Source of the DNA: an uncultured Haloferula sp.
Lineage (GTDB): Bacteria; Verrucomicrobiota; Verrucomicrobiia; Verrucomicrobiales; Akkermansiaceae
NCBI GenBank assembly: GCA_965652295.1
Contig: CBFGTS010000009.1
Span: forward strand, 133,066-197,065
Length of the DNA stretch: 64,000 nt
Reading direction: 5' to 3'
Position numbers and translations under genes: made by a program. Below the pieces are notes generated by a model that did no database searches, was not told the DNA's origin, and was given only the letters and a program-made list of their open reading frames with translations. Below are positions 1 through 64,000 of this stretch, piece by piece (position 1 is the stretch's first letter; every line of letters begins with the position of its first letter).

Positions 1-5
1 CGCTT

Positions 6-443
6 TCACTCTCCGATGTCCTCGTTCCACAGGGTCGGCTTCGCCTCGATGAAGCGGGTCATCATTTCCACGCACCCGGCGTCATCCACCACCTCGACGT
101 CCACGCCCCGCGAACGGAGCCACTCTTCCTCACCCATGAAGGTCCGGTTCTCGCCCACGATCACCCGGGGAATCCCGTAGAGCAGGATCGCCCCGCTGCA
201 CATGCTGCACGGCGACAGGGTGGTGTAGATTTCGCACTCCTGATAGACGGAAGCCGGGAGCCTGCCGGCGTTCTCCAAAGCATCCATTTCTCCGTGTAAA
301 ACGACGCTTCCACCCTGGACGCGGCGGTTGTGCCCGCGGCCGATGATTTTCCCTCGGTGGACCAGCACGCTGCCGATCGGGATGCCGCCTTCTTCGAGGC
401 CCAGACGGGCTTCCCGGATCGCCTCTTCAAGAAATCGATGCAT
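6..443 (-). CDS. Zn-dependent cytosine/nucleoside deaminase (Fcy1-like)
   Basis: HGEMDAL and SPCSMC deaminase motifs; ATG at 443 chosen because the longer ORF overlaps the divergent gene. Confidence 0.85.
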   Translation of the reverse strand: MHRFLEEAIREARLGLEEGGIPIGSVLVHRGKIIGRGHNRRVQGGSVVLHGEMDALENAGRLPASVYQECEIYTTLSPCSMCSGAILLYGIPRVIVGENRTFMGEEEWLRSRGVDVEVVDDAGCVEMMTRFIEAKPTLWNEDIGE

Positions 444-522
444 TTCACCGGGAGTGTCGCTATAATGAAGCAACGCGCCAGCCGATTCCCCTGCTGGCCC
501 AGTGAATCCAAGAACGAAACCC

Positions 523-1599
523 ATGGCAAAAGTCCGCCTCTCAGGCACGGTCACCGGTGCCGACGATCCTCATCGCTCGATACGCGCCAAACTTCTCTAC
601 CTGCTCTACGACGCCGGCTGGGACATCTACAACTCCAACGGCGATCAACGCATCACCCTCGCCAACATCGAGCGCAAGATTGCGGAAGCCGACGGGTTTG
701 TTTTCACCCCGGGCGCCAGCCTTGAGGACATGTTCAAAGCGGTCTCCGTCTTCGTCGGCTATCAGACGATCGACAAGCACCTCGCCGGAAAGCCCACCGT
801 CATCCTCAACAGCGACCGCTCCTGGGACCCCTTCTACGGCGTGCTCTCCCATCTTCACAAGCTCGGCACCATCAAGCAGGAGTTCCGCGAGTTCCTGCTT
901 TCCGCCGACACTCCGGAAAGCGTGCTTTCGACCCTCGCCGGTGCCTGGCAGACGGGCGTGCCCGACGCCGGTCGCGAGAAAATCGGCGAGGCGGTGATGC
1001 CCGACGTCATCGATGCGCCGCCACCGTCCCACCTCCTTGGAAACGTTTGCGTCTTCTGCTCCGCCACCCTTGAGGAAGCTTCGTATTTGAATGATGGCGA
1101 ACGCCTCGGGCGAACCATCGCGGAAAGCGGCTTCGGCTGCGTTTCCGGGGCCGGCAAGTCCGGCATCATGGGCGCGGTGGTCAAGGGGGCGGTCGAGGCG
1201 GGCGGCTGGACCGGCGGCTCGAATGTTCCGCACATCATCGAGCTGGAAGGCTTGCCGGAAGGGCTTGCCTCGTTCTGGCTCCGACCGGACATCTACACCC
1301 GGATGGAGGTCATGATCCAGCACTCCGACGCCTTCGTCATCATGCCCGGCGGCGCGGGAACCTTCCAGGAGCTGCTCGCCCTGATGATTTTCCGCCAGCA
1401 GGGAAACGAGCTGATGAAAGACAAACCCGTCGTCATCTACAACCGCCAGAACCACGGCGGCATCGGCTTCTGGGATCCGCTCATCGACCTCCTCGACGGC
1501 GTGTGCAAGCCCGGCGAATTCGTCGTCGCGAACCAATTCGACGACATCCTTCCCGCCATCCAAACACGTCTTCCGCAGGCCGTTTCTAAAGCTTCCTGA
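523..1599 (+). CDS. LOG-family phosphoribohydrolase with an extra degenerate N-terminal LOG-like domain
   Basis: C-terminal VCVFCSA, SGAGKSGIMG and PGGAGTFQEL motifs; N-terminal half echoes these motifs. Confidence 0.8.
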   Translation: MAKVRLSGTVTGADDPHRSIRAKLLYLLYDAGWDIYNSNGDQRITLANIERKIAEADGFVFTPGASLEDMFKAVSVFVGYQTIDKHLAGKPTVILNSDRSWDPFYGVLSHLHKLGTIKQEFREFLLSADTPESVLSTLAGAWQTGVPDAGREKIGEAVMPDVIDAPPPSHLLGNVCVFCSATLEEASYLNDGERLGRTIAESGFGCVSGAGKSGIMGAVVKGAVEAGGWTGGSNVPHIIELEGLPEGLASFWLRPDIYTRMEVMIQHSDAFVIMPGGAGTFQELLALMIFRQQGNELMKDKPVVIYNRQNHGGIGFWDPLIDLLDGVCKPGEFVVANQFDDILPAIQTRLPQAVSKAS

Positions 1600-1633
1600 T
1601 CGCGACCGCCGTGGGCTCCCGGCGCGGCGGCGC

Positions 1634-2800
1634 TCACCCGGCGATTTTGGCCGCCGTCAACAAGGCACCGCCCATAAAGACCGCCGCCGCCAGCAGCCCG
1701 CCGATCCGGTCGGGCAAGGTCGTCTGCGGCCGGCTGGCCGAGGCCGACGAGGGAAACACGCCGAACGCGTAGGCCATGCCCAGCACCAATCCACCCCCGT
1801 GGGCGGCGTTGTCGATGAAACGGAAGCCGATGATTCCGATCACGGCCGTCAGGACCAAACCCGCGATGAGCCGTCGCCGCGAACTCTCCGGCACCAGCCG
1901 GCGGTGCAACCACTCGAACACCAACAGGAAGCCGAGCATCCCCATCAACCCGCCCGAGGCGCCGAGCGAGGGCGCACCGACCCACCGAGCCGAGCATTCA
2001 CCCCCGACCCAGGCCGAGAGGACGAAAACCAGAAGCACGTGCGGCCAGCGCGCCAGCACCTCCATTCGCCGTCCGAGGTAAAGCAACGCCGACCCATTGA
2101 AAAGAAGGTGCAGCGGGTGGCCGTGCAGGAAGGGAGCCGTCGCCAGCCGCCACCAGTCTTCGGGGCGACCGTTCATTTTGGTAAGCCCCGCCACCTGGAC
2201 CTGCTGCGCGAGGTTGAGCGGCCCCAGCCACTGGAGCAGGGCGATGCCACCGATCACGCCCATCATCGCCTTCGTTACGGGTGCTTTCTGGGCCAGCAGC
2301 CAGGTTTCGAAACGAAGGCCCTCGAGATCCGGCAAGCCTTCTTCCGCCCGCCACGCGATCGCCCGCCGGAGCCGTTTTTTGCCCCGATACCACGGAAAAA
2401 AACCGAGCATCAGGAACAGGATCAGCGCGAGACCCAGCGTGCTTATCGCCGATGCCGCCCCCCCCGTGAGGAAGGCGAAAAGTGCGAAACCGGCCATGAA
2501 GAGGCCGAAGATCCTCATCTGGCTCACCCCTTCCCGAATCTCCCACTGCGCCCACCGGACCCGCGCTTCCTTGAGTGCGGGCAGCAGCGGGGGGATCTCC
2601 TCGGGCAACACCAGATGCCCATGATCCGGCGTCCAGACCATATCGACGCTCGCGCCGGCGTCATCGACGATCGCCGCGGCGAGTTCATCGGCTCCAGCGC
2701 AGGCGTGGTGCCGGCCTTTGCGATCGACCCAGCCCCAGCCGGGTTCCGCGGGCGGAAAAGCGTCCGGGCGTTTCCAGGCAGGGAGATCGAGATCGGACAT
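1634..2800 (-). CDS. Rhomboid-family intramembrane serine protease
   Basis: WWRLATAPFLH, HLLFN, GASGG and AHGGG motifs with multiple TM segments. Confidence 0.85.
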   Translation of the reverse strand: MSDLDLPAWKRPDAFPPAEPGWGWVDRKGRHHACAGADELAAAIVDDAGASVDMVWTPDHGHLVLPEEIPPLLPALKEARVRWAQWEIREGVSQMRIFGLFMAGFALFAFLTGGAASAISTLGLALILFLMLGFFPWYRGKKRLRRAIAWRAEEGLPDLEGLRFETWLLAQKAPVTKAMMGVIGGIALLQWLGPLNLAQQVQVAGLTKMNGRPEDWWRLATAPFLHGHPLHLLFNGSALLYLGRRMEVLARWPHVLLVFVLSAWVGGECSARWVGAPSLGASGGLMGMLGFLLVFEWLHRRLVPESSRRRLIAGLVLTAVIGIIGFRFIDNAAHGGGLVLGMAYAFGVFPSSASASRPQTTLPDRIGGLLAAAVFMGGALLTAAKIAG

Positions 2801-2860
2801 GACGCCAGTGAAAGCGCCGTAAGCGGCGATGTCCGCGTAAACTTGTCGGCGGCGGTGAAA

Positions 2861-3415
2861 TTACGGCTGCTCAGGCTCGGCCGCGTCGCCCTCTTCGGCA
2901 GGAGCCGGCTCTTCCGCGGGAGCTTCTTCCACCGGTGCCGAGGTTTCGGTCGCCTCCTCAGCAGCGGGAGTTTCTTCGGCTGCGGGAGTTTCCTCAACCG
3001 CCGGAGTTTCCTCGGCTGCGGGTGCTTCCTCAGCGGCCGGCGTTTCCACCGGGATCGATTCCTCGAGAGGCGGCACGGTTTCCTCCGCCGCGGGCGTGTC
3101 CACCTGCTCTTCGGCAGGGGGTGCCGGCTCGGCCACCAGCGAGATCTCGCGGGCCGTGCGGCGCGAGTAGAGGATCGCCAGCGTCAGGGTGAGGACGAAG
3201 AACAGCGTGGCAAGATAGACGGTCGCCTTCTGCAGCACGTTGGTCGTGCGCGCGCCGAACATCTGGTCGGTCATGCCGGAGCCGAAGGCCGCGCCAAGTC
3301 CTTCCTGCTTCGGCCGTTGCATCAAAACAACCAGGGCCAGCAGAAGGCAGACGATCACGAAAACAACCAACAGGAGGTTGATGCTGATGGAGAGCCAGTC
3401 GGCAGCGAGGATCAT
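2861..3415 (-). CDS. secG: Preprotein translocase subunit SecG with long acidic C-tail
   Basis: Two TM helices around VLMQRPKQEGLGAAFGSG...FGARTTNVLQKAT; E/P/A-rich repeat tail. Confidence 0.85.
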   Translation of the reverse strand: MILAADWLSISINLLLVVFVIVCLLLALVVLMQRPKQEGLGAAFGSGMTDQMFGARTTNVLQKATVYLATLFFVLTLTLAILYSRRTAREISLVAEPAPPAEEQVDTPAAEETVPPLEESIPVETPAAEEAPAAEETPAVEETPAAEETPAAEEATETSAPVEEAPAEEPAPAEEGDAAEPEQP

Positions 3416-3485
3416 GGGGGCGGGAACCTGTCAGAGCCCGTGGGCGATGTAAAGAGGGGTTTTGCCCGGGAAAAACAGCCGGTTT

Positions 3486-4799
3486 TCACCCCGCTCGGGA
3501 GGCTTCCGTAGGCGGATGGACGATGATCCGCGCTCCCGGCTGATTGCGCATGTAGGCGAACGACCAACCCAGCAGCACCACCAGTTTGTTGCGGAAACCG
3601 ATGAGAAAAAGGATGTGCACCAACAGCCATGCCATCCACGCGGGGAAGCCCTTCAGGCGGAGCTTGCCGGACTTCACCACCGCGGCGTTCTTGCCGATGA
3701 TGGCCATCAGGCCCTTGTCGCGATAACGGAACTTCGGACGCAGGTCGTAGCGGGCTTCGTCGAACTTGTCGTCGCGGGACTTCAAGTCATCGCGCAGCAC
3801 CTTGGCCACATGCTCGCCCATCTGGACGGCGGCGGGGGCCACGCCGGGGACCGGCTTCCCCTCGGTGTCGGTCATCCGCACGAGGTCACCGATCACGAAC
3901 ACGTCCGGATTTCCCGGCAGGGAGAGATCCGGTTCGGGGGTCACCCGGCCGGCGCGATCGGCCAACTCCACGCCGAGCTGCCGGGTCAGCGGATGAGCCT
4001 CGACTCCCGCCGCCCAGATGACCGCCCCTGCTTCCAAGCTGCCGCCATCGCTGAAACCCAGCCGACCCGCCGCCACCTCCGCCACGCGGGTACCGGTCAA
4101 CACCTCCACACCCAGCGATTCCAGACGCTGCCGAGCGTACTCGCTCTGATCCGGGTCGTAGGCCTCAAGAATACGCTCGGAGTTTTCGATCAACAGAACC
4201 CGCAGCTTCGAGGTGTCGATGTGGCGGAATTCGTCCTTCATCGAGCGATGGATCAAGTCGGCGAAGGCGCCGGCCAGCTCGACCCCCGTCGGCCCGCCAC
4301 CGACGATCGCCACCGTCATCAGGATCCGCCTCTCCGCCACGTCGTCGGTCCGTTCCGCGCGCTCCAGATTCGACAGCACCCGACGCCTTACGCCCTGCGC
4401 GTCCTCCAGCGTTTTCAGGCCGAGCATGTGCTTCTCCCAATCCGCGTTGCCGAAAAACGAGGTCCGCGCCCCCACCGCCAGCACCAGCGTGTCCCAGCCA
4501 TACTCCTTTCCCGAACGTCCGATCGCCCGTCGCCCGGGCATGTCGAGCGTGTCGATCTCGTCCATCAGCACCTGGACATTGCGCGCTTTCTCCAGCACCT
4601 GGCGGATCGACCGCGCAATGTCCGGTGCCGCCAGCGAGGCGGTGGCCACCTGATAGAGCAGCGGCTGGAAAAGGTGGTGGTTGGCACGATCGACCAGCGT
4701 CACCTGAAAGCGCTCGTCATTTGCCAGCTCGCGCGCGCACGTCAGGCCACCGAAGCCGCCGCCGATCACCAACACCTTGCGGGGAGTCATCTCTGCCAT
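3486..4799 (-). CDS. ndh: Type II NADH:quinone oxidoreductase
   Basis: VIGGGFGG, HLFQPLLYQVATA, VGGGPTGVELAG and VIGD motifs; start at 4799 or 4790. Confidence 0.9.
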   Translation of the reverse strand: MAEMTPRKVLVIGGGFGGLTCARELANDERFQVTLVDRANHHLFQPLLYQVATASLAAPDIARSIRQVLEKARNVQVLMDEIDTLDMPGRRAIGRSGKEYGWDTLVLAVGARTSFFGNADWEKHMLGLKTLEDAQGVRRRVLSNLERAERTDDVAERRILMTVAIVGGGPTGVELAGAFADLIHRSMKDEFRHIDTSKLRVLLIENSERILEAYDPDQSEYARQRLESLGVEVLTGTRVAEVAAGRLGFSDGGSLEAGAVIWAAGVEAHPLTRQLGVELADRAGRVTPEPDLSLPGNPDVFVIGDLVRMTDTEGKPVPGVAPAAVQMGEHVAKVLRDDLKSRDDKFDEARYDLRPKFRYRDKGLMAIIGKNAAVVKSGKLRLKGFPAWMAWLLVHILFLIGFRNKLVVLLGWSFAYMRNQPGARIIVHPPTEASRAG

Positions 4800-4905
4800 G
4801 AGCCCAACATCCCGACGGATCCCGTTCCCGCAAGCGCCGTCTGGCCTCGCCCGGCCCATGATCCGCCTTGTCCGCCGAATACGGAACCGCTCATAGTTCG
4901 CCCAC

Positions 4906-5832
4906 ATGCCAGCTCCCGCCCTCCGCCGCCTGCTCGACGAGATCGGCACTGTCGACGCCACCGGCGTCGAGGAACGCGTCGCGAAATACGCCACCCGCTC
5001 GATCAAGAAGCAGTCGAAGGTCTTCGGCCTCAAACTCGCCGTGAGCATGGTCGATCTCACCACCCTTGAAGGCAAGGACACGCCCGGCAAGGTCGCCTCG
5101 CTCTGCCAGAAAGCGCTCCGTCCGCACCCCCAGGGAGATGTCCCGCGGGTCGCCGCCGTCTGCGTTTACCCCTCGATGGTCAAACACGCCGCCAGGCACG
5201 TCAAAGACTCCGGCGTCCGCATTGCCAGCGTCGCCACCGCCTTCCCCTCCGGCCAGGCACCTTTGAAAACCCGGCTCGCGGAAGTCCGGCAGGCCGTCGC
5301 CGACGGAGCCGATGAGATCGATATGGTCATCAACCGGGGCGCGTTCCTCAGCGGCGGCTTCGCCGAAATGCAGGACGAGATCGCCGCCGTCTCCGAAGCC
5401 CGCGGCGACGCCACCCTCAAGGTCATCCTCGAAACCTCCGAGCTGGAAACCTACGACAACATCCGCGCCGCCAGCTTCCTCGCCATGCGCGTCCTGCGCC
5501 CCGGCGACTTCATCAAGACCAGCACCGGCAAGACCTCCGCCAACGCCACCCTCGGCAACAACCAGGTGATGCTCGATGCCATCCGCGACCATTACCTCGA
5601 GACCGGCATCGAAATCGCGATGAAGCCCGCCGGCGGCATCAAGACCGCCAAACAGGCCCTCCAGTTCCTCATCTCCGTCAAGGAAACCCTCGGCGACGCC
5701 TGGCTCAACAACACCCGCTACCGATTCGGCGCCTCCTCCCTCCTCAACGACCTCCTCCGCCAACTCGAAACCCAGCGCACCGGCGCCTACCAGGCCCCCT
5801 GGACCTTCACCGAAGACGCCGGCGGATACTGA
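4906..5832 (+). CDS. deoC: Deoxyribose-phosphate aldolase
   Basis: DLTTL, GADEIDMVI, LKVILET, DFIKTSTGK, KPAGGI and RFGASSLL motifs. Confidence 0.95.
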   Translation: MPAPALRRLLDEIGTVDATGVEERVAKYATRSIKKQSKVFGLKLAVSMVDLTTLEGKDTPGKVASLCQKALRPHPQGDVPRVAAVCVYPSMVKHAARHVKDSGVRIASVATAFPSGQAPLKTRLAEVRQAVADGADEIDMVINRGAFLSGGFAEMQDEIAAVSEARGDATLKVILETSELETYDNIRAASFLAMRVLRPGDFIKTSTGKTSANATLGNNQVMLDAIRDHYLETGIEIAMKPAGGIKTAKQALQFLISVKETLGDAWLNNTRYRFGASSLLNDLLRQLETQRTGAYQAPWTFTEDAGGY

Positions 5833-5873
5833 CTCCACTTTCCACTTTTTACTTTCCACTCGGCACCAATCCC

Positions 5874-7367
5874 ATGCCCGCCAAGAAAAGCACCGCCCCG
5901 AAATCCCGCACCAAGGTCCGCGAGCTGATGTTCGGCGACCTCTGGGAATTCGATCCCGCGCCCGAGTCCGCACCCGCGTTCATCGATGATCGCTACCAGC
6001 TCTTCATCGGCGGCAAACACGTCACGCCGAAATCCAAAAGGCACTTCGATTCCATTTCCCCGCGCGATGGCAAAAAGCTCGCCGAGATCCCCCACGCCAA
6101 CGCCGTCGACGTCGATGCCGCCTACGCCGCCGCGAAGAAAGCCTTCGGCCCATGGTCCAAACTCCCCGGTGCCGAGCGCGGCAAATACCTCTTCCGCATC
6201 GCCCGCCTGCTCCAGGACCGTTCGCGCGAGTTCGCCGTCGCCGAAACCCTCGATGGCGGAAAGCCCATCAAGGAATCGCGCGACTTCGACCTGCCGATGG
6301 CCGCCGCCCACTTCTTCTACCACGCCGGCTGGGCCGATAAACTCGACTATGTCGCCCCCGGCCGCACGCTCGCGCCGCTCGGTGTCGTCGGCCAGGTCAT
6401 CCCGTGGAATTTCCCGCTCCTCATGCTCGCGTGGAAAATCGCCCCCGCGCTTGCTACGGGAAACACAGTGGTCATCAAACCCGCCGAAACCACCTCCATC
6501 ACCGCGCTCAAGTTCGCGACATTGTTAGAGCAGGCCGGTCTGCCGCCCGGGGTCGTCAACATCGTGACCGGGGCGGGCGAAACCGGGGCCGCAGTCGTCA
6601 ACCACCCCGACGCCGCCAAGATCGCTTTCACCGGCTCGACTGAGGTCGGAAAGATCATCCAGTGCGCTCTCGCCGGCAGCGGGAAAAAGCTCACCCTCGA
6701 ACTCGGTGGCAAGGCCGCCAACATCGTCTTCGACGACGCCCCGCTCGACCAGGCCGTCGAGGGCATCGTCAACGGCATCTTCTTCAACCAAGGCCACGTC
6801 TGCTGCGCCGGCTCCCGCCTGCTCGTCCAGGAAGGCATCGAGCGCGAACTCATCGCCCGCCTCAAACGCCGTCTCGCCACCCTCCGCGTCGGCGATCCCA
6901 TGGACAAGAACACCGACATCGGTGCCATCCATTCCAAGGAGCAGCTCGACCGCATCCGCGGGCTCGTTCAAAGCGGCATCGACGAAGGCGCACAAATCCA
7001 CCAACCCGCCTGCAAGCTCCCGGACAGCGGCTTCTATTTCCCGCCGACTCTCTTCACCGGTGTCGCCCAGAGCCACCGCATCGCACAGGAGGAGATCTTC
7101 GGTCCCGTCCTTTCCATCCTCACCTTCCGCACGCCCGAGGAAGCCATCGAAAAGGCCAACAACACCTGCTACGGCCTCAGCGCCGGCGTCTGGACCGACA
7201 AAGGCAGCAAGATCCTCAAGATGGCCGCCGCCCTCAAAGCCGGCGTCGTCTGGGCCAACACCTACAACAAGTTCGACCCCTCCAGTCCCTTCGGCGGCTA
7301 CAAGCAATCCGGCTTCGGCCGCGAAGGCGGCAAGCACGGCCTTCTCGATTACTCTCAACTGAAATAG
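5874..7367 (+). CDS. Aldehyde dehydrogenase, catalytic (probably acetaldehyde from DeoC)
   Basis: PWNFP, FTGST, LELGGK, catalytic GHVCCAGSR, EEIFGPV and PFGGYKQSG. Confidence 0.92.
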   Translation: MPAKKSTAPKSRTKVRELMFGDLWEFDPAPESAPAFIDDRYQLFIGGKHVTPKSKRHFDSISPRDGKKLAEIPHANAVDVDAAYAAAKKAFGPWSKLPGAERGKYLFRIARLLQDRSREFAVAETLDGGKPIKESRDFDLPMAAAHFFYHAGWADKLDYVAPGRTLAPLGVVGQVIPWNFPLLMLAWKIAPALATGNTVVIKPAETTSITALKFATLLEQAGLPPGVVNIVTGAGETGAAVVNHPDAAKIAFTGSTEVGKIIQCALAGSGKKLTLELGGKAANIVFDDAPLDQAVEGIVNGIFFNQGHVCCAGSRLLVQEGIERELIARLKRRLATLRVGDPMDKNTDIGAIHSKEQLDRIRGLVQSGIDEGAQIHQPACKLPDSGFYFPPTLFTGVAQSHRIAQEEIFGPVLSILTFRTPEEAIEKANNTCYGLSAGVWTDKGSKILKMAAALKAGVVWANTYNKFDPSSPFGGYKQSGFGREGGKHGLLDYSQLK

Positions 7368-7390
7368 GTCCTATAGGACCCATACGACCT

Positions 7391-8254
7391 ATGTCTTTGC
7401 AAATCACCAAAACCCCGAAATGCTACGTCGGTGGCGCCTTCATCCGCTCCGAATCCGGCCGCGTCTACGAGATCCATAGTATCTCCGGCGGGTTCCTCGC
7501 GAACATCCCGCTCTGCTCGCGCAAGGACCTCCGCAACGCTGTCGAAGCCGCCGCCAAGAGCGGCCCCGGCTGGTCCAAACGCTCGCCCTACAACCGCGCC
7601 CAGATCCTCTACCGCCTCGCCGAGATGCTCGAATCCCGCGCTGACGAGATGGCGGAAGCCCTCGGGGAGCGCCGGCGTCCCGCGGGCCGTCCGTCGGCCG
7701 CAGCCGAAGTCCGCGCCACCATCGACCGCATCGTCCACTTCGCCGGCTGGGCCGACAAATACGAGCAGGTCCTCGGCAGCGTGAACCCCGTCGCGTCGTC
7801 GCACTTCAATTTCACCCTCACCGAGCCCATGGGCATCGTCGGCATCCTCGCGCCCGAGGATACACCGCTGCTCGCACTGATGACCCTCGTCCTCCCGGCC
7901 ATCGTCTCGGGCAACACGGTCGTCGCCCTCGCCTCGAAGTCGCAGCCCTACGCCAGCATCCTGCTCGGCGAAATGCTCGCCGTCTCCGATCTGCCCGGCG
8001 GCGTCATCAACCTTCTCACCGGCGACCGCTCCGAGCTGCTCCCCACCTTCGCCACCCACGAACACCTCCGTGCCCTCGCAGCGACCGCCACCCGGGACGA
8101 GGCGACCCTTCTCCAACAAGGCGCCGCCGAGTCCGTGAAACGCGTCGTCCTTCACGACCCGGAGACCGACTGGACCTCCGCCACCCACGATTCACCCTAC
8201 TCCATCCGCGATTTCACCGAGGCGAAAACCGTCTGGCATCCCGTCGGCACGTGA
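7391..8254 (+). CDS. Truncated ALDH-like protein (Rossmann part only, no catalytic domain)
   Basis: YVGGAFIRSESGR, FAGWADKY, EPMGIVGI, SGNTVV, LPGGVINLLTG; lacks ELGGK and the catalytic Cys. Confidence 0.8.
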   Translation: MSLQITKTPKCYVGGAFIRSESGRVYEIHSISGGFLANIPLCSRKDLRNAVEAAAKSGPGWSKRSPYNRAQILYRLAEMLESRADEMAEALGERRRPAGRPSAAAEVRATIDRIVHFAGWADKYEQVLGSVNPVASSHFNFTLTEPMGIVGILAPEDTPLLALMTLVLPAIVSGNTVVALASKSQPYASILLGEMLAVSDLPGGVINLLTGDRSELLPTFATHEHLRALAATATRDEATLLQQGAAESVKRVVLHDPETDWTSATHDSPYSIRDFTEAKTVWHPVGT

Positions 8255-8347
8255 GGACACAGGAGCGGGACGTGGAAAACATCGCGGAATCATGCGGCAG
8301 GAAACTTCCCGGTTTCCTCCCGCAAAATCCCGGTTATCTCTATCGCG

Positions 8348-9427
8348 ATGGTCCGCTCCGCCCTATCTCTCTTCCTGATCCCCGCACTGGCGGTGGGGGA
8401 TGATTTCTTTTCCACCCTCGATGCCGATGGCAACGGGCGGATCGGCCCCTCCGAGCTTCCGAAGGAAGCCGCTCCTTTCCTCGGACTGGTGGACACCGAT
8501 GGCGATGGCTCGCTTTCCAAAAGCGAGTTCGAACGCGTCGCCGCCACCCTCCGCACGATGGTCCCGCAGGAAGCTGCGGAAGCCTCGGAGACTCGCAACG
8601 TCGACTACGTCGGAGCCGGCCACCCGCGACAGACCCTCGACCTCTATTTTCCCGAAAAGACGTCCGCGGCGGCGCTGCCGCTGGTTGTTTACATCCACGG
8701 CGGCGGCTGGATGTCCGGGACGAAACAGGAAGGCCGCCCGGTCGCCGACGCCCTGACCGCCACCGGCGAATACGCCGTGGCATCGATCAACTACCGCCTC
8801 ATTCAGGACGCGCTGTGGCCAGCGCAGATCCACGACTGCAAGGCCGCCATCCGCTTCCTGCGGGCGAATGCGGGGAGATACGGAATCGAGCCCGAGCGCA
8901 TCGCCGTGATGGGCATCTCCGCCGGCGGTCACCTCGCGGCGCTGCTCGGCACCACCATCGGCGAGGAGCAGGTCGAAGGAACGCTCGGAGCCTTTCGCAA
9001 TACCTCCAGCAAGGTGAGCGCGGTGATCGACATCTTCGGGCCTGCCAATTTCGAAACCTTCTTCGGAAAGGGCAGCGACATCGTCGAAATGAGCCGGACG
9101 AACGCCGCGATCCGTTTGCTTGGCCTGAGCGATGAAGTCATCCGGCGAAACGCGCGGCTGGCCTCGCCCGCGCATTGGATTTCGGAGAACGACCCTCCTT
9201 TCCTCATCGTCCATGGCACCCGCGATCAGGTGGTGCCCTTCGCCCAATCCGAAGAGCTGCACGGTGAACTCACAGCAGCCGGAGTCGAGAGCCACTTCAT
9301 CACGGTGGAGGGCGGCGGCCACGGCTTCACCAGCAGCGACCTGAATCGCCGTATCAAGGTCTTTCTCGACCGCCACCTCCACGATGGAGCGGCCCAGGTA
9401 TCGACCTCGCCGATCCGGCTGCGGTGA
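8348..9427 (+). CDS. Secreted alpha/beta hydrolase (HSL-like esterase) with N-terminal EF-hands
   Basis: Signal peptide, DADGNG and DTDGDG EF loops, HGGGW, GISAGG nucleophile elbow, HGTRD, GGGHG. Confidence 0.85.
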   Translation: MVRSALSLFLIPALAVGDDFFSTLDADGNGRIGPSELPKEAAPFLGLVDTDGDGSLSKSEFERVAATLRTMVPQEAAEASETRNVDYVGAGHPRQTLDLYFPEKTSAAALPLVVYIHGGGWMSGTKQEGRPVADALTATGEYAVASINYRLIQDALWPAQIHDCKAAIRFLRANAGRYGIEPERIAVMGISAGGHLAALLGTTIGEEQVEGTLGAFRNTSSKVSAVIDIFGPANFETFFGKGSDIVEMSRTNAAIRLLGLSDEVIRRNARLASPAHWISENDPPFLIVHGTRDQVVPFAQSEELHGELTAAGVESHFITVEGGGHGFTSSDLNRRIKVFLDRHLHDGAAQVSTSPIRLR

Positions 9428-9654
9428 CCTCTCCGGGCGGTGCCCGTCGTTGATTCAAGCCATTCACGTTGCAGCGCCCAACCCCTTCAGCGCGTCAACA
9501 AGAATGGTTTCCCGGTAATTTCTGGCTGGCCAGCCGACGTGGGGAGGCTTTCCTACTCGGTTACCCAAGATCGAGCTACTGACACATTTCGCGCAGCGAT
9601 CCACTGCAAGAGCGTTTCGCGGTGTCCAGTAGTTCACCCGTCCAACCCAAGATC

Positions 9655-11946
9655 ATGTCAACCCAGCCCGCACTTCGTGTGCGACGGCCTTTTGCCGTCG
9701 CAGCTCTATCTCTTGCCCTCGTCGCCCCGCTTCATGCGGAGGATTCACCGGCCGATCTGGTCGTGACCCTCCAGGGGTCCGACTCCACCCACAGTTTCTC
9801 GCACGGCAATACCTATCCAGCGGTCGCTCTGCCCTTCGCGATGAATGCCTGGTCGCCCTTCACCCAGCCGGTGAAGGATTCGTTCTTCTACCAATACCGG
9901 CAGACCAAGCTCCGCGGCTTGCGCCAGACCCACCAGCCGAGCCCATGGATCGCCGATTACGCCGCCTTCGCCGTGATGCCGGTCAGCGGCGAGCTGGTCT
10001 GCGACGAAGAAGGCCGCGCGTCCGAGTTCAGCCATCAGCGGGAGATCGCGAAGCCCTACCACTACAAGGTGAAGATGGACACCTGGGATGTCGTCGCCGA
10101 GCTGACTCCCACCGAGCGCTGCGCTTCGTTCCGCTTCACTTATCCCGATGACAAAGACGCTTTCGTGGTCCTCGATGCGTTTCCGAAAGGTTCCTCGGTC
10201 GAGGTCCAGCCGGACGAGAACCGAATCATCGGCTGGGTGAAGAACAACAACGGCGGTGTGCCGGAGAATTTCGCCAATTATTTCGTCGTCCAGTTCGACC
10301 AGCCGTTCCTCGATCAGGGCACTTGGAAGCCCGGCTCCGAACCCACGAAGGACCTCAAGGCCGAGGACGAACACGTCGGTGCGTGGGTGAAAGTTGACCC
10401 CGCCAAGGGACCCGTGACTTTCCGGGTCGCGTCGTCGTTCATCGACCTCGACCAAGCCGAGGTGACGCTTGAGCGCGAGATCGGCGACCTCTCTTTCGAT
10501 GAGGTGAAGGACAAGGCTTTCAAGCGCTGGAACGAGATCCTCGGCAAGATCGAGATTGAGGGCGGCTTGCCCGATCAACGGCGCACCTTTTACACCGCGC
10601 TCTACCGCTCGACCTTGTTTCCCCACCGTCTCAACGAACCCGACAAGAACGGCAAAGACCGCTACTACAGCCCCTATGATGGCAAGGTTCACAACGGGGT
10701 GATGTTCACCGACAGCGGCTTCTGGGACACCTTCCGCTGCGTCCATCCGCTCTTCAACATCCTGTTCCCCGAGCTGAACGAGGAGATCCTCACCGGCGTC
10801 CTCGCCGCCTACGACCAGAGCGGCTGGCTGCCCGCCTGGGCGAGCCCCGGTCACCGCCCGTGCATGATCGGCAACCACGCCTTCTCGCTCTTCGCCGACG
10901 CCTGGGCCAAGGGCAATCGCGACTTCGATGCCAAGAAGGCGGTCAAGGCGATGCTCCACGATTCGGAAAATGAAGGACCGATGCATTCGATCGGGCGCGA
11001 CGGTGCTCCGTCCTATCTGGAACGCGGATACGCATCCCACGACAAGACCCACGAGTCCGCCGCCAAGACGCTCGAATACGCATACAACGACTACTGCGCG
11101 ATGCTCGTCGCCGAGGGTGTCGGCAACAAGCAGGCCGCGGAAACGTTCCGCGAGCGGACCCAGAACTACAAAAAGCTCTGGGACCCCGAGGTGAAGTTCA
11201 TGCGCGGACGGCTTTCCGACGGCGAATGGATGCCGGACTTCGATCCCGCCCGCTGGGGAAGCCCGTTCACCGAAGGTTGCTCGTGGCACTACACCTGGAG
11301 CGTTTTCCACGACATGCAGGGGCTCATCGACCTGATGGGCGGTGACCAGGCTTTCACCGAAAAACTCGACTCCGTCTTCCAGGCCGACCCGCGCGTCAAC
11401 ACCGGCGCCTACGGCGGCATGATCCACGAAATGGCTGAAATGGTCGCCGCCAACATGGGGCAATACGCGCACGGCAATCAGCCGATCCAGCACATGATCT
11501 ATCTCTACGGATACGCCGGCCAGCCGTGGAAAACCCAGGCACGGGTCCGTGAAGTCATGAACCGGCTCTATTTCCCCACGCCCGACGGCCTCTGCGGCGA
11601 TGAAGACAACGGGCAGACTTCCGCCTGGTATGTCTTCAGCGCGCTCGGGATGTACCCGGTGAATCCCGCGAGCGATGAATACGTGATCGGCAGCCCGCTC
11701 TTCGACAAGGCGACGCTGCATCTCGACAACGGCAAGACCTTCGTCGTCACGGCCGACACCAACGGTCCGATGCGCCCCTACATTCAGGAAGCCAGCCTCA
11801 ACGGCGAGCCGCTGAACCGCTGCTTCCTGCGTCACGGCGAGATCGCCGGCGGAGGCGAAGTGCGGTTCCGCATGGATTCCTTCAAAAAGGAAGACTGGGC
11901 CGCCGGACCGGACGCCCGCCCCTCCTCGCAGTCCGCCCGGGATTGA
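9655..11946 (+). CDS. GH92 alpha-mannosidase
   Basis: Signal peptide; GNTYP, THQPSPWI, WDTFR, TLEYAY, HGNQP and GDEDNGQTSAWYVFSALG motifs. Confidence 0.92.
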   Translation: MSTQPALRVRRPFAVAALSLALVAPLHAEDSPADLVVTLQGSDSTHSFSHGNTYPAVALPFAMNAWSPFTQPVKDSFFYQYRQTKLRGLRQTHQPSPWIADYAAFAVMPVSGELVCDEEGRASEFSHQREIAKPYHYKVKMDTWDVVAELTPTERCASFRFTYPDDKDAFVVLDAFPKGSSVEVQPDENRIIGWVKNNNGGVPENFANYFVVQFDQPFLDQGTWKPGSEPTKDLKAEDEHVGAWVKVDPAKGPVTFRVASSFIDLDQAEVTLEREIGDLSFDEVKDKAFKRWNEILGKIEIEGGLPDQRRTFYTALYRSTLFPHRLNEPDKNGKDRYYSPYDGKVHNGVMFTDSGFWDTFRCVHPLFNILFPELNEEILTGVLAAYDQSGWLPAWASPGHRPCMIGNHAFSLFADAWAKGNRDFDAKKAVKAMLHDSENEGPMHSIGRDGAPSYLERGYASHDKTHESAAKTLEYAYNDYCAMLVAEGVGNKQAAETFRERTQNYKKLWDPEVKFMRGRLSDGEWMPDFDPARWGSPFTEGCSWHYTWSVFHDMQGLIDLMGGDQAFTEKLDSVFQADPRVNTGAYGGMIHEMAEMVAANMGQYAHGNQPIQHMIYLYGYAGQPWKTQARVREVMNRLYFPTPDGLCGDEDNGQTSAWYVFSALGMYPVNPASDEYVIGSPLFDKATLHLDNGKTFVVTADTNGPMRPYIQEASLNGEPLNRCFLRHGEIAGGGEVRFRMDSFKKEDWAAGPDARPSSQSARD

Positions 11947-12035
11947 CGCGCCCCGTTCCGCCCGCCTGCACCACGATCCCGGCGCTCGCGGCATTCTGCT
12001 AGAACCCTTCATCTCCAAGAAACCATAAAGCCCAT

Positions 12036-13196
12036 ATGAAACTCCATACCATGCCGATCCTGTTGGCCTTCCTCCTCATGGGGGTGGCCGATGCCATGGG
12101 GCCGCTGTCCGACGCCGTGAAGAAGCAGTTCCAGCTCTCCACGGTGATGGCGACGCTGATGCCCTTCTTCGTGTTCATCGCCTTCGCCATCTTCAGCGTG
12201 CCCGGCGGGGTTCTCGCCGCGCGGATCGGAAAGAAGAAGGTCCTGCTCCTGGGTCTCGGGCTCAATACCATCGCGGTGGCGGTGCCCGCTTTCATGAACC
12301 CACCCTACGCATTGCTGCTGGCCTGCATCTTTCTGTTGGGCGTCGGCACCACCTTCCTGCAGGTCGCGGGGAATCCCATCATGCGCGATGTCAGCCCTCC
12401 CGGCGACTACAGCCGCAACCTCGCCCTGGCCCAGGGATTCAAGGGCATTGGCAGCTCCGCTTCCGCCTTGCTGCCTTATGTCATCGGCGGCGTCGCCATC
12501 CTCGCCGCCATGGGCTGGCGCGGTGCGTTTCCCATCTTCTTCGCGCTGATGGCGATCGCCTTCGTGCTCGTCGCCATGATGAAGATCGATGAAGCCAAGG
12601 CCGAAGTCCCACCCAGCATCGGCAGCTCTCTGGCGCTGCTCAGCATTCCGACCTTCGCCCTGGCCGTGCTGGGCATCTTCCTCTACGTCGGCGCGGAAGT
12701 CTGCATGGGCACCTTCCTCAAGCCCGTCCTCGCGGATTTGGGCATGTCCGAGGAAAAGGCCGCCGGTTTCGGTCCCACGATGTTCTTCGCCTTCGTCACC
12801 GTCGGCCGGTTGGTCGCCGGCGTCATCAAGATCAACCCCCATACCTTCTTCCGCGCTTCCGCCCTGCTCGGCCTCATCGGCGTCGGCTGCGTGATGTCCG
12901 GCATCCAGCAGCTCGCCCTGGTCGGCGTGGTGCTCGGCGGGCTCGGCTTCGCCAACATCTGGCCGATGCTGTTTTCGATCACCGTCGAGGAGAAACCGGA
13001 AGCCTCCAGCGAGCTTTCCGGCCTCATGTGCATGGCGATTTCCGGCGGAGCCCTGGTGCCGCTGGTGATGGGCAAATTGGTGGACACCGGCATGGCCAAG
13101 ACGCTCGCCTTCGGCGTCCCCGCCGTGTGCTTCGTCTATCTCCTTCTGCTTTCCCTGAAGAGCGGCAAATCCACTCCGGCCGTCACCGCCGCCTGA
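12036..13196 (+). CDS. MFS sugar transporter (FucP/GluP-like)
   Basis: About 12 TM helices; LQVAGNP and GIFLYVGAEV motifs; context between mannosidase and kinase. Confidence 0.85.
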   Translation: MKLHTMPILLAFLLMGVADAMGPLSDAVKKQFQLSTVMATLMPFFVFIAFAIFSVPGGVLAARIGKKKVLLLGLGLNTIAVAVPAFMNPPYALLLACIFLLGVGTTFLQVAGNPIMRDVSPPGDYSRNLALAQGFKGIGSSASALLPYVIGGVAILAAMGWRGAFPIFFALMAIAFVLVAMMKIDEAKAEVPPSIGSSLALLSIPTFALAVLGIFLYVGAEVCMGTFLKPVLADLGMSEEKAAGFGPTMFFAFVTVGRLVAGVIKINPHTFFRASALLGLIGVGCVMSGIQQLALVGVVLGGLGFANIWPMLFSITVEEKPEASSELSGLMCMAISGGALVPLVMGKLVDTGMAKTLAFGVPAVCFVYLLLLSLKSGKSTPAVTAA

Positions 13197-13215
13197 ACCC
13201 AGTCCTGACCGACTC

Positions 13216-14316
13216 ATGCAACTCGAATCCGACTCCCGCATCGTCCTAACGCTCGACGCCGGCGGCACGAACTTCCGCTTCGGTGCCATGCGCGGCGGCA
13301 AACCGCTCATCGAGACCGTGCTCCTGCCGTCGAATGCCGACAACCTGGAGCTCTGCCTGAAGAATCTCATCGAGGGCTTTGAGACCGCCCGCTCGCGCTG
13401 CCCGGAGTCCCCGGTCGCCATCAGCTTCGCGTTTCCGGGACCGTGCGACTACCCCGCGGGCATCATCGGAGATCTGCCGAACCTCCCCGCCTTCCGCGGC
13501 GGCGTGCCGTTGGGTCCGATGCTTCAGGAAAAATTCGGCATCCCCGTGTTCATCAACAACGATGGCGACCTCTTCGTCTATGGCGAGGCGATCGCCGGTT
13601 TGCTGCCCCACGTCAATGCGCTGCTCGAACGCGTCGGCAGCCCGAAGCGCTACAAGAACCTCTTCGGCATCACCCTTGGCACCGGCCTCGGCGGCGGCAT
13701 CGTCCGCGACGGCCACCTTTTCATCGGCGACAACTCGGTGGCCGCCGAAGTCTGGACCGTGCGCAACAAGCTCGACCCCCAGATGAACGCCGAAGAAGGA
13801 GCCTGCATCCGTGCCGTACGTCGCGTCTATGGCGAGCGGACCGGCACGCCTTTCGAGGAAACGCCGGAGCCGAAGGTGATCCACGACATCGCCCAAGGCA
13901 TCGAGCCCGGCAATGTCGACGCCGCCCGCGAGGCCTTCCGCCGCCTCGGCGAAGTGGCCGGCGACGTCATGGCCACGGCGCTCACGCTGCTCGATGGCAT
14001 CGGCGTCATCGGCGGCGGCGTCTCCGGCGCATGGTCCGCGTTCCTGCCGGCCTTGATCGAGGAAATGAACAGCGACTTCATTTCGCCCGACGGCAGCCGC
14101 TTCCGCCGTATGCCCGCCCGGGCCTTCAACCTCGAAGACCCCGCACAGCTTGAAACCTTCCTCAAAGGCGAATCGCGCGAGGTCGCCATTCCCGGCTCCG
14201 ACCGCACCGTGCTCTACGATCCCATGCAGCGCACCGGCGTCGGCATGAGCCGCCTCGGCACCAGCGAGGCGATCTCCCTCGGGGCCTACGCCTACGCCCT
14301 GCAACAACTTGGCTGA
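13216..14316 (+). CDS. ROK-family hexose (mannose/glucose) kinase
   Basis: LDAGGTNFRF, AFPGP, INNDGD and TLGTGLGGG motifs. Confidence 0.85.
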   Translation: MQLESDSRIVLTLDAGGTNFRFGAMRGGKPLIETVLLPSNADNLELCLKNLIEGFETARSRCPESPVAISFAFPGPCDYPAGIIGDLPNLPAFRGGVPLGPMLQEKFGIPVFINNDGDLFVYGEAIAGLLPHVNALLERVGSPKRYKNLFGITLGTGLGGGIVRDGHLFIGDNSVAAEVWTVRNKLDPQMNAEEGACIRAVRRVYGERTGTPFEETPEPKVIHDIAQGIEPGNVDAAREAFRRLGEVAGDVMATALTLLDGIGVIGGGVSGAWSAFLPALIEEMNSDFISPDGSRFRRMPARAFNLEDPAQLETFLKGESREVAIPGSDRTVLYDPMQRTGVGMSRLGTSEAISLGAYAYALQQLG

Positions 14317-14331
14317 CATCTCAGACATCTC

Positions 14332-15744
14332 ATGAAATCGACCCAAGCCCTTCGTTTCCTCCTCGCCGCCGCGGTCGCCGCGCCGCTGCTCGCCGCCGAT
14401 CCTCCGACCGCCCGCCCACCGGTCGACGAACGGCACTTCCACAGCGAGGCCGTCGAAACGTTCATCGACAAGGTCAAGGCCGACATCGCCGATGGCGAAA
14501 CCGCCCGCACCTTCGAGAACTGCTTCCCGAACACCCTTGATACCACCGTTTACTACACGGAGGAAAACGGCGTGCCGGACACCTACATCATCACCGGCGA
14601 CATCGATGCCATGTGGCTGCGCGACTCATCCGCGCAGGTGAACCACTACATTCCGCTCGCCAAGGACGACGAGAAACTCGCCAATCTGATCGAAGGTCTG
14701 ATCCGCCGCCAGACGCGCTACATCCTCATCGATCCCTACGCCAATGCCTTCTACCCCGAGCCTGACAAGGTCGGCGAATGGCAGAGCGACATGACCGAGA
14801 TGCAGCCCGGCGTGCACGAACGGAAGTGGGAACTCGACTCACTGACCTACTGCATCCGCCTCGCGTGGAAATACTGGAAGGCCACCGGCGACACCGCGCC
14901 CTTCGACGAGACCTGGCTGGACGCGATGCAGCTCGCCGTGGACACCATGATCGTCCAACAGCGCAAGAATGGCAAAGGTCCCTACAGTTTCATGCGCAAG
15001 ACCGAGTGGCAGACGGACACCGTGCCCGGCGCGGGCTTCGGCAATCCGATCAAGCCCACCGGCATGATCTGCTCGACCTTCCGCAACTCCGACGACGCCG
15101 CCACCTATCTCTTCAACATTCCCGAGAACCTAATGGCCGTCGTCAACCTCCGCCGCCTGGCCGAAATGCTCGATGCCTTGGAGAAAAAGCCCGAACTGGC
15201 CAAGACCGCCCGCGAGCTGGCCGACGAGGTCGAGAACGCCGTCAAGCAGCATGGCATCGTCGATCATCCGAAACACGGCCGCATGTACGCCTACGAAGTC
15301 GACGGCTTCGGCAACGTCCTCATGATCGACGACGCCGGCCTGCCGAGCATCGTCGCCATCCCCTACCTCGGCTACGGCTCGATCGATGACGAGGTCTACC
15401 AGAACTCCCGTAGTTTCGCGCTGAGCGAGGACAACCCGTATTTCTACAAAGGCAAGGCCGCGGAAGGCACCGGCAGTCCGCACCTCGCCCGCGCCGGCGA
15501 CGGACTCATCTGGCCGATGGGCATCTCCTCCCGCGTGCTGACCAGCGACGATCCGCAGGAAATCGACAAGTGCCTGGAAATGCTCGTCCAGAACACCGGC
15601 GGCACCGGTTTCATGCACGAGGGCTTCCACAAGGACGACGGCGACAACTACACCCGTCCGTGGTTCGCGTGGTCCAACTCGCTTTTCGGCGAGGCGGTCG
15701 TCTACACGTGGAAGAACCACCCCGAGGTGCTCAAGCAGCCCTGA
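14332..15744 (+). CDS. GH125 exo-alpha-1,6-mannosidase
   Basis: FENCFPNTLDTT, ITGDIDAMWLRDS, ERKWELDS, AYEVDG, MHE and TRPWFAWSN motifs. Confidence 0.92.
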   Translation: MKSTQALRFLLAAAVAAPLLAADPPTARPPVDERHFHSEAVETFIDKVKADIADGETARTFENCFPNTLDTTVYYTEENGVPDTYIITGDIDAMWLRDSSAQVNHYIPLAKDDEKLANLIEGLIRRQTRYILIDPYANAFYPEPDKVGEWQSDMTEMQPGVHERKWELDSLTYCIRLAWKYWKATGDTAPFDETWLDAMQLAVDTMIVQQRKNGKGPYSFMRKTEWQTDTVPGAGFGNPIKPTGMICSTFRNSDDAATYLFNIPENLMAVVNLRRLAEMLDALEKKPELAKTARELADEVENAVKQHGIVDHPKHGRMYAYEVDGFGNVLMIDDAGLPSIVAIPYLGYGSIDDEVYQNSRSFALSEDNPYFYKGKAAEGTGSPHLARAGDGLIWPMGISSRVLTSDDPQEIDKCLEMLVQNTGGTGFMHEGFHKDDGDNYTRPWFAWSNSLFGEAVVYTWKNHPEVLKQP

Positions 15745-15772
15745 TTCCGGGAAAAGACTTTCCGCAAGTTCC

Positions 15773-15806
15773 GGCCCGCCTCCCGTTTTCGGGAAGCGGG
15801 CCGTTT
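15773..15806. terminator. Hairpin between convergent GH125 and pfk genes
   Basis: GGCCCGCCTCCCG-TTTT-CGGGAAGCGGGCC stem-loop. Confidence 0.55.
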
Positions 15807-15854
15807 ACTACCTGCTTGCGTCGAAACCGGCGCGCAAGCCACTCCCAGCGAAAT

Positions 15855-17189
15855 TCAACCCTTCATCACCGACGGCTGGCCGGTCGCCTCGACCACCGAG
15901 CGCCAGAAATCGCCGTGCGGATCGACCTTCCGCCGCCCGCGGGTCACGACCTTCATCGGCAGATGGACGAAACGCTGGTGCCAGCGCGCGACCACCATGC
16001 CCGTCTTGCCCGCCATCCCGGCGTGGACGGCGTGGCGGGCGAGGTTGAGGCAAAACACCCGGTCCTCCGGCGCGGCGGGGACACTGCGGATGGTATAACT
16101 CGGATCGATGTATTTCAGAGTCACGTCCTTTCCCTGCTCCTTGAAATGGCGGTTGATCCGGTCGCGCAGGAAAATTCCGATGTCCTCGTGCAGCTTGTTG
16201 CCCGAGGCATCGAGCCGCGCATCCGAAGCCGGGATCAGGTCCTGTCCCGCGCCCTCCGCCACCACGATCACCGCATGGCCGCGCTGTTCGAGCCGCCGCC
16301 CCAGTGCCGCCAGCAGGCCGTGCTCGCCCTCCAGATCGAAGCTCACCTCGGGGATCAGAACGAAATTCACCTCACCGGTGGCGAGCGCCGCCGAGCAGGC
16401 GATGAAGCCGGAGTCGCGACCCATCAGCTTCACCAGCCCGATCCCGTTCCGCGCGCCCCGGGCCTCGGCATGCGCGCCGGTCACCGCGTGGCAGGCGGCT
16501 GCGAAGGCCGTTTGGTAGCCGAAGCTTCGGTCCATGAACATCAGGTCGTTGTCGATCGTCTTCGGCACACCGATGATCGAGATCCCGTTGCCGCGGCTCT
16601 GGCATTCCTCGTAAAGATCGGTGGCACCGCGCTGCGAGCCATCGCCCCCGATCACGAACAGGATATCCACGCCCAGCGCTTCCAGCCGGTTGACCATGAC
16701 CTTGGTGTCCTTCCGTCCCCTCGAGGAGCCGAGAAACGTCCCGCCGAAATACGGAAGATTCATCACCATCTCCGGAGTCAGCTCCAGCGGGCGGTGCCCG
16801 TGGGCGGGATCGAGCCCTTCGTATCCATACTGGATGCCCAAAATACGACGCACGCCGTAGGCGTAGTAGGACTGCATCACGATCGTGCGGATGACGTCAT
16901 TGAGGCCCGGGCAAAGGCCGCCGCAGGTGACGATGGCGACACAGGTCTGGGAGGGGTTGAAATAGATTTCCTTCCGCGGTCCCGCCAGTTCGATCGTCGG
17001 CAGGGCCTCGCCCCGTTCCAGCGCCTCCTCGATTTTCCGGATGTGGTCGCAGAGCACGATGCGGTCGCCATCGGTGTGCCAGCCGGTGCCGTCGGCCGAG
17101 AAATTGCGCTGCCAGCCGGGTGACGGGAATCGCTTTTCGCCGAGGTTCGGGATCTGAAGTTCTTCGAGGGTGATGGAATGATGGCTCAT
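15855..17189 (-). CDS. pfkA: ATP-dependent 6-phosphofructokinase (group X type)
   Basis: VTCGGLCPGLN, IGGDGS, PKTIDND, KLMGRDSGFIA and KYIDPSY motifs. Confidence 0.9.
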   Translation of the reverse strand: MSHHSITLEELQIPNLGEKRFPSPGWQRNFSADGTGWHTDGDRIVLCDHIRKIEEALERGEALPTIELAGPRKEIYFNPSQTCVAIVTCGGLCPGLNDVIRTIVMQSYYAYGVRRILGIQYGYEGLDPAHGHRPLELTPEMVMNLPYFGGTFLGSSRGRKDTKVMVNRLEALGVDILFVIGGDGSQRGATDLYEECQSRGNGISIIGVPKTIDNDLMFMDRSFGYQTAFAAACHAVTGAHAEARGARNGIGLVKLMGRDSGFIACSAALATGEVNFVLIPEVSFDLEGEHGLLAALGRRLEQRGHAVIVVAEGAGQDLIPASDARLDASGNKLHEDIGIFLRDRINRHFKEQGKDVTLKYIDPSYTIRSVPAAPEDRVFCLNLARHAVHAGMAGKTGMVVARWHQRFVHLPMKVVTRGRRKVDPHGDFWRSVVEATGQPSVMKG

Positions 17190-17342
17190 GGCGTTTGGCG
17201 GAACGACGTGAAGCTAGCACGATGCCGGACGGGGACGAATCCCATGGCTTGCGCAATGTCCCGCGGATTCTGATTTCCCCGCGCATGAATCCTGAATTCC
17301 CGATGGACCTTGCGGGGCATTGCCCGAAATTGGGGCCGCGCC

Positions 17343-18653
17343 ATGCCGGAGAAACCCCGCCCTCAGATCCCCGATACGACCACGGGTGACGTGCGGCGGC
17401 TACCGGCGGGAAGGTGGCGGCTGCCGGAGGCTCTGTCGGCCTTCAGCCACCGGAACTACCGGATCTTCTTCACCGGACAGGCTGTCTCGCTGATCGGAAC
17501 CTGGCTGCAATCCACCGCGGAAGGTTGGCTGGTTTATCAGCTCAGCGGCTCCTCGGTCGCGCTCGGCTTCATCCGCTTCGCCCACATGCTGCCCTTCGCG
17601 CTGCTGGCGCTATGGGGCGGGATCGCGGCCGACCGGCACCCGAAACGCTCGATCCTCCTCTGCACCCAGACCGCATCGATGATGCTGGCGCTGCTGCTGG
17701 CCCTGCTCGTCTGGCAGGACGTCATCGAAGTCTGGCACGTCGCCGCCATCGGCTTCCTGCTCGGCACGGTCAACGCCTTCGATGTGCCCGCACGGCAGTC
17801 CTTCGTGGTCGAACTGGTGGGCCGCGACAACCTCGACAACGGCATCGCGCTGAATTCGTCCATGTTCAACCTCGCCCGGGTCATCGGTCCCGCGGTGGCC
17901 GGGCTGCTGATCGGTTTGGTGGGAATGGCGGGCTGTTTCCTGCTCAACGGCCTTTCCTACCTCGCGGTCATCGCCGGCTACCTGATGCTGCGATTGCCCC
18001 ATTTCGAGAAACGGCGGGATCATCCCACCTTCGGCAGCGCGATCCGCGAGGCCGGTGCCTACATCCTCGGCAACGGGCCGCTGCGGAGGATCATGATGCT
18101 CGTTTCGACCTTCAGCATTTTCGGGATCAGCTTCATCGTGCTGATGCCGGTCTTCGCCAAAGACATCCTCGGTGGCGACGCGGCCACCTTCGGCACGCTC
18201 ATGGCCTGCAATGGCGGCGGTGCGCTGGCCGGTGCCCTGACGCTGGCCACCTTCGGCAAACGGTTCCGCCGCCGGACCCGTCTCTATGCCGGCCTCTTCG
18301 GATGCAGCGCGCTGAACGTCGTTTTCGCGCTGTCCCGTATCGAGTGGCTCTCCTGCCTGCTGCTGCTTTTCTCCGGGTTCTTCATGATCATCTTCCTGGC
18401 GACCGCGAACACCTCCACCCAGCTGCGTTCGCCCGACGCCCTGCGCGGCCGGATCATGGGTTTCTATTCGCTCGCCTTCCTCGGGCTCAGCTCGGTCGGC
18501 AGCCTGCTGACCGGGTTTCTGGCGAAACATCTCGGTACCCCGCAGACCGTGGCACTGGGCGCGACCGTCTGCGCTGTGATTGGGTCGTTGCTCCTCCGGC
18601 GCATCACCCCCTTGGCTGCCGATCCTCGTGCCGAGCAGGAAAAGTCCGACTGA
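17343..18653 (+). CDS. MFS transporter (H+ antiporter-like)
   Basis: RNYRIFFTGQAVSLIGTW, FDVPARQS, ALNSSMFNLARVIGP and LRGRIMGFY. Confidence 0.85.
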   Translation: MPEKPRPQIPDTTTGDVRRLPAGRWRLPEALSAFSHRNYRIFFTGQAVSLIGTWLQSTAEGWLVYQLSGSSVALGFIRFAHMLPFALLALWGGIAADRHPKRSILLCTQTASMMLALLLALLVWQDVIEVWHVAAIGFLLGTVNAFDVPARQSFVVELVGRDNLDNGIALNSSMFNLARVIGPAVAGLLIGLVGMAGCFLLNGLSYLAVIAGYLMLRLPHFEKRRDHPTFGSAIREAGAYILGNGPLRRIMMLVSTFSIFGISFIVLMPVFAKDILGGDAATFGTLMACNGGGALAGALTLATFGKRFRRRTRLYAGLFGCSALNVVFALSRIEWLSCLLLLFSGFFMIIFLATANTSTQLRSPDALRGRIMGFYSLAFLGLSSVGSLLTGFLAKHLGTPQTVALGATVCAVIGSLLLRRITPLAADPRAEQEKSD

Positions 18654-18695
18654 GCCCTCTACTTTAGACTGGCTCCTCTGTGAGCTTCTCCGACC

Positions 18696-19124
18696 TCACT
18701 CCTTCCCATCGAGGTATTTCCACTCCCCCCGATGGCGGCGGAAGCGCGACACCTCATGAAGCTCCTGCGGTTCGCCCTGCACAAAATACGTCGCCACGAA
18801 CTCGACCTTGCCGACCTTGTCGTCCCGCTCGCCCTTCGCCTTCCCGAGGATCTCCAGCCCGGCCCAGTTCACCTGATGGATCATCTTCTCGATCTCCTTC
18901 CGCAAGCCCGGCTCGCGGGTGTCCGGATGGGTTGTCTCCACCAGATACCCGGTAAGACGGAAATAGTAGGCGCTGTAGCGCGACCGCATCAACTGCTCCG
19001 CCGTCGCCGGCTTCGCCTTCGAGTGATGGAACGGCATGCAGCAGGTTTCATACGACCGGCCGCTCTTGCACGGGCAAGCGCCTTCGTATCGCGGACGGAC
19101 GGTTTTTCCTGATGGCTTGCTCAC
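18696..19124 (-). CDS. YchJ-family SEC-C motif protein
   Basis: CPCKSGRSYETCC, TAEQLMRSRYSAY, VEFVA, HEVSRF and WKYLDG. Confidence 0.88.
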   Translation of the reverse strand: MSKPSGKTVRPRYEGACPCKSGRSYETCCMPFHHSKAKPATAEQLMRSRYSAYYFRLTGYLVETTHPDTREPGLRKEIEKMIHQVNWAGLEILGKAKGERDDKVGKVEFVATYFVQGEPQELHEVSRFRRHRGEWKYLDGKE

Positions 19125-19131
19125 AATGAAT

Positions 19132-19989
19132 TCAATCTTCTCTCATCGACCGGATCGCCAGCAGCAGCGCGCCGCGGATGCCGGCCTGCTGCCCGTGACG
19201 GGGCGGGACGATGAACGTCTCCTCACCCTCCGCCACCGGGAAATACCCGGCCGCCCGCTCGCGGACCAGCTTTTCAACCCGCGCATGAAATCCCTCCGCC
19301 TGCGACACCCCGCCGCCGATCACGATCCGCCGCGGCGAAACAGTCGCCAGCAGGGTCATCACGGCCTCCGCCAGATAGTGGGCCTCGAACTCCCACGCCC
19401 GGTGATCGTCCGGCAGATCCTTCGCTTCCTTTCCCCAGCGCTTCGCGATCGATGGGCCGCTCGCCATCCCCTCAAGACAGTCCTTGTGGAACGGGCAGAC
19501 TCCTTCGAAATCGTCGCCCTCCGCGCGCACCGGCCGCCAGTGACCGAATTCCGGATGCAATGCTCCGTGCACCAGCCGTCCGTCCGACAAAATCCCGCCG
19601 CCGATCCCGGTCCCGATGGTGATGTAGACCAGATCCGGAAGCCCCCCCGCCTCCGCCAGCGCCGCCGCGTTCACATCCGTATCCAGCGCGAACGAAGCCC
19701 CGGGAAACGCATCGGACAGCGCCCCGCGGATCGAGAATCCCTTCCACCCCGGCTTCGGCGTCGATAGCATGCTGCCGTATTCCACGCTCGTGGGATTCAC
19801 ATCCACCGGTCCGAACGCGGCCACGCCGATCGCCGACGGCTGTCCCCGTTCCTTGAACCAGGCGATGGCCCTTTCGAAAGTCTCCGGCCCGTCCGTCGTC
19901 TCATAGCGATGCTCCTCGAGCACCTCCCCGGCCCCGTTGCCGATGGCCACCACCGTCTTGGTGCCTCCCATTTCAATGCCGCAAATCAC
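19132..19989 (-). CDS. ROK-family fructokinase
   Basis: GIEMGGTK, FGP, TPKPGW, DTDVNAAA, GTGIGGG, HPEFGH and CPFHKDCLEG motifs. Confidence 0.88.
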   Translation of the reverse strand: MICGIEMGGTKTVVAIGNGAGEVLEEHRYETTDGPETFERAIAWFKERGQPSAIGVAAFGPVDVNPTSVEYGSMLSTPKPGWKGFSIRGALSDAFPGASFALDTDVNAAALAEAGGLPDLVYITIGTGIGGGILSDGRLVHGALHPEFGHWRPVRAEGDDFEGVCPFHKDCLEGMASGPSIAKRWGKEAKDLPDDHRAWEFEAHYLAEAVMTLLATVSPRRIVIGGGVSQAEGFHARVEKLVRERAAGYFPVAEGEETFIVPPRHGQQAGIRGALLLAIRSMRED

Positions 19990-20181
19990 AGCCGCAAGGA
20001 ATCACAGGCCCCCGCCGCCCTCCAGCCACAAAATTCGCGCCCTGCGTCAAGCTCCCACCTCGAAAGCTGCTATTCGCCGCCTCGCTTGCAGAACCGGACC
20101 CTACGCGTTCCCTGAGCGAGAATCCGCATTCTGCATTCAGCATTCGACAATTGGCACCCCGGCCGCTACCCCGCCCGGGTC

Positions 20182-21213
<1,032 letters not shown>

Positions 21214-21227
21214 TTTGATCCTTTTGC

Positions 21228-21268
21228 AAAGGAGGGCGGATCCGGTGACGGGTCCGCCTTCTTTTTTT
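21228..21268 (+). terminator. Intrinsic terminator after fbaA (probably bidirectional)
   Basis: AAAGGAGGGCGGATCCG-GTGA-CGGGTCCGCCTTC followed by a T7 tract. Confidence 0.85.
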
Positions 21269-21332
21269 GGGGGGCGGCCCCATGCCAGCAGGAACCCGTG
21301 TTGAGAATCACCCTCCCACTTCCTCGAGGACG

Positions 21333-22781
21333 CTACAAACTCCGCCAGATATGCAGCACCGCATAGCTCCGCCAAGGCCTCCACACCTGGGACATCGCTT
21401 CCGCCCGCTTCGCACTGACGCCACCCAGCTTGTTGCGCACCGCGATGTCCTCCTTCGGAAAAGCATCCGGCCAGCGCAATGCCCGCATCGCGATGTAGTG
21501 CGCTGTCCATCGCCCGATTCCCGGCAGTTCGACCAAGCGTGCGATGGCCGCATCCGGATCCGATCCGGCATCAAGCGTCAATGCTCCCGTGTGATACGCC
21601 TTCGCCATCGCGATGATGCTGGCGGCGCGCGTGCTGACAATGCCGAGCTTCGCCACCTCATCGATCTTCGCTGCAGCCACCTTTGAAGCCACGGGCGAAA
21701 GCCGCGACAATTCCGGAAACGGTGTGCTGACCTCCTCTCCGAAGGCCTCGGCAAAGCGGCCGGCCATGGTCGTCGCCGCCTTCACGCTGATCTGCTGCCC
21801 GAGGATCGCCCGGATCGCCATCTCGAAGCCGTCGAAGGCCCCTGGCACCCGCAGTCCCGGATGGGCTGCGACGCTCTTCTCCAGCAGCGGATCCTTCTGC
21901 AAATGCCCGGCGATGAGATCCGGCCTCGCCGCCAGATCGAAGAGATTGCGGAGCCTCCCCAGCAACGCCGGCAGCGCCGGCGTGAGCGAGTGCGTGAACT
22001 CCACCAGCAGCGAATGCTTCTGCGGCGCATGCGTGACGCGCACCCAACCCCTGTGTTTCCCGAGGCGGACCACGCGCGAGTAACCGTCCCGGGTCACGAA
22101 CTCCACACCACGGATGCAGCGACCGCCCAGGAAATCCAAGGTGCCCTGCCAGTCATACGGCGGCCGGTATCCCAGCTGCAGGGTGGAGGTCTCCGCGGCA
22201 CCGATGGCAGCAGCATCCCCCGCCACCTCTTTCCGCATGCGCGTGGGAGGCATCCGGTAGCGGGTGCTGAAAGCGTGGTTGAAGCGGCGAAGACTGGAGA
22301 AGCCACTGGCGAAGGCGACCTCAATGACCGGCAGCTTGGTCTCGGTCAGCAGTTGCTTGGCGAGCAGCAGACGGCGGGTCTGCAGCAACTCGATCGGCGA
22401 AACCCCCAGCTCCTTCTGCACAATCCGGCGCAACTGGCGGGAGCCGACCCCGAACTCCGCCGCGATCTCCTCAAGTCCGGCACCCTCATCGGCCAGTCCT
22501 TCGTGGATCCGCTGCACGATCAGATGGGCCATGCGATGCGCCTTGTCTACCGGTGCATTGCCCGGTGCCAATTCCGGGCGACAGCGGAGGCAGGGTCGGA
22601 AGGAGGCCTTCTCGGCCGCCTCCGCACTTTCAAAAAAGAGACAGTTCTCCGGCTTTGGTGCCTTCACCGTACACACCGGCCGGCAGTAGATGCCGGTGGA
22701 GGTGACGCCGACAAAGAACACGCCATCGAACCGCGGGTCCCGCGAAGTCATGGCCTGGTAGGCGGCTCGATCATCAATCAT
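21333..22781 (-). CDS. alkA: Ada-AlkA fusion: Ada Zn/AraC regulator plus 3-methyladenine DNA glycosylase II
   Basis: SRDPRFDG, TGIYCRPVC and FRPCLRCRP Zn cluster; AraC HTH; AILGQQIS; LPGIGRWTA HhH; WRPWRSYA. Confidence 0.93.
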   Translation of the reverse strand: MIDDRAAYQAMTSRDPRFDGVFFVGVTSTGIYCRPVCTVKAPKPENCLFFESAEAAEKASFRPCLRCRPELAPGNAPVDKAHRMAHLIVQRIHEGLADEGAGLEEIAAEFGVGSRQLRRIVQKELGVSPIELLQTRRLLLAKQLLTETKLPVIEVAFASGFSSLRRFNHAFSTRYRMPPTRMRKEVAGDAAAIGAAETSTLQLGYRPPYDWQGTLDFLGGRCIRGVEFVTRDGYSRVVRLGKHRGWVRVTHAPQKHSLLVEFTHSLTPALPALLGRLRNLFDLAARPDLIAGHLQKDPLLEKSVAAHPGLRVPGAFDGFEMAIRAILGQQISVKAATTMAGRFAEAFGEEVSTPFPELSRLSPVASKVAAAKIDEVAKLGIVSTRAASIIAMAKAYHTGALTLDAGSDPDAAIARLVELPGIGRWTAHYIAMRALRWPDAFPKEDIAVRNKLGGVSAKRAEAMSQVWRPWRSYAVLHIWRSL

Positions 22782-22834
22782 GGTGCTCTCAGATGCCGTT
22801 GCTGCACGAAGCTAGGGCATCCGCAGCACCTCCG

Positions 22835-22888
22835 CTGGCCGTTTTCGGACATGCGATTGTTTTTACTCTCATGTCCGAAAACGGCCAG
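22835..22888. promoter_or_regulatory. Perfect 19-bp inverted repeat in the divergent alkA/ogt promoter region (candidate Ada operator pair)
   Basis: CTGGCCGTTTTCGGACATG (22835-22853), 16-bp spacer, CATGTCCGAAAACGGCCAG (22870-22888). Confidence 0.65.
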
Positions 22889-22921
22889 TAGTTCTTCAAA
22901 ACCGGGTCATACTCCAGCAGA

Positions 22922-23464
22922 ATGAAAGCGACGAAGACGACCTGCCATTTCAAGACTATGCCCTCACCGGTCGGCGAGCTGACCCTCGTGGCAAGCGACA
23001 AGGGCCTCGCCGCGATCCTGTGGGAGAACGATGCCCTGGATCGCGTGAAACTCGGGGAGATGATGGAAAGCCACGACCATCCTGTGCTCCTCGAAACGGA
23101 GCGGCAGTTGAAGGACTACTTCGAGGGAAGGTTGGAGAAGTTCACGGTGAATCTCGATTTCGCGACCGGAACCGATTTCCAGAAGCGGGTCTGGCGAGCC
23201 CTGACCACCATCCCCTTTGGCGAAACCCGGAGCTATGCACAGATCGCGGAGCAGATCGGAAGTCCCACCGCCGTCCGTGCGGTCGGTGCCGCCAATGGCA
23301 AAAACCCCATTTCGATCATCGCACCCTGCCACCGGGTGATCGGCTCGAATGGCAAACTCACGGGCTTCGCCGGCGGCCTGGAAGCGAAAGCCTACCTCCT
23401 CGGCCTCGAATCCAAGAATGGCCCACAGGCCGGATCGTCCCAAGGAATACTTTCCCTCGCCTAG
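22922..23464 (+). CDS. ogt: O6-methylguanine-DNA methyltransferase
   Basis: GTDFQKRVW, IPFGETRSY, RAVGAANGKNP and active-site PCHRV. Confidence 0.95.
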   Translation: MKATKTTCHFKTMPSPVGELTLVASDKGLAAILWENDALDRVKLGEMMESHDHPVLLETERQLKDYFEGRLEKFTVNLDFATGTDFQKRVWRALTTIPFGETRSYAQIAEQIGSPTAVRAVGAANGKNPISIIAPCHRVIGSNGKLTGFAGGLEAKAYLLGLESKNGPQAGSSQGILSLA

Positions 23465-23486
23465 CGAAGGAAGAGGACGCGTTCCA

Positions 23487-23523
23487 CCGCTCCACCGGAC
23501 AGACCATCTTCGGCAAGGTGTGA
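23487..23523 (+). repeat. Direct repeat copy 2: orphan fbaA 3' end
   Basis: CCGCTCCACCGGACAGACCATCTTCGGCAAGGTGTGA encodes the same RSTGQTIFGKV-stop; AAGGAAG conserved 20 bp upstream in both copies. Confidence 0.9.
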
Positions 23524-23588
23524 CTACGGAGAGCGGCCTTACGCAAGTCGCTCCTCTTCATACCCACAGGCCTCAAGCCCCCTCTCCC

Positions 23589-23616
23589 AAGCCCGGCGCA
23601 CCCCGCCGGGCTTTTT
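23589..23616 (+). terminator. Intrinsic terminator
   Basis: AAGCCCGGCG-CACCC-CGCCGGGCTTTTT. Confidence 0.8.
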
Positions 23617-23725
23617 CGTGTCCACCCCGATGGAGCGGGCTCTTCAAGCCGCCCCCCATGGGCGAGCCCATGACACAATCCAGAGTGGAGAGGTTTCCAC
23701 CCACCAAGACGCCACGAACTTCACG

Positions 23726-24256
23726 TCAGCTCTCGTGCTGGCCCCCACATGCACCCAGCGCACTGAGGCAAGCCGCCAAGTCGGCGGAAGTCCTCACGTG
23801 AAAGAACCGTGGGGACATGGACCCTTCATCGAGAATCTCCGGCCGGACCCTCAAGGGGAACCTCCAAATCAGCCGGAACAGCGTCGGAATGATCAGGATC
23901 TCCGGACACCTCTCCGGCAAACCCGGCCGCGACCGAAAGAGGAACCGCCAGTTTCGCTTCATCACACGCAGAAACGAGATTCTCCTCGGGACGTCGAGAA
24001 ACACGACCGTGTCGGCTCGCGCCTGCACCTCAAACGAGACTCCGTCGATCACCCATGCATCCCGCTTCACGAATTCGCCGATCATTTCCGATCTCTCGTC
24101 GGCTCCCCGCTTCTTCCACCCCGGCTGCCATATCACGCAGTCCAAACCATGCAAAGGAAGAGACAACTCGGCGGCGATGCGCCTCGCCACGGTGGATTTC
24201 CCCGAGCCCGCGTTGCCAGTCACCAGAATGCGTTTGGACCCTCCCGCCTGAGGCAT
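23726..24256 (-). CDS. P-loop adenylate-kinase-like protein (topology modulation protein/FlaR family)
   Basis: RILVTGNAGSGKST, LDCVIWQPGW, WVIDG, ADTVVFLD and GLPERCPE; start 24256 or 24265. Confidence 0.8.
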   Translation of the reverse strand: MPQAGGSKRILVTGNAGSGKSTVARRIAAELSLPLHGLDCVIWQPGWKKRGADERSEMIGEFVKRDAWVIDGVSFEVQARADTVVFLDVPRRISFLRVMKRNWRFLFRSRPGLPERCPEILIIPTLFRLIWRFPLRVRPEILDEGSMSPRFFHVRTSADLAACLSALGACGGQHES

Positions 24257-24257
24257 C

Positions 24258-24674
24258 CTACTCATACGATGTGTAAATTGCCACCAGCTCGCCATCACTA
24301 GAGTAAACCACATCGAGCGGAGCCGACCACAGCAGCAGGTACTGGATCATCCGCTCTCCCGCTTGAAGGCGGTGCTCGCAGCCCCACGCCGACTCGGATG
24401 GTTGAATCTCCTTCTTCGAATAGAGCGACAAATACGATTCCAGTTCGACTTCCGAGCGAGGCTTCGCCGGGGACCATTTCGATTCCAAGTGCAGCGCCCA
24501 CAAATAAGGAGCGCTCCCCGAAACCGTAACAAGGAACACCACCACAAAGGCGACACCCCCGGTACCCGCGAACCACCGCACCCACTTCTGCCGGTACCGG
24601 AGCGCTGCAATGATCAAGCCAGTGCCCAAAAGTAGTGGCACCACAAAAAGTAGGCTGACGGCTGACCCATTCAT
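24258..24674 (-). CDS. Hypothetical membrane protein
   Basis: Two N-terminal hydrophobic helices; stop lies 1 nt before the next gene's ATG. Confidence 0.55.
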   Translation of the reverse strand: MNGSAVSLLFVVPLLLGTGLIIAALRYRQKWVRWFAGTGGVAFVVVFLVTVSGSAPYLWALHLESKWSPAKPRSEVELESYLSLYSKKEIQPSESAWGCEHRLQAGERMIQYLLLWSAPLDVVYSSDGELVAIYTSYE

Positions 24675-24850
24675 GGATGAGACGGAGGAGACGGAGTTCA
24701 GGTCGATCACGGTCGATACCGTCCTACGTTCGCTCATCTCTTTTGTCGAGGTCGCAGCGATCTCAAGGAAGAGCCGATACGCGATCGCCGGGGCCTCCGC
24801 TCATTGGCCCTATATACGCTTCGGCAGACACGTTCCGCCGTTCCTTTGGA

Positions 24851-26821
24851 TCACCCCGCCTTGCGCGCGAGCGGGTCCATGATTTCCAGCCAGGGCCTGG
24901 TGAGGCCATCCGGCCAGCGTTTCCATAGCTCCATATGCAGCCGGCCCACGGCGTGAGGATCGGAAATCAAGGCCATGCGATCGGATTCGTTGAGACCGGC
25001 GGTGCCAGCACCAAGCACATAGGGATCGATGTCCACCGTTGCCGTAACGGAAGTTTCTCCCAGCAGAGCGAGGTGGGCGGCGTTCCAAACCGGGTCGGCG
25101 AGAAGCATTTCGAGATCATCCGGGGGCGTGTCGGATTCTCCGTCCGCGCCCAGGGCGATGGCGACCTCCGGGGGAGGCTGGATTTCCTCCGGCGTGCGGA
25201 AAAGCCCGCGCAGGGAGGGCCACGCGCGGCTGCTGACCACAGAGATCGCGGGACTGGCGAGCAAGCCGAGGATGACCGGCGAGGCGAGCACCATCGCCGC
25301 CACGCCACCGATCCTCCATGCGAGCAGCGCCAGGACCGCGCCCAGCACCACCTGCCAGCCGTGGGCGATCCAGGCGATCCGCCATGGCGTGCCTTCGGCA
25401 CCGCGATGCTGGGTGTCCCATCCGACGGTTTTCCCCAACAGGTTCCACACAACGAAGCGGGTGTGGAAGGCCATGTTGATCGGCGCGATCAGGGCGGAGA
25501 AAATCGTTTCCAAGGTCGTGCCGGCCACCACCTTCGCGAGGCCGCCGAAGCAGCGACGACTCTCGCGATGGCGCGCGAGGTCGAGCACGCAGAGCATCTT
25601 CGGGAGGAACAGCAGCAACGCGGTGAAGCCGAGGAGCTTCCATGCCGCGGAGGCATCGCTGATCCCGTTTTGCGCCATCACCGGGATGCCCAGCAGCACG
25701 AGCATCAGCCAGAGCGGTGAAGAGACGTAGCCGAGGATGCCATTCAGGAAATGCAGCTTGGTCCGCCAGTGGAACCCACGCACACCCAGCAGGATCGAAT
25801 GCTGGAGATTGCCCTGGCACCAGCGGCGGTCGCGCACGGCAGCATCGATCAGCGACTGCGGACCTTCCTCGTAGCTTCCATCCAACTCCGGTACCAATCG
25901 TACTTCCCAGCCGGCGGAAACCAGCAGCCCCGCCTCGACAAAATCGTGCGAGAGGATCGGTCCACCGAAGGGCTGCCGCCCCGGAAGCTCCGGCAACGCG
26001 CATTCCCGCATGAAGGGCTCCAGCCGGATGATGGCGTTGTGCCCCCAGAAGTTTCCGCCGCCTTGCTGCCAAAAGCCGAGCCCGTCCATGAAGACCGGAC
26101 CGTAAAGACGGTTGGCGAACTGCTGGAGCCGGCCGTAAAGGCTCTCCGCCCCGACCACCCGCGGCATGGTCTGGAACAGCGCCACATTCGGCTCCATCAG
26201 CATCCGCCTGCGCAACTCCCACAAGGTCGGTCCGGTCATGACGCTGTCGGCGTCGAGCACCACGATGAATTCGTAGTCGCCTCCCCGTTCGCGGCAGAAA
26301 TCGGCGACGTTTCCGGCCTTCTTCCCGTGATTCCGCATGCGGTGCCGATAGAAAACGCGGCCCTCCCAAGCCTCGCCGAGAATCCATTCCAACCACGCGC
26401 GTTCCTCGGCGAGCCAGGCATCGGAGCGATTCGAATCGCTCAGGATGTGGAGGTCGAAATGCTCACCCTCTTCACCGGCCGTGACCGATTCCATGATGGC
26501 GCGCAGTCCGCGGAAAACGCGCGCAACCGGCTCGTTGTAAACCGGCATCAGGATGGCCACGCGGCCATTTCCCGGACCCAGCTCCTCGCCAGGCATGGTG
26601 CCCGACCGCGCGCCGGACCACCGGACCCAGACACCGATCGCGGCATGACTGAAGCCGAAGGCCAGATAAAGAAACAGCGCCGCAAAGATACAAAAAAGCG
26701 CCCCTTCGCCAAGGGACCACCCATCTCGCGCAAGCACTTCCGCGAACAGCCCCGCGCCGCTCAGAAAGAGTGCTAGCACGAGACCGAAGAAAGCGACCGC
26801 CTTGGCCGGATTGCTTTTCAT
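24851..26821 (-). CDS. opgH: Periplasmic glucan biosynthesis glucosyltransferase
   Basis: LMPVYNE, ILSDS, KAGNVADF, LDADS, NFWGHNAIIR, LSHDFVEA and RDRRWCQGNLQH. Confidence 0.93.
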   Translation of the reverse strand: MKSNPAKAVAFFGLVLALFLSGAGLFAEVLARDGWSLGEGALFCIFAALFLYLAFGFSHAAIGVWVRWSGARSGTMPGEELGPGNGRVAILMPVYNEPVARVFRGLRAIMESVTAGEEGEHFDLHILSDSNRSDAWLAEERAWLEWILGEAWEGRVFYRHRMRNHGKKAGNVADFCRERGGDYEFIVVLDADSVMTGPTLWELRRRMLMEPNVALFQTMPRVVGAESLYGRLQQFANRLYGPVFMDGLGFWQQGGGNFWGHNAIIRLEPFMRECALPELPGRQPFGGPILSHDFVEAGLLVSAGWEVRLVPELDGSYEEGPQSLIDAAVRDRRWCQGNLQHSILLGVRGFHWRTKLHFLNGILGYVSSPLWLMLVLLGIPVMAQNGISDASAAWKLLGFTALLLFLPKMLCVLDLARHRESRRCFGGLAKVVAGTTLETIFSALIAPINMAFHTRFVVWNLLGKTVGWDTQHRGAEGTPWRIAWIAHGWQVVLGAVLALLAWRIGGVAAMVLASPVILGLLASPAISVVSSRAWPSLRGLFRTPEEIQPPPEVAIALGADGESDTPPDDLEMLLADPVWNAAHLALLGETSVTATVDIDPYVLGAGTAGLNESDRMALISDPHAVGRLHMELWKRWPDGLTRPWLEIMDPLARKAG

Positions 26822-26831
26822 CTCATCGTCC

Positions 26832-27098
26832 TCACAAGCCCATGGCCGCCATCAGGGCAATGGTTCCGACCAAGGAAGAAGCCAGCAGAGGCATGGTGGC
26901 CCGCTGCCAGACGGGCCGGATGTAATGCCGACGGCTCCAGCCAAACTCGAAGGCGCGCGCCTCCATGGCCGCCGATCGACCGGGCGGTGCCACGCGTTCC
27001 GCAAGCGTGTGACGCAGGCCGCGTGCCGCCTCCTCCATGGAGTCGCCATCGGTGGCGGTCAGCCGGCGATAGATCACGATGTTCGCTTCAGGATTCAT
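26832..27098 (-). CDS. Small protein between opgG and opgH (possibly a detached OpgH N-terminal segment)
   Basis: ATG overlaps the opgG stop (ATGA); ends 10 bp before opgH; C-terminal hydrophobic helix. Confidence 0.55.
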   Translation of the reverse strand: MNPEANIVIYRRLTATDGDSMEEAARGLRHTLAERVAPPGRSAAMEARAFEFGWSRRHYIRPVWQRATMPLLASSLVGTIALMAAMGL

Positions 27099-28651
27099 GT
27101 TTCGGGGTGCCATAGATAACTCCATGTTTCGGTAAGGGTGCGGCCATCGGGCTGCAGTTCGAGAAAGCATCGCAGTTCGACCGGCTCCGTGTTGTGATCG
27201 TCGGTATCCAGCTTGAAGGCCACCCGCCACGAGCCGGTGTGCTCGTTCTTGAAGCAGCGGTTCTCGGTGACGAAGCCGTTGGCGCTGGAGGTGATTTCGG
27301 CGAAGACCTTGCTGTGGCGGTCCAGCCCCTGGAGCGTCGGCCCATCGAAATCGACGATGAACCTCCGGGTGTCGCGGAAGGTCGGATCGACGCCCACCCG
27401 GGTCGCGACCGCTCTCTCCGGCGAAAGGCTATCCTCCAGGTGCATCTTGGATTTCAGCACGTACGAGTACCGTAGTGGTTCTCCGGATCCCGGCCCGGGC
27501 TGTTCCGCCGGTTCGTAGAAGGCGACGACATTGTCGAAGGTCTCATAGCTGGTCGGCAGCTCGACCAGCCGCACCGCACCCGGGCCCCAGCCCTCGCGCG
27601 CCTCCACCCAGTAGCTCGGGGTCAGGTGATAGGGGTTGTCGAGGTCCTGATAGTTGGTGAAATCGCGGTCGCGCTGGAGCACGCCGAAGCCGCGGGGCCG
27701 ATCGACGGCAAAGGCCGAGTAGCGGATGAGTTTCTGGTTCACCAAAGGCCGCCAGATCATTTCACCGGTCGAGGCGGCGACCAGCAGACCATCGGAATCA
27801 TGAACCTCCGGTCGCCAGTCCTGAAAGCAACGTTCGGCGGAGTTTTCGCCGAAGAGAAACATCGAGGTCACCGGTGCCAGGCCAAGGGATTTCACCTCCT
27901 GGCGAAAGAACAGCGAGGCCGAAACGTCCGTTTCCGTGCTGACGCCGGGCACGATGCGGAACGAGAACGCGCCCGTGAGGCTGGGGCTGTCCAGCAGCGA
28001 GAAAATCCGCAACTCGCGATCCCCGGGCTCCGGCTTGACCAACCAGTGGGCGATGAAATCCGGGAACTCTTCGAGCGCCTCGGGGTGCGCCACGTTGAGC
28101 GCCAGCGCCCGCGCCGAAATGCCGTAGCGTTGATCCTGACCGAGAATGCGGAAATAGCTGGCACCGACAAACGCACCGATCTCATCCCACTGCTCCGGTC
28201 CGCCATTGATGGGATACTGGATGCGAAACCCGGCATAGCCCGCCAGCGTCGACCACTCCACCTCATCCTCCAGCACCAGGGAGCCATAGTCGTAGCGCGA
28301 GGGATCGAAGGGAACCCGCTCGATCTCCGAGCCCCCGCCGGAAATCACGTGGATCGCGACCGGACGCTTGAAGAGGTAGCCCGGGTGAAACAGCTCCACG
28401 CGGAAGGGCAGCTCCTCGCCGGGCCACAGCCGACCCTCCGGAAGCATCCGGATCGCCCGATACTGATCGTAGCTGAGATCCAGCAAGGGCTGCGGGAGGG
28501 CGGCGCTCCCGCTCGGTGCCTGATAGGGCTCGTCCGCCAGCTCGCGGGCCATGGCCTCGACCTCGGCCATGCCGAATGCCTGCGCGGAAGCGGCGATGGG
28601 TGCAAGAAGCACCGCTACGCTCACTCCAGTGCCTGAAATCCTGCGAATCAC
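27095..28651 (-). CDS. opgG: Periplasmic glucan biosynthesis protein G/D
   Basis: LSYDQYRAIR, AGFRI, GASYFR, YGISAR, EEFPDF, RPEVHDSDGL, DNVVAF and TETWSYLW; start uncertain (GTG 28651 or 28624). Confidence 0.9.
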   Translation of the reverse strand: MIRRISGTGVSVAVLLAPIAASAQAFGMAEVEAMARELADEPYQAPSGSAALPQPLLDLSYDQYRAIRMLPEGRLWPGEELPFRVELFHPGYLFKRPVAIHVISGGGSEIERVPFDPSRYDYGSLVLEDEVEWSTLAGYAGFRIQYPINGGPEQWDEIGAFVGASYFRILGQDQRYGISARALALNVAHPEALEEFPDFIAHWLVKPEPGDRELRIFSLLDSPSLTGAFSFRIVPGVSTETDVSASLFFRQEVKSLGLAPVTSMFLFGENSAERCFQDWRPEVHDSDGLLVAASTGEMIWRPLVNQKLIRYSAFAVDRPRGFGVLQRDRDFTNYQDLDNPYHLTPSYWVEAREGWGPGAVRLVELPTSYETFDNVVAFYEPAEQPGPGSGEPLRYSYVLKSKMHLEDSLSPERAVATRVGVDPTFRDTRRFIVDFDGPTLQGLDRHSKVFAEITSSANGFVTENRCFKNEHTGSWRVAFKLDTDDHNTEPVELRCFLELQPDGRTLTETWSYLWHPET

Positions 28652-28662
28652 ACCTCGGGCCT

Positions 28663-28678
28663 TGCACAATCCATACCA
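28663..28678 (-). promoter_or_regulatory. Possible sigma54 (-24/-12) promoter for opgG
   Basis: Minus strand TGGTATGGATTGTGCA has GG-N10-GC spacing. Confidence 0.3.
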
Positions 28679-28736
28679 GCTGAAAGAAAGGCACCGCCGC
28701 CCGCACCGGGTGCGGCTTCCGTAATACGACCCCACC

Positions 28737-29513
28737 ATGGCCGATCCCAAAACCCACCAGGAGCACCCGCTCGCCAACATTTTCGTCAACGTCCTGATCC
28801 CGGTGATGGTGCTCAGCTACCTCAGCAAGGATCCCGTGGTGCAGGAGCAGCTGGGGAAGGAAGTGAAGCCCTGGCACATCGGCCCCCTGAAGGCGATCAT
28901 CGTGGCTCTCGCCCTGCCGCTCGGATACGGCATCTGGCATTTCGCGAAGACGCGGAAACTCAACTTCTTTTCCGGCCTCGGGCTCGTCTCGGTGCTGCTC
29001 ACCGGTGGGCTCACACTTTACCTCTGGAACCAGGACGGCACGGTCAAGGAACACGCCGGCCTGCTCTTCGGGATCAAGGAAGCCGCCATCCCGCTCGCAC
29101 TCGGAATCGGCGTGATGCTCTCGCAACGCTCGGCAACACCGCTGCTGAATGTCTTTCTCTACAACGACTCGCTCTTCGATATCCCGAAAATCGAGAGAAC
29201 CATCGCCGACCGCGGTGCCGACGATGACTACCGGAAGGTGAAAAAACAGGCGACCCTGCTTTTCGCCCTGTCATTCTTCATCAGTTGCGTGCTGAACCTG
29301 CTGCTCGCCCTGTGGTTCTTCCGAGGGTTTGACCGCACCGCCGCCGACGCCTTGGAAAAATACAATGCCATCATCGGCCGGCTCACCGGCTGGGGCTTCG
29401 CGGTGATCGGGGTTCCGCTGCTGGTGTTTCTCTTTTTCACCCTCCGGCAGCTGCTGAAGGGGCTCCGGGAAATCACCGGCCTCAAGGACGAGGAGCTGCT
29501 GCTTCCTCGCTGA
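28737..29513 (+). CDS. VC0807-like membrane protein
   Basis: NIFVNVLIP, ALALPLGYG, SVLLTGG, IKEAAIP and SFFISCVLN pattern. Confidence 0.7.
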   Translation: MADPKTHQEHPLANIFVNVLIPVMVLSYLSKDPVVQEQLGKEVKPWHIGPLKAIIVALALPLGYGIWHFAKTRKLNFFSGLGLVSVLLTGGLTLYLWNQDGTVKEHAGLLFGIKEAAIPLALGIGVMLSQRSATPLLNVFLYNDSLFDIPKIERTIADRGADDDYRKVKKQATLLFALSFFISCVLNLLLALWFFRGFDRTAADALEKYNAIIGRLTGWGFAVIGVPLLVFLFFTLRQLLKGLREITGLKDEELLLPR

Positions 29514-29604
29514 GTTCCTCCCCACGCGACGCCTCCGCGTAATTCCGGGTTGCCGTCACGGGAGATCGGATGTCCTTTTATAGGAAACCATTCTCATCAA
29601 CTCT

Positions 29605-32436
29605 TTGCGTCCAAACCCCCTCGGGCCGCTGCTGTGCGCCTGTCACCTCGCCGTGCTGGCGCTGTCTGCCGCTGGCGACGTCACCTACACCTTCCAGTTC
29701 AGCGGGACTTCCGCCGAGGAGAACCAGGTGCGCGCCTCCGTGGCCGCCGCCGCGGAACTCTACAACCGGCACGGCTCGTTCAACAAACACTGGAACGTCT
29801 ACTACAATTCCGGGATTCCCACCGCCGAGGCGAACTACAACGGCTACATGGGGTACGGCGGCCAACGGACGATCCGGGTGGCGCTGCACGAAGGCGGCCA
29901 CACGATGGGAATGGGCACCACCGCCGCCTACGCCAACCTGATTTCCGGAGGGGTGTGGAAAGGCATCCATGCCCGCGAAACAGCGCTCGAAATGGCCAGC
30001 CCGTACGCCGACGGCCTCCGCGGAGACGGCCATGCCATCTGGCCATGGGGCATGAATTTCGAAAACGAGGACGGGGTGCTCGAGCGGGTGAAACACGTCC
30101 GCATCATGGCCGCGATGCGCTGCGACATGGGGATCATGGCCTACAACCGCGAGGCGAGGAATGAACTCGTCCACCCTTCCGACACCGCCAGGTTCGCCGT
30201 CAAATCACCGCTCGCCTCCAGCTACCAATGGTTCCGCAACGGCGTCGCGCTGACCAACGGAGGCGACATTTCCGGCGCGACCAGTCCGAGCCTGGAGATC
30301 GCCAACGCCGATCCAACGGACGAGGGCAGCTACCATTGCGCCGCCACCGGCGCGGGCGAAACGCTCAACAGCCGCGCACGGAACCTGTGGGTCGATCCCG
30401 CCGAAGCTCTCGGTCAGTGGGACATGAACGGGACCGTCACCGACAGCGCGAAAACGAACCATGGCACCGCCATTGGGAACCCTGCCTACACCGCCGGAAA
30501 AATCGGCCAGGCGATCGATCTCGATGGCATCGACGACTACGTCTCGCTGCCTTCCGCCGCGCTGAGGGCCAAGGACCTCACCATCGCCACCTGGGTCCGC
30601 TGGGATGGAGGAAACAACTGGCAGCGCATCTTCGATTTCGGCACCGGAACGTTCCAACACATCTTCCTCACTCCCCGATCCGGTGGCGGCACGATGCGGC
30701 TGGTGCTGAAGGACGCCGTCAATGGCACGGACGCCGAAACGCGGATCGACACCGCCGCGCTGCCCACCGGCCAGTGGGTCCACGTGGCCGCGGTTCTGAA
30801 AGGCGACATCGCCACCCTTTACGTCAACGGTCGGCCCGTAGGGTCGAATTTCAACACCACGATCAACCCCATCGATTTCCTCCCCACTCAGAACTACATC
30901 GGCAAGAGCCAGTATCCCGACCCGCTCTTCAACGGCCGCGTCGATGATTTCCGGATCTACAACCACGCCCTCGGTGGTGCGGAAATCTGGGACCTCGGAG
31001 GAGACAGCGCGAACGCCGCGCCCACCTTCACCAGCGACCCCGTCGAGCCGCCGGACGCCGTGGCCTCCCTCGCCTACACCGGTGTCTCGCTTGCCGACTT
31101 CGCCACCGATGCCAATTTCGAAACCCTCACCTTCGCCAAGCTCACGGGGCCGGCATGGCTGACGGTCGCGGCCGACGGCACCCTCTCGGGCGTGCCCTCA
31201 TTCCAGGACTCCGGCGAGAACCTCTTTCTCGTCCGCGTGACCGACCCCTCCGGTGCGACCTCCGATGCCGAACTGCGGATCCACGTCATCGCCCCGCCCT
31301 CCAACGGACCGATCGCCTACTGGGACTTCAATGAAGTCGGCGCGGCCGACGGCGCGTTCGTGCCGGGAAATGGCGATCGCGCCGATCTGGACGGCGACGG
31401 CGCGATGGACGCCGACGACTTCCGCATCGGGGCCACCGACCTTTCCGGAAACGGCAACCATCTCACGGCCTGGACCTCCAGCTGGATGAAATGGACCTCC
31501 GACAGCCAACAGGGCGACTTCGGCATGACCGCCGACAATTCCTTTCCCGCCGCCAACACCGACTCGACCTACAACCCCGGTCTTAGCGGCGTGGACGTCG
31601 AGGCCATCATCCCGACGAGCTGGACGATCGAGGTCCTTTTCAAATCCACCGACCTGTCCGGCAACCGCACCTTGGTCGGGCGGGACGGCCGCGATGTCGG
31701 AGGCGTCACCAGCAGCGCCGCCGCCCTTTATTTCTCCACCCGCGGAACCGACCTCGCCATCCAATACACCGACGTGGAAGGCGCACTCCACAACCTGCAA
31801 GTAGCCGCAGGACTCCAGCAGGGCGTTTGGTATCGCGCCGCGGCCACCAGCGATGGCAGCACACTGCGCCTTTATTTGAATGGCATCCAGATCGGTTCGC
31901 TCGACCTCACCACGACCGGCACGGACACCGCGCTCGCTCCCGGCTACGGCACCTGGGCCATCGCCCGCGGCATGTGGGCGGGCGGCCACGCGGATCGCTT
32001 CTTCGGTGTGATCGACGCCGTGGCCATCTCCGACGTCCGCCTCGCCCCGGGAACCTTCGTCACGGAAATCTTCGGCAGCGACGACCTCGGGTTCCACTTC
32101 TACATGGCCGGCCACGGCCACCCCGGCGCGGCCTTCGGGGATGATCTGAACCGCAACGGTCTGACAAACGCCGTCGAGTATTTCCTCGGCCTCGATCCCA
32201 CGACCCCCGGCCCGGCTCCGGTCTGGCTGACGACCTCCGCCGATTTCCGCGAAGTCACCTTCCCCTACAACCCCTTCGCCACCGGGATCACCGGCCGTGT
32301 GGAACACTCCACCAACCTCCTCGGGTGGAGTGATGCCGGCGTGTCCTACACCTCGGATCCCGCCACCGGCGAAAGGCAGGCGACCCTCGACGTGCCGGAC
32401 GGCGACCAGTTGTTCCTGCGGCTTTCCGTGGAATGA
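29605..32436 (+). CDS. Large secreted protein: HExxH domain, Ig, LamG, cadherin/Ig-like, second LamG, C-terminal putative sorting domain
   Basis: Signal peptide; VALHEGGHTMG; YQWFRNG Ig motif; WQRIFDFG and WVHVA LamG motifs; GPAWLTVAADGTLSGVP. Confidence 0.8.
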   Translation: MRPNPLGPLLCACHLAVLALSAAGDVTYTFQFSGTSAEENQVRASVAAAAELYNRHGSFNKHWNVYYNSGIPTAEANYNGYMGYGGQRTIRVALHEGGHTMGMGTTAAYANLISGGVWKGIHARETALEMASPYADGLRGDGHAIWPWGMNFENEDGVLERVKHVRIMAAMRCDMGIMAYNREARNELVHPSDTARFAVKSPLASSYQWFRNGVALTNGGDISGATSPSLEIANADPTDEGSYHCAATGAGETLNSRARNLWVDPAEALGQWDMNGTVTDSAKTNHGTAIGNPAYTAGKIGQAIDLDGIDDYVSLPSAALRAKDLTIATWVRWDGGNNWQRIFDFGTGTFQHIFLTPRSGGGTMRLVLKDAVNGTDAETRIDTAALPTGQWVHVAAVLKGDIATLYVNGRPVGSNFNTTINPIDFLPTQNYIGKSQYPDPLFNGRVDDFRIYNHALGGAEIWDLGGDSANAAPTFTSDPVEPPDAVASLAYTGVSLADFATDANFETLTFAKLTGPAWLTVAADGTLSGVPSFQDSGENLFLVRVTDPSGATSDAELRIHVIAPPSNGPIAYWDFNEVGAADGAFVPGNGDRADLDGDGAMDADDFRIGATDLSGNGNHLTAWTSSWMKWTSDSQQGDFGMTADNSFPAANTDSTYNPGLSGVDVEAIIPTSWTIEVLFKSTDLSGNRTLVGRDGRDVGGVTSSAAALYFSTRGTDLAIQYTDVEGALHNLQVAAGLQQGVWYRAAATSDGSTLRLYLNGIQIGSLDLTTTGTDTALAPGYGTWAIARGMWAGGHADRFFGVIDAVAISDVRLAPGTFVTEIFGSDDLGFHFYMAGHGHPGAAFGDDLNRNGLTNAVEYFLGLDPTTPGPAPVWLTTSADFREVTFPYNPFATGITGRVEHSTNLLGWSDAGVSYTSDPATGERQATLDVPDGDQLFLRLSVE

Positions 32437-32448
32437 ACTGCAGGCGGA

Positions 32449-32733
32449 TCAATCGACCCGGTTGTTGACCCGGTGCGCCATCTCAATGTCCGAGGCGGTA
32501 AGACCGCCCGCATCATGCGTCGTCAGGGTGAGGGTCACCTTCGAGTATTGGATCAGGATGTCCGGGTGGTGCTGCGCTTCCTCCGCCATGTCGGCGAGGT
32601 CGTTCACGAAATCGATCGCCTCGCTGAAATCCTCGAATTCCACGATGCGGACGATCGACTTTCCCTCCAGATCCCACTCGGGCAGGCGCTTGAGGGCATC
32701 TTCCAGTTCTTCGGTTTCCAGCAGGTCGGTCAT
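32449..32733 (-). CDS. Pterin-4-alpha-carbinolamine dehydratase
   Basis: FEDFSEAIDFVN, AEEAQHHPDI and LTTHDAGGLT motifs. Confidence 0.9.
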   Translation of the reverse strand: MTDLLETEELEDALKRLPEWDLEGKSIVRIVEFEDFSEAIDFVNDLADMAEEAQHHPDILIQYSKVTLTLTTHDAGGLTASDIEMAHRVNNRVD

Positions 32734-32838
32734 GGCAGTGGTCCACACACGAATCACGTATCCGCGGCTTGGCAAGCGACATTCCCGCTCATTTGCCCAC
32801 GGGTTGCATGCCGTGCGCCGCGAGCCTAGTTTCCGACC

Positions 32839-33261
32839 ATGAAACGTGCCCTCCTCCTTCTCCCGCTCTGCCTCTTCATGGCCGCCTGCGTCCCCTCCAC
32901 GCCGGAGGCCCGGATCGCCGCCGCCCCCGCCGCTTTCGAATCGCTCAGCTCCCAGCACCAGGCCCTCGTCCGCCAGGGAAGGATTGAAACGGGCATGCGC
33001 CCCGAGGCCGTCCGGCTCGCCTGGGGAAATCCCTCGCGGGAATACGAAGGCTCCGATGGCGACCGCGCGACCCGGGTGTGGGAATACGACCGCAGCAAGC
33101 CGGTCTACACCACGAATTACTACGGTGCCTATGGTATCGGCCGCTACGGCTACCGCAGCTACGCCTTCGACATCGGCCCCGAGATCACCTACGTCCCCAC
33201 CCGTGCCGCCACGGTGTGGTTCCGCGGTGATCGCGTGAGCAAATGGGAGCGCGTCCGCTGA
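32839..33261 (+). CDS. Hypothetical lipoprotein
   Basis: Lipobox MAAC; GMRPEAVRLAWGNP SmpA/OmlA-like motif. Confidence 0.65.
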   Translation: MKRALLLLPLCLFMAACVPSTPEARIAAAPAAFESLSSQHQALVRQGRIETGMRPEAVRLAWGNPSREYEGSDGDRATRVWEYDRSKPVYTTNYYGAYGIGRYGYRSYAFDIGPEITYVPTRAATVWFRGDRVSKWERVR

Positions 33262-33330
33262 ACCACGCTCTCGTCACGGCGGGGAACTTGATCTCCGCCG
33301 ACCGCACGACATAGTCGCCGCAGCCTGCCC

Positions 33331-33975
33331 ATGAGAGCCTGCGCCACCCTTCTCCTCACCGCCTCGACCGTTGCGATGACCTCCTGTGCCTCGCTGCCGG
33401 CGGGTTCGGGGCTCGACGCTTACCAGGCCTACGACCGCCCGGCGAAAACCGCCGCGGATCCCTCCGCCGTGGTGGTGAAAGTCTCCACCTCCCGCCAGCG
33501 CGCCTACGTCATGGAAGACGGCGAGCCCCTGCTGGTAATGCCCGTGTCCGTCGGAACTCCCGCCACCCCGACCCCCGCCGGTGATTTCCGGATCACCCTC
33601 AAGGACGCCCGCCGTCGCAGCACCACCGAAGGTTATGCCATCTCCGGGGGAGACATCAAAAAGGTCACCCGCAGGAACGTCCCGGCTGGCTGGCGCTTCG
33701 TCGGCCGCCCCCTGCCCTACTGGTGCGGCTTCGGGGACGGCTTCGGTTTCCACACCGGCTGGATCAAGCACACCCCCTGCACGGACGGCTTCATCCGCAT
33801 GCACGAAACCGTGGCCCCGAAGTTCTTCGACCTCGTACAAGTGGGCACGCCGGTGAACATCGCCTTCCATCAGCCGGAGGACGAACTTTACGGCACCATC
33901 CCGCTGCCGCCCGATGCCGGCCCGCTACCGGACTACCCGGCGGAGCACTACATCGGCGACGGGTATTTCGAGTAA
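33331..33975 (+). CDS. L,D-transpeptidase (YkuD-like) lipoprotein
   Basis: Lipobox MTSC; PVSVGTPATPTPAGDF and GFHTG...IRM; the usual SHGC catalytic motif appears altered (CTDGF). Confidence 0.7.
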   Translation: MRACATLLLTASTVAMTSCASLPAGSGLDAYQAYDRPAKTAADPSAVVVKVSTSRQRAYVMEDGEPLLVMPVSVGTPATPTPAGDFRITLKDARRRSTTEGYAISGGDIKKVTRRNVPAGWRFVGRPLPYWCGFGDGFGFHTGWIKHTPCTDGFIRMHETVAPKFFDLVQVGTPVNIAFHQPEDELYGTIPLPPDAGPLPDYPAEHYIGDGYFE

Positions 33976-34053
33976 GGCCACGACGGGAGGCTCGATCTCC
34001 TACACGCTCGACTCGGGTCTTGTAATTTTGGATCATCTCGCCATATTTGCACC

Positions 34054-35232
34054 ATGCTCACGGAAACCCTGCCCCGAGATCGCCTGAAGCGCTTCGTCGC
34101 GACCCGGCTGGAGTCGTATCCCGTCGTCGCGGTTCTCGGCGCGCGGCAGGTCGGCAAGACCTCGCTGGCGCGCCAATTCGCGAGCAGCCCGGCCCACCAG
34201 TTTGACTTGGAGAACAGTATCCAGCTTCGCGCTCTCACCGATAACCCATTGACCATTCTTGGCAGCCTTCAGGGAACCGTCGTGATTGATGAAATCCAGG
34301 AGCTGCCGTCCGTCTTTCCGGTATTGCGAGTTCTGGCAGACCGACAACCGACGGTGGCACGCTTCGTCGTCTCCGGCAGCGTTTCGCCACGCATCATCCA
34401 CGGAATCAGCGAAAGCCTGGCTGGGCGAGTCGCCACGGTGGAAATGGGGGGATTCGATCTGGACGAAGCCGGCCCGGATCAAAGCCTCAAGCTTTGGTTG
34501 CGCGGGAGTCATCCTCCATCTTTTCTCGCTGCGACTGATGCGGATTCACTCGAATGGCGGGCGAACTATCTGGAGCGCCTCATCGGGCGTGATCTCCGCA
34601 TCTGGTCCAATCTTTCGCTTGAACCCGCCCAGACCCGCAAGCTTCTCACCCTCATCTCCGATTGCACCGGCCGAGCCTGGAATCACAGCGCCGCTGCCAA
34701 GATTCTTCAGATCGACGTCAAAACCGTTCAACGCTATGTGGATCTCTTGGAGGCCGCCTATTTGGTTCGTTTGTTGCCGCCCTATGAAGCAAACGTAAGG
34801 AAACGCCTGAGGAAAGCTCCTGCGATCCATCTTCGCGACAGCGGAATCACCCACTCGCTGCTGAACATTCAGACGATGGATCGCCTGCTTCTCCACCCCA
34901 TTTCAGGTCACAGCTGGGAGAGCTTCTGCATCGATCAAATCATTCGGCTCACCAGCACACGCGCGGAGCACTGCTTCACCTTCTCCCTCCAAAGCGGACC
35001 GGAACTCGATCTGCTTCTGGATCGGCCGGAAGGGAAATTCGGCTTCGAAATCAAGAGTTCCGAGAACAGCCGTCCGAAGGAGTCGGACGCGTGGTTCGTC
35101 GAAACACTGGGCCTTACCGCTCTTCATCAGATCCGCAGGGGTAGCGATTCGTATCAAGTTGCGGATCGGATCTTCTCCACCGGAGTGGAAGCCCTCCCCT
35201 CTATCTGCGCAGCGATCCGGGAGCCGATGTAG
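34054..35232 (+). CDS. AAA+ ATPase (AAA_14/DUF4143 family)
   Basis: Walker A GARQVGKT, IDEIQ, SESLAGR, LRDSG, WESF and ELDLL..FEIK; codon usage less biased than neighbours. Confidence 0.85.
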   Translation: MLTETLPRDRLKRFVATRLESYPVVAVLGARQVGKTSLARQFASSPAHQFDLENSIQLRALTDNPLTILGSLQGTVVIDEIQELPSVFPVLRVLADRQPTVARFVVSGSVSPRIIHGISESLAGRVATVEMGGFDLDEAGPDQSLKLWLRGSHPPSFLAATDADSLEWRANYLERLIGRDLRIWSNLSLEPAQTRKLLTLISDCTGRAWNHSAAAKILQIDVKTVQRYVDLLEAAYLVRLLPPYEANVRKRLRKAPAIHLRDSGITHSLLNIQTMDRLLLHPISGHSWESFCIDQIIRLTSTRAEHCFTFSLQSGPELDLLLDRPEGKFGFEIKSSENSRPKESDAWFVETLGLTALHQIRRGSDSYQVADRIFSTGVEALPSICAAIREPM

Positions 35233-35280
35233 GGCGGTCGAGGGTCCCCTTCATCCCTCCAATTCGGCATCTTCTTCACG

Positions 35281-35352
35281 GTGGCGGCGGATTTCATCCG
35301 CCACGCCGAAAAGCTCCACGGGCTCGGCTTGGCGGATGCAATCCGCCGCCAC
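35281..35352. repeat. REP doublet (family 2)
   Basis: GTGGCGGCGGATTTCATCCGCCA (35281-35303) and its inverted copy (35330-35352, 1 mismatch) between convergent genes. Confidence 0.7.
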
Positions 35353-35358
35353 GCGTTC

Positions 35359-37158
<1,800 letters not shown>

Positions 37159-37300
37159 GGCGGATCAGCGGGCGCTCCGGGAGACGGGGCGCGGCGGATG
37201 AGAACCACGGATTAGCCCGAAAGCACGGAAAAAGAAAGCGGGAGGTGGCCCAAGGCGGGCAGGCCCGGGACAGGGTTGCGCGGACAACGGAGCCGGGGAC

Positions 37301-37915
37301 TCACGGCCGCCGAAGTTCCTCGGTCACCCGGGCGTCGAATGCGGCGACGAAATCGGGAGCAGCCGCTTCGATGGTCCCCTCGACCTCTCCGGCGCGGACT
37401 TTATGATCGCCCGGGCCCCGGAGCAGCCGTTTCACCCTGGCCACCGCATCACCCGCCGCCCGCAGATCCATGCGGTGTGCGGCTCGGCGAAACGCATGAG
37501 CCCAGACCCTGGCGTCTTCCCGGGTGACGTGCCCCGGTTCAAGCGGCCGGAGATCGGGGTGATGAAGGAATCGGCCGAGCAGGTAGGTTTCCACCACCGT
37601 CCGTGCGGCGCGGCGGGCGGAAAGCCAGAAAAACACGGTGCGGAGGAGCTTCCTCAAGGGTTTGAGAACCACCCCTTTGAGCCTCGACATCAGTCGCGCG
37701 ATCCACGGCCTGCCACCGCTCGCGATTACCCCCGCAACCCGTGCGTCGAGCCGATAGCCCCGGCCCTCAAGGATGATGCGAACCATCCGGCGACGCTCGC
37801 GGCCGATCAGCCAGTCGTCGATGAAGGGCAGCGGAATGAACTCATACGCTCCGGTCTGGAGGCTTGTGCGGCGGAAATGGCGGCGCACCAGTGGCGCGGC
37901 TTCGGCGGGATTCAT
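37301..37915 (-). CDS. Hypothetical protein
   Basis: Fills the gap between lepA and the divergent gene; FIPLPFIDDW motif resembles DUF697-like proteins. Confidence 0.55.
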   Translation of the reverse strand: MNPAEAAPLVRRHFRRTSLQTGAYEFIPLPFIDDWLIGRERRRMVRIILEGRGYRLDARVAGVIASGGRPWIARLMSRLKGVVLKPLRKLLRTVFFWLSARRAARTVVETYLLGRFLHHPDLRPLEPGHVTREDARVWAHAFRRAAHRMDLRAAGDAVARVKRLLRGPGDHKVRAGEVEGTIEAAAPDFVAAFDARVTEELRRP

Positions 37916-38016
37916 CCGTCAAAGTAAGCTCCACGACGAGGCCGGCGCAACCGGACGGACGCGTGAAATGCGTTTGAAGTGGCGAGGTTGCCAATCCGCG
38001 CTATGGATGGCACTTC

Positions 38017-41000
38017 ATGGTTCCCGTCCGCTGCCTCGCCTGTTTTCTCGTCGTCTCCACTGCCGCACCGGCGCAGTTGCTGACACATCGCTGGTCCTTC
38101 AACGAGACGGGCTCCGCCGCGTCCGGACGTTCCCTGCCCGATCGCATCGGCGCCGCACCGGCCATCATCCGGGGAAACAATGCGTCGCTGAACGGCAGCG
38201 CGGTCACCCTGCCGGGCACCACCAACGGCAACCAGGCACCGCAGAACATCGCCGCCTACGTCGACCTCCCCAACGGCATCCTCTCGTCAAAGCAAAACGC
38301 AACGGTCGAAATCTGGGCCACGGTCATCAGCTCCAGGAGCTGGCAGCGCTTGTTCGATTTCGGTCGGGTGAACATCGAGGGCGACGGCGCGCCCGGGGAG
38401 ATCACCGGCAGCGGCAGCTCGGCTCCCGGCGGCACGGAAGCGAGCGATGCCTTCATGCTCGCGGTGCAACGCGGCTCCACGGCGAACACCCAGCGCTTCG
38501 TCGGAGGACTGAATGGCAGCGAAACCGATGACCCGGCCCGGGACACCTCGGCGACGATCAACTTCGGCACGCGCTATCATTTCGTCGCCACCTTCGAATC
38601 CGGCGTGGGCAGCTTCGCCGACAGCGGCGGCGGTCGCATCCGGTGGTTTCTGAATGGAACGCAGGTCACGTCGGTGGACCTGGCGCACACGCCCACCGAC
38701 ATCGAGGACGTCAACAACTGGCTCGGCCGCTCCCAGTGGAACGGGGACAGCAACTCGAACATCGCCTACGATGAATGCCGTATTTACAATGGCATCCTTT
38801 CCCCCGCCGCGATCACCGCCAGCCGCGACGCCGGCCCGGATGCCGATATTCCGGCGACCCTGCCTTCCTTCGCGCTCACCATGAATCTCGGCAGGCAGGT
38901 GCGGATCGCGCCGCTGGCGGAAGCCACCGGCGAGGTTGTCCCCACCTCGCTGGCCATCGGCACCCCGCCCGCCTCCGGCACGGCCGAGGTGCAGGCGGAT
39001 GGCACGGTGCTTTACACGCAGATCAACGGTGCGCCGGAAACGGACGGGTTCACCCTCACCGCCACCAACAGCTCGGGACAGACGGCCACCGCCACCGTTT
39101 CGATCACCTTTGAGAGCGACCTGCGTTTCGCCAACCCGAACCTGAACGTCCCTGCCCAACCGCCCGCCACCTCCTATGACGCGCCGAATGCCTTCGGCAC
39201 CCTCACCTTTTCCCAGCCGCTCTGCCTCGTCTCCCCGCCCGGCGACACGCAGCGGCTCTTCGTCTGCGAAAAGGAAGGACTGCTGCGGATGGTTCCGGAT
39301 GTGACCGCGAACACCCCCACCGCCACGACCTTCCTCGACCTCCCCACCCTGCTCGGCTCGCGCGGCGAAAGCATCAACACCGACTCGGAGTCCGGACTGC
39401 TCGGGCTCGCCTTCCACCCGGATTACGCGACCAATCGCCATTTCTACATCTTCTACTCGGTCGACAAGAGCGGCTTGCGCTACCAGCGGATCTCGCGCTT
39501 CACCACCCAGGCAGGAAACCCCGCCGCGGCGGACACCGGCAGCGAATTGATCCTCATCGAGCAGCGCGACGAGTCCGGCAACCACAACGGCGGCGATCTC
39601 CATTTCGGCCCCGACGGCTATCTCTACATCTCCGTCGGCGACGAGGGCGCGGCCGACGACACCCACATCAACAGCCAGCGCATCAACAAGGACCTCTTCT
39701 CCGGGATCCTGCGCATCGATGTGGATAAAACCACCGGCAATCCCGAGCCCACCCCCCATGCGGCAATTCCGACCGACTCCGGCGTGGCTCGCTTTTCCAT
39801 CCCCGCCGACAACCCTTTCGTCCCCCCGGCCGAGGGCGGCGACTGGGACGGCACCTACAATGGCTCGACGGTCACCGGCACCGTGCGCCGCGAGTTCTGG
39901 GCCACCGGCCTGCGCAACCCCTGGCGGATGTCCTTCGACCCCAGCACCGGCACGCTGTGGTGCGGCGATGTCGGCCAAGGCGCGCGTGAGGAAATCGACA
40001 TCATCACCCGCGGCGGGAACTACGGCTGGGTCTTCCGCGAAGGCACGCTGACCGGTCCCCGCACCACCAACCCCACCATGCCGGCGAGTTTCGATACGCT
40101 CTATCATGAGGAACCGGTCTACGAGTACGTCCGTACCAACAACGGCGACATGCCAGCCGAATTCCGGGGAAACTCGGTGACCGGAGGCCTCGTCTATCGC
40201 GGCGGCCGACTCGCCGCGCTCCAAGGGAAATACGTTTTCGGCGACTACATCAGCGGCAATATCTGGTCGATGGACCTCGACGGCCAGAACGTGGAATTCC
40301 TGCTCGGCGAGGGTGGCATCGCGGGATTCGGCTCCGATCCTTCGAACGACGACATCCTGATGGCCGACCTCGATAGCGGCATCGTCAGACGGATCACTTC
40401 GACGACTCTGGAGGACACTTTTCCCACCACACTTTCAGCCACCGGCCTCTTCGCCGACGTGGCCACCCTCTCACCCGCCCCCGGCTTGCTGCCCTACGAC
40501 GTCAACCTGCCGTTCTGGAGCGACCACGCCCTGAAACGCCGCTGGCTGATCGTCCCGGACGGCACCTCCACCTTCACCTGGGCGGAGGAGGGGCAATGGG
40601 GCCTGCCGCCGGGAACGATCTGGGTGAAGCACTTCGACCTCGAAACCGAACGCGGCAATCCGGAGACGAAGCAGAGGATCGAGACGCGGTTGCTCGTCAA
40701 GAATGCCGATGGGGCCTACGGCGTGAGCTACCGCTGGAACGAGGAGGAAACGGAGGCCTTTCTCGTTCCCGACGTGGGCGACGAGTTCGACCTCTCCATC
40801 GAAGTCGATGGCTCTCCCACCACCCAGACTTGGCGCATCCCCAGCCGGGCCGAATGCCTCACCTGCCACACCCCGCAGGCGGGCCACGCGCTGTCCTTCA
40901 ACACCCGCCAACTCAATCGGGAGCACGACATCCTCGGCTTTACCGGAAACCAGCTCACGACCCTTTCCGGCCAAGGATTCTTTTCGAACCCGCCACCCTC

Positions 41001-41733
41001 CCCGAACCTCCTGCCCCGCCACCTGCGGGCCGGCGAAAGCGACTACTCCCTGGAGGCCCGCGTGCGCTCCTACCTGGCGGTGAACTGCGGCTATTGCCAT
41101 ATGGAAGACGGCACCGCCCCCACCACCTGGGACGGCCGACCGCAGCTGACCCTGGCAGAAACCGGGTTGCTGCTCGGCGAGCCGAACAACAACGGTGGCA
41201 ACACGGACAACAAACTGGTCGTGCCCGGGGATACCACCCATTCCGTGCTGCTCAGCCGCGTGAGCGCCAGCAACGGCTTCACCCGCATGCCACCCATCGC
41301 GACCAACGAACTCGACCAAAGCGCGATCGATCTGCTCACCGAATGGATCACCACCTCGCTACCCGGCCGGCAGGACTACGATGCCTGGCGTAGTTCCCTC
41401 TTCGGCTCAGGCACCAGCCCGGAAGGTGCCGCCGATCAGGATCCGGACGCGGATGGCGCGGACAACCTGGATGAATTCCTCGCCGGCACCTCGCCCTTGG
41501 ATCCCGGCAACCGCCCGCAGCTCGCCCTCACGGTCGGGGAGGATCTCACGCTCGATTTCACCCTGCCGGAAAACCGCTCGTTCCGCGTGATGACCTCGGA
41601 CGACCTCCAGTCATGGACCCCATGGGACGTCGCCGGAAACCAAGGCCTGCCGGTCAACGGCGACCCTGTTTCCCTCGACGCACCACTGGAAGCCGCACGG
41701 CGATTCTTCCAGCTTGAGGTGAGCGAGAACTGA
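38017..41733 (+). CDS. Secreted PQQ-dependent sugar dehydrogenase (GSDH family) with LamG, Ig and di-haem cytochrome c domains
   Basis: GLLGLAFHP, NHNGG, FGPDGYLY, GLRNPWR and GGNYGW; CxxCH motifs CLTCH and CGYCH. Confidence 0.85.
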   Translation: MVPVRCLACFLVVSTAAPAQLLTHRWSFNETGSAASGRSLPDRIGAAPAIIRGNNASLNGSAVTLPGTTNGNQAPQNIAAYVDLPNGILSSKQNATVEIWATVISSRSWQRLFDFGRVNIEGDGAPGEITGSGSSAPGGTEASDAFMLAVQRGSTANTQRFVGGLNGSETDDPARDTSATINFGTRYHFVATFESGVGSFADSGGGRIRWFLNGTQVTSVDLAHTPTDIEDVNNWLGRSQWNGDSNSNIAYDECRIYNGILSPAAITASRDAGPDADIPATLPSFALTMNLGRQVRIAPLAEATGEVVPTSLAIGTPPASGTAEVQADGTVLYTQINGAPETDGFTLTATNSSGQTATATVSITFESDLRFANPNLNVPAQPPATSYDAPNAFGTLTFSQPLCLVSPPGDTQRLFVCEKEGLLRMVPDVTANTPTATTFLDLPTLLGSRGESINTDSESGLLGLAFHPDYATNRHFYIFYSVDKSGLRYQRISRFTTQAGNPAAADTGSELILIEQRDESGNHNGGDLHFGPDGYLYISVGDEGAADDTHINSQRINKDLFSGILRIDVDKTTGNPEPTPHAAIPTDSGVARFSIPADNPFVPPAEGGDWDGTYNGSTVTGTVRREFWATGLRNPWRMSFDPSTGTLWCGDVGQGAREEIDIITRGGNYGWVFREGTLTGPRTTNPTMPASFDTLYHEEPVYEYVRTNNGDMPAEFRGNSVTGGLVYRGGRLAALQGKYVFGDYISGNIWSMDLDGQNVEFLLGEGGIAGFGSDPSNDDILMADLDSGIVRRITSTTLEDTFPTTLSATGLFADVATLSPAPGLLPYDVNLPFWSDHALKRRWLIVPDGTSTFTWAEEGQWGLPPGTIWVKHFDLETERGNPETKQRIETRLLVKNADGAYGVSYRWNEEETEAFLVPDVGDEFDLSIEVDGSPTTQTWRIPSRAECLTCHTPQAGHALSFNTRQLNREHDILGFTGNQLTTLSGQGFFSNPPPSPNLLPRHLRAGESDYSLEARVRSYLAVNCGYCHMEDGTAPTTWDGRPQLTLAETGLLLGEPNNNGGNTDNKLVVPGDTTHSVLLSRVSASNGFTRMPPIATNELDQSAIDLLTEWITTSLPGRQDYDAWRSSLFGSGTSPEGAADQDPDADGADNLDEFLAGTSPLDPGNRPQLALTVGEDLTLDFTLPENRSFRVMTSDDLQSWTPWDVAGNQGLPVNGDPVSLDAPLEAARRFFQLEVSEN

Positions 41734-42732
41734 TCAGTGCTTCCGCTTCCACTTGGCGAACTCCCGCGCCACCGACTCGCCCCAGTTTCCATACCAGGCG
41801 TAACCCTTGCGGCGTTCGAGTTCGATCTCTGCCAGATCGAACTTCTTCACCCCATCGCGGCCGCAGAAGATCGGTTGGCCGGTTTCCAAATCGTAAAAAC
41901 GTGCCCAGACGGGCGCGGCACCGCGATCCTCAACCAGGCGGCCGTCCTGCTTGTCGCGGACGAATCTGACATTCTCGATCGCCGCCTCCTCGAACCACTC
42001 CACCCCGCCTTCGATCGCCCGGCGGATCTCGCGCGAAGGCCTCTCGATCGACATCAGGAACCGCAGGATGCCCGCACTTTCCGCACCGCTCAGGGACGGC
42101 AGTTCGTAGGCCCGCGCCAGCACCGGTTCCAGCGTGACCGCATGGTGCTGGGCACACCACACCGTCGGCTCGCCATCTATGACGATCTGGCACTTCAGGA
42201 TGCAGTCGATCCCGCGCTCGAAGGCTTCGTCCGCCTTGCGACGCCGGTCGCGATCCATCACCTCGAACTCCTGCGAGTCCCGTAGAAACTCCAGCAGCCG
42301 GACCATCGCGCCATCGTTGAAAGTGATGTGGCGATGGTATTTGTCTCCGGGCGGGTGGAACTGGGGCCACCCGCCGTTCTCATATTGCGCGTCGAGGATG
42401 TGGTCGAAACCCTTCAGGAACGCGCTGCGATACTCCTCCTCTCCGGTCGCTTCGAAGGCCCGCGCCAGCAACCGCAGTTCGCCGGTGGTCGCCTTGTTGT
42501 CGAAGGTGCCCTGGAGCTTGTCCCGATCGCCGTCATACGGCTTGCGGGTGGTGTCCTCGTTTTTCGGCCAGCCGCCCTCGTCCGCTTGCCAGGAAAGCAC
42601 GCATGCCAGGGTCCCGCGACCGTCGTCGCTGCGGAACCAACGATCCGGCTTGTCGAGCAGATCCTCCGCCCCTCCGAAGAGAACCGCGGAAAGAAGGAGA
42701 GCGCATGAAACGAGGATCGGGACGAATCGCAT
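41734..42732 (-). CDS. pelA: Pectate lyase, PL10
   Basis: GGWPKN, TFDNKAT, NGGWPQF, ITFND, WCAQH, ARAYE, WARFY and ERRKGYAW. Confidence 0.9.
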   Translation of the reverse strand: MRFVPILVSCALLLSAVLFGGAEDLLDKPDRWFRSDDGRGTLACVLSWQADEGGWPKNEDTTRKPYDGDRDKLQGTFDNKATTGELRLLARAFEATGEEEYRSAFLKGFDHILDAQYENGGWPQFHPPGDKYHRHITFNDGAMVRLLEFLRDSQEFEVMDRDRRRKADEAFERGIDCILKCQIVIDGEPTVWCAQHHAVTLEPVLARAYELPSLSGAESAGILRFLMSIERPSREIRRAIEGGVEWFEEAAIENVRFVRDKQDGRLVEDRGAAPVWARFYDLETGQPIFCGRDGVKKFDLAEIELERRKGYAWYGNWGESVAREFAKWKRKH

Positions 42733-42785
42733 GACCGCGATTCAAGACGGACGCGCCCTTTCCTCCAACACGAAATCCGCAGCGG

Positions 42786-43658
42786 TCACGCGTCCTTTTT
42801 CCCCGCGTCCTGCAGCGCGGGAATATCCAGCGGGATCGCCTGCATCGCCTTGCCCGCCGCCAGCACCACGTGCGGAAAGGGTATCTCGATTCCCTCGCGA
42901 TCGAAGGCCTCTTTGATGCGCAGCGGAATCTCGTTCTTGATCGTCAGGAAATCCTCCTTCGCCCCCCATGTGCCGAGCAGGAAGTTGAGCGAGGAATCGC
43001 CGAAGCCGGTGAAAATCACGATCGGAGAAGGCTCGTCGAGCACCTGGGGGTGACGGTCCGCCACCTCGCGCAGGACCTCCATGACTTTGCCGATCGACTC
43101 GTCGTAGGCCACGCCGATCTCCGTGTCGATCCGCCGGATCGGGTAGCGGGTCACCGTGACGACATTGGTCTTCACCAGTGTTTCGTTCGGAATGCGCACC
43201 GACCGATTGTCGAAGGTGCGGACGGTCAAAGCCATCAAGCCGATCTCCTCGACGAGGCCGGTGATTCCGGCGATTTCCACGACATCGCCTTTTTCAAACG
43301 GCCGCTCGCCCACGATGAACAGGCCCGAGATCAAGTTCGAGAGGGACGTTTGGGAGGCGAAACCGATCGCCACCCCAGCGACGCCGGCCGCCCCCAGCAC
43401 GGCGGCGAGGTTGAAGCCGAACTGCTGGAGGATGGTGATGAACACGATGATGAATCCGGCATAGCGGATGATCTTCGCCAGCAGCCGTCCGCCCTGCTCA
43501 CCGAAGCGCGCCCGCAACAAACGGCCGGCGACGCGGGCTCCCAGCGCGACCAGTGGCAGTCCGATGATCGCGGCCACCACCGCACGCAGCAGACGACCGG
43601 GCGTGTCGCTTTCGACGAAGTTGTTCCAAAGGGCGGTGAAATCGATTTCGTTCAACAT
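42786..43658 (-). CDS. Small-conductance mechanosensitive channel (MscS family)
   Basis: AAGVAGVAIGFASQ, NLISG, PFEKGD, IPN, FGDSS and GIEIPFP. Confidence 0.9.
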   Translation of the reverse strand: MLNEIDFTALWNNFVESDTPGRLLRAVVAAIIGLPLVALGARVAGRLLRARFGEQGGRLLAKIIRYAGFIIVFITILQQFGFNLAAVLGAAGVAGVAIGFASQTSLSNLISGLFIVGERPFEKGDVVEIAGITGLVEEIGLMALTVRTFDNRSVRIPNETLVKTNVVTVTRYPIRRIDTEIGVAYDESIGKVMEVLREVADRHPQVLDEPSPIVIFTGFGDSSLNFLLGTWGAKEDFLTIKNEIPLRIKEAFDREGIEIPFPHVVLAAGKAMQAIPLDIPALQDAGKKDA

Positions 43659-43660
43659 GA

Positions 43661-44458
43661 CTAATCGTCCTGAAAGGTTCCCAGCACCGTCGAAAAGGCG
43701 GACCGCAGGAAGCTGCGGCGTACGATGCCGCGGCGTGCGGCGCTGATGACCATGGCCTCCGAGGCGTCGCCATACGGTCGTGGAGAGAAAGCGACGCCGG
43801 TCAGCTCGCCAGCACCCTCGCTGGCGCGGATGCGGGCGTGATTCGACCACAGCCGCGAACCGTGGAGGAAGATCGCCAGGTGGTTCGTTTCAAAAAACAG
43901 CCGTTCAAAGGGCAAGGTTTGCTCCGACTGGTTGGAAATCTCGACCGTGGTGGCGATGTCGTATTCCTCCCACTCCTCGGTGGTGTAACGCCGTCGCGCC
44001 CGCGTGCGCGACGCGTAGCACAGCTCGCCCTCCGTCGGTCCGCCGTGCCAGCTGTTGGTCAGCGGGACGCTCGGCCATGCGGAGAGCACCCGGCGGGTCC
44101 CTTCAAGATCCGCTGAGAGTTCGATCCATGCGGGAATCCCGACATAGAAAACCGCCTTCGCCCGCGGCGAAAGATGCAGCGGCCCCCGCGGCCGGACGAT
44201 CACCGGGCGATCGGGGAAAATCGGGCGGAAGTTCAGCCCACGGTCGTGCGGGCCCCGATCCCAGCGCTCCCACGGCAGGTCATCCGGGGGCGACTCCATG
44301 CCATCCAGCTCCGAGCGGCGGCTGGCATCGATCTTGGCCACACGCCACTCCTCGAGCGTCGAATACACCACCAGAGTCAGCTCGGCGAAGTCGGCGCGGA
44401 GCCAATCACCATCGGCCAGCGTGCGTTCATGCCAGGGTGCCGGATAGGACATGCCCAT
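43661..44458 (-). CDS. Conserved hypothetical protein (DUF432-like) upstream of mscS
   Basis: RPIFPDRPVIVRP and GELCYASRT motifs; 2 bp from the mscS start. Confidence 0.6.
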   Translation of the reverse strand: MGMSYPAPWHERTLADGDWLRADFAELTLVVYSTLEEWRVAKIDASRRSELDGMESPPDDLPWERWDRGPHDRGLNFRPIFPDRPVIVRPRGPLHLSPRAKAVFYVGIPAWIELSADLEGTRRVLSAWPSVPLTNSWHGGPTEGELCYASRTRARRRYTTEEWEEYDIATTVEISNQSEQTLPFERLFFETNHLAIFLHGSRLWSNHARIRASEGAGELTGVAFSPRPYGDASEAMVISAARRGIVRRSFLRSAFSTVLGTFQDD

Positions 44459-44532
44459 TGCATGGGGTCGGACCCGCAGCCACGCAAGGCCGGATCCGTG
44501 ACAGCCGTTCATTCCACGGCTATACTCGCGCC

Positions 44533-45465
44533 ATGCCGGTTCCCATGCTCGCTCCGCTCCTGGCCGCGGCTCTTTTCCCCGCGCAGATCCGTCCCGAGCC
44601 GGCCGTCGCCATCCCGCAGCAGGACAAAACCGCGCACGTCTGGCACACGCGGGTTTTCAGAATCGAGTCGGACCAGCCACTCGACCGACCCGACCTCGAA
44701 ACACTCGCCCGGGTGGCGGACACCACCGCCAAGGCCGTCGAGGCCTTTCCGCTCCCGCTTTTCCACCCACCACGCGACGAACGCCCGCGGATCCTTCTCT
44801 TGGACGATCAGGAGGTTTACCGTCAGTCCGGCGCAAATCCCGACACCGCCGGCACCTATCACGGCCGGAAACGGGTGGTCTTGGTCAACCGACGCTACCT
44901 CTTCCGCGAAACCTCGAACGTCCGCCGCGCGCCCGCCCCCGATGAGGACCTCGTGGTCCACGAACTCGTCCACCTCTGCATGCACCGCGTCCAGCCGCAG
45001 CTTCCCCAGTGGCTCTGCGAGGGCATCGCCGAGTACTTCGCCGTCGCTCACCGCGGCGGCGGGCGATTCGATTTCCGCCACCTCGAAACGGAAATCGCGC
45101 CCACCATCCTCCACCGCCTCGGTGCGGAGGACCGTCGCGCGACCCTCGTCGCCATCGCCGACCTCGCGAACCTCGACGCCCGCGCCTGGGTGCGCCAGCA
45201 GAACCGCATGGAACCCACCACCCGCTACCAAGCCTACGCGACCTCGCTGCTCCTCATCCATTATTACCTCCATGGCAGCGACGAACGCCGCGACGAAATC
45301 AAAGCCGCCCTGGCTCTGCGCGACCGTCCCCACCGCCATCCGGTGCGCTTCGAAGACCTCGTGGAAAACGCCGATTCCATTCAAGACTCCCTCACCCGCT
45401 ACTGGCGAACCCGTGGCCTCGACCTCGCATTCGCGCCTCCAGGAAATCCGGACCCCGATGAATAG
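44533..45465 (+). CDS. Putative secreted zinc peptidase-like protein (DUF1570/MA-like)
   Basis: Signal peptide; HELVH followed by PQWLCEGIAEYF. Confidence 0.7.
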   Translation: MPVPMLAPLLAAALFPAQIRPEPAVAIPQQDKTAHVWHTRVFRIESDQPLDRPDLETLARVADTTAKAVEAFPLPLFHPPRDERPRILLLDDQEVYRQSGANPDTAGTYHGRKRVVLVNRRYLFRETSNVRRAPAPDEDLVVHELVHLCMHRVQPQLPQWLCEGIAEYFAVAHRGGGRFDFRHLETEIAPTILHRLGAEDRRATLVAIADLANLDARAWVRQQNRMEPTTRYQAYATSLLLIHYYLHGSDERRDEIKAALALRDRPHRHPVRFEDLVENADSIQDSLTRYWRTRGLDLAFAPPGNPDPDE

Positions 45466-45511
45466 GATCTTTAGGATGGATGAGGCTCGCCCGAACCGCT
45501 TTTTCTAGGAC

Positions 45512-46534
45512 ATGCACGACCTCCACACCCACCTCGGCGGAGCGGTTCCGTCTTCGGTGCTCTGGGAAATCCTTTGCGACAACGGCCTGCGGACCGAATA
45601 CCGGGATTTCACCACTTTCCACGAATCCCTCACCGCGCGGACCGATGAGGTGAAGTCGCTCGACGACTTCCTCGCCCGCTATTTCCAGGTCACCGAGGAA
45701 ATCCAGTCGTCCCCCTCCGCCGCCAGCGTCTCAGCCTACCAGGTCGTCGCCAAAGCCCACCGCCGCGCCCGTGTCAGCGCGCTCGAACTACGGTTCAACC
45801 CGTACAAGCGCGTCCGCGGCGGCCTGCACACCATGGATGCCATCATCCTGGCCGTCATGCAGGGCCTCGAACGTGCCTCGCTCCACTACGGCGTCACCAC
45901 CGGGATCATCCTTTCCCTCGGCCGCGATCTCCCGCTCGACGCCAACTGGCAGATCATCGAAACCGCCGTGAAATGGCGCAGCCGCGGACCGCTCAACGGC
46001 GCGAACGGGGTGGTCGGCATCGACATGGCCGGGCCCGAATCCAGCGCGCTGGAACTCGACCCCGAGTGGCTTTCCGAAGTCGCCCGCATGGTCGATACCG
46101 CCCGCGCCGCCGGCCTCAAGATCACCTACCACGTCGGCGAAAGCTCCGGCACCGGCCCGGAAGGGATCCTGCGGGTACTTGAGAAAGTCCGGCCCGACCG
46201 CATCGGCCACGGCATCGAACTCCGCCACGCGGAAAACAAGCTTCGCACCACCCTCCTCACCATCCTCCGCGAGCGGCAGACCTGTCTGGAGATCTGCCCC
46301 ACGGTCAACCGCGTGACCCAGGTCATCCCCGACTTCGCCTGCCTCGGCCATTTCATCCGCGACCTCGCCGCCCACGACATCCCCTTCTGCCTCAACACCG
46401 ACAACCCCTACCTCGTCCACACCAACCTCAGGAAGGAGCAGGAAATCATCGGTGCCGAACTCGGCCCCGACGCCACCACCCTGCTCCACCTCGCCGCCGA
46501 GCACGCCGCGCGGCACCGTTTCATCACGGACTAG
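45512..46534 (+). CDS. Adenosine/adenine deaminase family amidohydrolase
   Basis: DLHTHLGG, ELRFNP, GIDMAGPE, YHVGE, RIGHG, EICP and NTDNP. Confidence 0.85.
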   Translation: MHDLHTHLGGAVPSSVLWEILCDNGLRTEYRDFTTFHESLTARTDEVKSLDDFLARYFQVTEEIQSSPSAASVSAYQVVAKAHRRARVSALELRFNPYKRVRGGLHTMDAIILAVMQGLERASLHYGVTTGIILSLGRDLPLDANWQIIETAVKWRSRGPLNGANGVVGIDMAGPESSALELDPEWLSEVARMVDTARAAGLKITYHVGESSGTGPEGILRVLEKVRPDRIGHGIELRHAENKLRTTLLTILRERQTCLEICPTVNRVTQVIPDFACLGHFIRDLAAHDIPFCLNTDNPYLVHTNLRKEQEIIGAELGPDATTLLHLAAEHAARHRFITD

Positions 46535-46704
46535 TGTGGTGATCGCGAAATTACTGGGCGAAATGCGCGAGGGATTTTTTCCAAGAGCAACGCAGAGATT
46601 GGGAAAAAGTGCCGCGCGTCTGAATCCGGCCGAGCGAAGCGAGCTGATTTTCAAAAACTTCCATTCACCCATTTCGTCTAGGGATTTCGCGATCACCACA
46701 CTAG
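46531..46704. mobile_element. MITE copy 1 (174 bp including both CTAG)
   Basis: TIRs CTAGTGTGGTGATCGCGAAAT...ATTTCGCGATCACCACACTAG; homologous to 55394-55609. Confidence 0.85.
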
Positions 46705-46716
46705 ACAAGCCCCGCT

Positions 46717-46917
46717 TCAGGGCTCGGCCGCGTCGTCCGTCTCGGCATCCGTATCCTGCACCTCCGTCGGCTGCGGGACCGGCTCACTCGGGGAAACCTG
46801 GGTCGCCGGCGATCCGACCTCTTCCATCGGCTCGTCCTCCGGTTTTTCGCACGAACTCATCAGGACTCCGGCCAAAGCGGCGGCGGGAAAGACGAAGAAT
46901 AGTGAAGGATTTTTCAT
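46717..46917 (-). CDS. Small acidic lipoprotein
   Basis: Signal peptide with MSSC lipobox; E/D/P-rich tail. Confidence 0.55.
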   Translation of the reverse strand: MKNPSLFFVFPAAALAGVLMSSCEKPEDEPMEEVGSPATQVSPSEPVPQPTEVQDTDAETDDAAEP

Positions 46918-47055
46918 GGGATGCGTTGGTTTCATTCCCACCGCCTCCGGGCGATGGCATCCGCGAACTTCGGCGCATCTTGATGAGCCTTCAACCGGAT
47001 TCTCTCATCCCCTTTCCCCTCGCATCTCATCAGAAACGGCTTCATCTTGGCCCTC

Positions 47056-47883
47056 ATGCTCAAGGCCCTCCGTTTCATCGCCCTGTTGCTCCCGCTGTTC
47101 TTTGTCTCGTGCTTGGAGGATTCCACCGTGGTCAAGGTTTCGAAGGACGGCTCCGGGCTCGTTCACGTCCGACAGTTTGTCCGGATGCACACCAGCGAGG
47201 ACGACGTGAAGCTCCCCGACGAGGCCGAGTTGAACGCGAATGCCAAGCGGATGGGCGAGGGAGTGTCGTTCGAATCCGTGAAAGTGACCCACAACGCCAA
47301 GGGGTGGTTCGGCTACGAAGTGCTCTACACCTTTCAGGATATCAACAGCCTGACGCTGCACCGGGCGAACCAAGGAACCAAGAACAAGGACGGCAGCGAG
47401 ACCGAAGCGGGCCTTGAGTTCCGTTTCACGATGGAGGACGGCGTGCTGGAGGCCAGCGTGAACGACCCGCGCTGGAGTCAGCAGACCGAGCAGACCGAGG
47501 CGATCTCGTCGGCTCCCGGCGGTCCGACCCTCGACCCCTACGCCGATGCTCCGGGACCACCGGCCGAAAAGCCCAGAATCACGTTCAGCACCGTCGATAA
47601 GATCGATGTCCAAAGCGAGGAATGGAAGAAACTCTCCCGGGGCATGCGGGCCGGAATCTTCATCCAGATCGACGCGCCGCTGGCCGAAACCAACGCCGCC
47701 ACACACAAGGGCCCGCTGTACACCCTGATGGATGCCGATTTCGAGAAGATGACCGCCAGCGGGAAGTTCGAGAGCTTATCGCAGCTCGATGCCGCCAGCC
47801 GTGAGCAGCTGCAACAGCGGGTCGAGGAAATCGACGGCTTCCATCTCGACCTCCAGCAGCCCGTGCGCTTCGTCTTCGAGTAA
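47056..47883 (+). CDS. Hypothetical lipoprotein
   Basis: FVSC lipobox, then VVKVSKDGSG motif. Confidence 0.65.
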   Translation: MLKALRFIALLLPLFFVSCLEDSTVVKVSKDGSGLVHVRQFVRMHTSEDDVKLPDEAELNANAKRMGEGVSFESVKVTHNAKGWFGYEVLYTFQDINSLTLHRANQGTKNKDGSETEAGLEFRFTMEDGVLEASVNDPRWSQQTEQTEAISSAPGGPTLDPYADAPGPPAEKPRITFSTVDKIDVQSEEWKKLSRGMRAGIFIQIDAPLAETNAATHKGPLYTLMDADFEKMTASGKFESLSQLDAASREQLQQRVEEIDGFHLDLQQPVRFVFE

Positions 47884-47958
47884 CGCCGGAACGGATCGCG
47901 GACCGTTCCAACCACGAGCGGACTTGCCCAAAGTTGTCGCCGCGATTAGATCAGGGGC

Positions 47959-48648
47959 ATGAGCCAATGGTATTACTCCCACGACGGACAGCAGAAGGGC
48001 CCGGTTCCGGTTTCCGAACTTTCCCGCCTTGCCTCCGCCGGTGAGTTCGATCCGGAGAAGGACATGGTCTGGCGCGAGGGCATGCCCGATTGGCAGCCCG
48101 CCGTCAGCGTGGAGGGCTTGCCCTTCGGAAAACCCACCCCCGCTCCCGTGGCGGACCCTGAAACCGCCGCTCCGGTTCCCACCCCATCGGAACCCGCCCC
48201 CGCCCCTGCCTCTCCCTACGATTCTCCCGCCCAGGCACCCGGTCCTTCCGCCGTCCCCGCGGCCGGCGGCCCCGTCGAGACCTGCGGCCTGGCGATCGCC
48301 TCGCTCGTCTGCGGCATCGCCGCCTTCTTCACCTGCTGCGTCTGGTTCGTCTCCATCCCCGCGGCTCTCGGTGCCATCATCACCGGTCACATGGCGCTTT
48401 CCCGGATCAAGGCCGAGCCCGCCCGCCTCAAGGGCAAAGGCCTCGCCTCCGCCGGCTTGATCACCGGCTATATCGGAGCGCTCCTCGCCATCCTTTACGG
48501 CGTATTCGTTTTCTGGATCGCCACCCGCTCGCCGGAACAGATCGACCAAATGGACTGGCTTCCTCCTGAAGTGCGCGACAGCATTTCCCAACAGCTTGAA
48601 ATGCAGCAGGAAATGAGGGAGAGAATGGAAGAACCCTCGGAGCCCTGA
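47959..48648 (+). CDS. GYF_2 + DUF4190 membrane protein
   Basis: WYYSHDGQQKGPV...VWREGMPDW; GLAIASLVCGI...GHMALSRIK...GKGLASAGLITGY. Confidence 0.85.
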   Translation: MSQWYYSHDGQQKGPVPVSELSRLASAGEFDPEKDMVWREGMPDWQPAVSVEGLPFGKPTPAPVADPETAAPVPTPSEPAPAPASPYDSPAQAPGPSAVPAAGGPVETCGLAIASLVCGIAAFFTCCVWFVSIPAALGAIITGHMALSRIKAEPARLKGKGLASAGLITGYIGALLAILYGVFVFWIATRSPEQIDQMDWLPPEVRDSISQQLEMQQEMRERMEEPSEP

Positions 48649-48699
48649 GTCACGTCGCGCCGCTTGCCGGCGCTCACCGGGCCTGCTAGATCGAAGGCC

Positions 48700-49686
48700 A
48701 TGAGTTCCTGGTATTACGCCCGCCAAGGCAAGCAGTCCGGTCCCGTCCCGCAGTCCGAGTTGGAAAGACTGGCCGAAGCCGGCGAGTTCGATCCGCAGAC
48801 CGACCTCGTCTGGCGCGATGGCATGACCGATTGGCTGCCGGCTGCCCAGGTCCCGCAGCTTTCATTCTCCCGACCCAGAACCGCCCCCGAACCGCTTCCG
48901 GTTCCCGCCATTCCCGACGCCTCGGACCCCTACTCCGTCGGCAGCGCCACCTTCGCCGCTCCGGCTCCGGTTTCGCTCGATGAGCGCGAGGAAATCCAAC
49001 CCGGCAGCCAGCCCATCTCAATCGGCGATTGCATCTCGCGCAGCTTCGAGCTGACCAAACGGCATTTCCCCATGATCATCGCCGTCGGCGCGATCTATCT
49101 CGGCATCACTTTCGCCATCAGCATGATCCAGCAGCTGATCATCTCCGGCCTTGAAATCGCCACCGGCAGCACCGAACAGGAGAACTCTCCGGTTGTCATC
49201 GCAGCCGCCATCCTTCTCAACGTGGTATCCCACGTCATCTCCGTTTTCCTCGGCCTCGGAGTCACGCGTATCGGTCTGAACATCGTGGACGGCAAGCCGT
49301 TCGACATCGCCATGATTTTCGGAGAAGGCTCCAAGCTTCTGCGCACGATCGGTGCCGGCATCCTCTACGGCCTCGCGGTCTTCGTCGGCCTGCTACTCCT
49401 GATCGTGCCGGGGATCTACATCGCGCTACGGTTCGGGCAGTTCCAGAACGCAATCGTCGATCGCGACATGGGCGTTTCCGACGCCTTCGCCTACAGCAGC
49501 TCGATCACCGAAAACAACCGGCTGAACCTCTTCGGTCTCGGCGTCGTGTGCTTCCTCATCATCGTCGCCGGCCTGCTGGCCCTGTTTGTCGGCCTGATCT
49601 TCGCCTACCCGATCGCATGGCTGGCGGGGCTCGTCGCCTACCGCTGGATGCAATACGGGCCCGACGTCACCCGCGACGCGGTGTGA
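48700..49686 (+). CDS. GYF_2 domain membrane protein
   Basis: WYYARQGKQSGPV...VWRDGMTDW; C-terminal multi-TM domain with LLLIVPGIY. Confidence 0.8.
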   Translation: MSSWYYARQGKQSGPVPQSELERLAEAGEFDPQTDLVWRDGMTDWLPAAQVPQLSFSRPRTAPEPLPVPAIPDASDPYSVGSATFAAPAPVSLDEREEIQPGSQPISIGDCISRSFELTKRHFPMIIAVGAIYLGITFAISMIQQLIISGLEIATGSTEQENSPVVIAAAILLNVVSHVISVFLGLGVTRIGLNIVDGKPFDIAMIFGEGSKLLRTIGAGILYGLAVFVGLLLLIVPGIYIALRFGQFQNAIVDRDMGVSDAFAYSSSITENNRLNLFGLGVVCFLIIVAGLLALFVGLIFAYPIAWLAGLVAYRWMQYGPDVTRDAV

Positions 49687-49793
49687 GCGTGCGGCCTCCG
49701 ACAAACCCGGGGATGTCGAAAAACTTCTCTCCGGGGTGAATAGTTCCACCCGCGCCGCGGTCGAAGAAAGCGAATCAGGAACCACTCGTTACC

Positions 49794-50141
49794 ATGAAAC
49801 ACTTCCTTCGTTTGTTCGCCATCGTTGCCGTGGTCTTCGGCACCATCACCACCGCCGGAGCCCGCGATCACCATCGCCATCACGGCCAGCGCTACGTCAA
49901 GTATCATACTTCCTGCGGCTGTCCCGTTTACCACGAACGTTACGTCGCGTTCTACGATTCCTGCGGCCATCCGGTCTTCCGCACACGCCGCGTGCCGGTC
50001 GTCCACCGCTGCGGGCCCGTGGTTCAGCACTACCGCCATCACGCCCACGGATGCGAGCCGGTCCGCCCACACCGTCGGGCCTACTCCTCCCGCGGGGTTC
50101 AGATCCACCTTCCCATCCCGGTCCCGCCCTGGCGGCGCTGA
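49794..50141 (+). CDS. Small secreted His/Cys-rich hypothetical protein
   Basis: Signal peptide; repeated Y..Y.SCG.PV motif; followed by a terminator. Confidence 0.65.
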   Translation: MKHFLRLFAIVAVVFGTITTAGARDHHRHHGQRYVKYHTSCGCPVYHERYVAFYDSCGHPVFRTRRVPVVHRCGPVVQHYRHHAHGCEPVRPHRRAYSSRGVQIHLPIPVPPWRR

Positions 50142-50156
50142 AACGCCCACTTCTCC

Positions 50157-50999
50157 TCAAGCCGGCATCTCCCACGAGGTGCCGGCTTTTCCGTGTCCGG
50201 CTTCCTCCCGGTTTCCCAAACCCGCCGCCAACAGGCCGAAAAAGATGCCCGCGCCCCAGCCGCAAAGGTGGCCCAGCACATCGGTATCGACGCCCCCCGC
50301 GCCAAACATTCCCAACAACGAGCAACCCACCGCCAGCGGTGCGATCAAGGGTTTCAGCGCCCGATACCGGCGCTCACGCCACGCCCGCACCACCCCCGCA
50401 CCCACCAGGATTCCCAGCGCCCCGAAGGTGGCTGTCGATGCCCCAAGGGAGCGGAACGGTTCATCATAACCGTAGTGGATCCAACCGGTCAGCAGATTGC
50501 CGGCGAACCCGCTGGCCAAAATCAGAATCCAGCCGCGCCAGGCACCAAGCACCGTCGCCACCATCACACAGAAGACTCCACCGATCAGGAGGTTTCCCAG
50601 CAGATGCGCGCCATCGGCATGCAGGAACAGCGCGGTGAACGCGCGCCACCACTCGCCGCCCGACCAGACCCGAGCGGCGTCATTCGCCCAGCGCGTCACG
50701 ATCGAGGGATCGGTTTCACGGAAACCATGCACTACCGCAAGCACGAGCGCCCAGCCCGCTGCCAGCGCGAGTCCCGCAGGCTTCACCGACTCTTCCGGCC
50801 GCGGAATTTCCTGCTCGTCCGCGTAGACCTCCAGCTCGCGGCGCACCGGCTCGGCCACCTCCGGTGCCACCTCCAGGGAAAAAGTCCCGGCTTTCGGCAT
50901 CACCCGGCAGTCACTGCGCATCGAGAGCGCGACCAGCGCGTGCTCGTCCGCCTGATCCAGCGACGACCACTCGCCGACTTCGGTCCATTCCTCGTTCAC
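50157..50999 (-). CDS. Rhomboid-family protease
   Basis: GEWWRAFTALFLHAD, HLLGN, SLGAST and GHLCG. Confidence 0.85.
   Translation of the reverse strand: MNEEWTEVGEWSSLDQADEHALVALSMRSDCRVMPKAGTFSLEVAPEVAEPVRRELEVYADEQEIPRPEESVKPAGLALAAGWALVLAVVHGFRETDPSIVTRWANDAARVWSGGEWWRAFTALFLHADGAHLLGNLLIGGVFCVMVATVLGAWRGWILILASGFAGNLLTGWIHYGYDEPFRSLGASTATFGALGILVGAGVVRAWRERRYRALKPLIAPLAVGCSLLGMFGAGGVDTDVLGHLCGWGAGIFFGLLAAGLGNREEAGHGKAGTSWEMPA
50159..50190 (+). terminator. Intrinsic terminator
   Basis: AAGCCGGCATCT-CCCACG-AGGTGCCGGCTTTT. Confidence 0.65.
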
Positions 51000-51069
51000 C
51001 CCGGCACTCTGCCTTGAAATGCGCGATTATCAAATTTCCCAATTCCTCCCGATCCGCTGAACTGACCCC

Positions 51070-52206
51070 ATGCACTTTCCCTGCGGCCACCTGGCCTACT
51101 GCACCAACATCCATCCGGCCGAAAGCTGGGAGGAAACCCGCGCCGTGCTGGCCCGCCACACGCTCGCCGTCCGGGACCTCGTTTCCCCGGCCGAAGGGCC
51201 CTTCGCCATCGGGCTCCGGCTGTCCGCCCGCGCCGCCCGCGAGCTTCTCGCCGGCGACCAACTCGCGCACTTCCGCGACTGGCTGGAAAAGGAGCGCTGC
51301 TACGTCTTCACCATCAACGGCTTCCCCTACGGCGACTTCCACGGCACGCGGGTGAAGGAAAACGTCTACCGGCCCGATTGGGCCGACCCGGCGCGCCTCG
51401 AATACACCAAGGAGCTGCTCACCATCCTCTCCGAACTCGCCCCACCCGAAACAGGCGGCTCGGTTTCCACACTGCCGGGATCCTTCAAGGCCTTCGGCAC
51501 CGACGACGAACTGATCCGCACCAACCTGATCGAACTCGCCGGCTTCATGGACGCTCTGTCCGAGGTCTCCGGTCGCGATCTCCACCTCGGCCTCGAACCC
51601 GAGCCCCTGGGCCACTTCGAAAACACCGAGGAAACCCTGCGCTTCTTCGATCGGCTGCTCGACCAGGCCGGAGATCACGAGCGGATCAAACGCCGCATCG
51701 GCATCAACTACGACTCCTGCCACTTCGCGCTCCAGTACGAGGACCCCCGTAGCTCGCTCGGTGCCCTGACCGCCGCAGGGCTGCGCATTTCAAAAGTCCA
51801 TCTTTCCGCCGCCGTCGCGCTCGATCCCAGGGTCCCCGGCTCACTGGATTCGATCCGCCGTTTCGACGAGCCCACCTATCTCCATCAGGTCATCGAACGC
51901 CACCCGGACGGCCGCCTGACACGTCACGCGGATCTGCCCGACGGCCTCGCCGCCCACGCCGCCGGATCGGATGCGGAACAATGGCGGGTTCATTTCCACA
52001 TCCCGCTCGACGCCCAGCCGGACCCACCGCTGCGTTCGACCCGCCAGCACGCCATCGACACCCTCGCATGGTGCCGCGAGCACCCCGGAGCGTGCACCCA
52101 TTTCGAAATCGAAACCTACACCTGGGGCGTGCTGCCCGCCGAACTTCATCGCGAAGTCGAAGACCAGATCGCCGCCGAGTATCGCTGGGTCTTGCAGCAC
52201 GTCTGA
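51070..52206 (+). CDS. eboE: EboE (xylose-isomerase-like TIM barrel)
   Basis: LAYCTNIHPAE, TINGFPYGDFH, VKENVYRPDW, LEPEP, EPTYLHQV, WRVHFHIP and EIETYTW. Confidence 0.9.
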   Translation: MHFPCGHLAYCTNIHPAESWEETRAVLARHTLAVRDLVSPAEGPFAIGLRLSARAARELLAGDQLAHFRDWLEKERCYVFTINGFPYGDFHGTRVKENVYRPDWADPARLEYTKELLTILSELAPPETGGSVSTLPGSFKAFGTDDELIRTNLIELAGFMDALSEVSGRDLHLGLEPEPLGHFENTEETLRFFDRLLDQAGDHERIKRRIGINYDSCHFALQYEDPRSSLGALTAAGLRISKVHLSAAVALDPRVPGSLDSIRRFDEPTYLHQVIERHPDGRLTRHADLPDGLAAHAAGSDAEQWRVHFHIPLDAQPDPPLRSTRQHAIDTLAWCREHPGACTHFEIETYTWGVLPAELHREVEDQIAAEYRWVLQHV

Positions 52207-52214
52207 AAGCACCC

Positions 52215-53207
52215 ATGCGTCCCTTGCTCGCCAGTCTCCGGATTGCCAACGCCCCGAGCGTCGTCAGCAACGTCGCCTTCGGCATCCTGCTCGGCGGTTG
52301 GTACTGGGGCTTCGGGCTGCACGACAGCATTTCCACCGGCTCGGTGTTGGCATGGGCCTCGGCCGTGGGACTGCTGCTGCTTTTCGCCGGAAACCTGCTG
52401 AACGACTGGCATGACCGCGACTGGGACGCCCGCCACCGGCCCGAACGCGCGCTGCCCTCGGGTCGGTTCCCGCCGCGGCTCTATCTCGTTCTCGGCGGCA
52501 TCATGCTGGTCGCCGCGCTCGCCCTCTCCGCGTTCCTCGGGCTTGCGGTCGTCATCAACACCGCGCTGATCGCCGCCTGCATCATCGTCTACACCCTGTT
52601 CCACAAACGCTGCCTGTGGGCGGTGATCCCGATGGCCGCCTGCCGCGCCGGGCTCTACGGCTTCGGCTTCCTGTTCTTCTCGCCGCTCGGCCCGCTGGAT
52701 CTCGGAGCGTCCCTTCCAGGCACCGGCGGTGGGTTTGCCGAAACTCTCGAACCCCGCACCCGCGCCATCGGTTTCGCGCTGATTCCGATGATCGGGTTGT
52801 TCGGCTACCTCGTCGGCCTGTCGCTCAACGCGCGCTACGAGAGCCTCGAACGTCCGCCGCCCGGCATGGTCTTGATCGCGCGATCCCTGCTTTTCCTTCC
52901 ACTGGCCACCCACTCATGCTGGTGGATTCCGTGGTATCCGAAAATCGGCACCCTCGCCCTGCTGCCCTTTGCCCTGTGGCTGCTCATCGCGCTGCTTTTC
53001 CATCGAAAACGTCTGCCCGCCTTCGTATCCGCCCTCCTCGCCGGGATCCCGCTCATCGATTTCATCGGCATCGCTCCGGCCGTTTCCACCGTGCTCGGGC
53101 CCGATCAGGTGATTTCCGACGACCCCCACGCCGTCATTGGCTTCGCCGTCACCCTCGGTGCCTTCGCCCTCGCGAGGCTTCTTCAAAAGGTCGCGCCAGC
53201 CACATAG
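52215..53207 (+). CDS. UbiA-family prenyltransferase (EboC-like)
   Basis: LRIANAPSVVSN, LNDWHDRDWD, RPERALPSG and MAACR; multi-TM; directly after eboE. Confidence 0.8.
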   Translation: MRPLLASLRIANAPSVVSNVAFGILLGGWYWGFGLHDSISTGSVLAWASAVGLLLLFAGNLLNDWHDRDWDARHRPERALPSGRFPPRLYLVLGGIMLVAALALSAFLGLAVVINTALIAACIIVYTLFHKRCLWAVIPMAACRAGLYGFGFLFFSPLGPLDLGASLPGTGGGFAETLEPRTRAIGFALIPMIGLFGYLVGLSLNARYESLERPPPGMVLIARSLLFLPLATHSCWWIPWYPKIGTLALLPFALWLLIALLFHRKRLPAFVSALLAGIPLIDFIGIAPAVSTVLGPDQVISDDPHAVIGFAVTLGAFALARLLQKVAPAT

Positions 53208-53335
53208 GAGGTGGGACGCCCTCGTCCCACAATCCCGGCAGCGATGGGAGCTCCTCGATGCGGACGGGATGGAGAAAACGGGTCTTTTGACAGGAGAGGC
53301 TGCACCGTTGTGGGACGAGGGCGTCCCACCTCCTA
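53205..53335. repeat. REP doublet (family 1)
   Basis: Perfect inverted 28-mers TAGGAGGTGGGACGCCCTCGTCCCACAA at 53205-53232 and 53308-53335. Confidence 0.85.
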
Positions 53336-54370
53336 CTCACGCCACATCTCACAGGCGTGCGCCGCGAAGCCCGCCCCGAACGCCGTCAGCCACCATCGCG
53401 AGTCGCCGTTCACAGTGGCAAGCGCCCGTTCCACGGCGAACATCACCGACGGGCTGCTCATGTTCCCGCAATCCGCCAGCACCGCGCGTGTCTCATCCAG
53501 CGGCCGACCCAGCCTTTCCTCCAACGCCTCGATCACGTCGCGTCCACCGGAATGGGCCAGCACCCGGTCCGGTTCACTACTACATTTCTCGTACAACTGC
53601 CCCACCGCCTCCGCCGCCAGCGAGGGCACGGCCTTGTCGAGCTGATTGCGCAACTTGCCGCCGGCATTCACGAAGCGGATCTTTTCCCGGTGCTCGGGAC
53701 GGTGGACGGTGGTGAAATGGCCCGCCCGCCACTTCCCCTCACCCGGCTGGTCCGACCACACCGCGGCAGCCGCGCCATCGCCGAAGAGGCACAGCGAGAT
53801 CAGCACGCCCGGATCGTCATCGGCGAAAAACGCGGCGGAGCAGATTTCCACCGCCACCGTCGCCACCTTCGAGCCGGGGTGGGCGGCGAGATATCCCGCC
53901 GCGGCCCGCCAGGTCGGGATCGTCGCCCCGCAGCCGAGCCCGACCAGATCCTGAAAGTACGCCGAATCCCGTAGACCGAGGATTTCCGCCACGTGACTCG
54001 TCACCCCCGGACACAGGTAGCCGGTGCAGGTGCAGACCAGCAGCGCATCGAGTTCCCCGGCTCCGACGCCCGCCTGCTCCAGGGCCTTGCGCAACGCCTC
54101 GGCCGCGAGCACCGGAGCCTCACGCTCGAACACCTCGTTGAGCTGTTGGGCATCGCGACCCACCACCGGTCCGATCTCCGGCAGGCAGAAATGCCGCGAC
54201 AGGATCCCTGACACCCCGTTCGCCAACACCTTGCCGACCAAGGCCCGCGAGCGCGGCTTCAATGCGTCGAAAAGCGGCGTCTCCTTCAGCGCCACGAGAC
54301 ACTCGGGCTGGGTGAAACGGTGGGGCGGCAGGGCGGTGGCGAGGCTTTCGAGGTACATGGGGGAAGTCAT
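53333..54370 (-). CDS. Type III polyketide synthase (chalcone/stilbene synthase-like)
   Basis: TCTGYLCPG, catalytic [21 protein letters not shown] and GNMSSPSV triad motifs. Confidence 0.9.
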
Positions 54371-55380
54371 CGGACGAGGGAAAGAAGCGGACGAAAAGGC
54401 AGCAGGCCGCGGGTGGCCAGAAGCTCGATGAGATCCTGCCCGCGGCCAGGCAGCAGCACCTTGTGAAGCGCCAGCGCGCTGCGCAGCCGACGACGGAAGC
54501 GACGCTCTCCGCGCTCACGCACGCGATGGACCGTCTCGCTCCAGGAGACCCTGCCGCGCGCCCAATCGTGCAGCGGACCGAGTGCCAGCTCGGCGCTTTC
54601 AAACGCCATGCTCATGCCATTCCCGGTGAACGGCGGGATCATGCCCCAGGCATCGCCGATCGCGCACAGCTCCCGCTCCGCCCGCTGCATTCCGAGGTGG
54701 AACCCCGCCACGCCGCACCACGACGATTCGTCAATTTCCGACGATTCCAGCCGCTCGATCAGCTCCGCGTGTCCACCCGCTTTCAGATACCCAAGGAGCA
54801 GCTCCGGCCCCTTTCTGGACATCGACCGATCCACCCGGAAAAGCCCGCAGACGTTGATCCGGCCGTCCTCCACCGGCGAGAGCCCGACGTAGCCGTTCCG
54901 CCCCAGGTGCATTTCCAACCCCCCGGCGTCGGTGAGCCCGATGGCGTGACACTTCAGCCCGATCCAATCGCTCTTCACCGGCAGTCTTCCGCCCGCCCAC
55001 ACCAGCCCCTCCTGCGGACCGCGACGCAGCCGCTCGCCGGTCCTCAGCTCGCCGCCCGCTTCGCGAAATGCCCGCTGCAAGCGCTCATCAAGCCGCCACC
55101 GCGAGATTCCCAGCGCCGGCTCCGGTAGTTCGGTCACGAGAATCTCCCGACCGCAACGGAACCACCTCGCCGTCCGATGAAGTCGGGCATCGGCAAGCGC
55201 CCCGGCGATACCCAGCGCCTCAAGCGTCGCGCCAGAGGCCCCGGAGATGAACTCCCCGCACACCCGGTGGCGCGGATAATTTCCCGCCTCGGAAAGCACC
55301 ACCGGCACTCCTGCACGACGCAGCCCGAGGGCGAGCGACAGCCCGGCCAATCCTCCTCCTGCGATCCGCGTTTCCTTCAT
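54367..55380 (-). CDS. FAD-dependent oxidoreductase
   Basis: [20 protein letters not shown] and [19 protein letters not shown]; stop overlaps the PKS start (ATGA). Confidence 0.85.
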
Positions 55381-55393
55381 CCGTCCCACCACA

Positions 55394-55609
55394 CTAGTGT
55401 GGCGATCGCGAAATAGCTGGGCGAAATGCGCGGGAAATTTTTTCCAAGATCAAAGGCGACGAGGGAGCGGATGAATATCCGTGACCGAGGAGCAACGCAG
55501 AGATTGGGAAGAGGCGCCGCGCTCGCGAATCCGGCCGAGCGAAGCGAGCTGATTTTCAAACACTTTCGTTGACTCATTTCGTCCAGGGGTTTCGGGATCA
55601 CCACGCTAG
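55394..55609. mobile_element. MITE copy 2 (216 bp including both CTAG)
   Basis: CTAGTGTGGCGATCGCGAAAT...TTTCGGGATCACCACGCTAG; equals copy 1 plus a 42-bp internal segment. Confidence 0.85.
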
Positions 55610-56212
55610 CACGCGCAATCCCCCGCGCCACGAAGTCCTCTCCGAAAAGCGCCGGTCCTCCAGCCCCAGACCGGCAGCCAGCTCACCCGGCCGGAACCCC
55701 GCGCGAATGCTCACCTCCATGTCGTGACGCGTCACCCGCCCGACCAAGGGATTCATCGTCCGCCCCAGCCACAACGCCCCCGCCGTCCGCCACGGCTCGA
55801 CGGCGACCAACAGGTCGAAATTCCGCACCAATTTCCCCAGCGACCGCAGCTCCGGTCCCTCGAAATGGTGCAGGAAAAGATTCGCCACCAGGATCCCGCC
55901 CGACACCTCCGCCCGGGTAGCGTCGCCCGATTCCCACCCCACCTCCGGCGGCAGACCGTGCGGCCGCGGCATCAGATCGAGCCCCACGACCGGGCCGAAC
56001 TCCGACAATTCCCGTAGCAAGATCCCCTCACCCGCGCCCAGCTCGACGATCCCCTTCTCCGCGGACTCCCGGTGTTTTCCCACCTGCCGCACGATCCAGC
56101 GCGAGTTTCCCATCAGGAAATTGATCCTCCGCAGGTCGGCGCGACTTCGCACCGCCTCCGGGTCGCCCGGCGACAGGCCGTCGAGAATTTCCTCCCTCAC
56201 TTCCCGCATCAT
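55598..56212 (-). CDS. SAM-dependent methyltransferase-like protein of the PKS triad
   Basis: EILD, RSRADLRRINFLMG, ELGAGEG, NLFLHHF and VTRHDMEVSIRAGF. Confidence 0.8.
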   Translation of the reverse strand: MMREVREEILDGLSPGDPEAVRSRADLRRINFLMGNSRWIVRQVGKHRESAEKGIVELGAGEGILLRELSEFGPVVGLDLMPRPHGLPPEVGWESGDATRAEVSGGILVANLFLHHFEGPELRSLGKLVRNFDLLVAVEPWRTAGALWLGRTMNPLVGRVTRHDMEVSIRAGFRPGELAAGLGLEDRRFSERTSWRGGLRVLAW

Positions 56213-56269
56213 TCGGCCCAACATCCCTCGCTGCTTGAAACTGCCAACTTGAAACTTGAATCTCCACCC

Positions 56270-57580
56270 ATGACCGCCCGCGAATCCGCCACCGAGCTCG
56301 CCCACCGCCTCACCACGGCGGGGCACACCGCGCTGTTCGCCGGCGGCTGCGTGCGCGACCGCCTTCTGGGGCACGAGCCGAAGGATTTCGACATCGCCAC
56401 CTCCGCCACCCCCGCCGAAGTGCTCGCGCTCTTCCCCGGCTCCAACGAAGTCGGGGCCCATTTCGGCGTCGTCATCGTCCGCCACCGCGGACACCACACC
56501 GAGATTGCCACCTTCCGCACCGATGGCTCCTACAAGGACGGCCGCCGTCCGGAACAAGTGATCTTTTCCACCCCGGAGGAAGACGCCGCACGACGCGATT
56601 TCACCATCAACGCCCTATTTGAAGATCCCTTCAGCGGCGAAATCATCGATCACACCGGCGGTCTCGCCGACCTCAAGACCAAGCGCCTGCGCACCGTCGG
56701 GAGGCCCGCCGACCGGTTTGAGGAAGACGCCCTGCGCCTTCTCCGCGCGGTCCGTTTCGCCGCACGGCTCGACTTTGAAATCGAAGCAGAGACATGGACC
56801 GCCGCCTGCGAACTTGCGCCGACGCTCGCGCGGATTTCCATCGAGCGCATCCGAGACGAATTCTCCCGCATCCTCACCTGCCCGAGCCGCGCCCGCGGCT
56901 TCGATCGGCTCACCGAGTCCGGCATGATCGACGTCTTTCTCCCCGAAATCCGCACCCTCATCGGTTGCGAGCAGCCGCCGCAATGGCATCCGGAGGGCGA
57001 CGTCTATGTCCACACGCGGATCATGCTCGACCTCCTCGGCGACGACGCACCGCTCCCGCTGTGTCTCGCCGTCCTGCTGCACGACATCGCCAAGCCGCCC
57101 ACCCGGACCATCGATCCCGATGGCCGCATCCGTTTCAACGGCCACGACGCTCTAGGTGCCACCATGGCCCGGGAAATCCTGCAGCGTCTGAAATACCCGA
57201 ACGCGGTCATCGACGACGTCGCCTTCATGGTCTCCCGCCACATGCAGTTCATGCACGTTCAGGACATGCGCGTCGCGAAACTGAAGCGTTTCATGGTCGC
57301 GCCGACTTTCCCGCACGAACTTGAGCTCCACCGGGTCGATTGCGCCTCGTCCAACGGCTTCACCGACAACCTCGAGTTCCTCATCGCCAAGCGCGAGGAA
57401 TTCGCCAACGAGCCCATCGTCCCCCCTCCCTTCATCACCGGTCGCGACCTCATCGACCGCGGCCTCGAGCCCGGACCGGTCTTCCGGGAAATCCTCGAAG
57501 ACGCCCAGACTGAGCAACTCGAAGGCAGCCTGAAGTCCCGCGCCGCAGCCCTCACCTGGCTCGATCAGCGGCTCGCCTGA
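56270..57580 (+). CDS. cca: tRNA nucleotidyltransferase (CCA-adding) with HD domain
   Basis: GGCVRD, DFD, EIATFR, RRDFTINA, EDALRLLRAVRF, HPEGDV and LLHDIAK. Confidence 0.9.
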   Translation: MTARESATELAHRLTTAGHTALFAGGCVRDRLLGHEPKDFDIATSATPAEVLALFPGSNEVGAHFGVVIVRHRGHHTEIATFRTDGSYKDGRRPEQVIFSTPEEDAARRDFTINALFEDPFSGEIIDHTGGLADLKTKRLRTVGRPADRFEEDALRLLRAVRFAARLDFEIEAETWTAACELAPTLARISIERIRDEFSRILTCPSRARGFDRLTESGMIDVFLPEIRTLIGCEQPPQWHPEGDVYVHTRIMLDLLGDDAPLPLCLAVLLHDIAKPPTRTIDPDGRIRFNGHDALGATMAREILQRLKYPNAVIDDVAFMVSRHMQFMHVQDMRVAKLKRFMVAPTFPHELELHRVDCASSNGFTDNLEFLIAKREEFANEPIVPPPFITGRDLIDRGLEPGPVFREILEDAQTEQLEGSLKSRAAALTWLDQRLA

Positions 57581-57608
57581 ACGGCTCGCGTCGTTTCGAC
57601 ATCTTGGC

Positions 57609-58220
57609 TCAGAACTTCACCGCCCAGACCTGGAGTCCGGACATGATCATCTGGACGGCGACCGTGCCGACGAACAACGCGGCGATTCTTCCCACCACTT
57701 CGATGTAGCGCTGGATCAGCGGCTCCCGGCGCGGCTTCACGTAATCATGGAGCCATTTCAGAGCGATGATGACCACCAACGACAAGGCCACGGCCCCGAC
57801 CACCGTCGCGCATGCGATCAAAGGATCGTGCCTTTTCCCGGCCAGCACGCTGGCGCTGATCGTGCCCGGCCCGATGAAAACCGGCATCGCGATCGCGCCT
57901 GCCAGCTGATCGGAATCGCCGCGCAGGATCTCGATCGCGCTCGGCCCCCGGAACACGAACTGGATGCCGATCAGCAGGAACACCACCCCGCCGAAAATCT
58001 GGAACGACGCGAAATCCGCCTGCACGACATCCGCGAACACCGCATCCCCCACCAGCGCGAACGCGCAGAACACCGCCACCGCGATCAAACCCGCCCGCAG
58101 CAGCACCGAGGTGAAGGCACGCTGGTTGAGGCGCTGCACCACATCGACCAGGTAGATCATCAGCAGAAACGGATTGAGCAGGAAAAACACCAGGGCGGCG
58201 GTCCGGAGCGGATCGTTCAT
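57609..58220 (-). CDS. MarC-family membrane protein
   Basis: LLNPF, SFQIFGG and AMPVFIGPGTIS; about 6 TM helices. Confidence 0.85.
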   Translation of the reverse strand: MNDPLRTAALVFFLLNPFLLMIYLVDVVQRLNQRAFTSVLLRAGLIAVAVFCAFALVGDAVFADVVQADFASFQIFGGVVFLLIGIQFVFRGPSAIEILRGDSDQLAGAIAMPVFIGPGTISASVLAGKRHDPLIACATVVGAVALSLVVIIALKWLHDYVKPRREPLIQRYIEVVGRIAALFVGTVAVQMIMSGLQVWAVKF

Positions 58221-58339
58221 TCCGTCAGGCTACGGCATGGAAAAGCCCGCTTACAGACCGAAGGGCTCCTTATTTCTTCACCCGCCACCGCCGCGGGCGG
58301 TGACCCTCGATTCCCTCAGCGAAATCGCTCCACAAGACT

Positions 58340-58744
58340 CTATTTGTGCCGGACGCCGGTTGAAACCAAGGTTTTGCCGTCGGCCGAGAGTTCGAACAGG
58401 CGGGGCATGTCACCCTGTCCGGAGATTGTCTGAACCGACTTGTGGAAGAGCCATCGATCGAGAATGAGGAGCGGCCAGTCGAGCGGGTAGGATTGCGGAA
58501 GGCGGGTTTGGGGTGCATACCGCGTGCGCATTCGCCCTGCGTCGGGCGGACGAGGAGGCGCTAGTTGCCGTGGCTTGAAGTCCGTGGGAAACCAGACCGC
58601 CGAAGCGGTTCCGCCCGCGTGAACGACCTCGTGGTAGGACCCACTACGAGATCGGCACGCGTAGAAGCCAATCCAACACGTCAGGAGAAGCAGAATAAGC
58701 GCTGCCATCCTGCCTAACCATCTGCGACGTGGGAATTTCTTCAT
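58340..58744 (-). CDS. Hypothetical protein with N-terminal membrane anchor
   Basis: ATG after A-rich leader; one TM helix; atypical codon usage. Confidence 0.45.
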   Translation of the reverse strand: MKKFPRRRWLGRMAALILLLLTCWIGFYACRSRSGSYHEVVHAGGTASAVWFPTDFKPRQLAPPRPPDAGRMRTRYAPQTRLPQSYPLDWPLLILDRWLFHKSVQTISGQGDMPRLFELSADGKTLVSTGVRHK

Positions 58745-58869
58745 TTTCTGGTGCGATGAGCACGTGCACTCCTATCGGGTGGAGGCGCGTGTCGATCACA
58801 GGGGTTGGATTGCAGCCAGTCAACCCATCAAAAGTGAACGGCTATTGCGGGTTTTCCCGTCGGCTCTGT

Positions 58870-58980
58870 CACGGCATCGTCGCCAACCTCAACAAAAGGC
58901 CGCGAAAGCGCCATGGCTATCTTAGCCCAAGTGATCTACTCCTCACCGAGACTTTGCGTTGCACTTCACTCTTGAAGTGA
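58870..58980 (+). mobile_element. IS30-family remnant (transposase C-terminus plus right end)
   Basis: Peptide ANLNKRPRKRHGYLSP matches the IS30 C-terminal LNxRPRKxLGxxTP motif; followed by GTTGCACTTCACTCTTGAA, an IS30-like end. Confidence 0.65.
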
Positions 58981-59295
58981 AGCTTTGGTATCTTGCGCGT
59001 TGCCCTGCGGATTCGCATCATCAAGGGCTGCCTCATACTTGTCGATAATGCTGGTGAAAACCCCGTCGTATTTGCTGCTTGCGAGCGCCAAATGAACGAC
59101 GCGGTAGGCAACTAACCCGAAGCCAATCGCGCTCCAAATTGGGTCGCGATCTCCAAGGAACCCGAATGCAAACAATCCGATCCCAACGAGTAAGACCGCA
59201 AGATCATATGTCCACGTCCGCCCTGCACCTGATGCGCTTCCGCTCCGGTAATAGGCTACGATAAACTCCTCTTTGGGATCGAACTTTGGGCGCAT
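58966..59295 (-). CDS. Cassette D: hypothetical two-TM protein
   Basis: Lower GC; ATG about 20 bp after the attC core GTTCGGC; its own attC is replaced by the IS30 end. Confidence 0.65.
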   Translation of the reverse strand: MRPKFDPKEEFIVAYYRSGSASGAGRTWTYDLAVLLVGIGLFAFGFLGDRDPIWSAIGFGLVAYRVVHLALASSKYDGVFTSIIDKYEAALDDANPQGNAQDTKASLQE

Positions 59296-59316
59296 TGTTT
59301 TCAGAGTAGTTTTTCT

Positions 59317-59405
59317 GCCGAACGAATAGGCCATCCACGGCGGGGTGGGAAGCTCGAATTCAAATTATGACGTTACCCGCCGTTGGATGAGCTGGCTTGT
59401 TCTCC
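59317..59405 (-). repeat. attC-like site 1 (89 bp)
   Basis: Minus strand GGAGAAC...CATCCAACGGCGGG...CCCGCCGTGGATG...GTTCGGC; imperfect hairpin with an unpaired base. Confidence 0.8.
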
Positions 59406-59858
59406 ATTCTGATTTTTCGATGATACTTTGTCTTGCCAATGCATTCTGAGCCCGGTTTCCGTCTCCGCCTCGATCTCAAATCCAAGTCGCTCATAAAATG
59501 CGACGACACGCTGATTCGTTCTGAAAACACTGAGCTTGATTGGGAAGCCTTCGTGTCTCGCTCTCAGCTTCAGAACTTCCATCGCCATCGAGCCGAATCC
59601 CAAGCTTTGACAACGTGGATGCAGAGCGAGATTCAAAACGTAAAGGTGGTCAGCTTCTGAACGAGTCTGGATATAGCCGAGTAGTTCACCATCTTGAGTC
59701 AGGATCTCCGTCCGGACTTCAGCCCACTCCTTCTGGAAATTGGCAAACTGCCATTCGTCATTCCATCCCCAGATCTCCTTGATATGCTCCCGAAAGAGCT
59801 CTACATGCATATCGAAGATTACTGCTTTATCTGAAAGTGTTGCAGGCCTGAGATTCAT
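59373..59858 (-). CDS. Cassette C: GNAT acetyltransferase
   Basis: LRPAT, IWGWND, LALHPRCQSLGFGS and LSVFRTN..VAFYERLGF; stop inside attC1. Confidence 0.85.
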   Translation of the reverse strand: MNLRPATLSDKAVIFDMHVELFREHIKEIWGWNDEWQFANFQKEWAEVRTEILTQDGELLGYIQTRSEADHLYVLNLALHPRCQSLGFGSMAMEVLKLRARHEGFPIKLSVFRTNQRVVAFYERLGFEIEAETETGLRMHWQDKVSSKNQNGEQASSSNGG

Positions 59859-59870
59859 CTGCGAATTCTT

Positions 59871-59959
59871 GGAGAACGTCTAGCTCATCCACGGCGGGGA
59901 TGGAAGCCTGAATTCAAATTGGAGCGTTGCCCGCCGTTGGATGGAGCGTCTTGTTCTCT
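59871..59959 (-). repeat. attC-like site 2 (89 bp)
   Basis: Minus strand AGAGAAC...CATCCAACGGCGGG...CCCGCCGTGGATG...GTTCTCC; close homologue of site 1. Confidence 0.8.
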
Positions 59960-60585
59960 TTCTTGTGAGTTGTATCAAGGAGGACTTCGCCATCCGGAAT
60001 TGCTCGATACGGAAGATCATTCTCACGGTAGTAATCCACGACAGCCTCCATGCTTTCTGATTCAAAGTGGTCACACCTGTAGTGAGGCACGATATAGTAG
60101 TCAATGACGCCAAGTCCTTCCCATATTGTGGGGTGCTCATATCCGATGGACTGAGCTTCCGGCTCATCAGCCAAGTGAATGCCCCTCAATGAAGGGGAAA
60201 GAACACAAACACCAGCGCTGTAGCCTCCGTAGAGGAAATGCTTGTCGTCAACCTTGGCATGGATCAATTGGTCGAGCCCGCTGAGGTGCATCGCCTTACG
60301 CAGCAAGAAAGTGTTGCCTCCGAGCACCCACAACATGCCAGCTGTCGTTAGCTTCTCAGAAAGGATGCCGTGGGAACTGAAATAGTCTCGTAGATCCAAG
60401 GCCTCTGCAGGGATTCCGAGATCGGCTAACCGACCAATCTCCCGACCCATTCCAGCCTTGAGACGCTCGGTATCATTCGAGAAATCAAGCGCGTTAGAAA
60501 CCACCAGGGCGGTCTTGCCTCGGGCGAGATGCGCGAGTTTGTGACCTTGATCGCCGATAAGATACGATGACAGGTAGAGGTGCAT
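59914..60585 (-). CDS. Cassette B: peptidase E (S51)/class I glutamine amidotransferase-like protein
   Basis: MHLYLSSY, NALD, LGGNTFLL, YGGYSAG and IVPHY; stop inside attC2. Confidence 0.85.
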   Translation of the reverse strand: MHLYLSSYLIGDQGHKLAHLARGKTALVVSNALDFSNDTERLKAGMGREIGRLADLGIPAEALDLRDYFSSHGILSEKLTTAGMLWVLGGNTFLLRKAMHLSGLDQLIHAKVDDKHFLYGGYSAGVCVLSPSLRGIHLADEPEAQSIGYEHPTIWEGLGVIDYYIVPHYRCDHFESESMEAVVDYYRENDLPYRAIPDGEVLLDTTHKKENKTLHPTAGNAPI

Positions 60586-60591
60586 TTTCTC

Positions 60592-60679
60592 AGAGAACGT
60601 AGAGTGGTGGCACCGGGGAGATCAAGCGCCAATTCAACTAGAGACGTTGTCGCCGGTTGCCACTCACGACTTGTTATGT
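60592..60679 (-). repeat. attC-like site 3 (88 bp)
   Basis: Minus strand ACATAAC...GTGGCAACCGG...CCGGTGCCAC...GTTCTCT; same architecture and TTGAATT loop but different stem sequence. Confidence 0.78.
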
Positions 60680-61023
60680 TTGGGTTTCTTCCTATTGCGC
60701 TTGGCTTCGGTATGCAGGTCTTCTTCTAGATCACGCAATGACTTTAGGACGACTTCAATCTCGTCTTGATCGTTCTGCTCTCTCGCTAGCTCCAGCGCCT
60801 TCGTGTAGAGACGACGACGCTCAAGGGGATTATCAATATAGTCCGCGCGAGTACCAAGAATCCGGGATTGCGTGCCGAACTCAGCTTCAAGCTCGTCCAG
60901 TATATCCAGCATCTGCTCACGGTAAACGTCATACATCGGGTCGTTGGCTGCTCGTGTGGCATTGACGACATCACAAGCCTTCTCGTGCACTCGATTCCAC
61001 GCGCTTTTTGAGATGGGCTTCAT
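60664..61023 (-). CDS. Cassette A: hypothetical helical protein
   Basis: ATG 4 bp after GTTGTGC; lower GC; stop inside attC3. Confidence 0.65.
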   Translation of the reverse strand: MKPISKSAWNRVHEKACDVVNATRAANDPMYDVYREQMLDILDELEAEFGTQSRILGTRADYIDNPLERRRLYTKALELAREQNDQDEIEVVLKSLRDLEEDLHTEAKRNRKKPKHNKS

Positions 61024-61027
61024 TCTT

Positions 61028-61123
61028 GCACAACGTCGAAGTCCACACACCCGCTGCCGGGGGCGCAGCTTCGACTCAGGTTGAGGGTTGTAGAGATCCT
61101 GCAAAATCCAACTCGGGGCGGGC
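61028..61123 (-). repeat. Truncated attC-like site 4 (R' half only)
   Basis: Minus strand ...GCAGCGGGTGTGTGGACTTCGACGTTGTGC directly before cassette A; partner arm missing where the IS remnant begins. Confidence 0.55.
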
Positions 61124-61130
61124 GCCGGCG

Positions 61131-61400
61131 CATTTGCGTCAACCTAGCGACGCAAGTCACTGATAGTCAGTATTTTGAATGGTGGAATAGTTGAGAAAAA
61201 GCTTACCCTGCAGGGGGCTCCGGCAAAATCGGCATGTTCGGTGCCAACTTCTCCCTGAGACTCTCAGATTTCGACGCCATCGCAAGAAAATCAGGCCTCA
61301 TCCTCAGGTATTCCCACAAATTCAGCGCCGCCGGCTTCCTCCTGGCTCTACTGCGCTCGGTCACCAAGGGCGACTGCTCGCTCAGGGAAGATTTTGAGTT
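61131..61400 (+). mobile_element. IS4-family remnant (left end plus transposase N-terminal fragment)
   Basis: Begins CATTTGCGTCAACCTA, recalling IS231-type ends (from memory); ORF from 61234 FDAIARKSGLILRYSHKFSAAGFLLALL resembles IS4 transposase N-termini, then degenerates. Confidence 0.5.
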
Positions 61401-62047
61401 TGTTTTTGATGACGGAAGCGAATTGAGGATTTTCGGGAAGGCGATGTGCGGGTGGCTTTCGCATGCATGATGCCTGAAGCTGGGAGGTCAGTGGGTGAGA
61501 CGTCAAATCGAAAGTGTTCGAAAGAACATCGATCCGGCCGTGATGTGGGGGAAAGAGGAGCGGCGGAATGAGTCCGCCAGGAGTGGTCCTTTTCGGCGGT
61601 CTTTTGGAAGAAGCGGCGGAGTGGGGCTGCCTATCTTTGAGGGAGAGGGCCTGCCGGGGGAAGGCGGTGGGACGGGCACTGAGGCCACCGAGCAACCTCT
61701 CATCCTGCCTTTCTCCGTGATCTCCGTCTCGGTGATGGGAAAAGGCAACTTGGGACCTGCCCCGTCACTTTTTCCTTTTTCCTCGTCACTCCCCACTCCT
61801 GCCAGGCGCTCGCCCCACCCCTTCCCGGGCTTGATCGCCCTGCTCCGTGGCCTCCGTCATCTCCGTACCTCCGTGCCGGAAAGAAAGCCCGCTCACTCAA
61901 ACAACTCCTGCCCAACCCAACGGAGCGCCTCCTTTCATGACCTTCATCATGAATGGGCGTTCATTCGCGTGCATTCGCGTGCATTCGCGGTTTCTCCATA
62001 CGCGGAGCTACCTGACGAAGAATCGAGATATGATCGGTGTTTGAAGA

Positions 62048-62446
62048 TCACGCCGAATCCCCACCCACGCTGTTGGTGATCCGGTCCGCCTCGATGGCGA
62101 TGCGGCTGTAGATCGCATCGATTTCCAGGCGGTCCAGATTCAGCTCGGGCACGTCTTCCTCCAACGTGGTCAGCAGGTGCTTCACGAAGCGCCGCAGGTG
62201 CTCCTTGCGGATGCCTTTTCCCGCGTGGACCTGACGCAGCGAGTGCCCGCTGTAGAAAAGCGGTCCTCCGAGCGCTTCGCTGAAGAATTCCTTCTGCATC
62301 ATCCGCAGCCGCTCCATCGGGACGTGCTCGAAAAACGGAGCCAGCTTCGGATCGGCCAGCACGCGCTGGTAAAAGCGGCCCACCAGCAGCTCGATACCGG
62401 CCTCGCCGCCGACGGCTTGGTAAAGTCGATCAGGTTGTTCGCTCAT
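62048..62446 (-). CDS. Group I truncated haemoglobin
   Basis: LYQAVGG, FYQRVLADPKLAPFF, QKEFFSEALGGP..YSG and VHAG. Confidence 0.9.
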   Translation of the reverse strand: MSEQPDRLYQAVGGEAGIELLVGRFYQRVLADPKLAPFFEHVPMERLRMMQKEFFSEALGGPLFYSGHSLRQVHAGKGIRKEHLRRFVKHLLTTLEEDVPELNLDRLEIDAIYSRIAIEADRITNSVGGDSA

Positions 62447-62561
62447 GCTCGCATTTTCACCCGTTTCCACGGAAGGCGACTAAGCACCGCTTGCGAATGA
62501 CCACGCGGCTTTTCCTGAAAATCGTTTGGACCTCCCGGGGGGCATCCCTACGGTTTCAGCC

Positions 62562-63665
62562 ATGCAGCCGACCGTCCCCGTCGAACACACCGATCCCACC
62601 AACGCGAAGATCCTCGCCATTTCCGAGGACCTCGTCTCCGGGTTCCACTCGCATCCGTTCCACGTGATCGCCGAGCAAAGTGGCGTCGACCTGCCCACCG
62701 TGCTGGAGCGGATCCGGGCGATGGTCGAAGCCGGGGTGATCCGCCGCGTGCGCCAGACGCTGCTGGCCACCAAGCTCGCCCACGGGGCACTGGTCGCCTG
62801 GCGGGTGCCGGAAGAGAAACTCAACGCCGCCTTCGATTTCATGGCCAAGGAGGATCCGTTCTCCGGCCACGTCGTCATCCGCTCGACGGATACCGACGTC
62901 TCGGGCTCCGGCTACCGGCTGTGGACGACGCTCAAGGTGCCCGTCGGCGAGTCGCTCGACGAGCACGCGACGGTGCTGAAACGTCTCGTTGGAGCCGAGG
63001 AATACCTGCTCATGCCGGCCAACGGCGTCTTCACCCTCGGGGTCGGTCACGTGCGCCGCAAGTCGATGGAGCCCGGCGAGAAAGCGGACGAACCCGCCGT
63101 GATGATGACCACGGCGACGGTCGACCTTTCCCCCGAGGAATGGGAGGTCCTGCTGGTGCTCAAGGAAGAGCTGGCACCGGAGGAAATCGTGGCGGAACCG
63201 TGGGTCGGACGCGCCGCGCAGCTCGGCATGCCGGTCGAGCGTTTCTGCGAAATCGCCATGGGACTGAACGCGAAGAAGGTCGTCGGCCGTTTCTCGACTT
63301 TCCTTGAACACGTCAAACCGTCCGCCACGGGCGAGCGCGTGACCCGCTTCAACGGCCTGTTTCACTGGGCGGTGCCGAAGGGCCGCGAAATCGAGGCCGG
63401 CGGCGAGGTCGGTCGCCATTACTGCATGACCCACTGCTACTGGCGCGAGGGCGGGCCGCAGTTTGGAAACGTGAACGTCATGGGCGTGGTCCACGGCACG
63501 GAGAAGGAGCGGGTGCTGGCCCACAAGGCGGCAATCGATGCCCATCTCGAAAGCGTCGGCATCCCGGTGAGCTACACCAATGTCTTCTGGGGCGGTCGCT
63601 CGGAGATCAAACCCTCGGAGATTTCCCCGAAGGTCTACCGCGAGTGGCACGCCCTCCATGCCTGA
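62562..63665 (+). CDS. Fused AhbA/AhbB (NirD/L-like) Lrp/AsnC-fold protein, probable sirohaem decarboxylase
   Basis: Two HTH+AsnC repeats (HPF..IAE...GVIRR, ALVAWRV; EPW...KVVGRF, THCYWR). Confidence 0.7.
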   Translation: MQPTVPVEHTDPTNAKILAISEDLVSGFHSHPFHVIAEQSGVDLPTVLERIRAMVEAGVIRRVRQTLLATKLAHGALVAWRVPEEKLNAAFDFMAKEDPFSGHVVIRSTDTDVSGSGYRLWTTLKVPVGESLDEHATVLKRLVGAEEYLLMPANGVFTLGVGHVRRKSMEPGEKADEPAVMMTTATVDLSPEEWEVLLVLKEELAPEEIVAEPWVGRAAQLGMPVERFCEIAMGLNAKKVVGRFSTFLEHVKPSATGERVTRFNGLFHWAVPKGREIEAGGEVGRHYCMTHCYWREGGPQFGNVNVMGVVHGTEKERVLAHKAAIDAHLESVGIPVSYTNVFWGGRSEIKPSEISPKVYREWHALHA

Positions 63666-63668
63666 GGA

Positions 63669-64000
63669 TAGGAGGTGGGACGCCCTCGTCCCACAACCCC
63701 GGCAGCGGAAACCACCTTGGCGCAGGCTGCTGATCGGCCCGGGCAGGAGGCCGCGGATCTCGGGGAAAAGAGATCGGGATGGCTCCTGTGTCTGCCGACA
63801 ATCGAATGCCGGAAGACGTGCGTGGATGGCTCGATCGGGTCGCGCTGCGATGATGAGATGGGCTTGGTCTGGGAGAAGTGCCTGAACCGTTTGTGGGACG
63901 AGGGCGTCCCACCTCCGATCCATCCCGGACCGAATGCGACGATTTTAGGAGGTGGGACGCCCTCGTCCCACAACCCCGGCAGCGGAAACCACCTTGGCGC
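63669..64000. repeat. REP family 1 tandem array (BIME), runs off the window
   Basis: REP at 63669-63696, inverted copy at 63891-63916, third copy at 63946; 63946-64000 is identical to 63669-63723 (277-bp unit). Confidence 0.85.

Follow-up and report, generated by a model that had tools for sequence, protein, structure and literature searches.

The 64-kb stretch of DNA analysed here (the window) carries a short row of gene cassettes that is almost certainly a CALIN of genuine attC cassettes. The row was probably assembled by an ordinary IntI integrase and then likely freed from its docking site by an IS4-family element that sits in the attC at its head, attC 4. The array itself adds little, as CALINs and GTTC cores in Verrucomicrobiota are already published, and verrucomicrobial integrons are described in three papers (PMC4889954, PMC8618304, PMC9024848). 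The unusual part is the IS4 lineage, which very probably targets attC.

Anatomy of the cassette array

The array comprises four co-oriented cassettes with three intact attC sites and one broken attC (Table 1). Its GC content is 0.51, compared with 0.635 for the window. The original prediction described four co-oriented, low-GC ORFs that start 4-21 bp after GTT cores and are separated by 88-89-bp hairpins. Coordinates and GC agree with this anatomy, with ATG start codons 4, 6, 12, and 21 bp past the 7-bp cores, but the broken attC 4 and the insertion sequence scars at both ends had been overlooked. The GNAT and peptidase E calls were borne out by Pfam families PF00583 and PF03575 (peptidase S51), respectively. 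The hypothetical and membrane-protein ORFs matched no Pfam family above cut-off, the membrane-protein ORF likewise matched no NCBIfam or PADLOC family, and PADLOC returned no defence family for 5 ORFs. The description of the ORFs as promoterless was not upheld, since a consensus scan gave five weak promoter-like sites (shuffles, 1.5 ± 1.4); none of these falls in the short 5' leaders of the cassette ORFs. At the end of the row, the last gene has no attC and an IS30 end stands in its place, with the stop codon of the cassette 4 ORF inside that end.

Table 1. Coordinates of the array features within the window.
Feature	Position	Strand	Description
IS30-family right-end remnant	58871..58984	+	occupies the expected start of the last attC
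cassette 4	58966..59322	-	probable membrane protein, 109 aa, ORF 58966-59295; without attC
attC 1	59317..59405	-	GGAGAAC..GTTCGGC, 89 bp
cassette 3	59323..59876	-	554 bp; GNAT ORF 59373-59858 and attC 1; PF00583
attC 2	59871..59959	-	AGAGAAC..GTTCTCC, 89 bp; bottom strand with classical G16/T23 unpaired bases
cassette 2	59877..60597	-	721 bp; peptidase S51/PepE-like ORF 59914-60585 and attC 2; PF03575
attC 3	60592..60679	-	ACATAAC..GTTCTCT, 88 bp; unpaired bases 16 and 23
cassette 1	60598..61033	-	436 bp; 119-aa hypothetical ORF 60664-61023 and attC 3
attC 4	61028..61130	-	~125-bp type with core GTTGTGC; only the right part is left, R'' and L'' having gone with the IS
IS4-family left end	61131..61384	+	254 bp, end CATTTGCGTCAACCTA and transposase start; truncated, inside attC 4

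Core pairing within a site was measured at 5, 6, and 5 of 7 positions, matching the 5-6/7 first reported, and in just 8 of 73 sites of this and related arrays does the left core pair fully with the right core of its own site. When circular cassettes are inserted at G↓TT, the left core is left matching the previous right core. A perfect match of this kind had been claimed throughout the row; it holds at 7/7 for two of the three testable cassettes (peptidase and GNAT), but not for the first cassette, which matches at 5/7 (GTTGTGC and ACATAAC). Among adjacent pairs less than 1.5 kb apart, the match is 7/7 in 49 of 57. The shuffling footprint is therefore real but textbook.

The 73 sites come from our own scan of 11 loci, ten from relatives and one from the genome under study (G000). 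The right cores of the three intact sites begin with GTTC, as first described, but the left core of site 3 reads TAAC and not GAAC. These cores do depart from GTTRRRY, which fits none of the four here and two of the 73, but the departure is not new: it is the clade norm and already in print. The fourth core base is C in 52 sites, A in 13, and G in 8, and the clade consensus is GTT-C-(G/T)-(G/C)-(C/T). According to PMC5027507, the AAC/GTT triplet is the sole stretch conserved in all attC, and GTTRRRY is not invariant. GAAC/GTTC sites are listed for a Coraliomargarita integron and an Opitutus CALIN in supplement file 12 of PMC4889954, where the eight attC rows examined have E-values of 0.00095-0.59, all in non-default mode. 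Such weak published values would agree with standard models scoring sites of this type poorly.

Integrase genes, flanking elements and history of the array

No intI lies within ~4 kb of the three intact and one broken attC, and the intact intI, attI, and Pc of a complete integron are not found beside the array. A TIGR02249 search of the assembly identified one intI-type gene. It lies on contig C18 as two fragments (171 and 97 bits) with a 210-bp inverted-repeat element (MITE) between them. Measured against its closest relatives, this gene begins near residue 184 and has lost its N-terminus, and an N-terminal piece is found on C14. The remaining tyrosine recombinases of the genome score low on TIGR02249, and contig C9, which carries the array and whose end is the window, has no TIGR02249 or PF00589 match. 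The search for IntI homologues, on which the original prediction depended, thus found them both in this genome, in broken form, and in relatives, with a match above the TIGR02249 cut-off in 21 of 41 genomes searched (G000 included). However, the idea that the array is serviced by an integrase encoded elsewhere is not supported for today, because the assembly yielded no intI other than the broken one.

The integrases of relatives are ordinary IntI that pass TIGR02249. In G029 and G003, an intact intI heads long arrays of at least 8 to 18 sites of identical types, each array beginning from an attI-like ..AATAA..CT↓GTT. An attI-like motif also heads the arrays on C18, C11, C14, and C4 of G000, and none was found upstream of the window array. 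Whole copies of the ~125-bp attC type, as in attC 4, are present on C18, C11, and C4.

Of the IS4 element at the head of the array, the window holds just the transposase N-terminus, which shares 64% identity across 50 aa with the L060 transposase, a protein that passes NF033592. The stump is 95-97% identical to copies on C14 and C30. All five IS4-lineage ends in G000 lie within attC or attC remnants, and the left flank of the C14 copy equals the right flank of the C18 copy. Repeats upstream of the stump were rejected as proof of a lost attI platform; such repeats occur genome-wide.

At the tail, the IS30 remnant is 87% identical to C2:85-198 and 69% identical over 35 aa to the C2 transposase, which scores above the NF033563 cut-off. 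On C11, the same IS30 end again occupies an attC position. Of the three full-length IS30 copies in G220, two end directly before an R'' box; the third does not, and neither does the C2 copy. These positions suggest a loose preference of IS30 for attC, which is less certain than that of IS4.

From these data we infer a history in four steps. An ordinary IntI integrase would have built the cassette row, the bottom strands of the attC sites folding into hairpins that IntI would cut at G↓TT. An IS4 element would then have entered attC 4 at a fixed position, and a later deletion from inside the element would have removed its right part, the attC 4 left arm, and upstream DNA, including attI and earlier cassettes. 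The last attC was probably lost to the IS30 element by a comparable route. Given the arrival of an intact IntI in the cell, cassettes 2 and 3 would still be open to excision. As the cause of the detachment itself, the IS4 element is slightly favoured; its reduction to a 254-bp stump and its decayed target copy (6/10 to the expected arm) count against any firm reading of the order of events.

The host genes flanking the array are adjacent in G018 and G003, with no insert between them, and in other relatives unrelated inserts lie between them, behind the CCA-enzyme gene. A conserved integron locus at this place was ruled out, as none of eight orthologous loci has attC. A junction that accepts unrelated inserts in relatives, with attC in none of those loci, is also what one would expect if an IntI acting in trans had inserted the cassettes at a secondary site or a stand-alone attI, with IS4 and IS30 as later damage that had no role in the separation. 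The genome has several attI-headed arrays without an integrase, and trans-insertion is one route to CALINs given in Cury 2016 (PMC4889954). We consider this alternative possible but doubtful: the first feature of the array is a half attC joined to the end of the IS, which means that the end of one or more upstream cassettes disappeared there, whereas a fresh secondary-site insertion would start at GTT in host DNA. Removal from the docking site through the IS4 element in attC 4 remains our preferred reading.

The IS4 lineage and its target sites

Full-length IS4 relatives of the head element are 1.38-1.47 kb long, pass NF033592, and have a YREK motif and a 10-bp duplication. NF033592 is above cut-off in L060 and L061, PF01609 is also matched, and L061 shows the spacing Y-2-R-3-E-6-K. 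With a DDE transposase, YREK, terminal inverted repeats, and a duplication of ~10 bp, the head element and its relatives are, as judged from sequence, members of the IS4 family as defined in PMC2266710.

IS4 ends were collected through transposase similarity and through an end pattern, with no regard to what flanked them, and duplicates were removed; the collection holds most, not all, matches of one search. The threshold of the flank test was the 99th percentile of random genome positions. Nineteen of 28 right ends (CAATCGCG) adjoin an attC left arm, all of them 32-33 nt from the arm start (32-36 allowed), and 13 of 22 do so when G000 and G139-like seeds are left out. The nine misses include two probable chance pattern matches, one left end, three decayed left arms (by eye), and three other sites; the variant right end of L069 also fails the test. 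Among left-type ends, 9 of 20 continue into the rest of attC (one end with a 10-nt flank was excluded). In all passing cases, the transposase gene faces against the cassettes.

Counting against attC targeting, 11 of 20 left-type and 9 of 28 right ends fall below the strict threshold, and L061, the right end of L077, and the left end of L075 lie plainly outside attC. In contrast to the lineage, a sister IS4 clade with symmetric CATTCGCG ends has 0 of 34 ends in attC by the same test, although L079 is in attC by eye; the difference between the two groups gives a Fisher p of 2e-9, with kin that are not independent.

The 10-bp duplication begins at the second extrahelical base, which is the outer unpaired A of attC. 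Among eight elements with both ends in attC, the flanks match at 9-10 of 10 positions in four, 8 of 10 in one, and 5-6 of 10 in three. The duplication is 10/10 in L065, L100, and L148 and 9/10 in L069 and L120. The flanks of L070, L074, and L078 match at 5-6/10, as they might after deletion between two attC. L060 and L074 have one flank in common and differ in the other, which such deletions would also produce.

Positions 9-10 of the target are CC in 27 of 28 used targets, versus 17 of 43 attC; a weak CC end is also seen in the sister clade. The intact 88-89-bp sites of the window were spared because they lack CC at these positions. Plain sequence reading therefore contributes, and an IS4 with no attC-specific targeting at all, combining a short sequence preference (..CC) with survival mainly in dispensable cassette DNA, would account for the CC bias and for the three unhit sites. 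We regard this explanation as improbable, since survival cannot yield a single register and a single orientation. Moreover, G000 contains 351 exact target 10-mers, of which just 15 fall within attC and 336 outside. Although 14 of 17 sites carry this 10-mer in the mirror arm as well, no more than two ends (L066 and L078) could be mirror-arm matches. Sequence reading is therefore part of the targeting, but not all of it.

Under attC targeting, the IS4 transposase would read its 10-bp target (A-C...C-C) from the second unpaired base, together with a further attC feature. This remaining signal may come from the flanks, the hairpin shape, or bound IntI. A transposase tree of 22 rows of at least 140 aa (six shorter matches excluded) is poorly resolved, does not show one attC-targeting clade, and requires at least three changes. 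No IS4 relatives were found in viral contigs, and at phylum level there were just two distant IS4 matches in 400 genomes. More speculatively, the IS4 lineage might recognise the attC hairpin itself or integrase-bound attC and attack it at the outer unpaired base, which is read by IntI as well. Its fixed-point deletions and rearrangements would then cut whole-cassette units, making it an integrase-independent array editor and CALIN maker, and the IS30 lineage might act likewise at the R'' edge.

Cassette mobility, assembly and attC structure

Mobility is shown for the peptidase cassette. It recurs in G028 with other neighbours, 87% identical and with the same GTTCTCT start and the same attC type. 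It also lies between decayed sites in G013 and behind a different attC on a contig of run X3. Against the cassette reading, the peptidase gene has no attC in G024 and G017, and at all eight loci with homologues of the GNAT and membrane-protein genes (33-64% identity), none of these homologues is beside attC. No cassette-border joint appears in contigs of runs X2, X3, X5, and X7, though contigs cannot show excised circles.

We also weighed whether the array could belong to a complete integron that was split by assembly, or whose intact intI is missing from the draft. The draft consists of 35 contigs and is 98% complete, the IS middles are unassembled, and C9 ends 2.9 kb beyond attC 4. However, host genes occupy those 2.9 kb, host genes that are syntenic in relatives flank the array on both sides within the contig, and contigs of run X2 tile the region without other letters, which makes such a split very unlikely and leaves a small chance of an unassembled intI elsewhere.

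The sites have the expected parts of an attC. AAC in R'' is followed by a 5-nt spacer and then by an 8-nt L'' in which one base, at 16, is unpaired; after a second unpaired base, the A at 23, come a 7-nt L', a further spacer, and GTT in R'. All three intact sites here have the unpaired top-strand A at 23 (bottom-strand T), as do 42 of the 43 sites aligned across this genome and its relatives, while base 16 is variable. In all three, folding favours the bottom strand over the top, with bottom-strand folding z of -2.2 to -4.0. Across the 43-site alignment, 89% of cells are paired, compared with 61% in shuffled sequences and 28-41% with slid partners, and all 16 stem pairs show compensatory changes.

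From these 43 sites we built a covariance model, with the structure drawn by hand. The model gave 74, 66, and 66 bits for the intact sites, which are themselves among its training rows, 36.5 bits for attC 4, and at most 13 elsewhere in the 64 kb. In the whole genome (4.4 Mb), it matched just 14 places at E≤1e-4, clustered between short co-oriented ORFs. These results support the original prediction that the hairpins are real attC sites, not chance. An early structural search of the whole genome lacked specificity (128 matches, mostly noise) and was superseded by BLAST seeds and the covariance model. An Rfam scan of 57000-64000 gave three miRNA matches, attributed to chance, and no attC call. 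That the hairpins are REP- or MITE-like gene-end repeats is hardly credible: although the genome has many other palindromic repeats and three ORFs extend into their own attC, this reading is already refuted by the covariation and core-chain data, and it also conflicts with the rarity and clustering of the model matches, the strand-asymmetric bulges at 16 and 23, and the arrays of relatives beside intact intI and attI.

The clade model also has matches in 28 of 34 other genomes of the genus, a few of which gave training rows. With integrons this common in the genus, a clade-specific attC model should be useful; the parts of PMC8352920 available to us contain no Verrucomicrobia model.

Relation to known systems

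The IS4 lineage offers a concrete route by which cassette arrays may lose their integrase. It would also represent a natural case of site-specific DDE transposition, in which a plain DDE transposase acts with fixed register and orientation on a structure-defined site. The group of attC-targeting elements to which it invites comparison, IS1111-attC, was reportedly treated by Tetu and Holmes in 2008 and by Post and Hall in 2009. In the literature searched, which covered few subscription papers, we found no paper on IS4 or IS30 targeting attC, and attC targeting appears to have been published for just two kinds of element, IS1111 elements and group IIC introns. The consulted text of PMC12444791, PMC11089894, and PMC11187229 names the IS1111 group as the only attC-targeting elements.

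Elements of the IS1111-attC group (ISKpn4 and ISPst6; PMC11187229) share with the present lineage a fixed position in attC. They are, however, RNA-guided, with a DEDD transposase, sub-terminal repeats, and a guide RNA, whereas the element here is a DDE IS4 whose inverted repeats are terminal and whose 10-bp duplication falls within the left stem. Group IIC-attC introns are also attC parasites, but according to PMC3001079 they are retroelements, not DNA transposons.

A further likeness is to IS231/ISH8-type IS4 elements (De Palmenaer 2008, PMC2266710), which have in common with this lineage a DDE transposase with YREK, a CAT end, a 10-bp duplication, and a length of ~1.4 kb. The present lineage differs in its asymmetric ends (CATT/CAAT) and its attC targeting, and the likeness is one of end motifs compared with table 1 of that paper. 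The word 'integron' is absent from its main text.

The sites themselves resemble class 1 and sedentary attC (PMC5027507 and PMC3053210) in the AAC/GTT triplets, 5-nt spacers, L boxes, a length within the 57-141-bp range, unpaired bases 16 and 23, and the bottom-strand T at 23. They differ in that base 16 is a bottom-strand G in just one of three sites here, and in their poor fit to GTTRRRY. With CALINs as described by Cury et al. 2016 (PMC4889954), the array has in common at least two attC, no neighbouring intI, GAAC/GTTC cores, and small unknown genes, and IS-linked rearrangement, as argued here, is one origin proposed there. The CALIN of Opitutus terrae and the Coraliomargarita integron are of the same kind, whereas this array belongs to another order of Verrucomicrobiota and bears IS scars at both ends.

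Cassette ORFs and a neighbouring candidate

Three of the cassette ORFs overlap their own attC sites (window 59373-59405, 59914-59959 and 60664-60679), and the C-terminal tails of these ORFs are therefore attC-encoded. Peptidase homologues that lack an attC end earlier than the peptidase ORF of the window. Beside the array, a further ORF (see table) may represent a decayed fifth cassette; this candidate received no score from our attC covariance model.

Integrase remnants and attI-like sites

The inverted-repeat element that splits the integrase gene (intI) of the Haloferula genome (G000) is present in several copies across that genome. The attI-like sites, the putative integron docking sites, have upstream DNA in common, and each stands at the head of cassettes without an intact intI. 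Most integrases of relatives (L008-L018, L042, L046, L047) are extended at the N-terminus and therefore long, their longest reading frames spanning about 400-550 aa. Among relatives, intI may point away from its array or in the direction of the cassettes, and the single genome G029 contains both the divergent and the co-oriented arrangement.

Coordinates of the candidate cassette, integrase remnants and attI-like sites (C, contigs of G000)
Feature	Location	Strand	Remarks
134-aa ORF	window 58340-58810	minus	no Pfam family; hairpin and cassette-like leader ahead of ORF
intI pseudogene	C18:2085-3022 (L057)		interrupted by 210-bp inverted-repeat element
N-terminal intI piece	C14:55232-55477 (L052)		different contig from rest; further attC sites adjoining
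attI-like site	C18:1517
attI-like site	C11:87629
attI-like site	C14 near 55800
attI-like site	C4:294597
attI-like site	C4 near 218900

Insertion sequences and the host locus

Insertion of the IS30-family element (window 58871-58984; L095, L096, L099) is often immediately 5' of R'', the left outer box of attC. Two IS4 copies share a truncation point at base 254 (window 61385 and G000 C14:57903), beyond which the DNA differs. A record titled Gammaproteobacteria (L067) holds an IS4 element of the attC-inserting lineage inside a verrucomicrobial-type attC, which may reflect either transfer or mis-binning.

Where the gene for the CCA-adding enzyme meets the globin/AsnC-like genes (window 57580-62060; L029, L034-L040), the inserts are unrelated between relatives. 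REP-like repeats of the GGTGGGACGCCCTCGTCCCACAAC family lie at 53207-53360 and 63670-64000 of the window, coding tails included.
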